Shown piece after piece: positions 1 to 53,314 of a stretch of 53,314 bases of DNA. The translations under genes were made by a program, and so were the position numbers. Positions within the stretch are counted from its first letter, which is position 1. Every line of letters starts with the position of its first letter. Below the pieces are notes generated by a model. It made no database searches, was not told the DNA's origin, and saw only the letters and a program-made list of their open reading frames with translations. The stretch is from a virus (taxonomy: Duplodnaviria > Caudoviricetes). The stretch is from positions 1-53,314 of IMG/VR virus record IMGVR_UViG_3300033148_005268; one strand, 5' to 3'.

Positions 1-114
1 AGGGTGAAGTTTCGTGTAAGTGGCGAGTTCGGCACAAAGATCATATACGGTACGAACCAGGCCAATGTCCGGGCCGGAAGCGGTGGCGATACCGCTACAA
101 CATCTGAGGTCCGG
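1..114. repeat. Terminal direct repeat (circular assembly overlap), identical to 53201-53314
   Basis: agggtgaagtttcgtgtaag...catctgaggtccgg is identical at both ends and the reading frame is continuous across the join. Confidence 0.97.
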
Positions 115-2850
115 GCGAGCGTGAACGAGGACTTCTGGGTCACGCACGACTTAACGCTTAGCAACTGGACTTCATCGACATACTATCTGAATTTCCTGGT
201 TGAGCAGGACCGCGACGGCACGCCCAGCTATAGTGGTAACGCGAATGTCTACACGCTTGAAACCTCGCTCGCGGCAAACAATAACCATCCGATTGCCACA
301 GCTTTGCCGCAGTATGGCCCTGTGCCAAGCAGTAGTGATGATTTCAAGGTCGCTACTAGCGGGGACATCCACGGCGGCGAGGACGCCAGCGACGAGTACA
401 CGTTCACTGGTACGGACTGCATACTCAACCATCAGATTTACCATTCAATCAGCGGCAAGAGCGTTGATTTGTTTTGTATGCAGGGCGATGAACACTCACG
501 GGATACATCGAACCTAAAAAAGTATCGTCGAGCCAGTAAGCGACGACGCGGGTACAACTGCGATGCCCGTTATTACCAGGAGCAGATTCTGTCGAAGCTG
601 CCCATAATGCGCTGGCTCTCGGACCACGACCACGCAGGCGGCAATAATTGCCATAAGTGCGGATCAAGTAATTATCCAAGCGTTAATTACTTGCCGGTGT
701 ACAATGCTACTGATGGAGCACGGGAATGCACGCCATTTCCTGACTTTACAATCCCGGATGACATTCAGCAATACGGCACTGGCGGGGCGGCTACGTATGT
801 GCAAGACGATAATCCGCCGGAGTTTTCCATCTCTTACACGGTCACGTCCGGGGACCCTGGCGATGACGATAACCCGACTGGTATCAATGCTGGTGTGAGC
901 GTAACCTGGGACAGCGGAGCGAGCAGTGGCACAGCGGTTGCCATTGACGACGCAAACAACAGGATGATCATAGAGTTCTCATCTGGCAGCTATCCAGCAG
1001 ACGGCGATGTCATAGTTGGCCCGACTTGGCAGGTTACGCAAAGCGGTAGCATCTCAATTCCAACTTGGAGCGTCTATGGCATTCACCCAGGCATGGTCTT
1101 TCATAGGCTTGCGGTCGTGAATTTTTCGTCTGGCAGCAATGAGCCAACGATTGGTGAAAAGATAACAGACACCACGGCGGGTGGCACGGCGATCTTGCGT
1201 GGGGTGGAGGTTACAACAGGCTCATGGGGCGCGAATAACGCGGGTGGGTGGTTCTGGGTAGAAAGCAAGACCGGTACATTCACATCAGGCAATCCGATTT
1301 CTGGCTCAATAACTGGCTCAATCGCAAATGTCGGCACAAGCGGGCACATAGCTGCTAGTCGTGGGCTTGTGACGAGCGTGTCAGACACGAAAATATATCA
1401 AGATGCCGGTAGCTTTTTGACGGGCCATAAGTGGTATCGCGTGCAGCGATTTGCACTATTCTACACCCAGACATTTGGCAATGCTTTGTTTGTCGTAATG
1501 GATGTCCGAACAAAGCGTGACCCAAATAGAACGCCCTGGGTAGATAAGCTGGACGGCACGGTCTTTGGGCCGCTTCAGGATAGCGCATATAAGGATACCG
1601 TTACAACTACAAGCGGTTGTACCACAACGAGCATCGTCTATACCGGCGATGACCCGGATATTGTGAAATGGGACGGAGTGTATGTGTCGTCGGTTTCCGG
1701 GCTTCAGTATTCGCTTGTTGAAGCGTTGGACACCACGACAAAGACAATCACGCTTTCCTGGGCGCTTGGTGCGGCGCCGGCGTCATCCGTGACAGTAGAA
1801 TTTTATGAGACCGGCGCAAGCGACCACGGCGGCGAATGGTCAGGTGGCACATGGGACACCAGCGGTTTTACTAATGAGCAAGCTGATGCGGCAAACATCA
1901 ACGCTGGCCATATCCAGCGGACGCTTGCTGAGCGAGCTATTAGAGACGCCACAGAAGATTGGCGCGTTGTCTGTGCTGAGACGCCACTGCATCATGGCGA
2001 TGCAGGAAATCAGGATAAGTGGAACGACTGTGACGGAAACTGCACATGGGTTAAGGCGAACCAGACGGCCGATTGGACGCAAGACGGCTCAAGCGATTAC
2101 TGGTATTACAATAATGCAACGCCATTCGGATCTGATCCGCCTGGCGGACTAACTCGTTCAGTGGACGGCCTCGCCGATATGATCCAAGAATATGTCGAAT
2201 GGGACACGGACGCGGCGACAACGCTTGGAACCGATTTGCGGAAATGGACCTGGAACTCATCAACGAAATACGTTTGGGTCTACGCTCCGAACGGCAACCC
2301 GGCAGGGCAGCTTGGCTCATCTCCTGGTAGCAACGAACACGACACGGCAGAATATATCAACATCTACTATCCGGAGTTCTGGAAGCGGGCTTGCACGCGA
2401 AAATACATCATAGAAAAATACGGGGGGTTTAATAGCTTCTGGTTTGGGTCAGATCACCATGTTTTCTTTGAAGATGATGCATCCCATGCTGATGACGGCT
2501 GGCCCTGCCTTGGGGCCTCGCCTCTGCACTGCCACCCGAAAAAATCCCATCAGTCAAAGGCGCAGTTTCTTGTTGACGGTGATACCGTCATTTACGAGCG
2601 CGGGGACGGCGAGGTCGGCGGCTCAACTCCTGTTATGGGCGCAGATCAGATCGGCGGTTTTGCCGTGATGGACTTCCAGAACAGCGACGACAAGGTGGTG
2701 ATAACGGGCTATGAGCGTGATGGTGGCGAGATAGTTCATAGTGGTACAAAGAGTGATTGTACGATGGAGATTATATTCAACCCTATCCTCATTGACGAGG
2801 GCTTCGAGGGCGCCGGTACGGAAGAAACCTGGACGGAGACCACGACTTAG
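1..2850 (+). CDS. 3' part of origin-spanning 1363-aa tail-module protein (starts 51959) with PhoD-like metallophosphoesterase domain
   Basis: Motifs SGDIH, MQGDEH, WLSDHDH, VVMDVRTKRD, WRVVCAETP..QDKW and FGSDHH occur in PhoD/calcineurin-like order, separated by beta-rich inserts; in frame with ATG 51959. Confidence 0.7.
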   Translation, partial: RVKFRVSGEFGTKIIYGTNQANVRAGSGGDTATTSEVRASVNEDFWVTHDLTLSNWTSSTYYLNFLVEQDRDGTPSYSGNANVYTLETSLAANNNHPIATALPQYGPVPSSSDDFKVATSGDIHGGEDASDEYTFTGTDCILNHQIYHSISGKSVDLFCMQGDEHSRDTSNLKKYRRASKRRRGYNCDARYYQEQILSKLPIMRWLSDHDHAGGNNCHKCGSSNYPSVNYLPVYNATDGARECTPFPDFTIPDDIQQYGTGGAATYVQDDNPPEFSISYTVTSGDPGDDDNPTGINAGVSVTWDSGASSGTAVAIDDANNRMIIEFSSGSYPADGDVIVGPTWQVTQSGSISIPTWSVYGIHPGMVFHRLAVVNFSSGSNEPTIGEKITDTTAGGTAILRGVEVTTGSWGANNAGGWFWVESKTGTFTSGNPISGSITGSIANVGTSGHIAASRGLVTSVSDTKIYQDAGSFLTGHKWYRVQRFALFYTQTFGNALFVVMDVRTKRDPNRTPWVDKLDGTVFGPLQDSAYKDTVTTTSGCTTTSIVYTGDDPDIVKWDGVYVSSVSGLQYSLVEALDTTTKTITLSWALGAAPASSVTVEFYETGASDHGGEWSGGTWDTSGFTNEQADAANINAGHIQRTLAERAIRDATEDWRVVCAETPLHHGDAGNQDKWNDCDGNCTWVKANQTADWTQDGSSDYWYYNNATPFGSDPPGGLTRSVDGLADMIQEYVEWDTDAATTLGTDLRKWTWNSSTKYVWVYAPNGNPAGQLGSSPGSNEHDTAEYINIYYPEFWKRACTRKYIIEKYGGFNSFWFGSDHHVFFEDDASHADDGWPCLGASPLHCHPKKSHQSKAQFLVDGDTVIYERGDGEVGGSTPVMGADQIGGFAVMDFQNSDDKVVITGYERDGGEIVHSGTKSDCTMEIIFNPILIDEGFEGAGTEETWTETTT

Positions 2851-4116
2851 ATGGCAGGGACATTAACATACGACAACACCACCCCGACGCCGCCTGAGGG
2901 CAGCCAGTGCATGATGGCGGAGGTGACTTCGGGCTCCGCGAATGCTTATATCACACGCTCGAGGGTCAATGCCAAGACTAGTTTCGTGCATCAACATCTT
3001 TACGTCGATGCTGAAGGCCTTGCAGACACAGAAGAATTCAAGACCCTTCAGGTCCTTGACTCAAGCGACAACATAGCAGCATATATCAGGATCTATGACG
3101 ACTCCGGCACGCTGAAATACGACTTCTACTGCTACGACGGGAGCCTTACGGCAAAGGTCACAGGGCAAACACTGAGCCTTCAGACTTGGTACGAGTTCGA
3201 GTACAAGTACGACATCGACGGCGAGGCCTGGGAGCTTAGGCTTGACGGAAGCTCAGTAGATAGTGGCAGCATCGGCGGCGCAACGCGCACGCCACGCAAA
3301 GTCAGCACCGGGATCATAGGATGCACGGGCTCCGGCACGACACGGGTCTATATTGATGATGTGGTGTGGCGCACGGATAATTGGCAAAGCGCTTATGTAA
3401 CTTCGGGGTCTCTTGCCCTAAGTGTAATATCCAGCCTAAGTGATACAGCTCTTGCTTCCAGCTCTGGCAGCCTATCTCTTGCGGCCCTGCTGGCACTCTC
3501 GGAAATTGGCTTGGGCTCCACGTATGGCGCTCTTGGGCTAGGAGCGATTTCTACAACCTCACAATCGTCTCTAGCAAGCGCACTATCTTCTTTAACGCTG
3601 TCTGGCATCGCGACCGAGCAGCATATAGGAGTCGCGGATTCTGCCGGCTTATTAAGCCTACAAGCGATCGCAACTATCGCGCAGGTTGGAGCGAATGTGA
3701 TCTTGGCCTCACTAGCTTTAGGTGCATCTGCAGGACAATCGCAGCTTTCAATTGCGACGGCTGTCGGCGACACCACGCTGGCTGGAGGTCTTGGGCTCTC
3801 GAACCAAGGCACAGCGCAAACTCTCGCTACTGTTTCGATGCCAGTCAGTGCGGTAATCACGGAATCCGCAATAGCACAAGCAATAGCAGATACCTCGTTG
3901 GGTGCAATTCTGACCCAGGCCCAAACAGGCTCACTAGGCGCAATAGTCGCAGCGACCTTTGCTGCTGCGGCTCAGGCAGGTCTAATAACCTCTGCCACAA
4001 AGACAGTCACTGTAGCTACGACATTCGACGTCGGCGGCGAAAGCGTGCCGGATACGCTCCTGGATGTCGATGGCAGGCTGTATAGAAGAATCAACGATAA
4101 GTTAATTCCATTATAG
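2851..4116 (+). CDS. Tail appendage protein: ConA/lectin-like N-domain plus Ala/Ser/Leu/Gly-rich repeat shaft
   Basis: 421-aa ORF; TWYEFEY...VYIDDV pattern; repeated SLAL/GAI-type segments; in frame with the preceding TAG. Confidence 0.6.
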   Translation: MAGTLTYDNTTPTPPEGSQCMMAEVTSGSANAYITRSRVNAKTSFVHQHLYVDAEGLADTEEFKTLQVLDSSDNIAAYIRIYDDSGTLKYDFYCYDGSLTAKVTGQTLSLQTWYEFEYKYDIDGEAWELRLDGSSVDSGSIGGATRTPRKVSTGIIGCTGSGTTRVYIDDVVWRTDNWQSAYVTSGSLALSVISSLSDTALASSSGSLSLAALLALSEIGLGSTYGALGLGAISTTSQSSLASALSSLTLSGIATEQHIGVADSAGLLSLQAIATIAQVGANVILASLALGASAGQSQLSIATAVGDTTLAGGLGLSNQGTAQTLATVSMPVSAVITESAIAQAIADTSLGAILTQAQTGSLGAIVAATFAAAAQAGLITSATKTVTVATTFDVGGESVPDTLLDVDGRLYRRINDKLIPL

Positions 4117-4129
4117 GAGGACATGCAGA

Positions 4130-4693
4130 ATGCACAACGAAACTAGCGCAAGCATAGGAATGCAAGCAAGCGCAAAACGGAAAGCCACTAATGGCATGCG
4201 AGTCTTCGCAAAAGACATCTTCCATATCACTTGCCGAGACAAGTGCGGCCGTGTCAAATGGACCGACACTGTCGAGAATCTCGTAGTGAATGAGGGCTTG
4301 GACGACTTGCTGGATAAATACTTTAAGGGCTCGTCATACACCGCAGCACATTACGTGGGCCTTACTGACGGCACACCGACGGTCGCGGCTGCTGACACAA
4401 TGGCTAGCCATGCTGGGTGGTCCGAGGTTACGGCTTATGACGAAGCTAATAGGCCGTCATTTACGCCCGGTTCGGTAAGTGGTCAGTCCGTAGACAACTC
4501 AGCCTCTAAGGCCACTTTCACCATCAGCACAAACAGCACCACAATCGGCGGGTGCTTTTTGACTACTGACAACACAAAGAGCGGCACGAGTGGTACTCTC
4601 TATGGCGCAGGGGCTTTTAGTGCTGGCGATAAGACCCTTGACGACAATGACACACTTGAGGTGACCGTGACATGCACTACGTCGGCGAGCTAG
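4130..4693 (+). CDS. Putative virion structural / tail-fibre-associated protein
   Basis: 187 aa, AGGAGG RBS upstream, Thr/Ser/Gly-rich beta protein in tail module. Confidence 0.6.
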   Translation: MHNETSASIGMQASAKRKATNGMRVFAKDIFHITCRDKCGRVKWTDTVENLVVNEGLDDLLDKYFKGSSYTAAHYVGLTDGTPTVAAADTMASHAGWSEVTAYDEANRPSFTPGSVSGQSVDNSASKATFTISTNSTTIGGCFLTTDNTKSGTSGTLYGAGAFSAGDKTLDDNDTLEVTVTCTTSAS

Positions 4694-4989
4694 TCCTAGC
4701 TCTAAGCTTGGTCCTCCTTGTTTGGAGCGCCAACACGGAAAGCGACCTGGCTGGCTACCGACTCTACTGGCGGCCATTCGGTGGTCATTGGGAGCAAGTC
4801 TGGCAAGGCACTAGCACGAGCGCAAGGGTTAGCGTCGATGAGGGCGAGCTGGCTGTGGGTGCCTTCGATCTTGCTGGCAACGAGAGCACGCCGAGCAACA
4901 TCGTGCGCTATTTGCGCTGCGATCTCGATGGAGACGGAGATTGCGACGGAATAGACTTGAGTCTATTTGGAAGGAGTTTTGGGAGATGA
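4672..4989 (+). CDS. Small FN3-like protein with dockerin/EF-hand-like tail
   Basis: WSANTESDLAGYRLYW...AFDLAGNESTPS (FN3-like) followed by DLDGDGDCDGIDLSLF (Ca-binding dockerin-like). Confidence 0.6.
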   Translation: MHYVGELVLALSLVLLVWSANTESDLAGYRLYWRPFGGHWEQVWQGTSTSARVSVDEGELAVGAFDLAGNESTPSNIVRYLRCDLDGDGDCDGIDLSLFGRSFGR

Positions 4990-7900
4990 AAAAACTCTTG
5001 CTAATAACGCTTTGCTTCTTGCTCCTGACTAGAGTTGCGTACAGCGCAGAAAGTCTCGACGAGCTTGAAGCCAGAACATCTAGGAAATCAACAAACACGT
5101 TTTACTCTGGGGAGGACTCTGGCAACTACTATATTTGGCAGCCACAGACGGCGATATACAAAGACACCAGCACGAATCACGAGGTATGGATATGGACACA
5201 AACGAATGACAAGTCTACATTAGGAACGCGCTATTCAGCTACAGAATATAACTGGCAACCTTGGAGTGCCGACGGAAAGAGAATCGCCTTTTATCAGGAT
5301 GTTGATACTAACGCATATACAAGATCAGGGCATCCGTGGTTTGTCGCGCGTTCTGACGGTTCATATTGGCGCCCAGCACACGAGTCCGCTGCACGGGCAA
5401 GTACGATGAGATTCTACTACGATTGGTCTCCCATTATCCAGGACGTCGCGTATGCAACTGGTGCAAACTACGATGGCAACACGGGGCTTGACGAAAACGC
5501 TGTTTATCGTGAGGTACATACAGACACCTCGATAACATCGACTTTGATAATAGATATGATTCCTGGAGATACTACGACAGAGCGGCTCGGCGGACTTAAG
5601 GATAGAATTACTGGCGACGGGTTGTACCTTGTTGAAGGCAACTATCTAGAGGACGAACCGTACTATGTGGTTCAGGTCGAGCCTGCAGGATCTAGGCAAC
5701 TAAAAGTAAGCTGGGATCTACCAGCCCTTGATACATATTGGTACAGTACAGTAAACCCAGCCGATGGCCACGCACACGATGAAGGTATTGTAGGCAACTC
5801 CGCACATGGCTATGTAATGTATTTTATGCCTTCCGGTGCTTCTGTATGGTGGAGAATACACCTTTGGGGATCGGATGGCAATGCGCCGAATCACGTGCAG
5901 GACCATACATCTTCTGGCGCACCTGGATACTACTCGTGGTGGAATGATGACGGTCTTGGGTGGGATTGTCCTACCGCTCAAGCCGATAAAGAAGTCCAGG
6001 TGGTTGGTGATGAGTACGGGCAATCTCAAGGAAACTATCCGGCGTTTACAACTGACGCGAGGCTGAGCCATAGTGCATTCGACAGATGGGGGACCCATGT
6101 TGTTTACAGCGACGTAGAAGCATCGCCAATAGGTCCAGCTTGCTTAGATATTGGCAGCTACACAAGAGTAGGCTACAACTCGAATCCTGGCGGAAATCAG
6201 TATTCGTCATACACTGGCTGGAGTGATTATTTCGTGAGCGCCGCAGGGGCTCCTGCTGCTGTTATGGTGGCGACGAAGTATAACTCAACAACTGCTGCAG
6301 ACCACATAACGGTTGGCGAAAGTCACACCAGCACGACAGGTGACTTCCAAAACCCAGGCCAATCACCTGACGGCACCAAGATGGTGTTCAGAACAGATTG
6401 GCTGCAACCCACCTCTGGCAATGCGGACTTGCTGGTGGGTGTTGTGTACTATCCGTATCCACCAGAAATAACGCAGTGTTCTGCTACTGGCGGCACTGTA
6501 ACAACAAGGTTCGACTGGCGTCTTGATCAAGCAAATCCGCGCGGTTATACTACCAGGGGCTGGCCTGATGAAGATGACGATGATCCTCCTCCGCCGCGTG
6601 AAATCGAAAAATTCAGACTATGGCGTTCTTCTGATAAGTCAACGTGGGTGCCAATCGGTACAGTTGATCACAGCATATTCTCCAGGTACGATTTTTCAGA
6701 TGGAACATGGGATGGAAATAGTTACTGGGAGATTACCGATACCCCAGGAAACGGCACTTGGTACTATGCCATAACATCAGTTGAGTGGTCTGGATTGGAG
6801 AGCCGCACATTGAGCAACATTTACTCAATTACTGTCTCTGGCGGCTCGGGCACAGGCTCGCAGGACACTGCATATCCATCTAGCCCCGGGGACCTCGACG
6901 ACATCTCGACATCAGACTTCTATACGTCATTCTCGTCAAGCTATCCAGAGCTGATAAGATATTATAATGTCTACGCAGAGGACGGCTCTGCACCTACGGT
7001 TTCCCAGACGAACAGAATTGCGTCAATATCTGTAAACGCTTGCTCTGATGGATCGTGCTCATGGGTTGATTGGCTTGGAAACACTGGCGGGACTACTCAA
7101 TATGTTGTTACGGCAGTTGACACACAGGGGAATGAGAGTGCTTCAGATTATGTTACTAACCAAGCATACACGCATAAAAAATCTCCTGCTACTGCTGATG
7201 GGCAATACACTATTGAGTGGGATGACATGTCTGCAGCTGGATCAGCGAGCGGGGCAACGTATTACGTTTGTGAAGGCGGAACAGGCGATGGCTCCAGTGC
7301 AGCACAATGTATGGACGATTCTAGTATTTCTTATGATGGCAGCGATACGTATCTACTAAAACGAGGCGACACATTCTGGGGCTCGCAATATTTTTATTGC
7401 ACAACCAACAATGAAACTTGGAGCACTTATGGCTCCGGCGATAGGCCGATTATTACAAGCCGGAAACAGGTAACTGGCTCATGGACAGACGACGGTGCTG
7501 GTAATTATTACATAGACGTTGGTGCCGGCCCCAGTAATTTCTATGCTTCTCCAGCTGGCACAACCTGGGCGGCAGAAGAAACGTATCATGGATCTTCGAC
7601 AACGGACCCAGATGACGGAAAATGGTCATATGTCGGAACGATCATCTATTACGACCCGTCAGATTCAGATCCGGTTCCTGGCTCAGGCGTGTTTCAGTAT
7701 ACACCCGAAGCTTACAACAGGGGAATGAAGTTGACAGGAACGGGCGGCTCGGTCACTGGCATCCGATTTGCTTACTGTGGGATTCACGGTGCTTGGGTTG
7801 ACGGCGAAGCCGGCGTAGCGGCTTCTGCCGACTTTACTGATTGCTATTTTGACCACAACGGTCAGACCACAGTAAGCAAATCGGGGAACGCTATGGGCAA

Positions 7901-8888
7901 CGGCTTATGCTATGAAGAAAAAGCAAGCGGGATCGTCTCAAACTGTATAGCAGAATACAATGAAGATTTTGGGATTAACTGTGAAGAAAACGACGGTGAC
8001 GCGAATAACTACCCATCTTTAATAGTGACCAACTCCACATCCAGATATAACAAAGACACAGGCTTTGTTTGTCAAGGTGAGACAGATGGGCTTGAAACAG
8101 AGATGTCGTATTTATCTCTGACCAACTGCGTTTCTCATGACAATGGACAAAGTGCTGGCCTGAGCGGTCATGGGGTTAAGTTCTTTTGGGGCTATGGAGA
8201 CATTTCAGGCTGTCTCATATATAATAACCATGAGGCTGGCATCTATCTTCAGCGTTGTGAATCTACTACGCTTGAAACGACAATAGAGAACTGCATTATT
8301 TTTGACAACAACCAAGGCTCAAACGCAGACGCAGACGATACTTCTGCGATTACGATCTGGGGCACATATGAACCGACAATGAATATTTATAACAATACCT
8401 TTTACGGTCAAGCTAGGGGATTCAGGAGTGGCGGAACAGCGACAGTGGCATACGTGCTTAACTTCAAGAATAATATATCTGTCGCCCCAACGCTAGCGTT
8501 TGACTTCGATAACCATGACTTGAAGGCTGGCTCTAGTATAGATACCAATTGTTATTGGGATTCTGATGGTGCTGGCGGAAATATAATTGCATATGATCTT
8601 GATGGCATAGGTGGGACTTACACAACGGCACAAATCAGTACATGGAACGCACTTGATGCTATGATTGGTACGGACATTTCTTCCAACCCCCTCTTCATCT
8701 CCAGCTCGCCGAGTCGGGCCTGGCAGTTCAACATAAAATACAAGAGTCCGTGTAGGAGCGCTGGAACGGACCTATCTGGTACATTTACGACAGACTATTA
8801 TGGTACACACCGCCCGATTGGGAGCGGGTGGGATATTGGCGCGATTGAGTGGACGCTGATGCGTTCGCCGCTTGGACGATTTGATTAG
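4986..8888 (+). CDS. ~1300-aa multidomain protein: signal peptide, beta-propeller, FN3-like, right-handed beta-helix, choice-of-anchor-Q-like end (depolymerase/adhesin-like)
   Basis: MKKLLLITLCFLLLTRVAYSA; WSADGKRIAF and QSPDGTKMVF propeller motifs; NC..YNN..G helix repeats; SPCRSAG...DYYG..RP.GSGWDIGAIEW. Confidence 0.7.
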   Translation: MKKLLLITLCFLLLTRVAYSAESLDELEARTSRKSTNTFYSGEDSGNYYIWQPQTAIYKDTSTNHEVWIWTQTNDKSTLGTRYSATEYNWQPWSADGKRIAFYQDVDTNAYTRSGHPWFVARSDGSYWRPAHESAARASTMRFYYDWSPIIQDVAYATGANYDGNTGLDENAVYREVHTDTSITSTLIIDMIPGDTTTERLGGLKDRITGDGLYLVEGNYLEDEPYYVVQVEPAGSRQLKVSWDLPALDTYWYSTVNPADGHAHDEGIVGNSAHGYVMYFMPSGASVWWRIHLWGSDGNAPNHVQDHTSSGAPGYYSWWNDDGLGWDCPTAQADKEVQVVGDEYGQSQGNYPAFTTDARLSHSAFDRWGTHVVYSDVEASPIGPACLDIGSYTRVGYNSNPGGNQYSSYTGWSDYFVSAAGAPAAVMVATKYNSTTAADHITVGESHTSTTGDFQNPGQSPDGTKMVFRTDWLQPTSGNADLLVGVVYYPYPPEITQCSATGGTVTTRFDWRLDQANPRGYTTRGWPDEDDDDPPPPREIEKFRLWRSSDKSTWVPIGTVDHSIFSRYDFSDGTWDGNSYWEITDTPGNGTWYYAITSVEWSGLESRTLSNIYSITVSGGSGTGSQDTAYPSSPGDLDDISTSDFYTSFSSSYPELIRYYNVYAEDGSAPTVSQTNRIASISVNACSDGSCSWVDWLGNTGGTTQYVVTAVDTQGNESASDYVTNQAYTHKKSPATADGQYTIEWDDMSAAGSASGATYYVCEGGTGDGSSAAQCMDDSSISYDGSDTYLLKRGDTFWGSQYFYCTTNNETWSTYGSGDRPIITSRKQVTGSWTDDGAGNYYIDVGAGPSNFYASPAGTTWAAEETYHGSSTTDPDDGKWSYVGTIIYYDPSDSDPVPGSGVFQYTPEAYNRGMKLTGTGGSVTGIRFAYCGIHGAWVDGEAGVAASADFTDCYFDHNGQTTVSKSGNAMGNGLCYEEKASGIVSNCIAEYNEDFGINCEENDGDANNYPSLIVTNSTSRYNKDTGFVCQGETDGLETEMSYLSLTNCVSHDNGQSAGLSGHGVKFFWGYGDISGCLIYNNHEAGIYLQRCESTTLETTIENCIIFDNNQGSNADADDTSAITIWGTYEPTMNIYNNTFYGQARGFRSGGTATVAYVLNFKNNISVAPTLAFDFDNHDLKAGSSIDTNCYWDSDGAGGNIIAYDLDGIGGTYTTAQISTWNALDAMIGTDISSNPLFISSSPSRAWQFNIKYKSPCRSAGTDLSGTFTTDYYGTHRPIGSGWDIGAIEWTLMRSPLGRFD

Positions 8889-8913
8889 AGTTGATAAGGA
8901 GCTGTGTAGTACA

Positions 8914-9207
8914 ATGGAGCTTTCATCTGAGGCGGTAGTTGGAGCGGTTACAATACTAGGAGGTGCTGTCGTGTTACTTAATCGTGTAGGCTGGCTTAGG
9001 ATTGGAGGAAATAACAACAACAAGAAAGGGAACGGAAAGTGCCCGGACCCCGACTGTCATGGCAAGGTCATTGAGTGCCATGACACAATGATCTCGATGA
9101 AGGCCTCCATTGAGGGCCTGAGTGATACCCAGAGGTTGCTTTTGGAGAATTACACGGGCGTGAAGGAGGACATCGCGTTTATACGCGGTAAGCTGGAAAG
9201 CAGCTAA
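8914..9207 (+). CDS. Holin-like / single-TM coiled-coil lysis protein
   Basis: N-terminal hydrophobic helix then coiled coil ending VKEDIAFIRGKL; precedes endolysin. Confidence 0.5.
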   Translation: MELSSEAVVGAVTILGGAVVLLNRVGWLRIGGNNNNKKGNGKCPDPDCHGKVIECHDTMISMKASIEGLSDTQRLLLENYTGVKEDIAFIRGKLESS

Positions 9208-9208
9208 G

Positions 9209-9412
9209 ATGAGTCCTCGATCTGATACGGATCCGCTTGACGATTTTGCGGACCAGGTACGGCACCACACGTGCCTGGTTGAGTATTGGCTGAGGAAGCT
9301 TGTTAAAGAGCTAAGGAGTTGCCCATATGCTTCTAAAGATGGGAGTAAGTGTAAGGCGCTTGCGAAGGCGAATAAGAAGGGCCCTTCCGGCCGTGGAGGG
9401 CATATTCCGTGA
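9209..9412 (+). CDS. Hypothetical protein (overlaps endolysin start)
   Basis: 67-aa ORF abutting the previous stop. Confidence 0.35.
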   Translation: MSPRSDTDPLDDFADQVRHHTCLVEYWLRKLVKELRSCPYASKDGSKCKALAKANKKGPSGRGGHIP

Positions 9413-9650
9413 GTTCGGATACGAGGCAGTTCTTACTAGCACTGATGAAGGAAATCATTCTCCTGGGTCTCTTCATTACGCTGGCCTTGCTGTGGATGTG
9501 CGCCTTCCGCCCGATAACGAAATGGCTATTGTGGCGAAGCTGAAGGTAAAGCTCGGGCATGATTACGATGTCGTGCATGAATCGAATCATATCCATATTG
9601 AGTACGATCCGAAGAGCCTTGGCAATACAAATGGGCGGTATCCGAAATGA
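9327..9650 (+). CDS. Endolysin, Zn peptidase M15/Hedgehog-DD-peptidase fold
   Basis: H-SPGSLHYAGLAVD and NHIHIEYD motifs; AAGGAG RBS. Confidence 0.75.
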   Translation: MLLKMGVSVRRLRRRIRRALPAVEGIFREFGYEAVLTSTDEGNHSPGSLHYAGLAVDVRLPPDNEMAIVAKLKVKLGHDYDVVHESNHIHIEYDPKSLGNTNGRYPK

Positions 9651-9802
9651 GCACTGAACGTGACATAACATTTTACCTCGCCATTCGCGAGAAGCTACAA
9701 ACTGGCGATCTTTTGCTCTGGCAGAGCAAGTCAGTGCTTAGCTGGCTTATACGGAAGTTCAACGAAAACCACTATTCTTGGGGAGAAGGAAAGGGGGCTT
9801 AA
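9647..9802 (+). pseudogene. Truncated permuted papain-like (NlpC/P60, YiiX-like) gene remnant
   Basis: My translation: MSTERDITFYLAIREKLQTGDLLLWQSKSVLSWLIRKFNENHYSWGEGKGA*; matches the family N-terminus but lacks the rest. Confidence 0.4.
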
Positions 9803-9805
9803 TCC

Positions 9806-10168
9806 ATGAAACACAAAAAAAATTATGCCACTACAATCTTTTTTCTGGCATGGCTTTTGCTGTCGGGCTGCGCTGGCCTGCATCAGGTCAAGCAACATCC
9901 TGTTAAGGGCAGCTACTATGTTGCCCGGGCAACTTTCAACGATGCCCTGGAAAGCTACCTCGCGCAGCGTCCTGCCGTAACAGAGGAAGAGCGCCAGGAA
10001 ATTGAGCCTGTCTTTTTTGAAGGGAAAAGAGCCCTTGATCTTTGGGGGACGGCAATTAAAGCAGGGGACAGTGACGACATTACCGAAAAGGCTCGGGCGT
10101 ATGACTTAATCAAGACAGAATTATTCCGGGCGCTGATCCGATATGGTGTAATTGATATCAGTGAATAA
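9806..10168 (+). CDS. Lipoprotein (possible spanin component)
   Basis: Basic N-terminus, hydrophobic core, lipobox LLSGC; in lysis cluster. Confidence 0.65.
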   Translation: MKHKKNYATTIFFLAWLLLSGCAGLHQVKQHPVKGSYYVARATFNDALESYLAQRPAVTEEERQEIEPVFFEGKRALDLWGTAIKAGDSDDITEKARAYDLIKTELFRALIRYGVIDISE

Positions 10169-10352
10169 AGGAGGGGCGGCCATGCATATCTCAGAGAAAC
10201 AATTTACGTTGTTGATGATGGCCCTGGATATGGCGGCAAAATGGGCTTTACGGCAAGCTGAAGGCGACATTGATCGGCTGATTGCCGACGAGGAAGCCCG
10301 CACCGAGTCGTTAATGTCGCAGCTTGAAGGGAGGGAGGACGATGCAGTTTAA
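10152..10352 (+). CDS. Hypothetical protein (probable start 10182)
   Basis: AAGGAGG RBS before MHISEK. Confidence 0.5.
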   Translation: MISVNKGGAAMHISEKQFTLLMMALDMAAKWALRQAEGDIDRLIADEEARTESLMSQLEGREDDAV

Positions 10353-10390
10353 GTGGACTACACGATAATCTTGCCGGGGGTGATGATCCT

Positions 10391-10549
10391 ATGAAATTCG
10401 ATGACAAACAACTGGCCATCATATGCCTCTTAGCCCTGGGCCTCGCGGCGCTCTGGGCTGGTGGCACAGAATCGCTTGACTTGATTCGGGATATTGTGAT
10501 TGCAGTCGGGAGTTTTGTTACTGGAGTGAAGATTGGTGATAAGTCATGA
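10391..10549 (+). CDS. Small 2-TM protein, holin candidate
   Basis: My translation: MKFDDKQLAIICLLALGLAALWAGGTESLDLIRDIVIAVGSFVTGVKIGDKS*. Confidence 0.55.
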   Translation: MKFDDKQLAIICLLALGLAALWAGGTESLDLIRDIVIAVGSFVTGVKIGDKS

Positions 10550-10746
10550 CTGCCGTGCGTCTACAGACCGAGCGTAGCCTGCAGCAAGCCCTCTCTCTTT
10601 CCATCATCAAAGCCATCGTGAAACGCTATGGCGGCACCTGCCGAGTTGATCTTGCGACGGACACCGTATTCATAAACGTGGACAAAGACAAAGAAGCTGA
10701 GTGCGCGAAGGAGATTGAGGAAAGAGTTGGTGCGATGTGTGGCTAA
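10546..10746 (+). CDS. Hypothetical protein
   Basis: 66 aa, ATGA overlap with previous gene; last gene before the convergent junction. Confidence 0.5.
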   Translation: MTAVRLQTERSLQQALSLSIIKAIVKRYGGTCRVDLATDTVFINVDKDKEAECAKEIEERVGAMCG

Positions 10747-10822
10747 CTATTCACACGGTTCATCATCCTCACCACCTCACCCATATATAATCAAACCAAC
10801 AAAAACTGCAAAACAAAACACC

Positions 10823-11308
10823 TTAATCATCTTCAACAGCCAAACCAAACGGCACACGCCCGTTAACTATAGCCTCCCAATGATCGACTACATCCGGGTG
10901 TACTGCACCGTGCTCCGTAGACCGTAATCTTCTTTTTGCTTCTTTCTGCACCCACTTCCATGTGCTTCTTGTAATAGACATAAACATATTCCGATGCTGC
11001 GGATAAAGCAAACACTCGTAGTTCAGCAGTCTAAGTGGCTTCCCATTATAACTAGAATCCCAACCATCTAAAAACCACCAGTGAACAATACTGGCCTGAA
11101 ATCCTGACAACCCGCCTTGTGGAGACCGTTCGACTGCCCAAGCTGCTGCAACAGCCGCCGCAGCAATAGCATGAACAATTGTTCCATAATCATGCTCATA
11201 ATCCTTAGTCAACTCCCTGATAAACTCCGGGAGTTCCCCAACGGTCATATTCTTTGCACGTTTGTACCACTCCTTATGAACACCATCTACCTCAGTGATC
11301 TTCTTCAT
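10823..11308 (-). CDS. Hypothetical phage protein
   Basis: 161 aa, AAGGAGG RBS, ATGA coupling. Confidence 0.7.
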   Translation of the reverse strand: MKKITEVDGVHKEWYKRAKNMTVGELPEFIRELTKDYEHDYGTIVHAIAAAAVAAAWAVERSPQGGLSGFQASIVHWWFLDGWDSSYNGKPLRLLNYECLLYPQHRNMFMSITRSTWKWVQKEAKRRLRSTEHGAVHPDVVDHWEAIVNGRVPFGLAVEDD

Positions 11309-11670
11309 ACGCCCTCCTTTTTCAAACCGCTTATAGTAGCAATTATTTCCGGTATCGTGTGCTGTGGTAAGCCATTACCAGAACCGACACTTATAGAATC
11401 TATTACTAACTCATTAGAATCGTCGTCCGCACAAGTATCCACACAAGTTATGCAATTACTAGTAGTTCCAGTTTCATCAGCGGTTTTCACACGTTTTACA
11501 AAGTACTGCATAAAAGAGTCGGTTGGTTTGTCATAGATACGCACTTTTCTACAACCATTAGTATGACCCGTAACCGACACAACAACGTCCTTTTCCACCA
11601 CCACCCCATCGTTTACAAACGGAAAAAGACCTAATAACGGTAAACGCTTTAAAAACTGCCGCCTATTCAT
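11305..11670 (-). CDS. Hypothetical protein with twin-arginine-like N-terminus
   Basis: MNRRQFLKRLPLLGLFPF; GGAGG RBS. Confidence 0.55.
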   Translation of the reverse strand: MNRRQFLKRLPLLGLFPFVNDGVVVEKDVVVSVTGHTNGCRKVRIYDKPTDSFMQYFVKRVKTADETGTTSNCITCVDTCADDDSNELVIDSISVGSGNGLPQHTIPEIIATISGLKKEGV

Positions 11671-12013
11671 TTTTATACACCTCCAAGTATACCGGCAAAC
11701 ACCTCTTTCTTGCTTTACTAAGTATATCAAAAGTACCACGACTCTTACCGTCCCACACAACTATTAAAGCATCTGCAAACTTCAACATCTCAGCATTCCT
11801 AATAAAGCCAGCAACACGACCATATGTGTTCCAGTCTGCCTGGAAGCGCGATAATTTCACACCATTTATCTTTGCCCACAACTCCCCCAAACGATCCACA
11901 CCTTTAGCTCCACCTGAAATGATTTCCGTTACATTGAATCCAGAAGCTATCACAGCTTTTTCTACAATACTATAGTCAGTAATCGTTCTGGAACCAGCTA
12001 TTATTACTCGCAT
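11663..12013 (-). CDS. SLOG-superfamily protein (YspA/DUF2493-like)
   Basis: MRVIIAGSR...IISGGAKGVDRLGE...RNAEM...WDGKSRGT. Confidence 0.85.
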   Translation of the reverse strand: MRVIIAGSRTITDYSIVEKAVIASGFNVTEIISGGAKGVDRLGELWAKINGVKLSRFQADWNTYGRVAGFIRNAEMLKFADALIVVWDGKSRGTFDILSKARKRCLPVYLEVYKNE

Positions 12014-12311
12014 TGCTTACCCACACACATGACCGCAAGTTATCGTCGCGTGCAGTATCATCAAGCGCCAAAAAGTGCCTATCCGCTCCTACCCAAATGG
12101 TGTTTAGATTCTCGTAATGCTTTGCAATATATTCCCGAAACTTACAACAAATCTTACAAACAATATAAATCATAAAACAAAAGCACCGCACGCAAAAGTA
12201 AAGCGCTATCAACCTAATGCCCAGCACATCTACAAAAATAATTGCCCACAAACAAACAGCGAGGCAGAACGTCAGAATAAAAATAGCAAGGCAACACAGT
12301 TCAGTTTTCAT
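11976..12311 (-). CDS. Hypothetical membrane protein
   Basis: Two hydrophobic Cys-rich segments. Confidence 0.4.
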   Translation of the reverse strand: MKTELCCLAIFILTFCLAVCLWAIIFVDVLGIRLIALYFCVRCFCFMIYIVCKICCKFREYIAKHYENLNTIWVGADRHFLALDDTARDDNLRSCVWVSNASNNSWFQNDY

Positions 12312-12445
12312 GCCTCTTCCTCACAACTGTCGTAGCAGTTCCAACATGGTTCATCGCCTACATTGAACATGGTTCCATGAACGTTGCAGCCTCCAAACCA
12401 CTCACTTCGAAAATACCTACAACCAAAGCATGTATCAGTATCCAT
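12308..12445 (-). CDS. Small Cys-rich protein
   Basis: My translation: MDTDTCFGCRYFRSEWFGGCNVHGTMFNVGDEPCWNCYDSCEEEA*; coupled to both neighbours. Confidence 0.45.
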   Translation of the reverse strand: MDTDTCFGCRYFRSEWFGGCNVHGTMFNVGDEPCWNCYDSCEEEA

Positions 12446-13184
12446 CATACTTCACCACTGCCTGCACAAGCTGAAGCGTTGGACGTTGAAGCACACCTGT
12501 TGTAGAATAGTAAACAGCAACACCACCTAACAACTCCCACCCGTCCTTGAGGCGTTTCTTGACTGCTACAGGTAACTGCTCCGGAGCTTCAATCAAGACG
12601 TCATAATCAACCACTTTACGCTGTGGCCTAAAATGATTAACGGTACGCACAGGCCATGCCCAGCGTTTATAATGTCTGTTTGTACAATACACGCTTCCAT
12701 GATCTATATCCACTCCCCATACTGCAGTTGATTCGGGATAAGCATCTACAGTATTGGACCAGTAAAACCCTGGAAAGACATTCTCAAAAGGATGATCTCT
12801 TGGCAGGGCGGGGTGCTTCTGACTATAATCTATTATACTTATAAGTTCTTGAAGTTCTGGAAGTCTCCAGCCGGACCCGAGCGTTCTGCACCACGTCTTA
12901 GCATCTTCCCAAGACATCTTGCCAAAATTGGCAGCATTAACCAACCACTCTAGCCCGGTCTTTTCATCTACCCAAGTTTTCATATCAACCACTTTACGCT
13001 GTTCACCCAACGTCTCGTGCGTGACCTCAATTTGGCCTTGAGCTTTCGCATCCTGAAGGCACTTTTCGCACGGCGTAACGCGTATCTCTGTTTTACCATC
13101 GTCACGATATGCCATGGTCGTATTTATCTCGCTGCCACATTTCCCACACAGAAACACTGTAAACGATCTAATCGGCGCGCTCAT
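12435..13184 (-). CDS. Chimeric protein: Zn-ribbon + DUF1566 (Lcl/C-type-lectin-like) + DUF1737-like domain
   Basis: CxxC...CxxC; VDEKTGLEW..MSWEDAK.WC...WRLPELQEL..FYWS..WPVR; RLKDGWELLGGV..QAVVK. Confidence 0.75.
   Translation of the reverse strand: MSAPIRSFTVFLCGKCGSEINTTMAYRDDGKTEIRVTPCEKCLQDAKAQGQIEVTHETLGEQRKVVDMKTWVDEKTGLEWLVNAANFGKMSWEDAKTWCRTLGSGWRLPELQELISIIDYSQKHPALPRDHPFENVFPGFYWSNTVDAYPESTAVWGVDIDHGSVYCTNRHYKRWAWPVRTVNHFRPQRKVVDYDVLIEAPEQLPVAVKKRLKDGWELLGGVAVYYSTTGVLQRPTLQLVQAVVKYDGY
12606..13002. repeat. 19-bp direct repeat atcaaccactttacgctgt at 12606-12624 and 12984-13002
   Basis: Read directly; spacing 378 bp (in frame); both copies encode QRKVVD. Confidence 0.9.
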
Positions 13185-13566
13185 TTAGCCTCCTCTCAAT
13201 CTCCTCCGCCAGCTTCTTCGCTATCCCGATCAGGAACCAAAGCTCCTTCAGGGCGGCGCGGTATTGGGCTTCGGTCATAACGTCCATGTGTGGCCCAGCC
13301 ACTTTATCCCAATCTGCATAAGGCGTTGCTCTGCAATATGCACCACCACGACCGATATAGCGAATAGGACATTCCTCACACTTAATGTATTTCATAACGC
13401 GTGCTTTGAAAAACGGGCTTGGATGATATTTGTTGCATAAGGGGCAGTCGGTTGTCGTGTAATCTGTTTTACCCTCAAATACAATCCCGATCCATTTATA
13501 GATAGATAATACCGTCAGATCAAGATCAACGGCCAGCTTGCTTAGAGAGACGTTTTTTGCTTTCAT
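13168..13566 (-). CDS. Hypothetical Zn-binding protein
   Basis: CPLC and CEECP motifs; start uncertain. Confidence 0.55.
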   Translation of the reverse strand: MKAKNVSLSKLAVDLDLTVLSIYKWIGIVFEGKTDYTTTDCPLCNKYHPSPFFKARVMKYIKCEECPIRYIGRGGAYCRATPYADWDKVAGPHMDVMTEAQYRAALKELWFLIGIAKKLAEEIERRLNERAD

Positions 13567-13991
13567 GCTTTTTCTATCCCAAATCCTTTTCGTTTTACCC
13601 ATTCTTTTATTGTGCACAACTTCTTGCCGATACTCCACCGCAAGATTGGAGCTGCTTGAGTTATAACGCTATTGTTAACGATGATGCCAGCATACATATA
13701 CGGAGCGTTAACAATATAGAGATTTTCCTGATTTTCTAAATATTCCACAATAATATCACCATGGCATTCTTTTGGTTTACAAAAGCATCCTAGTCGCTTG
13801 CCCGCTAAGCTTAAAACTTCTGAATGGAATCTGTCGTCTTTTAGCCGTTCCGAAAACCAGGCTCGGTATTTCTTGATAACCTCTAAACGTGTCCCGTCGT
13901 TTCCGATAACGAATGGGTTGCCGAAGATAGATCCGCGACCAATGTATACATCATATGGTTCTCTGTAAAGATTTACGACTTTTGTTTTCAT
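13563..13991 (-). CDS. DUF4326-domain protein
   Basis: YDVYIGRGSIFGNPF...LAGKRLGCFCKPKECHGD. Confidence 0.85.
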   Translation of the reverse strand: MKTKVVNLYREPYDVYIGRGSIFGNPFVIGNDGTRLEVIKKYRAWFSERLKDDRFHSEVLSLAGKRLGCFCKPKECHGDIIVEYLENQENLYIVNAPYMYAGIIVNNSVITQAAPILRWSIGKKLCTIKEWVKRKGFGIEKA

Positions 13992-14620
13992 CAGAACCCC
14001 AATTCCATAATCACCCCAACCCGGTACCCGCCAAAGTCCCAACCTTCTATCACCTGCCATCCGGTCTCGCCAGGATTTCCGTCTGGTTCAAGGCCGTATG
14101 CGGAGACTTCGTGCCGTGCAATCTTCCAGGCGCCGAATAGGCCAAGCGATACATGATCGGTAAAGCGTTGCTTGTAATCCAGGCCTAGTTCCCCAGTAAA
14201 AGCATTGTCGATAGTTGCCACATAATGATCAAATCTCTCGGGTTGATACGTAGGTGCGAGATGCTGGCACTGATAGAACCACACTGGCTCCCACGCAAAA
14301 CCGTTTGGATCATATCTAGGGATGTCGTATCCGACCTTGAGATACATTGAGAAGTTGCCGATGAGGGCATGTTGATAGCCAAATCCGATTGAGTACATCT
14401 TGACATCCTGCCCCCACATTCGGAATGGGTCGATAGAACCATAAGCAAAGAAATCGTTGTGGATAACTCGAAGCTCCAGGTTTTCCAGTTCTTCGCCAGG
14501 GTTGGCCTTCAGTTCGGCATTGTTGTAGATCATCTGTGAGGTCCGCAACTGGATCTCGATGGCCGCAACTGGCATAGCAGATGCCATGACAAGTGATATG
14601 GCGATGATGATTGTTTTCAT
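13991..14620 (-). CDS. Outer-membrane beta-barrel protein
   Basis: Sec signal peptide (..PVAA), alternating amphipathic strands, C-terminal YRVGVIMELGF beta-signal. Confidence 0.7.
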   Translation of the reverse strand: MKTIIIAISLVMASAMPVAAIEIQLRTSQMIYNNAELKANPGEELENLELRVIHNDFFAYGSIDPFRMWGQDVKMYSIGFGYQHALIGNFSMYLKVGYDIPRYDPNGFAWEPVWFYQCQHLAPTYQPERFDHYVATIDNAFTGELGLDYKQRFTDHVSLGLFGAWKIARHEVSAYGLEPDGNPGETGWQVIEGWDFGGYRVGVIMELGF

Positions 14621-14988
14621 TTGTTAAGCTCCTTCCGAATGTTGTCCATCAGCTTTCGTTCTTCTTCTCCGGTCATATAACAATCTGGCTTCCTAAGCTT
14701 ATACACAATGCTAGCGAGGGTTTCCTTGATAACTGCGGAGGCCCCGAAAACGGCAGAATCAATCACCTGATCTGCGATTTTTTCGGCCAAATTTTTCGTG
14801 TCAGCGTTGAGTTTTTGCGAAAGCATTGCTGAAATTGCGGCAAAAAATTCTTGCTCAACAAACGCCTTGCTGATGGCGTCCTTTAAAGAGCTTTGGAATT
14901 CCCATTGGTTTATTGCGTCAAGAGTTGCCTTATCAAGAGCCTTCTGAATTGCATCGTTCATCTCTTCTTCGCTTACAGATATATTCAT
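14617..14988 (-). CDS. Hypothetical protein, paralogue of 14985-15275
   Basis: EEEMNDAIQKALDKA..INQWEFQS. Confidence 0.7.
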   Translation of the reverse strand: MNISVSEEEMNDAIQKALDKATLDAINQWEFQSSLKDAISKAFVEQEFFAAISAMLSQKLNADTKNLAEKIADQVIDSAVFGASAVIKETLASIVYKLRKPDCYMTGEEERKLMDNIRKELNK

Positions 14989-15275
14989 ACTGCACCACCT
15001 TTCTTCGTTTCGCCCGTGTATTCAGATTTTGTTGTCGCAGTAACAATCCTTTTCGCCAGCTTTTCGGCTATTTTTTCGCTGTTGGTATCGTTTTCAAGTA
15101 TTAGTGAAAGCGCCTCTGAAATTCTTTTCACCAATCTTTGTTCCACAATGGCTCTTAGTATCGCATCGTGTAAATCGCTTTGAAATTCCCAGCTATTTAT
15201 GACTCCATTAATTGCCTTGTCGAGCGCATTCTGGATCGCACTATTCATTTCTTCTTCTCTTATCGTGATAATCAT
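14985..15275 (-). CDS. Hypothetical protein, paralogue of 14617-14988
   Basis: EEEMNSAIQNALDKA..INSWEFQS. Confidence 0.7.
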   Translation of the reverse strand: MIITIREEEMNSAIQNALDKAINGVINSWEFQSDLHDAILRAIVEQRLVKRISEALSLILENDTNSEKIAEKLAKRIVTATTKSEYTGETKKGGAV

Positions 15276-15307
15276 GTCGCACCCCCTCTTTTATTTCGCC
15301 CGTGTAT

Positions 15308-15889
15308 TCAGACCCCACGGGCAGGGGCTTGGGGGTTATTGGGAGGAGATTTTGCCGCCATTCGTCTTCTTGTTTCAAAAGTGTCAAGCGCACATTTCCA
15401 TATATCAGAACAAATATGATCTTTTATTGTATGTGCAAACTCAAATACTTTTTGTTTTGTCTCCTTGGACCAATTAAGGGCCACCACAATGTCCATTATT
15501 ACTCGGAGATGCTCCGGCGGAAAGTCTTCCTTCCGAAGATAGGCTGCGATGCTTTCTGGTGATGTATCGCCACCATTTGCCCCAGGCTCGACGATCTTTT
15601 TTTCTGAAGGGTCTGGTATGGGTTTTTGGGAGGCTTCTTGGATTTTGTTACGCTCCTTGTGGGTGATGGATCTGTCACGTCTAGTGATGTTTGCTTTTGG
15701 CGTATCAGCCTGTCCAAACAGCAAATCTTTTAGTACAACACGCTTGTTGGTCCATCTATCAATGAGTATTAAAATATCGTAGTTATTGTTTTCGCGTAAA
15801 AATTTCAATGCCTTCTTCTTGCGAAAGAAGTATCTAAACTCCCCTTCCCAATAGTTGGTTGCTTGTGCTATCCATCTTCTGAATTTCAT
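15308..15889 (-). CDS. Hypothetical mosaic protein containing a copy of a RecT linker segment
   Basis: KIQEASQKPIPDPSEKKIVEPGANG versus RecT KIQEAAQKPNPSEKKIVDPGANG. Confidence 0.6.
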   Translation of the reverse strand: MKFRRWIAQATNYWEGEFRYFFRKKKALKFLRENNNYDILILIDRWTNKRVVLKDLLFGQADTPKANITRRDRSITHKERNKIQEASQKPIPDPSEKKIVEPGANGGDTSPESIAAYLRKEDFPPEHLRVIMDIVVALNWSKETKQKVFEFAHTIKDHICSDIWKCALDTFETRRRMAAKSPPNNPQAPARGV

Positions 15890-15920
15890 ATAAAGTCTTC
15901 CTCAATTTCTTGGCTCACAT

Positions 15921-16184
15921 TTATTTCGCTTCAATCAGGTCCAGTAAGCGCTGATACTCGTCTTCCTGTTGTAAAAGTATCAAGCGCACAGCCCCGTATA
16001 TCATAACGAACATGTCTGTATGTTTATTGTGAAAACGGCTAAATATTTGGCTTTTAGAAAAAGCCTCCATCGCGCTCAAGAGGTTTTTGCTGGCCTCAAT
16101 ATCCTTTTTTACTTGAGCGGCACGCTTTTCATAATTTGGTTTACATTCTGACGGTCCGATATCCACTTGGCTACTAAGCATCAT
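15921..16184 (-). CDS. Hypothetical protein
   Basis: 87 aa, AGGAGG RBS. Confidence 0.6.
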   Translation of the reverse strand: MMLSSQVDIGPSECKPNYEKRAAQVKKDIEASKNLLSAMEAFSKSQIFSRFHNKHTDMFVMIYGAVRLILLQQEDEYQRLLDLIEAK

Positions 16185-16253
16185 AATTCCCTCCTATTAT
16201 TCCAGCCGGTCTTCTCTGCTGCAACGGGCAAGGCTTTATATTCATCGTGTCCC

Positions 16254-16400
16254 CTAAAACTTCCGAAACAAAATCTCAAAGCTGTCTAGGTCTTCCATGG
16301 AAAAGCCGGAGATTTCCTGAAACACTTCAGGGTCGAAATTTGGCAGTTTTTTGAGCTGCTCAATCCCCTCGCGCGTAACAAGGTTTTTCCACCCTTTCAT
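16254..16400 (-). CDS. Small hypothetical protein / gene remnant
   Basis: My translation: MKGWKNLVTREGIEQLKKLPNFDPEVFQEISGFSMEDLDSFEILFRKF*; GAGGG RBS. Confidence 0.4.
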   Translation of the reverse strand: MKGWKNLVTREGIEQLKKLPNFDPEVFQEISGFSMEDLDSFEILFRKF

Positions 16401-16409
16401 ATTCCCTCC

Positions 16410-17624
16410 TTAAAATTTCCCCCCAGCAAAAGCCAGCTCGACCAGCGGCTCACACTTGGATCGTACCTCGCACTCCCGGCATTTTGCCCTCGGCAGTCGA
16501 TTTCCGTCCATCCTGGGGCACGAAACAAGACCGATGACGTTTTTGTCGTTGGCGAGCCAGGCGTCAATATCGGAGCTGTCGGGCGGACCGGGTACGGTCT
16601 GGGGTTCTGGATCAGGTTCAAGGTTGGTGGATCCAATCGGCGCTTGTGCGGTGGTAACTGGCGGTGGCTCTGCCGGATCTTCTGGTTCTTGCTGACCGAT
16701 GTTTTGTTTATCCAGCGGCCATGGGGTGCCCTTCGTTGACGGCAGGCGCTCCCATTTTTCCTTCATTTCTACGAGGTCAGCCGGAGTGGCCTGTTGGATG
16801 CTGCCGTCCTTAATCGCCTTCCAGATGGCCGAAGCATATCCGCTCCTCAATCCCTTAAATCGAGGCCACAGGTTGTATTTACCTCCTTCTGCAACATCGG
16901 CCTCATCGTCATTTGCGGCTGAGGCTTCGCCATTCGCCCCAGGATCGACGATCTTTTTTTCTGAAGGGTTCGGTTTTTGGGCGGCTTCTTGGATTTTGCC
17001 CTGTAAATCCTCTTTAGGGGCATACCTGCCGCCGCCTATCGACTCCATATCAATCACCTCTTCCCGGACCTGGAGACCTTTCAGCACATCAGCAAACCCG
17101 TCACGCAGGCACCAGGACCTTGCACGCATCTGAAGCATGCGGCGGGTGTACTGTTTCCAGGGCCCGGGCTTATCAACCAAGCCGGCCCTTTTCGCCTCGC
17201 CGTAGCTGAACTCTCGAATGATCTCTTTTTCTTTCCCCGCTCGCATCGCCATACAGATCGCGGTCCAGCCGTCGGTGTATGGCTCGCCTTTAAAGGACTC
17301 GTTAAACTCCACGAGCTTGCCGCTTGCTTGGACAAGCCCTAATGCGGCATCTCCCCAAATGCTGGGTCGGCCATTAATCACCGCTATGTTTTGGACCGCC
17401 TGCATTGGAGACAGACCAATCTCAAGGCCCATCTGGATTGCAACCGCAATAGCTTCGGGTTGCTGGATCCCTTTCGGCATCATCCCAGATTTGGCGAACA
17501 TGACGGACATGCGCCATAGCTCATCTAGGTTGCGCGGGATAAGCCCGCCCATGGATCTTGTACCAACCTGAAGCATTGGCCATGATTCTGATGTTACGAT
17601 TTCCGTGGTTTGATCTTCTGCCAT
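16410..17624 (-). CDS. recT: RecT-family ssDNA annealing protein with long C-terminal extension
   Basis: AIQMGLEIGLSPMQAVQNIAVINGRPSIWGD...GPWKQYTRRMLQMRARSWCLRDGFADVLKGL. Confidence 0.85.
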   Translation of the reverse strand: MAEDQTTEIVTSESWPMLQVGTRSMGGLIPRNLDELWRMSVMFAKSGMMPKGIQQPEAIAVAIQMGLEIGLSPMQAVQNIAVINGRPSIWGDAALGLVQASGKLVEFNESFKGEPYTDGWTAICMAMRAGKEKEIIREFSYGEAKRAGLVDKPGPWKQYTRRMLQMRARSWCLRDGFADVLKGLQVREEVIDMESIGGGRYAPKEDLQGKIQEAAQKPNPSEKKIVDPGANGEASAANDDEADVAEGGKYNLWPRFKGLRSGYASAIWKAIKDGSIQQATPADLVEMKEKWERLPSTKGTPWPLDKQNIGQQEPEDPAEPPPVTTAQAPIGSTNLEPDPEPQTVPGPPDSSDIDAWLANDKNVIGLVSCPRMDGNRLPRAKCRECEVRSKCEPLVELAFAGGKF

Positions 17625-17629
17625 AATCT

Positions 17630-18454
17630 TTAACCCCCTTCCAAAAATAGTGTTGTGTCTGTTATCGCCTGCTTGGGCGGTTTTGCCCATGGCGGCAAAG
17701 TTAAGTATTCCGGATTTTCCGGATAACTCGGCCACTCGTCTTTCTTAAGGCATCGGGCGTACTTTTCACGTAATGGATCAATCTCACACGCAGCGTGATG
17801 GATTACGTGTGGAGGTGTAAAATACACCATCACGCCATATGGCGGCTTACGCTCAACCACGATGAATACGAAGTCTTTGTGTGGCGTACCGCTTGCCATC
17901 GTAAGGCCCCAGAGATAAATGAACGCCTGCCAGTGGTATTTCAGATTCCAGGCGGTGCGCTGGAACTCCTCAATCCTAGCATCTCCGGTGGTCTTTATGT
18001 CAATCACCATACAGTTAGCGGTCACCTTGTCTGGCTTGCATTTCCACTCAAATAAGTATTTAGGATCTTTCCAGAATACTGGATCCTCAACCGGCCCAGG
18101 GGCTTTCACAAGCGCACCAGCACCAGGATGATGCCGTATCGCATCCGCCATGCCGATAACGTCCTGGGCATCGTCGTACTTCAGCATTGTCTTGCCGGCT
18201 TCTTCCGCCTCTTTTCTGAGTCGCTTCCCCTCTTTCGTCTGGTACGTCATCCCCGCCGGCAGGATCTCAAATCTAAGGTTAAATCGGTCGGGCTCTAACA
18301 CTCTACAATGAAGTGCACGCCCGAGGTCCATAGCAGCTTTTTGCTGAGGCGTTAACGGCGGTCTTGGGGCTTTGAAGTGCGCCGGCGATTTGGCGAAATA
18401 CATAAGCCCTGACTTTGATAAAGCTGGGTCTTTGAAATATTCGGCGTCATTCAT
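17630..18454 (-). CDS. recE: RecE/exonuclease VIII-like PD-(D/E)XK nuclease (DUF3799-like)
   Basis: LSKSGL..FAKSPAHF, GRALHCRVLEP, KCKPD..VIDIKTT, YHWQA..Y; adjacent to RecT. Confidence 0.85.
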   Translation of the reverse strand: MNDAEYFKDPALSKSGLMYFAKSPAHFKAPRPPLTPQQKAAMDLGRALHCRVLEPDRFNLRFEILPAGMTYQTKEGKRLRKEAEEAGKTMLKYDDAQDVIGMADAIRHHPGAGALVKAPGPVEDPVFWKDPKYLFEWKCKPDKVTANCMVIDIKTTGDARIEEFQRTAWNLKYHWQAFIYLWGLTMASGTPHKDFVFIVVERKPPYGVMVYFTPPHVIHHAACEIDPLREKYARCLKKDEWPSYPENPEYLTLPPWAKPPKQAITDTTLFLEGG

Positions 18455-18517
18455 TTGCGAAATCCTCTCTTTCTCATCTTAATTTTGTGTTTTCTAATCC
18501 TTGCCCTGACCGTCTTG

Positions 18518-18602
18518 TGCGGGGGCCGGAGTCGAACCGGCCTAACCGGGCAAACACCATCATATACGTTTCTGGTGATCCCGAACCCCACCGGTTCCCG
18601 CA
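18518..18602 (-). ncRNA. tRNA-like structured element with T-arm
   Basis: TGCGGG/CCCGCA outer stem, AACCGG/CCGGTT inner stem, GCCGG-TTCGACT-CCGGC T-arm; no D-arm or CCA. Confidence 0.4.
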
Positions 18603-18811
18603 TCTTTTAATTTCCTAATACACACATCATCGTTAAATGCTTGGCCGATAATTGGCGTCCTCTTTTCTTCAAATTCGCATTTATCGAAGGGGCATACAAA
18701 AAAATGTCCGTATTTTCCAATTTCAACCGTTGCAAGGCTAAGTTTTTTGCAAACCTTGAAGCAATGTTTATCAATAAGGTCTATTTGAATCGGGTAGATG
18801 GCATAAATCAT
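18560..18811 (-). CDS. Hypothetical Cys-containing protein
   Basis: 83-aa ORF in operon. Confidence 0.45.
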   Translation of the reverse strand: MIYAIYPIQIDLIDKHCFKVCKKLSLATVEIGKYGHFFVCPFDKCEFEEKRTPIIGQAFNDDVCIRKLKDAGTGGVRDHQKRI

Positions 18812-18816
18812 TTGTT

Positions 18817-19023
18817 TTAGAATCCTTTTGTTGGTTGTCTGCTTCTAAACACAAGCTCCCCCGGTCCAACCATCACAAAATCCCCATGCGGAGCCTCCAT
18901 GATGACGACCGGGTATTCTGGGGTGTAAACATCAAGGTCGGCCGGCTCAAGGCCGGGGGCGAATAATAAGACAAGAGCGAAGATAATGAGAATAATAGCG
19001 GTTGAGATGAGTTGTGGTTTCAT
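18817..19023 (-). CDS. Small signal-anchored protein
   Basis: Hydrophobic N-terminus; ATGA coupling. Confidence 0.5.
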   Translation of the reverse strand: MKPQLISTAIILIIFALVLLFAPGLEPADLDVYTPEYPVVIMEAPHGDFVMVGPGELVFRSRQPTKGF

Positions 19024-19391
19024 TTCTTTCCGGCCTCTAGCATTTCTAGGATATCTTTCTTGATCTTGTCAAAGGCACTACTTGCCTTATCAACAGCTTT
19101 TTCTACGCTACCGTATGTCGTCTCCTTAGCGACTAGCATCGTGATAACCTCTTTACGCGACGGCGTAAGCATGGCAATCAAGGTGCTGATTGCAGCGACT
19201 GCAATAGAAACCCTCATAGCTCTGACGATTTTTCTGCGCTCGTCATTCTCAGGGTCTTCTATCCATAAAAAGCCCATCAATAGTGCACACGTGGTCCCAA
19301 AAATTGCAGCGAGTACAGTCGCGACTATTCCAAGACTGTCAAGCCTCCCCATCAGATAGATTAGCCATGGGCTTATTATTGGATCGTTCAT
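19020..19391 (-). CDS. Two-TM phage membrane protein
   Basis: MNDPIISPWLIYL...; two hydrophobic helices, then TPSRKEVITMLVA. Confidence 0.7.
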   Translation of the reverse strand: MNDPIISPWLIYLMGRLDSLGIVATVLAAIFGTTCALLMGFLWIEDPENDERRKIVRAMRVSIAVAAISTLIAMLTPSRKEVITMLVAKETTYGSVEKAVDKASSAFDKIKKDILEMLEAGKK

Positions 19392-19458
19392 TATTTCACC
19401 TCTCTCAGCTCCACCTTGACCTCGTCGCAACTTTTAAGACGGCGGTTCAGTAACAGTC

Positions 19459-19551
19459 TCATAATCCCCACCACAGCACCTCCACCCACAGCCAGCGGCA
19501 GAACCAGCCGAGGGCAAAGGCCAATATGAATACGATAACTAATTCAAGCAT
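19459..19551 (-). CDS. 30-aa Trp-rich membrane peptide
   Basis: AAGGAG RBS; my translation: MLELVIVFILAFALGWFCRWLWVEVLWWGL*. Confidence 0.45.
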   Translation of the reverse strand: MLELVIVFILAFALGWFCRWLWVEVLWWGL

Positions 19552-19574
19552 TTTAAACTCCTTATGGGTGAGAT

Positions 19575-19602
19575 GGGCGGCAGGATCCCCTTCCCGCCGC
19601 CC
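19575..19602 (-). other. GC-rich hairpin closing the RNA cassette
   Basis: GGGCGGCGGGA/TCCTGCCGCCC, 11 bp; no U-tract. Confidence 0.6.
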
Positions 19603-19606
19603 AAGC

Positions 19607-19681
19607 TGGAGCTGATTGCAGGAATCGAACCTGCTCACATAGGTCTTGCGACCTATTGCTCTACCGTTGAGCTAAATCAAC
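19607..19681 (-). tRNA. Atypical tRNA (75 nt, encoded CCA) with a 7-bp + GCAA tetraloop anticodon arm
   Basis: GTTGATT TA GCTC AACGGTA GAGC A ATAGGTC GCAA GACCTAT GTGA GCAGG TTCGATT CCTGC AATCAGC T CCA. Confidence 0.85.
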
Positions 19682-19688
19682 GGTGGGT

Positions 19689-19857
19689 GGCCATTCTCCT
19701 CTTTCGCTGATTGACTGGTTTCCCGCTAATGATTCCATGCTCTGGCCACTGAGCTACTGCGCCATTGTTTTTTTGGGGGCGCAGAGAGGATTCGAACCTC
19801 CGGCCTGGAAAGAGCTTTAGAACCAACCAACAGCTACTTAATAGAAGAATTTTCGCC
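19689..19857 (-). ncRNA. Circularly permuted tRNA mimic on a long stem (YrlA/Y-RNA-like)
   Basis: TTCCA GGCC GGAGG TTCGAAT CCTCT CTGCGCC C CCA AAAAAACAAT GGCGCAG TA GCTC AGTGGCCA GAGC A TGGAA; the flanking sequences pair into an extended helix. Confidence 0.8.
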
Positions 19858-19888
19858 TGAAGCTGTAGGCTCAAAAAGCTAACAACGT

Positions 19889-19918
19889 ACTATCGCTAAA
19901 ACTTAAACTGATGCTGAG
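19889..19918 (-). repeat. Five tandem hexamers NNNAGY
   Basis: CTCAGC ATCAGT TTAAGT TTTAGC GATAGT. Confidence 0.7.
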
Positions 19919-19926
19919 CCCAAACC

Positions 19927-20673
19927 TTAAGATGCGTTAATAAAATCGAACAACTCCTTCCCAATTGTTACATGCACGACTTCTGTAGCGTTTGCTTTCT
20001 GTCGTGCTTTTTTTGTGGCCCTGATTAACTTATCAAGTCTACCAAGAATCGTCGACTTCTCTGCTGGCGAAAGCATCCCGCACCACTGATTTTCGATGTA
20101 TTTCCCGACATTCTCCGTCTCTTCCCACTTCTCAATCTGTGCTGGATGCTCTTTTGTTGCTTCATACAGCACCTTGTGGCGGAAGGTACGAGCTGTTTTA
20201 AATTTTTCTTCAGGATGAACTCTCCTATAAACATGAGCCCCCTTACTTTCATCTGGCTCCCACTTGACTCCTGGTGGTAATGTTGGAATTACATCATATA
20301 CGGATCGAATCGTTTTCAGTTTGTTTTCCAACCCAAGAAGAAATGTCGCAGGGACATCCGATGCTAGCGTAACACCATCAACAACAAGGTCGGCCCTGGC
20401 CTCTTGGTTTGTTCGTTCTTTTTGGAGGACGGCATCGAGATATCGGATTATATGATCCGCCTGATATTCAAGCTTTTCTTGTACGGTTGTTTGAAGTTCC
20501 TGATATTCATCGGGAGCTTTTGGAGCATTTTCGTCAAACATTTCAAGCGTTTTATGACGCCCGAAAAAATGAGCTGGCCTTTTTTGGAATGTGGTTTTTG
20601 TTTCTTCTAGGGCCTTTCGGTAAGCGCTCTCAATATTTCCTTCTACGGCCAATAGTTCATGAAGCTTAGACAT
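19927..20673 (-). CDS. Uncharacterised 248-aa protein heading the RNA cassette
   Basis: MSKLHELLAVE...VPATFLLGLENKL...YEATKEHPAQIE...; AAGGAGG RBS; helical/coiled-coil character with a beta-rich insert. Confidence 0.85.
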   Translation of the reverse strand: MSKLHELLAVEGNIESAYRKALEETKTTFQKRPAHFFGRHKTLEMFDENAPKAPDEYQELQTTVQEKLEYQADHIIRYLDAVLQKERTNQEARADLVVDGVTLASDVPATFLLGLENKLKTIRSVYDVIPTLPPGVKWEPDESKGAHVYRRVHPEEKFKTARTFRHKVLYEATKEHPAQIEKWEETENVGKYIENQWCGMLSPAEKSTILGRLDKLIRATKKARQKANATEVVHVTIGKELFDFINAS

Positions 20674-20974
20674 AACGCTAATACCCTCCTTTCTATTGAT
20701 TTTGTGTTTTGGGCGCAGGCACCATACCGCCATAGATGCCGGGGAGATTGTCTGGTTGGCGGCCCCGTTTACGCCCGCTCTCCTTTTTCACTGCGTTTAC
20801 GTTAGCGTTTCGGCACCACCCCCTTCGTTTGATCAAAACCAGGGTTGAATCAAGCTATCACTTGACAATTTTTGTAGCCGAAACCCTGATTTTCTTATCG
20901 CAATCTGGCAATCGGAGGCGCCCCAGTGCTGAACCGTGGGCGATCGCAGTTAGCCGCGAATTGCGATGGTACGC

Positions 20975-21003
20975 ACGTTAGCGGATTATCAAATGCTTGT
21001 CAA
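20975..21003 (-). promoter_or_regulatory. Leftward sigma70-type promoter (early operon)
   Basis: TTGACA-17 nt-TAACGT on the minus strand. Confidence 0.5.
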
Positions 21004-21039
21004 GAGGTTTTTTTGACTTGGCTGTGAAAAAAGCTTCGG

Positions 21040-21068
21040 TTGACAATGTTTTGTCCGTTTTGTATCAT
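21040..21068 (+). promoter_or_regulatory. Rightward sigma70-type promoter, probably giving a near-leaderless mRNA
   Basis: TTGACA-17 nt-TATCAT; ATG at 21078 with no RBS. Confidence 0.65.
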
Positions 21069-21077
21069 GCCCGCATT

Positions 21078-21272
21078 ATGTTTACGAAACCGTATCTCAA
21101 AGACTGGATGAGACGAAACCGCCAGGTCAAGCTTCACCACCTTGCTAAAGCCGCAGGGGTTGGCACCTGGTCCCTGTGGCGCTTCCTGAATCAAAAGGAC
21201 GCTACCATTACCCTAAAGACCGCCGAAAGGGTTGAAAAGGCGATGCAGCTGCTGGAAGAAAATGTCCGCTAA
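21078..21272 (+). CDS. Cro-like HTH regulator
   Basis: LHHLAKAAGVGTWSLWRFLN HTH; first gene of the rightward operon. Confidence 0.7.
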   Translation: MFTKPYLKDWMRRNRQVKLHHLAKAAGVGTWSLWRFLNQKDATITLKTAERVEKAMQLLEENVR

Positions 21273-21654
21273 ACGGATCACGCAAACCATTAACTCCAGA
21301 TGGCTGGCTCGGGCTCGGAAGCTTGGCTTTAAATCTGAGCTGGAGCTATGGGAGACCGTGCACTGGACCATAACCGCCTCAGAGCTTGCGGCGATGATGG
21401 GGGTTACGGATCAGACAGTCCGTAACCGTATGAAACGCCACGGCCTGCGCGCTGTATACGACAGGCGTAAAGGTGTTAAAAACGTCTGTGTCGCGCGAAA
21501 TAGGCTAAGGGCCTCAAGGCGTAGGACGAAAAAGGTAACACACTGCGTTAAGTGTGGGAAAAAGCTGTCCATGTACCAGGTCAAAAACATCTGCTGGGCG
21601 TGTCAGGGCACAGGCTTTGTTGGAGGCGATAATCCGAAGTGCTCGCCGATGTAA
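21262..21654 (+). CDS. HTH + Zn-ribbon protein
   Basis: TASELAAMMGVTDQTVRNRMKRHGL; CVKC...CWAC. Confidence 0.65.
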   Translation: MSAKRITQTINSRWLARARKLGFKSELELWETVHWTITASELAAMMGVTDQTVRNRMKRHGLRAVYDRRKGVKNVCVARNRLRASRRRTKKVTHCVKCGKKLSMYQVKNICWACQGTGFVGGDNPKCSPM

Positions 21655-21759
21655 TGGGCGGTGAGACCGATACAGATGCGGCCAATGGCGTTATTCCATC
21701 GGTTTGACAAGTTGGCCGGGATTAGTCTGTACGGCACGCCCATCAGCAAAGAATTTTTG

Positions 21760-21787
21760 TTGACACGGATGGATTTTAAAATAAAAT
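21760..21787 (+). promoter_or_regulatory. Possible sigma70 promoter for replication genes
   Basis: TTGACA-16 nt-TAAAAT. Confidence 0.45.
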
Positions 21788-21831
21788 GCTGGACATGACA
21801 AAACAGTTGTATGTTGAAAAGTTTAAAGATG

Positions 21832-21913
21832 CAAAAAGCTCTTGGAATCCGAGTTTCGTAAGGGCTCGGGGGGATGCAACTGCCCTTGTCGTTCCAAGAG
21901 CTTTTTGTGTTTT
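21832..21913 (+). promoter_or_regulatory. Structured leader / attenuator before the replication initiator
   Basis: 16-bp perfect inverted repeat CAAAAAGCTCTTGGAA/TTCCAAGAGCTTTTTG enclosing a GTAA-capped hairpin, followed by a U-rich tract. Confidence 0.55.
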
Positions 21914-21927
21914 TAAGAGGACTGAAA

Positions 21928-22680
21928 ATGGGAAAGTGTCCAGCATTTCAGTTTTATCCTGGTGACTGGAGGCGCGATACCCAGGTGCAAATGGCGTCAA
22001 TGGAAACTCGCGGGGTATGGATCGAGATGTTGTGCTGTATGTGGGACGCCCTGGAAAGAGGAAAATTGACTGGAACGATAGATCAACTTGTCAGGCTTTT
22101 AAGGTGCTCCGAGAACGAGTTGGTGAGAAGCTTAAAAGAGATCGAAGCGTTACAAATCGGAGATGTAACGCTTTGTAACAATCAAGTAACGGTAATAAAT
22201 CGGCGCATGTATCGAGAGAACCAAAGACTCCTAAAGATCCGAGAACAAACAAGAAAACGGGTTCAAAAATATCGTAACGCTAAAAAACAAATGGCATGTA
22301 ACGCTAAAATTACGCTCCCTTCTTCATCTTCTATTTCTTATTCAAAGAATAACCCCCCTATATCCCCCCTTAAAAAATCAAAAAAGCCAGCCAGAGAAAA
22401 AGGCTACGTTTGCGCTTTTTGCAAAAGCGCGGGCTTTGATATTTTTTACAAAGCCTATCCGCGAAAAAGAGGAAAAGCAGCAGCACGTAAATCGTGGGAT
22501 AAGATCAAATTAACGCCAGAACTCTACATCAAAATTATTGACGCCTTAAAAATACAAACAGCATCACGTGATTGGAAAAAAGATAATGGCCAATTTATTC
22601 CATATCCTGCGACTTGGCTTAATCAACAACGCTGGGAAGATGAGGTGAAGGAGCACTATGAATCCAAATACGTTGCTTAA
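21928..22680 (+). CDS. Phage replication initiator (YdaU/DUF1376-like N-terminus, replisome-organiser C-terminus)
   Basis: PAFQFYPGDW...RGVWIEMLCCMW; FDIFYKAYPRKRGK...FIPYPATWLNQQRWEDE. Confidence 0.8.
   Translation: MGKCPAFQFYPGDWRRDTQVQMASMETRGVWIEMLCCMWDALERGKLTGTIDQLVRLLRCSENELVRSLKEIEALQIGDVTLCNNQVTVINRRMYRENQRLLKIREQTRKRVQKYRNAKKQMACNAKITLPSSSSISYSKNNPPISPLKKSKKPAREKGYVCAFCKSAGFDIFYKAYPRKRGKAAARKSWDKIKLTPELYIKIIDALKIQTASRDWKKDNGQFIPYPATWLNQQRWEDEVKEHYESKYVA
22163..22315 (+). repeat. Iteron-like GTAAC(G) repeats, probable origin
   Basis: tgtaacgct, tgtaaca, gtaacgg, gtaacgctaaaa (x2) inside the initiator gene. Confidence 0.5.
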
Positions 22681-22912
22681 GCGTAGACGTTTAGGGCTTC
22701 CAACACTTGAGGAGCTTGATATGATGGCAATTGATGAGATGGTAGAGTTACAAGAGATCTTAGCGCGTCAGATAGCAGCGCTGTATCGTATTGTGAATGG
22801 TAACTTTTCCAAAGAGACCAAAAAAATGGCTAGAAATCTTCTTGAGGTTAAAAATTCTGAATATTGGAATGTTGATCGTGAAATTGATGAGAAAATCTCA
22901 GAAACCTCTTGA
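22658..22912 (+). CDS. Hypothetical replication-module protein
   Basis: 84 aa, GAGGAG RBS, overlaps both neighbours. Confidence 0.6.
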   Translation: MNPNTLLKRRRLGLPTLEELDMMAIDEMVELQEILARQIAALYRIVNGNFSKETKKMARNLLEVKNSEYWNVDREIDEKISETS

Positions 22913-23660
22913 TGAATATGATGGCGCTGATCAAATCGTAACATCACAGTTTTTGCGTCATAAGTTCCAGCGGATGCCGCCAGAGTTAAAGGTTTCCTTC
23001 CGTTCGGCTTTTTTCCCGAGTATCGTCGAGGCCTGTGATGGGTTCAGAGAAGGCGAGATGATTGTTATAAGCGGTCCGACGAAGAGTGGGAAAACCTTAT
23101 TGTCTCAGTCACTTACATACGCTTTCGCTCAATCAAACATTGAATGCCTTTGGTTTTCATACGAGATGCCGGCACGCCAGTTTATTGAAAGTTTCCCAGA
23201 GGATATGTTTCCTAAGTTCTTTTTGCCACAAGAGATCCACGCGCAAAATATCGACTGGTTTGAAGAGCGCACGCTTGAGGCATGGCAAAAATACAACTGC
23301 CGGGTTGTGTTTGTTGACCATTTGCATTTTCTGTTTGATATGGCGAAGATACGAAGCCCGTCCCTTGACATTGGAGCTTATGTGCGTCGAATTAAACGTT
23401 TTGCAGTCAAAAACAAGCTGATCGTGTTTCTATTAACCCACATAACCAAGATAAGCCCGGATGAAAAGCTTTCATACTCAAAGATTCGCGATTCATCTTT
23501 TGTGCCACAGGAGGCCGACAGCGTGTTCATGATCCGCAGAGAAAAACACAAAAATCATGCAGAGTTAAGCATTGAGTTTCACCGCCGAACCGGGGTTATT
23601 TGTAAGACAATACCGCTGGTTAAGCGCGGCGGGTATCTTTGGGAGGAGGTACCGTTTTGA
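22887..23660 (+). CDS. DnaB-like (SF4) helicase ATPase domain
   Basis: GFREGEMIVISGPTKSGKT, FSYEM, VVFVDHLH, IRDSS..QEADSV. Confidence 0.85.
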   Translation: MRKSQKPLDEYDGADQIVTSQFLRHKFQRMPPELKVSFRSAFFPSIVEACDGFREGEMIVISGPTKSGKTLLSQSLTYAFAQSNIECLWFSYEMPARQFIESFPEDMFPKFFLPQEIHAQNIDWFEERTLEAWQKYNCRVVFVDHLHFLFDMAKIRSPSLDIGAYVRRIKRFAVKNKLIVFLLTHITKISPDEKLSYSKIRDSSFVPQEADSVFMIRREKHKNHAELSIEFHRRTGVICKTIPLVKRGGYLWEEVPF

Positions 23661-23807
23661 TAATTACATGTACATGTAAGCATGACAAGAGAGTCCATAA
23701 TCCGCCTAAGAAAAAGCAAGGATACCCGCAAGAATATCGTTGCACTGTTTGCCTTGCGATTCGCAGGGCGCCTGTAGTCAGAAAAGAAGAAGCATGAGGA
23801 GGGCATT

Positions 23808-24008
23808 ATGCTAAACCGAAACATCACCAACAGACTTGAGATTGTCCAGAACCACGAGGACCGCTGGATCTGGCGCGTAGTAGCGACTAAAGGCCGGCAA
23901 GGCAAGAGCTGGATCCGCATGATGGGGAACCCGGAAGGGCATCCGACAAAAGACGCTGCGAAGGGTGCGTTTCAGAGAAGACCAAGGGGGTTGGAGATTC
24001 AAGAATGA
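23808..24008 (+). CDS. Hypothetical protein
   Basis: GAGGAGG RBS, ATGA coupling. Confidence 0.5.
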   Translation: MLNRNITNRLEIVQNHEDRWIWRVVATKGRQGKSWIRMMGNPEGHPTKDAAKGAFQRRPRGLEIQE

Positions 24009-24430
24009 GCCTCTCTCCAACACAACGCACCATCAGGGCCCTAAAAAACCAAGGTGTAATCTGTGCCGTTGTGGAAAAGTGGAACCCGCATGTCGGGCCC
24101 CATGGCATAAGACAGGACCTTTTCGGCATTATTGACGTGCTGGCCCTGGATCCGGAAAGCGGGGTCCGGGGTATCCAGTGCTGTGCAGGATCCGGCTTTA
24201 CAAAACACTGGACCAAATTAACCGTGGATAACGCGCAAGCAAGCTATGACTGGCTATCAACCCCAGGAACTAGCCTTGAAATTTGGGCATGGCGCAAACT
24301 GAAAGTGAAGCGAGGCGGGAAGGCTATGGTGTGGCAGCCAAGGATTAAGGCTGTAACGCTGAGTGACTTTGGAGATGTTATAAATATGGCCGTGAACGCG
24401 CCCAATTTGGCGCAGGATCGCATAAAATAG
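24005..24430 (+). CDS. PD-(D/E)XK nuclease-like protein (resolvase-like)
   Basis: RQDLFGIIDVLAL...RGIQCC; EIWAWRK. Confidence 0.6.
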   Translation: MSLSPTQRTIRALKNQGVICAVVEKWNPHVGPHGIRQDLFGIIDVLALDPESGVRGIQCCAGSGFTKHWTKLTVDNAQASYDWLSTPGTSLEIWAWRKLKVKRGGKAMVWQPRIKAVTLSDFGDVINMAVNAPNLAQDRIK

Positions 24431-24798
24431 AAAATTAATATGAGTTATAGGGTGAAGCATGGTGGACGACCTGAGAGAAGATGCGCTCTATGAATAATCT
24501 TGGCGCTGGCTTCTGTGCACATCAAGATCACCTTACAAGCCTAATTACCGGGAACAGCAGAGCGCAACACCCCCCGGCCTCTGGCTTCATCACACCACTA
24601 CACAGAGGCCGCGCCACCAGAGGCCGGGGATACAACAATGAATGTCCCGCCAGCCCCAAAACAACGCTCCTGGCCCTGGGGCCGAGCGATCAACCAAAGT
24701 CAATTTAAAAGGTAAAGAAAGGTCGCAAAATAAATACCGGACCGACATATCAAGCATGTTCGATGGGTGAGAACATCAAGGGGTTGGCGGGATTACAC

Positions 24799-24824
24799 AA
24801 AAAAAGGCCGCTCTAAGGCGGCCT
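24799..24824 (-). terminator. Rho-independent terminator of the leftward accessory operon
   Basis: AGGCCGC-loop-GCGGCCT followed by a U-tract. Confidence 0.7.
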
Positions 24825-24843
24825 GGGCTTGATGTTTACCGTT

Positions 24844-25029
24844 TTATTTCTTCGTAATTATCGCCTTAATATCCCCCCACGGCAGCCCGGCGCACTTACT
24901 ACATACCGGCAAGTGCCAGGGCTCATGTATCCGCCATAGCTTGGCCTGATTCTTGCGACAAATCAGGCACTTAAAGTCCCTTGGTTTTTCCCCCTCCCAG
25001 GTCAAGGGCTCAATCCTGTCCTTTTTCAC
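24844..25029 (-). CDS. Small Zn-finger protein
   Basis: CLIC...CSKC. Confidence 0.55.
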   Translation of the reverse strand: MKKDRIEPLTWEGEKPRDFKCLICRKNQAKLWRIHEPWHLPVCSKCAGLPWGDIKAIITKK

Positions 25030-25337
25030 TATTTACCCCCTTCCTTTTCCCTCCACTCGCGCTCCAGGTCCTCAAACACCCGCACCGCGATCTTTGGCAG
25101 TGCCGTGCCGGGCGTCGGGTTGCTCCCGTGCCAGTACGGCAGCGTGGGAATCCCGATCTGCCTCGCCACTTTACTAGCAAGGCAACCCGGACTCTGCCGC
25201 CACCTGGCCCGGTACGCCCAGACCGTGTTAGCGTTATTCCCACCACGCGGTCCGCGGGTGGGGAGCTTTTCCATGTCCGGCCAGCAGGGATATAGCCGGC
25301 CCCTTGCCTGTTCCGCGAAAAACTGTGTTTTGTTCAT
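25029..25337 (-). CDS. Hypothetical protein
   Basis: AGGAGG RBS, 102 aa. Confidence 0.55.
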   Translation of the reverse strand: MNKTQFFAEQARGRLYPCWPDMEKLPTRGPRGGNNANTVWAYRARWRQSPGCLASKVARQIGIPTLPYWHGSNPTPGTALPKIAVRVFEDLEREWREKEGGK

Positions 25338-25387
25338 GGCTTACCTCCTAAACAAAAGGCGCAGGAGATTTCTCCCCTGCGCCTCAT

Positions 25388-25819
25388 CTAGATGTCATCA
25401 ATCGAGACCCGCCGACGCCAGCCTACCGGAGCAACGGCATAGGTGTAGCCGGTGCCGCCGCCGTTACTAGATGCGTGGCGGTAATAGGCGAAATCCTCAT
25501 CCGGCAGCAGCGTGATGTTTTGCCGCCGGTGCCAATCATGCTGTAACAGCATGTGTGGCCCATCCTGCCGGACTCGGAAGCAATCAGTGCCCTTGCGCGA
25601 CTTGAAATACTCGCCGCGCAGCGCACGGATACTCCCTCCGCGCTCCTCGAGATTTAGCTCCTCCGGTCGGAGCTCTTGCCACCCCGCGGCATAGATGCTG
25701 GCCTCGCCGCTATCGTCCGCGGGGAGCTCCCGAAAGAGGAGAGTCAGATTGGGCCGGTACTTCCCGTACCAGTTGTACAGGAAGCCCGCGCCTCCTGCTA
25801 ACTCAATGAAATTACTCAT
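25388..25819 (-). CDS. Hypothetical phage protein
   Basis: MSNFIEL... with GGAGG RBS; YFKSRKGTDCF, YRHASSNGGGTG. Confidence 0.6.
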   Translation of the reverse strand: MSNFIELAGGAGFLYNWYGKYRPNLTLLFRELPADDSGEASIYAAGWQELRPEELNLEERGGSIRALRGEYFKSRKGTDCFRVRQDGPHMLLQHDWHRRQNITLLPDEDFAYYRHASSNGGGTGYTYAVAPVGWRRRVSIDDI

Positions 25820-25835
25820 ACTCTCACCTCCCCTT

Positions 25836-26252
25836 CTACACCAGCTTCCACCCATCAGGGTGGAGCCGGTGGATTATCCGGCCATTCTGCTCGACTGCCT
25901 CGCGCCGGTCGTTGAAAAAGACCCTGACCGGCACCATATCGGCCCAGTCAAAGCCTTCCTCGCTCCAGACGGCCTGCGCAAAAGCCGTCTGCATGGTCTT
26001 AACAATCAGCGCCCCTACCGGGGAGGCAAAGACGATAGAACGCCTTCCCCGCGTGGCGCTATTAACTAAGTCCACCGCGGTCTTGTATACCGCGGCCTTG
26101 TCTAGCCCCTCCGCGGGGAGCGGCCACGTTGCCCACTCCCCAAACCTATCAGTGAGCAACGCCTCCTGCTGAGGAAGCAAGGAGTGCTGCTCGTTGAGGA
26201 CGACAATCGCGCCGCCCTTAAACCGGGAACCGAATTTCGGTGCCGTCTCCAT
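25836..26252 (-). CDS. Small alpha/beta protein, possibly Csx15/16/20-like (CARF-related)
   Basis: AAAGGAG RBS; IVVLNEQHSLLPQQ..L..RFG, IVFASPV, VRVFFNDRRE...NGRIIH. Confidence 0.5.
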   Translation of the reverse strand: METAPKFGSRFKGGAIVVLNEQHSLLPQQEALLTDRFGEWATWPLPAEGLDKAAVYKTAVDLVNSATRGRRSIVFASPVGALIVKTMQTAFAQAVWSEEGFDWADMVPVRVFFNDRREAVEQNGRIIHRLHPDGWKLV

Positions 26253-26379
26253 GACATTTCTCCTTTGCCCACCAAGTGGGCTATGGCCTGAATTCCACGC
26301 ATCGCCCGAGACCACCCAACGCGCCCGGGTTGCTGCCCCCAAGTTTTACGCCACCCAGAAGGCCTTCGGGCGGTAAGAG

Positions 26380-26805
26380 TTACCGCTTAGCCCAATATGG
26401 GCGAAATAACCACTCGTCCTCAGCCCCAGGCACCTGCACCCAACCATGTTGGGACAGCCAGCGCCCGAACACCCGCTGACGAGTGGCATCATACGGCTCG
26501 ACCATTACTGCCCAGCCCCCGGCGGCGTACCGCTCTGCCACTGCTTGCAGCGCTTGGCCAAGCCGCAATAACACCCCGATGGAAGACGTGCACCGCGTGC
26601 GCCTCTCCCAAACATCAACGCCCTTCTCCAGCGCAGCAGAATCGTACCAAGGCGAGTCCGCTTGGAGCGCCTGAAGAAGGGCGTTCTCCTCAGTAACCAA
26701 CACACAAAGGCGGCACAGCCGTCCTCGTCGACGACTTGCCGATAACTCCGAGAGAACATAACCACTGGTACGTTCCCCGGAATTAATTTTAGCCTCAATT
26801 AACAT
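26380..26805 (-). CDS. Hypothetical protein (start uncertain)
   Basis: 141-aa ORF directly after the sigma54 motif. Confidence 0.4.
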   Translation of the reverse strand: MLIEAKINSGERTSGYVLSELSASRRRGRLCRLCVLVTEENALLQALQADSPWYDSAALEKGVDVWERRTRCTSSIGVLLRLGQALQAVAERYAAGGWAVMVEPYDATRQRVFGRWLSQHGWVQVPGAEDEWLFRPYWAKR

Positions 26806-26817
26806 GCCCCCTTAATA

Positions 26818-26833
26818 AGCACATCCCGTGCCA
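26818..26833 (-). promoter_or_regulatory. Sigma54 (-24/-12) promoter
   Basis: TGGCACG-GGAT-GTGCT; exact GG-N10-GC spacing; points into the accessory operon. Confidence 0.7.
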
Positions 26834-27302
26834 ATATGACAAAAGATTGTCAAAATAACACCCAACTACCTAATACTACACAATAATAACTCGTGCACCA
26901 CTGCACCCACGCCATACCCAAAACGACCCACAACGAAGGAAAATCCCTGCACACATAAGCAATGTTTTACCAATATTTAACGCGCTAACAAGTTAATCTC
27001 CAACAATATCACGCCTTTATCCTGCTACCACACTATGTGTATCCTTTTTCATACAAAAAATTGACAAAATTGTGGGGGAAAAGGTAAAAAATAGCGCAAC
27101 CACCCAATATCACACAGGAATAACCCAAAACAAGAAGTGTAGGAAAAAAAATACAGAAAATTTGGGTTGACAGACAGAAAACCCGACATTTGAATATCAG
27201 GACAGAAAAACGCTATGTATGTAATTTATGTATATGGTTTGTTCAGTTTTTTAACTATGGAAAGTTAAAAATTTAACTAACCAGTGATTTCAATGGGTTA
27301 CA

Positions 27303-27794
27303 GTGGATAGAAAAAACAATAAAAACACCATAACTAACCTAATTTATTCAATATCCGGCCAAAAAGCCATCCTGGCCGTGCCAAGAGTGTTCGTCGAGAT
27401 GGTAGGAAGCCTCAATACAGCCTTCTTTCTCTCACAGGCACTGTACTGGTCCGATCGAGGAAAACACGGCTGGTTTTATAAAACTTATACCGACTGGGAA
27501 GCCGAGCTAGCTCTATCCAAGTATCAGGTTAGACAAGCCGTTGCAGTGCTAAAAAAACGCGGAGTCATCGAAACAAAAGTGAAAAAAGCCGCGGGTAATC
27601 CGACAGTCCATTATCGCATGAACATCAATCGGTTGGCTGAGTGGATAATAGAACACTTATCCCATAAAAATAAAGCATACAACAGCTATCACGAGAAAAA
27701 CAAAGATAACGCACGCCAAGAGGCAATAACTGAAGGCCAGCTAAAAACAATCGCGGATATTGTCTCTGTTGGGCAGATTGGCGGGAGAGAGTAG
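27303..27794 (+). CDS. Winged-HTH protein resembling the N-terminus of phage replication proteins
   Basis: FLSQALYWS...WFYKTYTDWEAELALSKYQVRQAVAVLK...NPTVHYR. Confidence 0.7.
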   Translation: MDRKNNKNTITNLIYSISGQKAILAVPRVFVEMVGSLNTAFFLSQALYWSDRGKHGWFYKTYTDWEAELALSKYQVRQAVAVLKKRGVIETKVKKAAGNPTVHYRMNINRLAEWIIEHLSHKNKAYNSYHEKNKDNARQEAITEGQLKTIADIVSVGQIGGRE

Positions 27795-27795
27795 G

Positions 27796-28401
27796 GTGAC
27801 GGCTAAGAAGAAAACAAATAAGAAGCCGAAGGCTGGCAGGCCAAGTAAGTTCGAAAAAGTAGCCCCAAAGATAAAGCTACTTAGTCGTCGCGGGTTCACT
27901 GATGCGGAGATTGCGCAACTGCTTGACGTCACCCAAAGAACACTTGATAACTGGAAAAAACGCCATGATTCATTTTTTCGTTCCCTAAATGATTGGAAGA
28001 AATTGCCAGATAAACAGGTAGAAAGGTCGCTTTTTGAGCGTGCATGTGGGTATAGTCACCCAGAAACCAAGGTATTCACCTATAATGGCAAAATACTGAC
28101 CTATGAGGTCATAAAACATTACCCGCCAGACCCAACTTCAATGATCTTTTGGCTGAAGAATCGGCAGCGTGCTAGATGGCGCGATAAGATTGATCACGAT
28201 ATTTCTGGCGACATTGGCATCAAAGGGCTCTCGGAGGCCCTATCGCTTGCCGAGAAGAGCTCCGGGGTGATCCCGATAGAGGATGCGCCGCCTGTTGGCT
28301 TGCTGGCGGGCCCGGATAAGGGTAACGGCAACGGTGGTGGCGCAGAAGGAAAGGAGGATGGCGAGGAGGAGCGAGCACGCGCCGTGGGAAGGGCGCATTA
28401 A
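27796..28401 (+). CDS. terS: Terminase small subunit
   Basis: GRPSKF..GFTDAEIAQLLDVTQRTLDNWKK..VERSLFERACGY..HYPPDPTSMIFWLKNR; directly before TerL. Confidence 0.85.
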   Translation: MTAKKKTNKKPKAGRPSKFEKVAPKIKLLSRRGFTDAEIAQLLDVTQRTLDNWKKRHDSFFRSLNDWKKLPDKQVERSLFERACGYSHPETKVFTYNGKILTYEVIKHYPPDPTSMIFWLKNRQRARWRDKIDHDISGDIGIKGLSEALSLAEKSSGVIPIEDAPPVGLLAGPDKGNGNGGGAEGKEDGEEERARAVGRAH

Positions 28402-29929
28402 GACGGCGCTTAAGGATAAGCGCCTAGCTAACCGCTGGTGGCGGTTGAACACGCTCTATTTCGTGACTGACGAGCATGGGCGCAAGGTTAGATTTCGTCC
28501 CGAGGACCGTGACGTCCAGGTCGAGCTATACAATAACCTCTGGTATCTGAATGAGATCCTCAAGTCCCGCCAACATGGTATAACAACTTTTTTCTGCATC
28601 TATTTTCTGGACGCTTGCCTTTTCCGGTCCAATATCCGGGCCGGCATCATCGCCCACAACCGGGAGGACGCGGAGGCTTTTTTCGCTGATAAGGTCAAAT
28701 ATGCCTACGATCAGCTGGATAGTACCGAGATAGGCCGAGCTATCAAGAAATTGCGCCAAGCCAGCCAGGATAGCGCCCGCGAGCTCAAGTTTTCTAACAA
28801 TTCTGCGATCCGCGTGGGCACGTCCCTTAGGTCGGCAACTTTACAGTTCCTTTTGGTGAGCGAATATGGGAAGATCTGCGCCCGTTATCCCGAAAAAGCC
28901 AAGGAAATTCGCACAGGTGCGCTAAATACCGTTCATCCTGGTCAATTCATAGCGATTGAGTCCACGGCTGAGGGCCGCGAGGGGCACTTTTACGAGCTGG
29001 ATAAGTCAGCGCGTGATCTTCTTATCTCTGGCAAGCCTTTGACCAAGATGGACTTCCGGCACTTCTTTTTCCCGTGGTGGCGCAAGCCGGAGTATAGCAT
29101 CAACCCCGAGAACGTTATTATCCCAAGTGAAATGCAGGAATATTTCAATGCTTTACGTGCCGATCACGGTATTGACCTTACTGCTGGCCAGATGGCGTGG
29201 TACGTCAAGAAGTACGAGACTCAGCAGGACGAGATGAAGCGGGAGTTTCCTTCAACCGAGGACGAGGCGTTTGAGGCGGCGATTATTGGTGCGTACTATG
29301 CGACTCAGCTTCGTAAGGCCCGTGCAGACGGCAGGATCGGCGCTGTACCGCACGATCCATCGGCTGAGGTGCATACCGCCTGGGACCTTGGGATAAACGA
29401 CGAGATGGCGATCTGGTTCTTTCAGCGGCACGGTCAGTGGGTGGATGTGATTGATTATTATGAGCATAGCGGTGAGGGACTAGAACACTACGCTGCGGTT
29501 TTACGGGATAAGCCGTACCTGTACGGACAACATTATGCTCCACACGACATTAAAAAGAGGGATCTAATATCCGGCAGGACCCGGCTGTCCCGTGCCGCAG
29601 ACCTTGGTATCCAGTTCACCCCGATTGATAGGGCTGCGGATGTTGTGGAGGACATCAACGAGGTCCGGCGGTTGTTCTACCGGCTTCGTATTGATGAGGC
29701 TGCCTGTGACCGGGGTTTAGCGGCCCTGGAGGCCTATCGCAAGGAATGGAACGATAAGCGGGGCTGTTTTTCCAGGAAGCCGCTCCACAACTGGGCGTCT
29801 AACGGCGCGGATGCTCTTAGAACGCTAGTCCATGGTGTATTGTCAGAGGATACGATGGCGGCTAGCAAGGCGAACATTGACATCTATCGCAAACGCGTTA
29901 GGCCGGGCCTTAGTTGGATGGCTGCGTAG
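28358..29929 (+). CDS. terL: Terminase large subunit
   Basis: LKSRQHGITT (Walker A), LLVSE (Walker B), ESTAEG, AWDLG..D, HNWASNGADALR. Confidence 0.95.
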   Translation: MARRSEHAPWEGRIKTALKDKRLANRWWRLNTLYFVTDEHGRKVRFRPEDRDVQVELYNNLWYLNEILKSRQHGITTFFCIYFLDACLFRSNIRAGIIAHNREDAEAFFADKVKYAYDQLDSTEIGRAIKKLRQASQDSARELKFSNNSAIRVGTSLRSATLQFLLVSEYGKICARYPEKAKEIRTGALNTVHPGQFIAIESTAEGREGHFYELDKSARDLLISGKPLTKMDFRHFFFPWWRKPEYSINPENVIIPSEMQEYFNALRADHGIDLTAGQMAWYVKKYETQQDEMKREFPSTEDEAFEAAIIGAYYATQLRKARADGRIGAVPHDPSAEVHTAWDLGINDEMAIWFFQRHGQWVDVIDYYEHSGEGLEHYAAVLRDKPYLYGQHYAPHDIKKRDLISGRTRLSRAADLGIQFTPIDRAADVVEDINEVRRLFYRLRIDEAACDRGLAALEAYRKEWNDKRGCFSRKPLHNWASNGADALRTLVHGVLSEDTMAASKANIDIYRKRVRPGLSWMAA

Positions 29930-29960
29930 AGGCAGGAGATAGGAGATAGGAGACACATAT

Positions 29961-30128
29961 ATGCTTCGCAGAAGGTACGATTTTAAGACGCACAAGAAAC
30001 GATGGTGCTTAGTTTCTAGGGCGACAGGGCGAGTTCTTGAGTGGTTTGGCGAGCAAAAGCCGTCTAAGGAGCAAGTAACGGCCTCTGAGCGCCGAATTCA
30101 GTACTTCAAGCACCAGAAAGGAGGATAA
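29961..30128 (+). CDS. Small basic protein
   Basis: My translation: MLRRRYDFKTHKKRWCLVSRATGRVLEWFG...ERRIQYFKHQKGG*; triple AGGAGA RBS. Confidence 0.55.
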   Translation: MLRRRYDFKTHKKRWCLVSRATGRVLEWFGEQKPSKEQVTASERRIQYFKHQKGG

Positions 30129-30338
30129 ATGCCGTCAGGGTTGAAGCGAGCGGGCCGGTACGGTCATTCTTACGTGTGGGGCAGGGACCAGAGGATACCG
30201 TCCGAGAGGTATCTTAAGAATTTCGACAAGATCCGGTGGCGCGGGAAGGGCTTTGACAAGTCCTGGCGCCTGATCCGCCGGCCGGGCGAGGGCTACCGTG
30301 TTGGTAATAGGGTTTGGGTGAAGGTATTTCCGGGTTAA
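30129..30338 (+). CDS. Small basic protein
   Basis: GGAGG RBS; YLKNFDKIRW. Confidence 0.55.
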   Translation: MPSGLKRAGRYGHSYVWGRDQRIPSERYLKNFDKIRWRGKGFDKSWRLIRRPGEGYRVGNRVWVKVFPG

Positions 30339-30366
30339 TGTCTAACAATGAAAGGAGCTTAGGTGC

Positions 30367-30882
30367 ATGAAGCATTATTTCATTCAAATGGTGAGCGGGC
30401 ACAAGCAAGAGATCACGAAGGCCGAGTTTGACGCGATCCTGGCGCGTATGGCGAAGGGTGATGTAACCAGGCGGGCGTTACAGAAGCGGCGCGGGCTTGT
30501 CTACACGGACCGGATTGAGGGTTATTTTGTGGTTGAGGAGAGCGAGTGGCTGAAGATGCTGGAGACGTGCCCGTCAGTTATTACGCTGCCGATTGAGTAC
30601 GGTGAGCCGGTCGGGCTACCGATGGAGGAGCCGGAGGTTGAAGTCCAGGAGCCCCCTGTTAAGTCGGAGGACGATAACGGTCTTAGCGACGAGGAGTTAT
30701 CCGCTCCAATGTCTTCTGAGGAGTTTGAGAAGATCGTCATCGCCTCTGGCCTTACAAAAGCCGAGTTTGCCGGCAAGATTGGTGTCAGCCCTGCGCTGGT
30801 TGGGCTTATGATTTCGGGCCGCAACCGTGTCACCGAGCAGACTGCCGCGAAGGTGCGTACAGTGTTCAAGGAGCTGGTATAA
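30367..30882 (+). CDS. Protein with C-terminal XRE-type HTH
   Basis: GLTKAEFAGKIGVSPALVGLMISGR. Confidence 0.65.
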   Translation: MKHYFIQMVSGHKQEITKAEFDAILARMAKGDVTRRALQKRRGLVYTDRIEGYFVVEESEWLKMLETCPSVITLPIEYGEPVGLPMEEPEVEVQEPPVKSEDDNGLSDEELSAPMSSEEFEKIVIASGLTKAEFAGKIGVSPALVGLMISGRNRVTEQTAAKVRTVFKELV

Positions 30883-30885
30883 CGC

Positions 30886-32997
30886 ATGAGAGACGACTCA
30901 AAGCTGGGGGCGCCGTTCTCTAAGCTGGCAAAAGAGGCGAAGCTGCGTGAGGCGAAGAAGCGGTTACGGTATGCTGTTTCGGCTGATTCCGAGTTTCAGC
31001 GTTTGGCCGAGCAGGACTTTCGGTTTCATGCTGGTCATCAATGGAAACCGGAAGAAAAGCGCGTGCTTGAGGTGATCGAGAAGCGCCCGGCGCTTACGTT
31101 CAACTTGATCAAGCCTGCGGTGGACCTCGTGCTTGGTGTGGTTGAGAACAACCAGGTTGCGATCACGCCCGAGCCGACCGAAAAGAACGACCAGTTTCTA
31201 GCCGATATTCTTGCTGATGCGGATAACAAGCTTGTTAACCTTGGTAGCCTATCAGACAAGGAAGATGACGCCTTCGAGAACGCCTGTATCTGCGGCAGGG
31301 GATTTGTTGCGATTGATATTGCGCCGGATCCTGAGCGATTAGGCGAGATTATCATTAACGAGGTCAGCATTCCGCCGCACGAGATCAAGCTGGACCCGGC
31401 CGGCACGCAGGACGATCTTTCCGACCACAGATACATCTTTTGGGATAAGTGGCTTACATTTGAGGACTTCAAGATTCAGTACCCGAAGCACGCGAAGCGT
31501 CTTGACGAGATCGTATCTGCCGACCCGGGTGAGGAGATGCTTTACGCGAAGGCGGCCTCAACGGATGTTTGGGACCTACTGGACGAGGATTCGGACGATA
31601 GCGACTACGATATGCCGCTTGATTTTGCGTACTACGATAAGAGCCGTGGGCGCGTGCACGTGTGTCATATGGAGTACTGGGAGGTGTACGACCGGTATTA
31701 TGGCTTTAATCCGATGACCGGCCAGACCGAGGAGTTTGACCCGCGGGGGTTGAAGTTACTCCAGGAGCGCATACCGGACTTTGAGTACGTTACGATCAAG
31801 GACAAGAAAGTTAAGTGGCTTCAGTTTATTGGTGACGAGGTGCTGTTTGACGGTGATGCTCCGGTGCCGTACCGGGGGTTTTCTATCGTGCCGTGCTTTG
31901 CGTATAAGGACAAGTCCGGCAGGCACGTTAGTCACTTTGGTGTAGTACGGCAGATGATTGACCCGCAAAAGGAGGTTAACAAGCGTTGGTCGCAGACACT
32001 GAACCTGCTGATGAAGCAGGGGCAGGGTGGCTACTTTGCCGAGCTGGACGCTCCGGTTGACCAGGACCAGTGGGAGTCTTCTATTACGTCGCCGGGCGAG
32101 ACCACCTGGGTGAGTAAGGGCGCGATTTCGCAGGTAAAATTTAAAGAGAAGGGTATCCCACAATTCCCCGACGCTGCAATGCGCATGCAGGAGTTTGCAG
32201 CGGACGTTATGAAGAAGATTAGCGGGATCAACCCGGACTTGCTCGGCATGGACCGTGGCAGGCAGGAGCCAGGTGTTGTGATCCGGCTACGGCAGCAACA
32301 GGGCATGGTACTGCTTGCCAAGCTGTTCAAGAGCTATAAGCGCATGAAAAAGCAGATCGCCGAGCGGCGTTTTGCGGTTATCATGGCGTACATGCCAGAC
32401 TCTCAGTTCAAGCGTATCCTGGGCGACTCAGATCGGTACATGTTCCGTGGCGGGCTGGTGGTGGACAAAGAGAACGGCTTTATCGCCCCGATCCGCAACC
32501 TGCGCGACATGCCGTATAACATCACGGCACGCGAGGCGCCTGGGAGCATGACGAAGTCCATGTTTGAGCTGAGCATATTCCTCGAGATGATGTCTAAGGG
32601 CTTTCCGGTTGATCCTGAGACGATCATTTCCAAGCTGGATCTTTCCGCTTCCGAGAAGGCCAAGTGGAAGGATTACATCAAGCGTCAGCAGGATACCCAG
32701 GCTCAGATGGCCCAGCAGGAGCAGGCCGCAAAGCTGATGGAGGCCCAGGCCAAGACGCAGCAGGGGCAGGCTAAGCTAGCCCTTGATGCCAAGAAGCAGG
32801 ACGACGATAAAAAGTTGAAGCTGTTGGAATTACAGGAAAAAGAAAAAGAGGTGTTACGGCAGTACGCCTTAGATGTTGCAAGCTTGGACATTGAAGAGCG
32901 TAAGCTCTTATTTGACCTTGTGGCGAAGCTTAAGCAGGAACACAAGGAGTTCCTCCCCCCAGCGAGGTATGCTGGGAATTTCGTGACGCCGACGTAA
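30886..32997 (+). CDS. Portal protein (P22-like)
   Basis: DFRFHAGHQW..RPALTFNLIKP..ICGRGF..GVVRQMIDPQKEVNKR; Gln-rich C-terminal barrel. Confidence 0.9.
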   Translation: MRDDSKLGAPFSKLAKEAKLREAKKRLRYAVSADSEFQRLAEQDFRFHAGHQWKPEEKRVLEVIEKRPALTFNLIKPAVDLVLGVVENNQVAITPEPTEKNDQFLADILADADNKLVNLGSLSDKEDDAFENACICGRGFVAIDIAPDPERLGEIIINEVSIPPHEIKLDPAGTQDDLSDHRYIFWDKWLTFEDFKIQYPKHAKRLDEIVSADPGEEMLYAKAASTDVWDLLDEDSDDSDYDMPLDFAYYDKSRGRVHVCHMEYWEVYDRYYGFNPMTGQTEEFDPRGLKLLQERIPDFEYVTIKDKKVKWLQFIGDEVLFDGDAPVPYRGFSIVPCFAYKDKSGRHVSHFGVVRQMIDPQKEVNKRWSQTLNLLMKQGQGGYFAELDAPVDQDQWESSITSPGETTWVSKGAISQVKFKEKGIPQFPDAAMRMQEFAADVMKKISGINPDLLGMDRGRQEPGVVIRLRQQQGMVLLAKLFKSYKRMKKQIAERRFAVIMAYMPDSQFKRILGDSDRYMFRGGLVVDKENGFIAPIRNLRDMPYNITAREAPGSMTKSMFELSIFLEMMSKGFPVDPETIISKLDLSASEKAKWKDYIKRQQDTQAQMAQQEQAAKLMEAQAKTQQGQAKLALDAKKQDDDKKLKLLELQEKEKEVLRQYALDVASLDIEERKLLFDLVAKLKQEHKEFLPPARYAGNFVTPT

Positions 32998-33021
32998 CGG
33001 GCGTGAAAGGAGATAGCGAGT

Positions 33022-34143
33022 ATGGGTAACAACGACAGTGCAATGGGCAATGTAGGCGGAGAAGGAGAATTTGAGAAGGTAATGGACGGGGAGCTTGAGC
33101 CTCCTGCGGATGACAGTGATCAATCTGCTGCGGGCGAAGGAGATGGATCGCCGCCGCCGGGCGAGCAGGATGATGCTGGTAAGTCTGAGGGTGGCGAGGG
33201 CGACGACTCGGATGCTGTTGACATTAAGGCCCTTCAGGAGCGCATTGACGCCCTCGAGCGCGAGAGCGCAGGACGGTTGAAGGGTCTCCGGGCGGAGCGC
33301 GAGCAGCGTAAGGCGCTTGAGGCGAAGGTTGCCACGGTCGTGGATCTTGTAAGCAAGTCAAAGTCTGCGCGACAGCAACAGGCGAGCGGAGAAAGCGGTA
33401 CTGACGATGAGACAGTTAGCGCGGGCGGGAAGAAGATCCCGGTATCGTTTGACGATGACGGCAACCCGTACATTGACCCGGAGGACCTGATTGGTCTTAC
33501 AAAGAAGCAGGTCAGCTCGGTTGAGAAGCAGCTTGCGAGCAAGGTTGAGCAGGTCGAGCAAACCCAGCAGGTCTTGGCTGCTCAAACGGAGAACGCAAAA
33601 GCTGTTGATAGTATTCTTAGCCGTGATCCTGCGTTTCCTGCGGCTTATGCGAGGCTGAATCAGGCGTTTCGTATGCTTGATGAGGGCATGGACAAGATTG
33701 TAGCGCGGACGGACATTGACCCGTCAACGCTTACGATCGAGCAATGCCTGGAGCTGATGGAGTCCGACGCGGGCCTGATGAAGCAGTTTCAGTCGCAGTT
33801 CCCGGGGGTTGATGTTGACACTGTTGTTGAAGCCATGGCCCTTTCTCCCGCTGGCAGGGTGAATACGCGCAAGTTGTCTAAGGCCCTATCTGCCCTTAAA
33901 TCCAAGGATGACGAAAGCGCCACTGGCGACACCGGAGGTAAGCAAAAGAAGGGAATAGGGAAAACTCTTAAGGCGATTACGGCAGCGCGTAATCTTGCTG
34001 GCGCAACGAACCAGAAGGGCTCGCGTGAGACGAGTCTTGACGATATTGCGAGCCTGACAACGGAAGATTTTCTAGCGTTGTCGGATGCTCAGGTGAAAGA
34101 GATTGAGAGGGCGCTCCTCCAGGAAGAGATGGCGGAGGTCTGA
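33022..34143 (+). CDS. Scaffolding protein
   Basis: Acidic N-terminus and coiled coil; lies between portal and capsid. Confidence 0.7.
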   Translation: MGNNDSAMGNVGGEGEFEKVMDGELEPPADDSDQSAAGEGDGSPPPGEQDDAGKSEGGEGDDSDAVDIKALQERIDALERESAGRLKGLRAEREQRKALEAKVATVVDLVSKSKSARQQQASGESGTDDETVSAGGKKIPVSFDDDGNPYIDPEDLIGLTKKQVSSVEKQLASKVEQVEQTQQVLAAQTENAKAVDSILSRDPAFPAAYARLNQAFRMLDEGMDKIVARTDIDPSTLTIEQCLELMESDAGLMKQFQSQFPGVDVDTVVEAMALSPAGRVNTRKLSKALSALKSKDDESATGDTGGKQKKGIGKTLKAITAARNLAGATNQKGSRETSLDDIASLTTEDFLALSDAQVKEIERALLQEEMAEV

Positions 34144-34161
34144 CAATAGGAGGCGATAACT

Positions 34162-35235
34162 ATGGCAGTAACAGAGTTCGGTACGAATGATGCCCAGAGC
34201 GTAAGCATTTGGTCTAAGATGACCATGCGCGAGGCGCTGAAGGCGACCAAGTTCCGCAAGTACATGGGTACGAGTAAGAAAGCGATTATCCAGAGGCTTA
34301 CGGAGCTTGAGAAGAACGCAGGCGACACTATCAAGTACGACCTGCTTATGCAGATGACAAGCGCTGGTGTATCCGGCGATGAGCGCCTGAAGGGCAACGA
34401 GGAAGCCCTGGTCTATGAGCAGGATGCGGTGGTGATTAACCAGCTCCGTAACGCGCACGCCTTCAGGCAGATGACCCAGCAAAGGACGGTCCATAACCTG
34501 CGCATTGATGCCAAGGAGAACCTGGCTGACTGGTTTGCCGGCAAGCTGGATTCGTATATGTTCCGGTATCTTTGTGGTGATACGTCGATTAACCACGGCC
34601 AGGCGGGCGTGGCCCCCGACTCGGATCATTACGTTGTAACCGGGGACGTGTCTCACACTGGCACGATCGCAACAGACGAGGCAAGCCTCGGCTCAAACGA
34701 CCAGGTTGATCTGATGGACATCGACTACGCCAAGGAAAAGGCTGGCACGATTTCCCCGATGATCAGACCATGCCTGATTGATGGTGACGAGTTCTACGTT
34801 GCCTGTTTCCACGACTATGCTCTTACGGACATCAAGATTTCTGCAAACACGAACGCTACGATCAAGTGGGCGGAGATTCAGCAGTACGCGAACGTGCGGG
34901 GCTTGCAGAACCCGATCTTTAAGGGCACGAACGGTGTTTACAATAACGTCATTATCGACAACTCAACCCGTATCTATTCCCCGACCAGTAATGTGCGCCG
35001 GAACTTGTTTCTTGGTGCTCAGGCCGGGGTGTTTGCGATCGGTAACGCATATAAGCCGATTGTGCAGAAGCGCGTTGGTAAGGACAACCTGATGTCCTGG
35101 TATGAGGAAGTGGACGATTACGGCAACGAGACCGGTGTTGCTGTTGGCATGGTCTTCGGAATCAAAGCTTGCCGGTTCAATTCCAAGAACCACGGCTGCA
35201 TGGTGATCACCAGCTACGCTGCCTCGCACGGCTAA
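34162..35235 (+). CDS. Major capsid protein (N4-gp56/DUF4043-like)
   Basis: GDTIKYDL..LKGNEEAL..NQLRNA..LRIDAKENLADW..NPIFKG..LFLGAQAG. Confidence 0.85.
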   Translation: MAVTEFGTNDAQSVSIWSKMTMREALKATKFRKYMGTSKKAIIQRLTELEKNAGDTIKYDLLMQMTSAGVSGDERLKGNEEALVYEQDAVVINQLRNAHAFRQMTQQRTVHNLRIDAKENLADWFAGKLDSYMFRYLCGDTSINHGQAGVAPDSDHYVVTGDVSHTGTIATDEASLGSNDQVDLMDIDYAKEKAGTISPMIRPCLIDGDEFYVACFHDYALTDIKISANTNATIKWAEIQQYANVRGLQNPIFKGTNGVYNNVIIDNSTRIYSPTSNVRRNLFLGAQAGVFAIGNAYKPIVQKRVGKDNLMSWYEEVDDYGNETGVAVGMVFGIKACRFNSKNHGCMVITSYAASHG

Positions 35236-35246
35236 TGGGTAGGCTA

Positions 35247-35290
35247 GCGCCGGGATCGTAGCCCCGGCGCTTATTATTAACTTTTATTCG
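35247..35290 (+). terminator. Possible terminator after the capsid gene
   Basis: GCGCCGGG/CCCGGCGC hairpin followed by a T-rich tract. Confidence 0.5.
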
Positions 35291-35318
35291 GGATCGTAAC
35301 CCGAAAGGAGGAACTAAG

Positions 35319-35948
35319 ATGGCAACATTTACGACAACTGGAGGCACAACCTACGACCTGACCGATACCTCGGTAAACCCGGACGCAGTACCGGTTGCAA
35401 CGCCTCGGGAGGGCGGGTTCGTTCTCAGGAACCGGATCAACTTTTCCAGCGTGACCGCGCCGACTGCGACCAATCGGGTGGCGAACGTGCTTCGGCTTCT
35501 GAAGGTGCCGAAGCGCACGGTTATCCGCGAGCTGCGCTTTCACGCAATTCGTGGCCAGACCGCGCCTACGCATGGCTTTTCTAGCGCATCCTCGCTTGGC
35601 TCAAGTGCTGGGAGTGGCGCAACGCTGAACGTTGGCGGGGTTTGGTACATGGACGCCTCGCAGACGGCGTCTTCTGCTGCAACGGATACGGATGCGCTGG
35701 CTGATCACGTGATCACGAAAAAGACTGGCGTGGCGGCTGGCATGCCGACCCTGTCAGCTTCGACCCCGGTTCTGGACTATACGTCCCAATCGGACGGTAA
35801 CGCCCCGACTCTGCCGTTCACGTTCCCGTATGGCGGCTGGATCACGATGGGAATCGAGGATAGTACCGGGTCCTCGGCGTCTTCTGTGTCAGCGAAGATG
35901 TCTGGCGTGCTCGAAGTTCGGGCAGTGTGTGACTACATCCCTGAATAG
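35319..35948 (+). CDS. Putative capsid decoration protein
   Basis: Ser/Thr-rich beta protein after the MCP. Confidence 0.55.
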   Translation: MATFTTTGGTTYDLTDTSVNPDAVPVATPREGGFVLRNRINFSSVTAPTATNRVANVLRLLKVPKRTVIRELRFHAIRGQTAPTHGFSSASSLGSSAGSGATLNVGGVWYMDASQTASSAATDTDALADHVITKKTGVAAGMPTLSASTPVLDYTSQSDGNAPTLPFTFPYGGWITMGIEDSTGSSASSVSAKMSGVLEVRAVCDYIPE

Positions 35949-35991
35949 GGTGTTTACTGATCGGGGGATAGACGGACCCGTCGAACGATAA

Positions 35992-37029
35992 GTGAACCCG
36001 GCTTATCTTCCCCCGATTTACCCCCGGGTCGTCCGAGACGGGAAAGGACAAAGAATAAGCATGTACCATACAGGATCAAAGAACCTGAGACGACTACTCC
36101 AAGGGAGTGGTAAGTTCAAGCAATGGTGCTCGCTGGATATTATCGAGTACCTTGAGCCTCTCCTGAGCAGTGCAGGATATTACATAAATGAGCGTGGCAA
36201 GATTACGCGCAAGGGTGGCCTTGCGTGGAATACGCCCTGGGTGCACGTGGTTGCTGCGCCGAACAAGAGATGCAACCTTGACCATAACATTATCTTCAAC
36301 AACTTTGAGTTCATACCAAAGCGGTGTCATGAGTGCTGGAAGGTAGTGGTGTCACCACGAACGCTTTCTGAGCTTATGCAGCTTGAGACGGTTGAGCGCG
36401 AGCTTGGACTTCCGTCCAAGTGCGGGATTGAGATCCGGTCGTACACTCCGAGGTTGTATGGCGGGTATTTTTACTGCGATAGTCTGGAGCACGGGAGAAG
36501 TACGTATAAGACTGTGCGTGAGGCTGTGTCTGATGCGATCTCACCGGACATCAGCGTTATCCTGAAGCGCGGGTGCACGGAGTACGAGCTTATTGTTGGC
36601 CCGTCGCCGTACTGGGTGATCACGCCCGAGCACGAGGAGCTTGAGAGACGTATTGAGCAGCGTGTGGAGCTCCCGGTTCAGCTTGGGGTAAATCAGCCGG
36701 ATTATGTGATTGATCACGTGAAAAAGCGTTGGGTGGAGTGGGCCTACGCTGCCGGCGATGAGACCTATAAGGAGTTTACGGGCGGGGAGGCCATCTATCC
36801 AGACACTGTAAAGTACCATGAGGGCAAGCTGGAGGAGATTAAGGCCGACCTTGCCAGGGCGCGTACTGCGAAGCTGTACCAGGCTGACATGGAAGCGATC
36901 AATGGGCTTTTAACTGATATTGGTTCTCTTATGGAGAAGCATCATGTGAATCCTGCCGTTATTGGCACGGCACTTGGGCACCACGAGTTCAACCCGCTCT
37001 TTATTGGGGAGCATGACGATACAACATAG
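35992..37029 (+). CDS. Uncharacterised Cys-containing protein
   Basis: RCHECWKVVVSPRTL, SKCGIE.R, YGGYFY, LKRGCTEYE. Confidence 0.7.
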   Translation: MNPAYLPPIYPRVVRDGKGQRISMYHTGSKNLRRLLQGSGKFKQWCSLDIIEYLEPLLSSAGYYINERGKITRKGGLAWNTPWVHVVAAPNKRCNLDHNIIFNNFEFIPKRCHECWKVVVSPRTLSELMQLETVERELGLPSKCGIEIRSYTPRLYGGYFYCDSLEHGRSTYKTVREAVSDAISPDISVILKRGCTEYELIVGPSPYWVITPEHEELERRIEQRVELPVQLGVNQPDYVIDHVKKRWVEWAYAAGDETYKEFTGGEAIYPDTVKYHEGKLEEIKADLARARTAKLYQADMEAINGLLTDIGSLMEKHHVNPAVIGTALGHHEFNPLFIGEHDDTT

Positions 37030-37041
37030 GAGGGGATTGTA

Positions 37042-37527
37042 ATGGCGTCAAAGACATGGACGGATTTTTCGGACGGTACGTACAAGAATCCGAATCCTGT
37101 GAAGATCACAAGGGGCGGGCTTGAGCTGCATCGCCATAAGGTGGATTTCGGCTATAAGACGCTTGACGCCGGCAACGGTGACGTATTTGAGGTCTTGGTG
37201 ATTCCAGCGAATAGCTGGGTGCTGAACGCCTGGATTCGCGTAATATCCAAGTGCCCGACCAACTCTACGGTTCATCTGGGCTATGGAAGCGACGCGAACT
37301 GCTGGGGCCATGCGCTTCCGCTTGATACGGTTGGTGCGGTTGTGCAGAAGGTCCCGGAGGAAGACGCCGGGCAGACCATGATCTATCAGGACCGCGCCCC
37401 GATTGCGAACGTGCCGAGGTACTTTGCGGCTTCCGACACGATTGATATTAAAGGCACGACCAATAAGGGAGACGTGAATGTTTCGGCAGGCGTGATCGAG
37501 GTATGCGCGTTGATATTCAGAGAATAA
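37042..37527 (+). CDS. Putative decoration/structural protein
   Basis: GDVFEVLVIPANSWVLNA jelly-roll-like pattern. Confidence 0.6.
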   Translation: MASKTWTDFSDGTYKNPNPVKITRGGLELHRHKVDFGYKTLDAGNGDVFEVLVIPANSWVLNAWIRVISKCPTNSTVHLGYGSDANCWGHALPLDTVGAVVQKVPEEDAGQTMIYQDRAPIANVPRYFAASDTIDIKGTTNKGDVNVSAGVIEVCALIFRE

Positions 37528-37544
37528 AAAAGGAGGGTACAGAA

Positions 37545-37703
37545 ATGGCTCTACCGGAAAGACTTGCAATGGTGAAAAAGGAAGTAATGGCAACGATCCA
37601 AAAGCTGGAGGAGCAGGTTCAGGAGCTTGAGGCGTTCTCGAAGCTGTTGAACTCCACGATCGGCGCCATGCGGACCGGCAAGGTCCAAAAAGATAAAAAG
37701 TAA
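37545..37703 (+). CDS. Small coiled-coil protein
   Basis: AAGGAGG RBS; MALPERL... Confidence 0.5.
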   Translation: MALPERLAMVKKEVMATIQKLEEQVQELEAFSKLLNSTIGAMRTGKVQKDKK

Positions 37704-38320
37704 TGGCAACCGCAGCGAGTGTGATAGCCTCGGCGCGGTATGACTTGCGGGACACGGACAGCAACCAGTACACGGACGCCGAACTGCTGGACTACCTGAA
37801 CCGTGGGCTTCGGCAGCTTGACGCTGTGCTGTCTACGATGTCAAGCGACAGGGTGTACGTTGAGGACACGTCAACGACGCTAGCGTCCGGGGATAACCAT
37901 GTAGCAGCGCGTGACCGCTGTCTGAAGGTGCGCCAGGTCTGGATCGGCACATCCCAGCTTACGCCAAAGAGCCTGAATTACATCTACTATAAGCGGAACA
38001 TTATCGGCTCTACGACGGGCCGACCGTCCTATTACGCCCAGGGCGGCGAAAACATCCTGTTTGAGCGTACTGCGGACCAGGACTATTCCTTGAAGATTTA
38101 TTTCGATCAAAGAACAGACACGCTGGCATCGGGCACAACGATGCCGTACAGCGACGAATTCAATGATCCGCTTCGGGAAAGCATTATCATTCTGGCTAAG
38201 CGCCGTAACGAGTACGATGTAAACCTTGATGCCGTGCTATACGACTTTTTCTTGGACGCTACACGATCTATCGTGGCTAAGCGTCGTTACAACCAAAAGC
38301 CGTATTATTTGGACTTCTAA
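37703..38320 (+). CDS. Head-tail adaptor
   Basis: VIASARYDLRD...YTDAELLDYLNRG; GRPSYY. Confidence 0.75.
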   Translation: MATAASVIASARYDLRDTDSNQYTDAELLDYLNRGLRQLDAVLSTMSSDRVYVEDTSTTLASGDNHVAARDRCLKVRQVWIGTSQLTPKSLNYIYYKRNIIGSTTGRPSYYAQGGENILFERTADQDYSLKIYFDQRTDTLASGTTMPYSDEFNDPLRESIIILAKRRNEYDVNLDAVLYDFFLDATRSIVAKRRYNQKPYYLDF

Positions 38321-38321
38321 G

Positions 38322-40667
38322 ATGGCTCTTGCAGCGCAGATAACGAGGCGATCAACCAGGGCAAGAAGCAGGCCGACTGCGGTGGTTTCTGTTGGGCCGT
38401 TTCCGCTTGGGCTGAATACTGTCCAGGCGGCAAATGAGCTTGCGGACGGCGAGGCCTCTGCGCTTCTAAACATGAAGCTCAACCCGATGGGCGGCCTTGA
38501 GACGCGGGCTGGCCTATCGCGTTATACTGCAGCGGCGCTTACGAACCCTCCGGTCTATATTGCCAACTTCCCGCTTCTAGGGGAGGCGACCGGAGCTTTT
38601 GGGTTATTCACAGACACCTCGGATGTAGAGTGGGAGCCAACCTCAAGCGTTGAATGGGTTGTTGAGTACCCGTCAAGCACAGAGTCGGACGAGCTGATTG
38701 TAACAAAAAGCGATAACAAGCTCTATTACCTGGACGGCACACGAACCCCAGTGCTTGCCGGAACGTTATTGGGCGAGGCAACTATTTTACCCTTCGGAAA
38801 CTACGCCCTTCTTCTTGACGGAAGCTATGTCAAGTACTGGGACCGTGCAAACGGCGTGATTAAGCTGTGCTATGACGACGGAACCGGCTCAAGAGGCTAT
38901 CAGCACTCGGGGCTGGGCTTAACGGCAGATACAGGCATCGCGCTATATAACGGCGGAAACACAAAGGCTGGCGTGCGGTTTGTTACGCAGTCCTGGGACA
39001 ACGGCTACACCATACCCGTTACCACTGTTGAGATTTACATGAAAAGCTCCGGCAGCCCGACCGGGGATATTGGCTGCGAGATATACACAGATGCCGGCGC
39101 GCTTGTTGCGACAAGCGATACAACGGTTGACTCGTCCACGCTTGGCGCAACTGCAGAAAAGCTGTCGTTTTCTTTTTCCTCTGGTGACCTTGATCCGTCA
39201 ACGGCCTACTGGGCAGTCGCAACGTATTCCAGTGGGGATAGCTCAAACTATGTGCAGGTGGAGTGCGAGAACGTAGGCTCTAACGGCGATGGAAAGTATT
39301 ATGATGGCTCCTGGAACGATGACACGACCAAGGCTGTGCTGGCAGGGGTTAAGCCCGGCAGGCCGCCAAAGGCGAAATTCGGTATCGTATCAGAAGGGCG
39401 CGTGTATCTTGCAGGAGACGGCAATAATCCCGGCTGGGTATGGTACTCCAACGTCGGCGATTGCTTTGACTGGTCAACGTCGAACGGCGGCGGGTACGTC
39501 GGTGCCGTTGATGAGAATGCTAATAATTTCCCCGTCGGCGCAATAACCGCGCAGTATGGAGAGGTCTACGTTTTTGGTCAGCAGGACCAGCCCTATTTAT
39601 GCAAGCTGACAGGTGATGAGCCCCAGGATTTTAGCCTGCCGCCGGTTTATCAAAAGATTTCTTCAACGCACAAGACATGTCTTAATATCATAAACGATAT
39701 ATGGTTTGGCAGCTCTGACGGTGTCAATAACATTACGGGCGTCTTGCAATATGGTGATTTAAGGACATTTCACGAGTCGGACCCGGTAAAGAACCTTATC
39801 ACCTCGTATTGGGACAATAGCGAGGCTTTTGCCGGATATTTTGGAGATACCGGCCAATACTTCCTGAAATTGCCGAATTACTTGCGGGTCTTGGTTGCTC
39901 ATACCAAAAGCCCGATTAGGGAAAAGACGGGACGCGTAAGATACCCATGGGTCGAATACCTGTTTGTCGGCTTGGGCCTGACATCCGATACCTATAGGTG
40001 GACTGCGTCGGGCAGCGGGACAAACGAGTATTATTGCGAGCTTGCAGGCGGGGGCGATCCGTCTTTATCAGAGCCTGCCGGCCTTATCCTTGGCGAGTCT
40101 GTTTTAACTTCTGGCACTCTCGGGAGCCTGTCGGATCACGCCTGGGCTTATGGCGATAACGACAGCCTCGGCTATTCTACGGTTTACATCCGGGACGATA
40201 GCGGAGATCCCGATACGTCCGGCGTAACGATTAGAACAGTGCTTGAACCGACGTGCTTTGCGGCATTTAGCGGAAGATTCTATATTGGTTTTGATGACGG
40301 CTACGTCTATTATCTGGACGACGATGTTGTGCAGGACAACGGCGTTGATCCGCCTTTCTGTATCGGCGGGAAACTACACAAGGCGCTCTTTACCGAGCTT
40401 TGCTTGAACAGATTTAAGCTGAGCCTGGAGGCAGAGGCGGCGGGTGCTGGGCTGACGCTGGATATATTTGACGAAAAGGTGGGCATTGATTCGCTTCATT
40501 CCAGCACGCCGAACGTAACTGCAGATATTGACATAGACACTGCAACCAGCGGAAACATTAACTGGAACGCCGAGCAATTTATGGCGTTCATAAGAAACGT
40601 CTCTCCGAATAACGCCCCTGTTCGGTTTGAAAAGATTGATATTGATGCGGCGGTACTGAGCAAATGA
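38322..40667 (+). CDS. Tail nozzle / stabilisation protein (beta-propeller)
   Basis: GLN..LADGEA..LLNM..GGLETRAG; RVYLAG...VWYS; follows the adaptor. Confidence 0.75.
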   Translation: MALAAQITRRSTRARSRPTAVVSVGPFPLGLNTVQAANELADGEASALLNMKLNPMGGLETRAGLSRYTAAALTNPPVYIANFPLLGEATGAFGLFTDTSDVEWEPTSSVEWVVEYPSSTESDELIVTKSDNKLYYLDGTRTPVLAGTLLGEATILPFGNYALLLDGSYVKYWDRANGVIKLCYDDGTGSRGYQHSGLGLTADTGIALYNGGNTKAGVRFVTQSWDNGYTIPVTTVEIYMKSSGSPTGDIGCEIYTDAGALVATSDTTVDSSTLGATAEKLSFSFSSGDLDPSTAYWAVATYSSGDSSNYVQVECENVGSNGDGKYYDGSWNDDTTKAVLAGVKPGRPPKAKFGIVSEGRVYLAGDGNNPGWVWYSNVGDCFDWSTSNGGGYVGAVDENANNFPVGAITAQYGEVYVFGQQDQPYLCKLTGDEPQDFSLPPVYQKISSTHKTCLNIINDIWFGSSDGVNNITGVLQYGDLRTFHESDPVKNLITSYWDNSEAFAGYFGDTGQYFLKLPNYLRVLVAHTKSPIREKTGRVRYPWVEYLFVGLGLTSDTYRWTASGSGTNEYYCELAGGGDPSLSEPAGLILGESVLTSGTLGSLSDHAWAYGDNDSLGYSTVYIRDDSGDPDTSGVTIRTVLEPTCFAAFSGRFYIGFDDGYVYYLDDDVVQDNGVDPPFCIGGKLHKALFTELCLNRFKLSLEAEAAGAGLTLDIFDEKVGIDSLHSSTPNVTADIDIDTATSGNINWNAEQFMAFIRNVSPNNAPVRFEKIDIDAAVLSK

Positions 40668-41050
40668 CGACACGATTTTATCAGAAGATACCAGCAGCGC
40701 ACAGGGCTGTCAGCAAGGTCGCGGCCAAGGACCTGAGGCCGGTCGAGTCCTCGTTGCTGTATCTTTATGACCAGCTTACGCACGAGCTTGGTGATACCGT
40801 TCCGCATTATAGCGATTACACGATCACGGCAGAAGATGATGTTATCCTTATGTCCGGCGATGTTACCACCTATCTTCCAACGGCGGTCGGCGCTACCGGC
40901 AGCGAAAAAAACATCAAGAACGTCGGCACTGGCACCGTAACCCTTGCGACATCTTTAAACGAAACCATTGATGGGGAGGCAACACAATCAATCGGTCCGG
41001 GTGAGTGTATAACTTGCGTATCGGATAATGCCAACTGGTGGGTGATATGA
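40664..41050 (+). CDS. Small tail protein
   Basis: TYLPTAVG..KNIKNVGTGTVTL...TIDG...SDNANWWVI. Confidence 0.6.
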   Translation: MTTRFYQKIPAAHRAVSKVAAKDLRPVESSLLYLYDQLTHELGDTVPHYSDYTITAEDDVILMSGDVTTYLPTAVGATGSEKNIKNVGTGTVTLATSLNETIDGEATQSIGPGECITCVSDNANWWVI

Positions 41051-41640
41051 GCGTTTGGAAGCTGTTAACTGCACGATGGGGGAGCGGCTCGGGCGAAATA
41101 GACGATGTTCGCATTGATGCTGTTTCAAGCTCCCTGCAAACGATTACAACAGCGCACCACGAGATTCACGATGGCGACCATTACTTTGTTTTCGGCGCTC
41201 AGGATCTTGCTGTAAACAATGTGCTAGATTTCACATGGCAGATGCCGGACAGCACAACATGGATCCATTGGCTCTGGGACATAGACAGTGAAGGCGAGAT
41301 GCTGTGGCGAGTCTATGAAGGGGCAACGATTATCAACCCGCTGGCGAACACGGCAACCCCGCTTAACAGCAACCGAAACTCAAACAATACGTCTGTAACA
41401 ACTATGCGATATGAAATCCAGACAGACCTTACCGCAGCAAATGCGGATACCTCTGTTGGCGGCGCAACTCTGATATCGTCTGGCACTACAGGCTCTGGCA
41501 AGAAGCTGGGCGGGGTAGCCAGCAGGGACTCCGAGCTTATCCTGAAACAAAACACAGTGTATTGCATGCGTGCAATTGCGAATGAGGCTGGATACATTAA
41601 CTATCAGATGCAATGGTATGAGCACGCGAATCACCATTAA
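41047..41640 (+). CDS. Virion structural protein
   Basis: HHEIHDG motif; ELILKQNTVY. Confidence 0.55.
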   Translation: MSVWKLLTARWGSGSGEIDDVRIDAVSSSLQTITTAHHEIHDGDHYFVFGAQDLAVNNVLDFTWQMPDSTTWIHWLWDIDSEGEMLWRVYEGATIINPLANTATPLNSNRNSNNTSVTTMRYEIQTDLTAANADTSVGGATLISSGTTGSGKKLGGVASRDSELILKQNTVYCMRAIANEAGYINYQMQWYEHANHH

Positions 41641-41663
41641 CGAGCAGCGGAGGTGACTATCAT

Positions 41664-42254
41664 ATGGCCTTAGCCGAAAACGTAACGAACATTCCGACTG
41701 ATGTGTATGCTTGGTCTGGCTTGCCGAAGCAGTATAGAACATCCGTGCTTGAGAGTGTCATTCCGAGCTTGACAACCACGGCAAAGGCGTTGCCTGAGAC
41801 CATATCAAGCGGCATCGGTGCGGCAAAAGGAACCCTTGGGCAGCTTGGCAGTTTCTGGCAAAACGCGCCGAACGTAATCAACCCGTACCTTGAAAGAAAG
41901 ATGCGAGGGTTCAAGGACGCCACAACCGGGGCCTTCCAGGGCGTGCTAAACAACCTTGCCAGACGTGGCGTGCTCGGCAGCCAAGTGGCCTCCGACACGC
42001 TTGCAAACCTTGGGGCGCAGCTAAACCAGCAGCAATATGGCGCACTCGCGGATCTTGCGTTACGCGGTCAGCTTGAATCGCAAAAAGGCCAAGCCGAAGC
42101 CCTGGGGAAGCAGGCCGAGCTTGATCTGGCAGGCACAGAGATGCTCTCAAGGGTGCCCGGCACGCTTGCCACTATTGCCGGGCTTGGCAAGGCTTCAGAG
42201 CAGCCGTGGCAGCCGTATCAGGCATTTTTGAACCTGCTTCAGACGATGATATAG
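41664..42254 (+). CDS. Putative DNA ejection / internal virion protein
   Basis: NNLARRGVLGS; Gln/Ala-rich helical. Confidence 0.55.
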   Translation: MALAENVTNIPTDVYAWSGLPKQYRTSVLESVIPSLTTTAKALPETISSGIGAAKGTLGQLGSFWQNAPNVINPYLERKMRGFKDATTGAFQGVLNNLARRGVLGSQVASDTLANLGAQLNQQQYGALADLALRGQLESQKGQAEALGKQAELDLAGTEMLSRVPGTLATIAGLGKASEQPWQPYQAFLNLLQTMI

Positions 42255-42270
42255 ATGGAGGTATGATCTA

Positions 42271-42846
42271 ATGGGACTCTTTAGTAGTGTCGGAAAGTTT
42301 TTAGGGCTTGGCGGCTCCGAGTCTAGCGGTACACAGACTTCCACGGTACGTGCAGCGCCGAGAACTTCTGAGGCAAAGCGGCTCTGGGAAAAGTTCATGG
42401 CTGACATTGAAAAGTTGCCTGCAACGTATGCCGAGCAGGAGGCCGCCCTCAGGCCGAAGGTTGAAGAATATACCGGCCTGTTAAGAAACCTTGTCGCTGG
42501 AGGCGGCGAGCCAGGTCGTGATTATTATAGGCAGTACGGCATCAGTCTCGGAGGCAGTTCGCCGATCATGTTTACGCCGCGGTCAAACATTGCAGCTGCG
42601 GAGTCCCTTGCAAAGCTGGGCGGGCTGAAGCTGGGCACCGAAGGGCAGTACGCTCCCGGATGGTCCCGGCAGGCATTCTTGGACTATATAACGCCGATTT
42701 TGATGCAGACCGAGGCCATGCGCTATAAGATTCCAAGCACAACGACAACTGCAACTGCACGGGATTGGAGTGGAGCTCAATTGTTAAGCGACCTTGGAAA
42801 TCTTGGAACGCTCGGGATGTCTGCTTTGAATTTTTTTAAGGGGTAA
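42271..42846 (+). CDS. Putative DNA ejection protein
   Basis: MGLFSSVGKFLGLGG N-terminus, Gly-rich C-terminus. Confidence 0.55.
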   Translation: MGLFSSVGKFLGLGGSESSGTQTSTVRAAPRTSEAKRLWEKFMADIEKLPATYAEQEAALRPKVEEYTGLLRNLVAGGGEPGRDYYRQYGISLGGSSPIMFTPRSNIAAAESLAKLGGLKLGTEGQYAPGWSRQAFLDYITPILMQTEAMRYKIPSTTTTATARDWSGAQLLSDLGNLGTLGMSALNFFKG

Positions 42847-42886
42847 ACAACGCCAACAACACCCTAGCAAGCACAGAGGTGGTCTT

Positions 42887-43789
42887 ATGCCAAACCTATT
42901 ATCTCAACTTATGAATCAAGTATCATCGGGCCGGGGTGATCAATCGGGTGTTACAAACTTTCTTCTTGCGACACAGTTGCGAAAAGAAGAACAAAAAAAG
43001 CGGCGGATACAGCAGTTCGGCAATGACCTTCTGGGCCATGTTGAATCAGGTGCTCCTATGGACGCGAAAACTGTTTATGGGCTCATTAGGCAGCACGATA
43101 TATCACCCGAGGACGCAACAGCGGCTCTGAAGTTTCTGAAGGACTCGCAGGCGTGGGATATTGCACTGCGCGAGCGGAACAAGAAGATTTCTGATATTGT
43201 TGGCGCAGAAGGCGGCTTTCAGCCGGGCGCAACCGTTGGCGAGGCGACCACGCTGGGCCAAGGGATCGGTACTGGCACGCTTGAAAAGCTGGTTGCAAGG
43301 CCTGAGGCAAAGAAGCCGAAAATTACGAAAGGAGCCCCATATATTGATGAGCGCGGCGTTCGTGTTGTTCCGTTCTACGATGAGCAGGGGGATCTCGTTA
43401 GAAAAGTAGAGCTTGGGAAAATCAAACAAGAAGAGAAGGCGCCTCCAGTATCAGACAAAAACGCGCCGTTCACAATTGCAAAGGAGCTGAGAAGCCTTAC
43501 GCACGATAGGGACGGTGTCCCACGCGAATCGGTCCCCACGAATGATATTGTGGCTCTTGACGAGAAAGCGAAGAATTATGGCATGGAGATTGTTCGAGTT
43601 AGGGTGCCGCAGATAAAAAACAAGGGATTGTTTGGCATAGACATGCTTTCCCCGGATAAGAACGCAAGCGTCATTTACGTTCTCGTTAAGAAGGGCACAT
43701 CAAACGATGATCTTCGCAGGATCGTAAAAGAACAGCTCGTGTCAGCGTATGAGTATACACCAGAGGAAGTAAACAAGATTATCCAGTAA
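42887..43789 (+). CDS. Putative DNA ejection protein
   Basis: Position between small and giant ejection genes. Confidence 0.5.
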   Translation: MPNLLSQLMNQVSSGRGDQSGVTNFLLATQLRKEEQKKRRIQQFGNDLLGHVESGAPMDAKTVYGLIRQHDISPEDATAALKFLKDSQAWDIALRERNKKISDIVGAEGGFQPGATVGEATTLGQGIGTGTLEKLVARPEAKKPKITKGAPYIDERGVRVVPFYDEQGDLVRKVELGKIKQEEKAPPVSDKNAPFTIAKELRSLTHDRDGVPRESVPTNDIVALDEKAKNYGMEIVRVRVPQIKNKGLFGIDMLSPDKNASVIYVLVKKGTSNDDLRRIVKEQLVSAYEYTPEEVNKIIQ

Positions 43790-43799
43790 CGGAAATATT

Positions 43800-46700
43800 A
43801 TGAGAGAACTTATACTTAATGTCCCACAAGAAGAAAGCAGCACACAAACTGCTGTGCGCTTGCGCACGCTTGATCTTGTTGGGACAGCGCCGCAGCCTAC
43901 GCCTGAACCTGTTGTGGATAAGCCACCACCCGGGATATATCAGGAAGAGCCTAAATATAGCCTAGCGGAAAAGGCCTTAAAAGCCATAGGCATTCCTATT
44001 GCACGCGAGGAGGGCATATCCGAAGCGGCCAAAGCAAAAGCTCTTGTGGAATATATGGCAGGACAAGAGGGGGTCCCGATAAGCGAGTATCGAGAAGCCC
44101 CAGGTCCAATGGAGCAAGTAGCGGAAGGGTTTGTTAGTGGAGCATCTGGCGGTATCTATCCTGCCGTTCGACGCGCCGTTACTGGCGAAGAAGCCTTTTC
44201 ACCTACAACCACTGCTGAAAAAATTACACGCGGTGTTGGAGAATTGGGCGGCTTTGTTTTTGGCCCCGCCAAGTTTGCGGAGTCTATTATCGGCAGAGCT
44301 ATTCCCGGCCTTGCCAAGGTTGCCCCTAAGGTTGCTGATAAAAAGAAGATCAGGCTTCTCAAGGCAATGGCAAGAGAGGCAGCGGTGTTGGCTCCTGCAA
44401 CCGGAATATCACAAACAGGCGAGGCAATCTCAAAGCAAACATGGGGCGAAGCAACTACCGAGCTTGCTAAGGGCACGCTAAGCGGTGCGGTTACGGGTGC
44501 TATATTTGGAGCTTCGAGAGGTTTATTCCCAAAAACTGTAGAGGATAGAGCAAAGCGCATCATTGCTGGCCTGATTGGACTAAACGCGCGACGAGCCGTT
44601 ATGGGCCAGGGATTCCCGACGGATATGCCTCTTGAGGATGTTGTGTTTGATACCGCAATGGACGTGTTTTTCCTGTGGGGTGGGCTCGGGTCAGAAGGAC
44701 TGAAGAAAGCCGAAAATGCAATCAAGAAAGGCAAGCTCCCATCATTTTCAGAAAAACAGCAACAGCGAATTGCCGAGGCGTGGAATCAACACCTAAAAGA
44801 ATATGGCAAGAGCAGGGCGAAAGAAATCTTAAGGAAAAGGGCTGAGAAGAAAGCGTTTGAGCGAACACCAGAGTGGCGGCAACAACAGATCGAGAAAGAA
44901 TTTGCTGGCGAGGAACGTAAGCCCCCGACAAAAGAAGAGATAGCGGCAGCAAGACAGCGATACGGGTTACGCGGGGCAGAAACAGAAAGGCCTTATCCGT
45001 ATGAACGATTACGTGAGGCGGTTGTCCCGGTTGAAAGGGCTGGGATTGTGCCTGTTAAGGATATGGGCTATGGGGAGAAAATCCCTGAGGCCGAAATTGC
45101 CCCAGCGGGGCTTCTTGAAGCGCCAAAGGATATTGGTGAAGGCTTTGTGCTCCGCCCAAAAACAATCCTAAAAAAAGACGTCTATCAAGAAAAGGCCCCG
45201 TTCAGGGCTATTACCGAGACAAAAGAGCCAATCATCGAATACAAAGACATCCGCCCGAAGTCTGGCAAGCCGTACAAGACGAAGGGCGCGGCAATGATGG
45301 CCCTGCGGACCAGGAAGGACATCCCCGAAGGCTACAGTCCTGTCAAGGTCTTTGGCGGCTGGGTGCTGCGAAAGCCGAGCGTTATTCCTGAGCGGTTGCA
45401 GGTAGAGCCGAAAGCCCCAGAAGAAAGGGCTGTTCAGGAAGAAGCGCTAGAAGTTGTCGAGGCTGCACCCGAAAAGCCGGAGGCCGTTGTTCCCGCGAAA
45501 GAAGCGCCTTCGCCCGAAAAGCCCGAACCGACGTCCGAGATCAAAACAGCCGCTTCAAGGATGAGAGAAGCGGGCGGAGAAGACTTTCCGCTTAATGTGC
45601 CGCCGGAATCGAAAGAGCTTGATGAATACGAAAAGGCTTACAAAAACGAAGCCAAGGAAGTTATTGAAGAATACAAGAATCGCGTCGGCTCAGATCGAGT
45701 AATTGTTCTCACGGACAAGGAAGGCAAGCGCGGGGCGATAATCGCACCAAGCACGAAAGAGGGTAATTTTCAGGCAACTTATTGGGATAAACGCGGGTTC
45801 AGTAATGATACTCAGCACGATACCAAAGAAGAAGCTGTGAAGGAGGTGTTCAATAGTTTTCAATATCCGAACCCGGAAGCGTTCAAGCGTATCTCAAAAG
45901 AGCCTGAGTTTGTTGATGGAATCTTGGCTGCCGAGAAAGCGCAGAAAGAACATATGAAGAGAATGGCCGAAACGGCGAAGAAACCATCTAAAGAGCCGAC
46001 GCTAAAAACAGCAGCCGAGAAGAATTATCGGGAAGTGCTTGATCTAATAAAAAAGGGGAACAATAGGTTTGCAGATGATCTTGTTAGTTATGGGAGATTA
46101 GCCGACAAGCCAGACAAAGAAATGGCTGCTGATTTATTGCGTGCTGGTATTCCCGTTGAAGATGTGGACGGGAGCCTTGGGAAACCTATTTCTCGCCGTA
46201 TTATCGAAGAGCATAAGGGTGAGAAGTGGGCGGATGATGCGCTGGAAAAGCTTGAAGGCACTGAGGGAAAGCCAACCCCCGCCGAAAAACAACAACAAGC
46301 TGGACCAAGCCCAAAAGAAAAAGCCAAGCCCACGCAACCACCACCGGCTGAACAGCAAGAAGAAGCACGTCCAGGGCTTCAAGAACCCAAGCCGACCGAG
46401 ACCCCAAAAGAAAAGAAAGCGGGCAGAGAAAAGCCGAAGCAACCCGCTCCAAAGCAAACATGGGACGTTAAGGGCTCCAAAAAGGCCTTCCAGATGGTAA
46501 TTGCGCGAGCTGTTGAGAAAGCCCCAAAGCCCACCGGCGAGGACGTGGAGGCTGAGTTTTCAAAGCCATACTCTTATAGCGGTACCAGGGCCATTGATGT
46601 TCGCGGAGGCGACAGGAGGCTGAAGCTCGAGCGAGATCGATATAACAAAACATGGGCCGTCTATGACGAAGGCGGAAAGCGACTGATTGGCGGGCTGGCT

Positions 46701-49379
46701 CTAAAGGAAGCCAAGTCGTTCGCACAAGCGGAGATTCGGGGCGAGGCCAAGCCTGACGGATTCGTTGTCTTCCGTGGTCCGAACAATTCGTTCGAGTATA
46801 AGATCCCAAGCTCAAGATGGCATCTGAGGGAGTTTGCTAGAAGGATCGCAAAAACGCGCGGGGTAAGATTTGAAAGCAAGGCAGGAGTAGCCGCCCCTGC
46901 TGCGGTCGATGAATCCGCAAAAGCCAAGAAGGGTCTCGCTGATACACTGAAACGTATCATCAAGGAAGAAAAGGGCGCAATTGACATAAAGCCTCTTGTT
47001 AATAAGGTGAAAGCCGTCCGCGTTGCGGAAAAAGGCGAGCCCTACCAGGAGATCGAAGAAGCTGCCAAGAAAGGCGACACCGACAAAACAAGACGCGCCA
47101 TACGCAAGCTACACGAAGATTTTTTGACTCCTATTGAAGGCAGTGCGCTTGATAAGGCGGCCGTTGCCTATTTGAAAAGCGAGAAGTTGAGTGATTACCT
47201 TGCGGCAATGCCGAACCTGGGCGAAATATCCCCAAAAGAGCTGTTCAGGTATGATCCGAAGGCAAAAAAGCATATAGCGCAGTATCTTACAAGGGACGGG
47301 AACCTAAAGCCTGCGCTGAGGAAGTCCGGGTTTTTTGCGATCAAGCGGTTTGATGATGCAATCAAAAATTATAAGGACATCTCAAAGACCCTTGCCGCAA
47401 CGTCTGACCCAGTCAGGATGATGCAAGCAATAGACCAGGGCAGGTGGGGCGGTGTTGTGCAGCGGTATATAGGTTGGCCAACACACATGACGGAGCTTGC
47501 GAAGCTAAGATGGGCTGACATTCAGAAAGCGCGTCTTGCAAGTATTGTTGATAAGTACGAAATAAGGTCTAAGAAGAAAAGAAACGCAGTCGGCGATATT
47601 ATTGAGCATGTTAGTGGTAATGACGCTTGGAACTGGAAGGTTGAAAAAATACTCAACATTCCTGCAGTAAAATTATACCTATCGCAGTTCAAGATCGGCG
47701 ATCAAATAAAAATTGTTAAGGCGGCGATGGAATTCCGTAGAATGTTTCAGAACTTGCTCGATAACCAGAATGCTGCACGGAAGCCTAGAAAGCAGCGCAT
47801 AATACCATACCGGGCTTTTTATAGGCCATGGATTATGGAAGCGAACTTGTGGTCAAGAGTATTTGGCTTAAAGGTTCGTCCTAAAGAGATCATGGAACGG
47901 GCGGAAGCTCCTGACTTCATATTCCCGAATCGTCCATGGAACCCGCGAGCCGAGGCAAGAAGCGGACTGTTAGAGAAGTATGAGAAGGAACGCGATATTG
48001 TAAGCCTGATGTCTGGGTATATTGAAACGGCCGCGCGGGATATATTCGACACAAACATCGTTCACAACAACAAAATTTATTCGGCGGTATTGCGCGGCAG
48101 AGGGCTTGAGCACGCCGCGAATGGTATCGATAGCTGGACTGCTGAATCGTTTGCTGGCGTGAAGCCGCGATTATCAAGGTTTTTTGCTGAAACCGTTCCT
48201 GTTCCTGTAAGGGCGGGGTTGAAAAAGCTAAGAAGCGGTGTAACGAAGGCAGCGTTCCCGCTTAACTGGCCTTGGAACCTGTTTGTTCAAACATCGTCTG
48301 CCGGGCTTACTTATACAAGATACGGCGAAGCGCCGACCCTGGCTGGCCTTCAGTACTTTTATAATATGCCCATGCGTCAAGCAATAAAACAAAACGCATA
48401 CAGCCTGATCCTTAAAAGCCGGTGGGGCGGTAAGGCAGCATACCAGGATCTTCAAAACTCTATCCTGCGGAACAAGCGCCTTGATACCAAGCCGATTGAA
48501 AAGATCGAGGACTACGCGAACTTTCTCACGTCTGCTGTCGAGGACGCACTTACGGGCCATGCGGTTTCAGCGGCATACCATTACGGCAAAAACAAGCTGG
48601 GGCTTAAGGGCCGTGAGCTTTGGCAGTTTGCTTCAGAAGGCGGCGCAAAGACCCAGTCCATGTATAACTATTCAGGGCTCCCGGGAGTGTTAAGAAATAG
48701 AGAGACCGGGCAAATTTTTTGGTTCTCAACGTTTTCGTTTGATGTGTTCAATACTCTACGAGAAATGAACCTTCCGGTGCTTAGGAAGGTGATCGGCAGA
48801 ACCGGGCTATATGAGACAATGACGGCTGATTCCGTTGGAGGGAAGGCGCTGTTATCGAATCGCCTAAAGATGTTGGCCCGGTGGGCGGCGGCCATTATAG
48901 TTACAAATGCTGTTGCAGAGAAAGTGATTGGTCGCAAGCCGTGGATGCCGTCGTCTTTTCTCCCGTTGCTTGGGTCGTACTTGTTTGGCGGGTATAGCGG
49001 GCTTGGTAGACCACTCGGCCCAAAACAATATATTGATGATCTTAGGATTGGGATCAGGCATCTAATAAAGTACGGCAATTTTAAGAAATTGCGCAAGTGG
49101 CTGGTGCGGTATCATGTGCTTGGAGGCGTACAGCTAAACAGAACAATAGGCGGCATCGAGGCTGTTGCAAAAGGCGAGGTTAGGGATGTTAGGGGGCGAC
49201 GGCTTTATAGAGTAAAAGGCACTGGCGAGCAGGTAAAGGCTATTACGATGGGACCTTCTAAGACCGAGGCTGCCAGAAAGCATTATGAAAAGAAAAATAA
49301 GAATAAAGGAATTTTGGGCGCGATTGTCTCTGGTCGACGAAGAACCGGAAACCGTGGCATTGCACAAATGACGAGATAG
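43800..49379 (+). CDS. Giant internal virion / ejection protein (1859 aa)
   Basis: Gly/Ala-rich N-terminus, Pro/Glu/Lys linkers, basic helical C-terminus; position typical of the largest podoviral ejection protein. Confidence 0.65.
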   Translation: MRELILNVPQEESSTQTAVRLRTLDLVGTAPQPTPEPVVDKPPPGIYQEEPKYSLAEKALKAIGIPIAREEGISEAAKAKALVEYMAGQEGVPISEYREAPGPMEQVAEGFVSGASGGIYPAVRRAVTGEEAFSPTTTAEKITRGVGELGGFVFGPAKFAESIIGRAIPGLAKVAPKVADKKKIRLLKAMAREAAVLAPATGISQTGEAISKQTWGEATTELAKGTLSGAVTGAIFGASRGLFPKTVEDRAKRIIAGLIGLNARRAVMGQGFPTDMPLEDVVFDTAMDVFFLWGGLGSEGLKKAENAIKKGKLPSFSEKQQQRIAEAWNQHLKEYGKSRAKEILRKRAEKKAFERTPEWRQQQIEKEFAGEERKPPTKEEIAAARQRYGLRGAETERPYPYERLREAVVPVERAGIVPVKDMGYGEKIPEAEIAPAGLLEAPKDIGEGFVLRPKTILKKDVYQEKAPFRAITETKEPIIEYKDIRPKSGKPYKTKGAAMMALRTRKDIPEGYSPVKVFGGWVLRKPSVIPERLQVEPKAPEERAVQEEALEVVEAAPEKPEAVVPAKEAPSPEKPEPTSEIKTAASRMREAGGEDFPLNVPPESKELDEYEKAYKNEAKEVIEEYKNRVGSDRVIVLTDKEGKRGAIIAPSTKEGNFQATYWDKRGFSNDTQHDTKEEAVKEVFNSFQYPNPEAFKRISKEPEFVDGILAAEKAQKEHMKRMAETAKKPSKEPTLKTAAEKNYREVLDLIKKGNNRFADDLVSYGRLADKPDKEMAADLLRAGIPVEDVDGSLGKPISRRIIEEHKGEKWADDALEKLEGTEGKPTPAEKQQQAGPSPKEKAKPTQPPPAEQQEEARPGLQEPKPTETPKEKKAGREKPKQPAPKQTWDVKGSKKAFQMVIARAVEKAPKPTGEDVEAEFSKPYSYSGTRAIDVRGGDRRLKLERDRYNKTWAVYDEGGKRLIGGLALKEAKSFAQAEIRGEAKPDGFVVFRGPNNSFEYKIPSSRWHLREFARRIAKTRGVRFESKAGVAAPAAVDESAKAKKGLADTLKRIIKEEKGAIDIKPLVNKVKAVRVAEKGEPYQEIEEAAKKGDTDKTRRAIRKLHEDFLTPIEGSALDKAAVAYLKSEKLSDYLAAMPNLGEISPKELFRYDPKAKKHIAQYLTRDGNLKPALRKSGFFAIKRFDDAIKNYKDISKTLAATSDPVRMMQAIDQGRWGGVVQRYIGWPTHMTELAKLRWADIQKARLASIVDKYEIRSKKKRNAVGDIIEHVSGNDAWNWKVEKILNIPAVKLYLSQFKIGDQIKIVKAAMEFRRMFQNLLDNQNAARKPRKQRIIPYRAFYRPWIMEANLWSRVFGLKVRPKEIMERAEAPDFIFPNRPWNPRAEARSGLLEKYEKERDIVSLMSGYIETAARDIFDTNIVHNNKIYSAVLRGRGLEHAANGIDSWTAESFAGVKPRLSRFFAETVPVPVRAGLKKLRSGVTKAAFPLNWPWNLFVQTSSAGLTYTRYGEAPTLAGLQYFYNMPMRQAIKQNAYSLILKSRWGGKAAYQDLQNSILRNKRLDTKPIEKIEDYANFLTSAVEDALTGHAVSAAYHYGKNKLGLKGRELWQFASEGGAKTQSMYNYSGLPGVLRNRETGQIFWFSTFSFDVFNTLREMNLPVLRKVIGRTGLYETMTADSVGGKALLSNRLKMLARWAAAIIVTNAVAEKVIGRKPWMPSSFLPLLGSYLFGGYSGLGRPLGPKQYIDDLRIGIRHLIKYGNFKKLRKWLVRYHVLGGVQLNRTIGGIEAVAKGEVRDVRGRRLYRVKGTGEQVKAITMGPSKTEAARKHYEKKNKNKGILGAIVSGRRRTGNRGIAQMTR

Positions 49380-49392
49380 GAGAAAATATAAT

Positions 49393-50433
49393 ATGGCAAC
49401 CAAAGTATACGCAGCAACAGCATTAACCGGTGGCGGCTCTGGCGCTCTTGATGCGATAGATGGAACGAACCTGGCTGACGGCGATTGCGCTGTTGTTTTT
49501 GTGGCGCTCGGGCAGGTGTATTTTTACACGCTTGATGATGATTCTGGTGCTGCGGAAAGTTCTCCGGCAATTATTTCGCCAGACTCAAACGCTGGCTCAA
49601 AAAGGTGGATCTTAAGCGGGCTCAATGTCGGCGGCAAGAAGGTTGTCCTGGATCTGGACGGCGATACATCCATAACGGCAGATACGGACGATCAGTTGGA
49701 TTTTGAGTGTGCCGGGGCTGATCAGATTACGCTTGTTGACGGCAAGCTCTACCCTGCAACCGATGACGACATAGACCTTGGCGATGCAACCCACGAGTTC
49801 AAGGACCTCTACGTTGACGGCGTAGCGCATATTGATGAGCTCCAGGCCGACGCGCTGGGGGCAAACCTGAACTGCGCCAACTATAACATGACCAATGTTG
49901 ATATAGACAGCGGGGCCATAGATGGCGTTACGATCGGGGCTTCTTCGGCGCCGGCTATAACCGACTGTGATATGAACGGCGGGACAATAGACGGCGTTAC
50001 TTTTGGCGGAGCATCAAATAACACCTATTCGGATCTATGCCCAGCCGGGACAAAGGCCATCTTTTATCAAGACTCTGCCCCGGACGGATGGACGATCCAA
50101 GATACACTTGATGATAAGTTAGTATTCATCACGAAAGGGTCTGCGGCTGGTGGAGAACCAGGGGGGCAAGCTCATTCATCTGGAAGTTGGACACATCTAC
50201 ACGAATGGGTAGAAGGGGAGGCCTCCGGTTCCGACGACTCTACTTGGAATAGTAGTGGAGCAAAGATCGCTCTACCCACTCACTCTAAAGGGGTAGGAGA
50301 TTCTTGGATTGAAGTCAAGGCTGGTAGCACCTCAACTGCTTTAACTACCAGTTATACAAATGGGGCGGTAGATACTTCTGGCAACTCGTGGAGACCTGCT
50401 GCTTACAACTGTATAATTGCGACGAAAGACTAG
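49393..50433 (+). CDS. Tail fibre protein
   Basis: ALTGGGSGALDAID..SPAIISPD..KRW; IDGVTIG repeats; FYQDSAPDGWT..WRPAAYNCIIATKD. Confidence 0.75.
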   Translation: MATKVYAATALTGGGSGALDAIDGTNLADGDCAVVFVALGQVYFYTLDDDSGAAESSPAIISPDSNAGSKRWILSGLNVGGKKVVLDLDGDTSITADTDDQLDFECAGADQITLVDGKLYPATDDDIDLGDATHEFKDLYVDGVAHIDELQADALGANLNCANYNMTNVDIDSGAIDGVTIGASSAPAITDCDMNGGTIDGVTFGGASNNTYSDLCPAGTKAIFYQDSAPDGWTIQDTLDDKLVFITKGSAAGGEPGGQAHSSGSWTHLHEWVEGEASGSDDSTWNSSGAKIALPTHSKGVGDSWIEVKAGSTSTALTTSYTNGAVDTSGNSWRPAAYNCIIATKD

Positions 50434-50437
50434 AGAG

Positions 50438-50797
50438 ATGCAGAACACATGCAAGCATAAAGACTGTGAGCTATGGGAACTGTACGAAACAAAGTGCCCG
50501 AATTATATAGTTTCGCACTGGAAGGACGAGAAGTCGTCAGAAGAAAGGCGCATTGAGGACTGTGCGCCGATCAGGACGATGCTGATGGTTCAGGAGCTGT
50601 ATAATCGCTTAATAGGGGTCCAAAGCTCATTGGAATCGGCAAGGGGTGTCGTGCGTGGCGCAGCGGCTCAAATATGTAGTGCTATTATTTCAAAGGATAA
50701 TCATGCCGAGCTGGTTTCTGCGCAGCCGGACAAATATATAGACGCGGGTAATGAAGGAATGGCCAGGCAGTCACTGGATTACAAAAAGGCGGGATAA
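50438..50797 (+). CDS. Cys-rich protein following the tail fibre (assembly factor-like)
   Basis: CKHKDC..CPNY..EDCAP..VQSSLESAR. Confidence 0.55.
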   Translation: MQNTCKHKDCELWELYETKCPNYIVSHWKDEKSSEERRIEDCAPIRTMLMVQELYNRLIGVQSSLESARGVVRGAAAQICSAIISKDNHAELVSAQPDKYIDAGNEGMARQSLDYKKAG

Positions 50798-50799
50798 TT

Positions 50800-51036
50800 A
50801 TGGCGATAGCATACAAGTGCGATATTTCAGGAGAGTATATAGACGAGCCCAAGAACGGCTTTATCCGGTCCGGTGTGCCTATAACCATTGAACACAACGG
50901 CAAGACGATAACCCTGACCGCAGACATAAAGGTTGTGTTTCAGGTGCCCGGAGCAGAAACGAACCAGTTTTCAAGGGCAATAAACAACAAAATAAAGCGG
51001 GCCATGTTTCAGGAGATTCTAAATTCAACACCGTAA
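50800..51036 (+). CDS. Hypothetical protein
   Basis: 78 aa; YKCDISG. Confidence 0.5.
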   Translation: MAIAYKCDISGEYIDEPKNGFIRSGVPITIEHNGKTITLTADIKVVFQVPGAETNQFSRAINNKIKRAMFQEILNSTP

Positions 51037-51056
51037 GCACAGGGAGGGATGGGCGC

Positions 51057-51557
51057 ATGATAAGGGATGTTGCGAAAAAACTTTTAGTAGCGGGTGCCAT
51101 TCTACTTGCAGTGCCAACCATGGCGCTTGCCACGATAACTGTATCAGGGCCGTACATGGGCTATATGCAGGATTCCCAGGGGCGTATTATCGCCAACGAT
51201 TCTTACGCCTACGTCCGGTGGGATTGGAGCACCGGCGCGGCTGAGACTGCGGCGAGCGACAGCAACCAAACTGCCGTGATCACCGGAAGAATCGTAGGCG
51301 TAAAGGCGGTTGAGGGCAGCATTGACACTGCCTATACCATCAAGCTGCTGGATAGTGCGGGCCGTGATGTGCTTCAGGGTCTTTTCTCTGACACTGAAGC
51401 CAGCGCAACCGCAACAGCGGACAGCCACTACAGGGTGCCCGTTGACGATACAAGCGGTGGTCCGATCGTTCTAATAAACGAAACCGTCTATGGCGATATT
51501 TCAAGTGCCGGTAATAGCAACAGTGGTTATTTCATTGTAATCATTAAAGTAAAATAG
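51057..51557 (+). CDS. Signal-peptide-bearing beta protein in tail module
   Basis: MIRDVAKKLLVAGAILLAVPTMALA. Confidence 0.6.
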   Translation: MIRDVAKKLLVAGAILLAVPTMALATITVSGPYMGYMQDSQGRIIANDSYAYVRWDWSTGAAETAASDSNQTAVITGRIVGVKAVEGSIDTAYTIKLLDSAGRDVLQGLFSDTEASATATADSHYRVPVDDTSGGPIVLINETVYGDISSAGNSNSGYFIVIIKVK

Positions 51558-51569
51558 CGGGCAAGACCA

Positions 51570-51920
51570 ATGCCGGTTGAAAAAGTCATAAGCTATACAA
51601 ATCAGTCGAATAAGACGGCGCTATCGCGCGCCGTAACCGCCCTGGATTCGTCAGCGCAGGTTATGAGGGTTGTGCTGATGAACCCCAGCACGCAGGCACT
51701 GCTTACTGAAGAAGCGAACTATCCGAGGATGAAAGTGTTCAACTACGGATCTGGCAGAATCAAGTATATCTGTAAAAACACTAACATTGACGCAAATGAG
51801 ACAGATACGGATTGGCTTATCTGGAAGTTTACGGATTCTGATGAGTTTGATAGGGAGGGGCCGCGATCTGGAGCTGTAAATACAGAAGCGGTTATTGATG
51901 GTCTGTCATGGAATATTTGA
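51570..51920 (+). CDS. Hypothetical tail-module protein
   Basis: IKYICKN...TDTDWLIWKF. Confidence 0.55.
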   Translation: MPVEKVISYTNQSNKTALSRAVTALDSSAQVMRVVLMNPSTQALLTEEANYPRMKVFNYGSGRIKYICKNTNIDANETDTDWLIWKFTDSDEFDREGPRSGAVNTEAVIDGLSWNI

Positions 51921-51958
51921 TCAGAATGTCCAAGCGCAACCGAGGCAGGAGAGGCTAG

Positions 51959-53314
51959 ATGACGGTCTCGCGCGAGATCCTAAACGCTGTTAATTTCCAG
52001 CCGTCTGCGGACTGGACGATCCCGGATGCGCTGAATAATCTTGTCTATGAGTCATTCGATTCTGATGACTACGATGATTGCAAGAAAGGCAGCATCACGT
52101 TTTCGCAGCAAGGATCACCATCTCCAAACACTGCATCTGATCACACCTACCATGGTGATTATGTTTGCCTGTGCAATAATTCTGCTGCGGAGTTCGTAAA
52201 GTGGGACTTCACGGCTAGGACCCCCCGATGCTACAAGGTCCGGTTGCGTTTCTACCTGAAGATTCCGGCGGCAGCAAACTGGCCAAATAGACGCATCTGC
52301 TCCTTGCAGTACTACTACGCTGGCAACAAAAATGCCTTTGAGATCGCAGGAACAACTACAGCAGGCGAGCTGAAATTCAAGTGGGCAACAGGCGCGAGCA
52401 CTTTTGAGAACACCAAGTATACTATTTCATACGATACTTGGTATAGATGTGAACTTGTGATCTATAACGACACCTCATCAGCAAGCGGCACGGTGTATTT
52501 TTATACTTCTACTGGGTCAACCGAGTTGCTCACAGGGTCTGGTTATAGTGCAACGAACCTAAACGCTTCTTTGAGCAACGTTACATACGCTGAATATTTA
52601 GGAATATTGAAGTTAGGGTTGCTTGACACTGGCGATTCAGACGATCAAATTTACCTTGACGACATCTGTGTCCGCGATGCTACGAACGACTACGACGCCA
52701 CAATAGGCGATTGGAACACAAATGCGGGTACGCATATGACTGACCGCATAGGTGTTGGGTCTGGCACGACAGAGGCCTTTGCGACGACGAGTGCTTCACA
52801 AGACCTGGAGTTTGTGTTCGAAAAGCCGAGCATCACAGACCCACTTGCTGTGCGGCTTTGGGTTTACGGGCAGGCGAGCACGGCAAACTCAAACCGTTGT
52901 GTCAACCTCTGCCGTTGGGTGTCTGGGGCAAGTTACGGTTGGGGTAAGGTCCAGTTGCGTGACAGTTACGAGTACCACCACGTGCTCTGGGAGCATGAGC
53001 CAGGAACGACAGAGGACGTTGCCTGGACGCAAGCAAAGCTAGAAACGTTGACTGCCGGAGTGCAGTCATCAGGATCAAACGAAAGCGAGAACCCAGGCGG
53101 CTATATTGCTGAGTGCTATGCGGAGGTTATAAAGGGCAATAGCGATGATGGGCACATGACTCACGGGCCTATCGTGTGGGCGCTTTCTACGACGCAAGCC
53201 AGGGTGAAGTTTCGTGTAAGTGGCGAGTTCGGCACAAAGATCATATACGGTACGAACCAGGCCAATGTCCGGGCCGGAAGCGGTGGCGATACCGCTACAA
53301 CATCTGAGGTCCGG
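51959..53314 (+). CDS. 5' part of origin-spanning 1363-aa protein (ConA-like domain, then start of the PhoD-type N-domain)
   Basis: Absent from the ORF track. I translated ATG 51959 to the window end with no stop (MTVSREIL...THGPIVWALSTTQARVKFRV); it joins ORF 4..2850 in frame; GGAGAGG RBS. Confidence 0.85.
   Translation, partial: MTVSREILNAVNFQPSADWTIPDALNNLVYESFDSDDYDDCKKGSITFSQQGSPSPNTASDHTYHGDYVCLCNNSAAEFVKWDFTARTPRCYKVRLRFYLKIPAAANWPNRRICSLQYYYAGNKNAFEIAGTTTAGELKFKWATGASTFENTKYTISYDTWYRCELVIYNDTSSASGTVYFYTSTGSTELLTGSGYSATNLNASLSNVTYAEYLGILKLGLLDTGDSDDQIYLDDICVRDATNDYDATIGDWNTNAGTHMTDRIGVGSGTTEAFATTSASQDLEFVFEKPSITDPLAVRLWVYGQASTANSNRCVNLCRWVSGASYGWGKVQLRDSYEYHHVLWEHEPGTTEDVAWTQAKLETLTAGVQSSGSNESENPGGYIAECYAEVIKGNSDDGHMTHGPIVWALSTTQARVKFRVSGEFGTKIIYGTNQANVRAGSGGDTATTSEVR
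53201..53314. repeat. Terminal direct repeat, copy of 1-114
   Basis: Exact match. Confidence 0.97.

Follow-up and report, generated by a model that had tools for sequence, protein, structure and literature searches.

Until now, the definition of a Y RNA has hinged on its protein partner, Ro60. The YrlA class is described in passages of a preprint (10.1101/312249), which also cites a crystal structure of Salmonella Typhimurium YrlA, as a circularly permuted tRNA mimic whose T-arm, acceptor hairpin and D-arm sit on a terminal stem. Parts of Chen et al. 2014 (PMC4201824) report that in vivo the YrlA of M. smegmatis undergoes RNase P cleavage and receives a CCA tail, and Ro60-Yrl complexes of Thermus phage phiLo bind the host PNPase, according to sections of PMC12135203. 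Here we analysed a stretch of phage DNA of 53,314 nucleotides (the window), in which sequence reading and comparative analysis identified a circularly permuted tRNA-like domain on a long stem (minus strand, 19857-19689). Its architecture is the already published YrlA design; what sets it apart is its genomic partner, a gene of the DUF7873 family, and its acceptor end.

The first-pass annotation had read this segment as a permuted tRNA mimic on an extended stem, and all the pieces that it named are found at the given positions of the minus strand (Table 1). It had overlooked that this design is already in print for YrlA and that the element belongs to a larger module linked with DUF7873. The coding order runs from the T-arm through the acceptor 3' strand, C-CCA and a 10-nt linker to the acceptor 5' strand and the D-arm. 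An anticodon loop is absent; the anticodon stem runs on into further pairing that takes up about 45 nt of either flank, in which every proposed pairing forms (CTAA/TTAG, TTGGTTGGTT/AACCAGTCAA, GCTG/CAGC, ATTCTTCT/AGGAGAAT and GGC/GCC, with three G-U pairs). As that annotation had also anticipated, standard tRNA finders overlook the element, which is missed by both ARAGORN and the Rfam tRNA model. The single-sequence minimum free energy of -53.1 kcal/mol, compared with -45.9 +/- 3.8 for shuffled sequences (z = -1.91; equalled by 4 of 200 shuffles), beats chance mildly, and the comparative evidence is decisive.

Table 1 Features of the DUF7873 locus and its putative composite RNA, listed in minus-strand order
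Feature	Coordinates	Strand	Remarks
DUF7873 gene, 248 aa, start MSKLHELL; longer ORF to 20733	19927..20673	(-)	Constant upstream neighbour of the RNA
P1 hairpin GGGCTCA / TGAGCCT around degenerate hexamer repeats (NAGNNN, 19914-19874)	19867..19921	(-)	Probable; from sequence; formed in the MFE fold
5' strand of long irregular stem	19811..19857	(-)	GGCGAA at 19857-19852; internal-loop segment ATTAAGTA
Anticodon-stem-like 5' strand TTCCA and 4-nt variable loop GGCC	19802..19810	(-)	TTCCA (19810-19806) pairs with 19737-19733
GGCC variable loop	19805-19802	(-)	From sequence
T-arm GGAGG/TTCGAAT/CCTCT (5-bp stem, loop TTCGAAT)	19785..19801	(-)	Conserved bases and covariation
Acceptor-stem 3' strand CTGCGCC	19778..19784	(-)	7/7 pairs vary on both sides
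Discriminator C and encoded CCA	19774..19777	(-)	Predicted mature 3' end of piece 1 at 19774
A-rich linker AAAAAACAAT	19764..19773	(-)	Predicted to be removed after an RNase P cut at 19764/19763
Acceptor-stem 5' strand GGCGCAG	19757..19763	(-)	Predicted 5' end of piece 2 at 19763
U8-A9 (TA) and D-arm GCTC / AGTGGCCA / GAGC	19739..19756 (D-arm 19754-19739)	(-)	Followed by A, then TGGAA
Anticodon-stem-like 3' strand TGGAA (19737-19733) and long-stem 3' strand	19689..19737	(-)	Internal-loop segment CAGC-GAAAG
Second tRNA-like RNA, conventional order, encoded CCA	19607..19681	(-)	Instead of an anticodon loop, a 7-bp helix with a GCAA cap
G/C-rich 11-bp hairpin, hexaloop AGGGGA (family type A-AGGNNA-U)	19575..19602	(-)	Just before the ribosome-binding site of the next gene

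An alignment of 40 relatives (A2) showed that all four helices of the tRNA-like module have covariation support. Base pairs were formed in 92.5% of pairing cells, compared with 60.7% in shuffles, a percentage that is inflated for the T, acceptor and D helices because these pairings had been pre-selected by a regular expression before alignment. Changes on both sides affected 20 of the 21 core base pairs, and none of 500 shuffles matched the observed covariation score. In the acceptor helix, all seven pairs varied on both sides with 98.9% of cells paired; in helix 1 (TTCCA/TGGAA), which had not been pre-selected, this was true of 5/5 pairs, with 76.5% of cells paired. G53, T54, T55, C56, A58, C61 and A14 were invariant among the 40 sequences, while U8, G18, A21 and the CCA columns were conserved to at least 90%. 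Pairing of the long stem is backed by duplexes between flanks of the same locus, which averaged -23.2 kcal/mol versus -13.9 kcal/mol for flanks from different loci (p about 1e-22). Covariation is thus present in the core, and the extended stem is borne out by the duplex comparison. The element is not a chance structure.

We then used a covariance model built from relatives of the element (R1), which gave 76.3 bits (E about 5e-24) on the element itself, its sole real match in the window. A single match of 47-90 bits, on the same strand and just downstream of DUF7873, was obtained in the window and in 72 of 80 phage loci; among the loci that it missed, L075 (42.7 bits) and L049 (with a 143-nt linker) nonetheless hold real elements, and three of the missed loci are truncated. 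R1 also matched 17 of 46 genome loci, and it matched unannotated DNA behind DUF7873 in Rhizobium phage RHph_Y65 (64.3 bits) and Vibrio phage K479 (47.9 bits). DNA relatives of the locus were not found among 50,697 GenBank phages, either by blastn with 401 nt or by megablast with 6 kb.

To place the element among known RNAs, we compared it with the Rfam YrlA model. The model aligned over its full length (1-114 of 114) at 29 bits (local E = 4e-4), below the gathering cut-off of 69, which bears out the suggested resemblance to YrlA. That threshold was reached by none of 20 relatives (RHph_Y65, 36.2 bits), and it shuts out genuine phage YrlA as well, since the Ro60-adjacent element of mycobacteriophage Bxz1 scored only 32.5 bits with the Rfam model and 30.9 bits with R1. 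The GGCGAA at the stem base, which the first pass had likened to a Ro-binding motif, turned out not to be a family trait: GNCGAAN0-1G occurs in 3/68 members on the 5' strand and in 1/68 on the 3' strand, and plain GNCGAA in 7/68. In the window the hexamer is followed by AA and lacks the closing G, and a further CGAA lies in an internal loop. Because the Ro-binding motif is missing from the family, the label 'Y RNA' refers here solely to the tRNA-like module. A search of the complete phage for a TROVE protein (Ro60) gave no match. Among related phage records, TROVE was present in 4 of 39; of the 19 records with a completeness of at least 90%, one has it. Three of the four TROVE-bearing records carry it within about 7 kb of DUF7873, one directly upstream. 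In L140, a permuted element with a 7-bp stem and C-CCA lies beside a TROVE plus vWA_Ro60 gene and has the same T-loop, CCA and D-arm signature.

The acceptor end is the part in which the element would be opened. Of the 65 distinct family members that could be parsed, 57 have N-CCA behind the acceptor strand. Family linkers span 3-143 nt; those of the parsed members measure 3-79 nt (median 12) with 71% A+U, and that of L049 measures 143 nt. The bases leading up to the acceptor 5' strand were U at -3 in 52 of the 65, A (42) or G (20) at -2 and U at -1 in 37, and +1 was G in 40. Nine members lack CCA (eight in the parsed count, L013 by eye), and their acceptor helix is instead lengthened by more pairing, as read by eye; in five members the linker ends in a UGG that can pair with CCA. 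A free CCA end is therefore not required throughout the family. The loop of L040 is just 7 nt long (ACCA and TAT). The window element itself has a 7-bp acceptor stem, G+1, U-1 and an encoded C-CCA. Because all the sequence features that mark substrates of bacterial RNase P are present in its acceptor hairpin (an acceptor of 7 bp that stacks on a T stem of 5 bp, G+1, U-1, single-stranded N-CCA and an unstructured A/U-rich linker), host RNase P may be expected to cut between 19764 and 19763. With the N-CCA, the RNase P-type leader and the M. smegmatis precedent, cleavage into a two-piece, CCA-ended RNA is likely. The RNase P cleavage proposed in the first pass thus stays plausible in the light of the family-wide N-CCA, 7-bp acceptor and U-R-U leader, with the cut itself a prediction from these features.

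The element would form the middle domain of a composite RNA of roughly 350 nt. Upstream of it, the P1 region showed a 6-nt periodicity over 61 loci; TRF detected period-6 arrays in L008 and L049 and no tandem repeat in the hexamer region of the window. We grade the P1 hairpin as probable only, because a generic best-hairpin test did no better than shuffles (7.75 versus 7.15, not significant; score of at least 6 in 65 real and 61 shuffled cases) and the cross-locus duplex test was weakly significant (p = 0.016). A tag peptide in the hexamer region (an AGC-NUN frame encoding Ser-hydrophobic repeats) was considered and rejected, since the periodicity is 6 nt and not 3 nt and stop codons are frequent; as a tmRNA tag, the region would also lie on the wrong side of the acceptor. 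Downstream, the second tRNA-like RNA was reported by ARAGORN as 'tRNA-??? (gcaa)' and scored 52.8 bits with the Rfam tRNA model; a tRNA-like RNA occupies this position in 25/65 loci, with varying anticodons. An AGGNNA-type hairpin lies within 520 nt downstream of the element in 44/68 loci, and its exact motif is unique in the window. YGAAAR was seen on the 3' strand of the long stem in 29/68 loci. In cultured phage genomes, the corresponding regions of roughly 350 nt are unannotated or covered by spurious small ORFs.

The neighbouring gene was assigned to DUF7873 by Pfam PF25283 (E = 3.2e-77; 260 bits versus a cut-off of 27; profile positions 1-242 of 244). Its 1591 homologs are all unnamed, and the gene is found in 75 records of cultured phages, among them phages of Klebsiella, Serratia and Gordonia. 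A locus search with the single protein returned no confirmed relative, and an alignment query was needed. Scans against NCBIfam, PADLOC and PHROGs gave no family for DUF7873, and a PDB sequence search with its profile found nothing (best E = 0.71). Foldseek of its AF2 model (pLDDT 88.6) gave 0 matches in PDB and BFVD at E <= 0.001, and the ESM Atlas yielded nothing beyond DUF7873 itself and clusters without a name; a recognisable RNA-binding fold did not emerge from the PDB profile search, Foldseek against PDB and BFVD or the ESM Atlas. Cas7 binds RNA in 6-nt steps, and a likeness of DUF7873 to Cas7/RAMP proteins was rejected on account of its weak top matches (best E = 2.1e-3, probability 0.16, TM about 0.1). 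The isoelectric point is neutral (6.8; median of 7.1 for 99 homologs). A homo-oligomer model scored 0.57 versus 0.00 for the best of three controls, with contacts agreeing between runs by at least 89% and a partner pLDDT of at least 80. Among proteins of solved structure, 20 of 30 same-chain pairs and 1 of 23 single chains attained that mark, a calibration that is rough because three copies and our own alignment were used. From these models, DUF7873 is probably self-associating.

We next asked what accompanies DUF7873. The neighbouring ORFs (72 upstream, 55 downstream) share no conserved family, leaving the RNA as its only constant companion. In a reverse search (80 matches), DUF7873 preceded 8 of the 16 permuted elements and none of the 64 tandem-tRNA matches. 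Half of the permuted elements therefore lack it, and the unannotated neighbours of two of these (L205, L185) are not DUF7873 relatives (hhalign probability 0.1-0.2). Some cellular copies of DUF7873, such as that of Bernardetia sp., have no such RNA behind them, and the gene often lies within tRNA gene clusters. No more than about 10 nt separate the DUF7873 stop codon from the start of the RNA, with no promoter-like site between; when positions 18900-21900 were scanned, the only same-strand site upstream of the DUF7873 gene was 21801-21773. The link between DUF7873 and the RNA is purely genomic, and from it we infer that the protein may bind the RNA. In the literature on YrlA and on phage tRNA-like and permuted RNAs we found nothing that ties DUF7873 to such an RNA; the phage YrlA lists of Chen et al. 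2014 might include DUF7873 phages.

We therefore propose, with a probability of about 0.6, that the element is the tRNA-like core of a phage YrlA-class RNA that is opened by RNase P into two pieces, has DUF7873 as its partner and acts in trans. An early leftward promoter would probably place the DUF7873 gene and the RNA on one transcript, with the hexamer-repeat hairpin followed by the permuted mimic on its stem, the anticodon-less tRNA-like RNA and the AGGNNA-loop hairpin. The element would fold into an L-shaped tRNA mimic, the 'anticodon stem' of which extends into a long, locus-specific stem formed from both flanks. After cleavage by host RNase P, exonucleases would trim the upstream piece to C-CCA (19774), and the acceptor and long stems would keep the two pieces of the nicked RNA joined, as experiments have demonstrated for M. 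smegmatis YrlA. DUF7873, which is strongly conserved, would replace Ro60 as the dedicated partner, and the tRNA-shaped head of the RNP, with its elbow and free CCA, could act on a tRNA-recognising host factor by engaging, tethering or decoying it.

Among the alternatives, descent of the two halves from tandem degraded tRNA genes has next to no probability. Tandem tRNAs do match R1 weakly (up to about 45 bits), and this artefact is flagged in passages of Chen et al. (PMC4201824), but the acceptor 3' strand and the 5' strand that follows are complementary with 7/7 pairs compensated, whereas true tandem tRNAs (64 of the 80 reverse-search matches) pair at 0-5 of 7 positions. The outer flanks of the element also pair together, and it keeps a fixed place in >70 loci; acceptor complementarity, covariation and fixed locus refute the remnants that the first-pass annotation had set against its own reading. 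That annotation had further thought of a potentially chargeable RNA. That it becomes charged and is taken up by the ribosome, as a two-piece tRNA or a tmRNA-like RNA, has only a slight chance of being right, because no identity element is conserved in the family: the 1:72 pair varies, the 3:70 pair is C:G in the window and G-U in 1/65 members, and the discriminator, first taken as a His-like C73, varies among the 57 CCA members (U 23, G 18, A 9, C 7), with U rather than G at -1. Conservation is likewise missing for the stretch GGAATCAT, from which tRNA-Met ancestry had been surmised. The encoded, conserved N-CCA, the full tRNA elbow and the RNase P-type site do speak for charging, and cleaved M. 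smegmatis YrlA 'could potentially be aminoacylated' in the words of an excerpt from Chen et al. (PMC4201824). The analogy with permuted tmRNAs, however, extended to partial matches of T-arm and acceptor only, scoring far under the cut-offs (RF04321 and RF01851; 15.7 versus 47 and 17.9 versus 70 bits); there is neither an anticodon nor a tag frame, and Foldseek found no SmpB-like fold for DUF7873.

Another reading keeps the DUF7873 RNP but leaves the RNA uncut, as a closed-loop mimic of the YrlA type in which N-CCA and U-R-U are read in the loop by a protein or are folded. This is possible, though on the unlikely side. According to portions of PMC4201824 and of preprint 10.1101/312249, a closed form that RNase P does not cleave is the rule among characterised YrlAs, and closed helices would also suit the nine members without CCA, the five with a pairing CCA and the short loop of L040; yet a linker of such variable length and without conserved sequence is more easily understood as a spacer to be thrown away than as a loop to be recognised, the stem of exactly 7 bp together with G+1, U-1 and N-CCA makes up the RNase P determinants, and the sole tested YrlA with a 7-bp stem is cleaved, as stated in part of PMC4201824. 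Alternatively, the RNA could be a cis-acting processing or stability module modelled on MALAT1/mascRNA or tRNA-punctuated operons, at which RNase P (RNase Z or exonucleases) cuts an early polycistron and thereby protects the 3' end of the DUF7873 mRNA. For such a purpose a single tRNA or a terminator would suffice, and the permuted order, covarying 45-nt stem, hexamer hairpin and AGGNNA hairpin would be needless; moreover, the same RNA core stands beside Ro60 in L140, where it is known to work in trans in an RNP. We consider a cis module distinctly unlikely, although it would explain the closeness of the RNA to the DUF7873 stop codon without an intervening promoter-like site, the second tRNA-like RNA of 25/65 loci, whose window copy without an anticodon loop fits a structural role, and the tRNA gene clusters around DUF7873. 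It is very unlikely that the element is a classical Y RNA using host Ro60/Rsr, with the phage giving the RNA alone to capture or redirect host Rsr and PNPase: the Ro motif is all but missing from the family, and TROVE is absent from the phage and from 18/19 related records of at least 90% completeness. These findings outweigh the points in its favour, namely the likeness to YrlA, the GGCGAA and CGAA of the window, the few TROVE-bearing records and the PNPase-binding phiLo complexes.

Returning to the RNase P-opened RNA with DUF7873 as partner, one may tentatively go further, to an extension that is itself unlikely: DUF7873 and the composite RNA could form a Ro60-independent phage RNP that has so far gone unrecognised, a decoy or hijacking device of early infection. 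In this picture, an oligomer of DUF7873 would hold the RNA by its hexamer-repeat and AGGNNA hairpins, and the opened, CCA-ended head would be offered to a host enzyme of tRNA acceptor ends or elbows, with a tRNA-targeting defence toxin, the CCA-adding enzyme, a synthetase or the ribosome as candidates. If this were true, tRNA-shaped Y-like RNAs would be a general adaptor platform adopted independently by Ro60, DUF7873 and others. The tRNA-like head occurs in >70 metagenomic loci and behind DUF7873 in two cultured phages (Rhizobium, Vibrio), which offer tractable systems for learning what the tRNA mimic recruits, and it gives a first functional lead for DUF7873, with about 1600 homologs of which none is annotated. 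Coupling of the head to a different conserved protein, with an acceptor end that looks built for opening, points to the tRNA-shaped module as an adaptor that can be transferred and that serves more than one RNP.

Compared with known systems, MALAT1 mascRNA and viral 3' tRNA-like structures likewise use tRNA-like folds, for RNase P-dependent ends or for recruiting tRNA enzymes, but they are eukaryotic or from RNA viruses, not permuted, and without a dedicated protein gene. In the permuted tRNA genes of Cyanidioschyzon merolae the 3' half precedes the 5' half and RNase P or RNase Z opens the acceptor end; these tRNAs mature via a circular intermediate into decoding tRNAs with an anticodon loop, whereas the anticodon stem of the element enters the roughly 45-nt stem with no loop. 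Permuted tmRNA shares the order of T-arm, acceptor 3' strand, CCA, spacer and acceptor 5' strand and is processed into two base-paired pieces, as the element may be; its degenerate D-arm, G3:U70, pseudoknots, tag frame and SmpB have no counterpart here. Ro60-linked phage Y RNA-like RNAs (Bxz1; phiLo Yrl1/2, parts of PMC12135203; L140) are phage-borne and have the same tRNA-like core; they sit beside Ro60, none is reported with DUF7873 in those sources, and the acceptor hairpin of Bxz1 is closed and without CCA. YrlA (RF02553), for example that of Salmonella Typhimurium, is also a permuted mimic that has no anticodon loop and keeps the bases of tRNA tertiary contacts. Salmonella YrlA has a closed 6-bp acceptor without CCA, the motif GNCGAAN0-1G and an rsr-yrlBA-rtcBA operon, in contrast to the 7-bp acceptor, encoded N-CCA and linker of the phage element, which has no conserved Ro motif, no Ro60 and DUF7873 as neighbour. 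The closest mechanistic precedent for the cleavage predicted here is M. smegmatis YrlA, which, according to passages of PMC4201824, receives its CA after cleavage and is Rsr-bound and rsr-adjacent, whereas the phage element encodes its CCA in full and has no Rsr; it has the same 7-bp acceptor, and its pieces stay joined and CCA-ended.

The permuted tRNA-like RNA at 19857-19689 (-) is written in the window exactly as the first-pass annotation had listed it, part by part (see the table). As anticipated there, standard tRNA finders miss it: both ARAGORN and the Rfam tRNA model are blind to 19857-19689 and report only an odd tRNA at 19681-19607, just 3' of the element. Folded by itself, the 169-nt element is marginally above shuffles (z = -1.91, 4/200 shuffles at least as good), and the 351-nt fold resolves separate domains (z = -3.1).

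Parts of the composite RNA downstream of the DUF7873 gene in the window
Feature	Position	Strand	Basis or remark
P1 hairpin	19921-19867	-	between DUF7873 stop codon and long stem; loop of degenerate hexamers NAGNNN
Long stem, 5' strand	19857-19811	-	sequence
TTCCA	19810-19806	-	partner of TGGAA, 19737-19733
Variable loop, 4 nt	between TTCCA and T-arm	-	sequence
T-arm, canonical	19801-19785	-	sequence
Acceptor 3' strand, 7 nt	19784-19778	-	sequence
C-CCA	19777-19774	-	sequence
A-rich linker, 10 nt	19773-19764	-	sequence
Acceptor 5' strand, complementary to 3' strand	19763-19757	-	sequence
U8-A9	directly after acceptor 5' strand	-	sequence
D-arm, canonical	19754-19739	-	sequence
Long stem, 3' strand	ends at 19689	-	sequence
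Second tRNA-like, conventional order, encoded CCA	19607-19681	-	directly after the stem
AGGNNA hairpin, G/C-rich, ~11 bp	19602-19575	-	A-AGGNNA-U type hexaloop; just upstream of next gene's ribosome-binding site

The window is a complete IMG/VR phage record of 53,314 bp with direct terminal repeats, in which the element lies ~70 nt downstream of the stop codon of a gene matching Pfam DUF7873 (E = 3.2e-77). On the same strand, 3' of the element, follow a 30-codon hydrophobic ORF, small ORFs and then genes for a RecE-type exonuclease and a RecT-type annealing protein. The 30-codon ORF (19459-19551, -) stands directly after the RNA module, has a strong Shine-Dalgarno sequence and codes for a highly hydrophobic peptide rich in Trp (MLELVIVFILAFALGWF...). 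Because the only same-strand promoter-like site upstream of the DUF7873 gene in a scan of 18900-21900 is at 21801-21773, pointing away from the replication genes, DUF7873 and the RNA probably share one early leftward transcript.

At E <= 0.001, 1591 homologs of DUF7873 were retrieved, none of them named and many 58-73% identical to the window's protein. Twenty-one were aligned (A1), and a search with this alignment yielded 80 phage loci; in most of these loci the same permuted series was found downstream of DUF7873 by eye and regular expression. From the 65 sequences positive for the regular expression, 40 non-redundant examples with a linker of <=20 nt were aligned (A2). In this alignment, 92.5% of the cells of the permuted cloverleaf are paired compared with 60.7% when shuffled, double-sided changes occur at 20 of 21 pairs, the observed covariation score was attained by 0/500 shuffles, and sliding the partners by 1-3 columns lowered pairing to 36-49%. 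The T, acceptor and D helices had to pair for the regular expression to match and so were pre-selected; the anticodon-like stem (helix 1) is free of this pre-selection and shows double-sided changes in 5/5 pairs.

In the window and in 72 of the 80 loci, a covariance model (R1), scanned over 486 kb on both strands and free of the regular expression's bias, gave one match that lies downstream of DUF7873 on its strand and scores 47-90 bits. Real elements are also present in L075 (42.7 bits) and in L049, where the linker extends to 143 nt. Three loci without a match (L025, L058, L069) contain <200 nt of downstream DNA, two (L026, L027) carry tRNA arrays in its place, and in L046 only the 3' half follows DUF7873 (T-arm, acceptor 3' strand and U-CCA; 3409-3496). 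In this last locus a protein gene begins where the 5' half is expected, pointing either to decay of the copy or to a split layout. Outside this set, the element follows DUF7873 in 17/46 loci from cellular assemblies, mostly Cytophagales and Saprospiraceae MAGs, and is missing beside a chromosomal DUF7873 copy in Bernardetia. R1 further matched unannotated DNA of two cultured large phages, scoring 64.3 bits in Rhizobium phage RHph_Y65 (L128) and 47.9 bits in Vibrio phage K479 (L129). In both phages a tRNA gene cluster encloses DUF7873 and the RNA, and the K479 annotation puts a small, probably spurious minus-strand CDS over the RNA region (locus 3408-3563). No conserved neighbour other than DUF7873 was found among the ORFs on either side (72 upstream, 55 downstream).

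An alternative named in the first-pass annotation was that the two halves are remnants of tandem degraded tRNAs. The weaker R1 matches are tandem-tRNA junctions, and a second match in L071 (4250-4338, 56.5 bits, ~800 nt past the first) may be either such a junction or a second copy. A reverse scan of viral contigs by the signature of T-loop, CCA and D-arm gave at least 120 matches, of which 80 listed loci were analysed. Among the matches listed, DUF7873 stood directly upstream of 0 of the 64 tandem tRNAs, in which 0-5 of the 7 acceptor positions pair, and of 8 of the 16 with complementary acceptor strands. The element is linked to DUF7873, and the explanation by tandem-tRNA remnants is refuted. 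The same annotation had made the element stand or fall with covariation in the extended stem, and the comparison of flank pairing came out in the element's favour: flank sequences vary between loci, yet pair with each other, with a mean of -23.2 kcal/mol for same-locus duplexes (65) versus -13.9 for cross-locus duplexes (388; p about 1e-22).

Further domains surround this core. Over 61 loci the hexamer region of P1 shows 6-nt and 12-nt periodicity and, unlike a coding control, no 3-nt periodicity; TRF reports period-6 arrays in L008 (3261-3289) and L049 (3261-3278) and none in the window's hexamer region. Units inside this hairpin include CAGCUU, UAGCGU, CAACUU, AAACUU and UUGGUG. The arms of the P1 closing stem, where identifiable, look compensatory by eye, and a generic hairpin test for P1 scored no better than shuffles. 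The 6-nt period suggests that the units may be binding sites for an oligomeric protein. In the window's second tRNA-like a 7-bp helix with a GCAA tetraloop cap replaces the anticodon loop, so that it cannot decode. A tRNA-like directly follows the stem in 25/65 loci, with widely varied anticodons; these include A34 types (AUA, AUG, AUU), and some bodies are of the 'Ser-UGA' kind without the long variable arm. Downstream, AGGNNA-type hairpins (loops AGGCGA, AGGAUA, AGGGGA and similar) are present in 44/68 loci, the window's copy being the sole exact match in the phage genome. As a U-run is only sometimes found 3' of it, this hairpin is not simply a terminator.

The acceptor end could be parsed in 65 of 68 distinct sequences. 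The 7-nt 3' strand is directly followed by N-CCA in 57 of the 65, and by eye also in L004 and L051, against a chance expectation of 1 in 64 per sequence. The nine members lacking CCA (eight parsed, L013 by eye) have the helix lengthened by extra pairing instead. The discriminator is variable (U 23, G 18, A 9, C 7), and the linker measures 3-79 nt (median 12, 71% A+U) in the parsed set. The three bases 5' of the acceptor 5' strand are U (52/65), A (42) or G (20), and U (37), and position +1 is G in 40/65. Recognition by bacterial RNase P is known to depend on a single-stranded RCCA, on G+1 and U-1, and on a 7-bp acceptor stacked on a T stem of 5 bp. The best-supported reading is that of a YrlA-class phage RNA which would be processed out of the DUF7873 transcript and opened at its acceptor end by host RNase P, the upstream piece being trimmed back to CCA; the RNA would then act as an RNP with DUF7873, exploiting tRNA mimicry. 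Cleavage, protein binding and the target of the RNA are what we infer here around an observed structure, its observed linkage to DUF7873 and the observed lack of Ro60. The earlier proposals of a tmRNA-like, chargeable molecule and of tRNA-Met ancestry were not supported, nor was a His identity drawn from C73, as the discriminator varies within the family.

For the DUF7873 protein, a confident AF2 model (pLDDT 88.6, pTM 0.74) shows an alpha/beta body with long helices at both termini and a long beta-hairpin at residues 155-198. No structural match at E <= 0.001 was obtained among solved or viral predicted structures, and the sequence profile matched nothing in the PDB. The pI is neutral, with conserved basic residues grouped in the beta-hairpin and in a helix around 218-227. 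A three-copy prediction gave a symmetric interface rich in invariant family residues (contact agreement between runs >=89%, partner pLDDT >=80) and a score of 0.57 versus 0.00 for the best of three controls. This mark was attained by 20/30 proteins solved as one-chain pairs and 1/23 solved as single chains, a calibration that is only rough because three copies and a custom alignment were used for DUF7873. The modelling supports self-association of DUF7873.

The term "circularly permuted tRNA mimic" chosen in the first-pass annotation was right, and the RNA architecture is already published as that of YrlA, as described by Wang et al. The full-length alignment of Rfam YrlA to the window scores 29 bits, with a gathering score of 69, and 0/20 relatives reach the cut-off. 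This is weak evidence against membership, because even the mycobacteriophage Bxz1 element, which lies 5' of the Ro gene, scores only 32.5 bits (R1, 30.9). According to Chen et al. 2014 (PMC4201824), YrlA RNAs lie near Ro60 in >250 bacteria and phages and the Ro motif is defined as GNCGAAN0-1G; the YrlA of M. smegmatis, which is the one whose acceptor stem has 7 bp, is cut by RNase P in vitro and exists in vivo as two halves, one of 82 nt with a CCA end and one of 65 nt.

In contrast to YrlA, the phage studied here has no TROVE (Ro60) gene, and the partner gene is DUF7873. TROVE matches occur in 4/39 related records, three above the cut-off, and in 1/19 of those >=90% complete. In three of the four, all large phages (L040, L034, L051), about 7 kb or less separates the TROVE gene from DUF7873, and in L040 a Ro60 gene (904-2508, +; TROVE and vWA_Ro60) is directly upstream of DUF7873. 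Since TROVE genes adjoin or sit near DUF7873 in these few large phages, there are hints that the two systems are functionally related and may cooperate. The GGCGAA noted as partly resembling a Ro motif is indeed present in the window; its closing G is missing, and the motif is not conserved in DUF7873-linked RNAs (3/68). Of the other eight complementary elements listed in the reverse scan, one lies directly upstream of a TROVE and vWA_Ro60 gene (L140), and those of L205 and L185 have neighbours other than DUF7873, indicating that the same RNA core serves Ro60, DUF7873 and other contexts. The L140 element (~5924, -) has a 7-bp acceptor stem and C-CCA; on its flanks are repeated motifs, UUUAGAGCCG...GGGUUAUC, absent from DUF7873-linked RNAs. 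In the literature searched (for Chen et al. 2014, without its supplementary tables), nothing was found on DUF7873 coupling, an encoded CCA with an RNase P-type site or a composite RNA, and these three features, the coupling being systematic, appear to be unpublished. Compared with YrlA, the CCA is here fully encoded, and the core is surrounded by extra domains (P1, the second tRNA-like and the AGGNNA hairpin).
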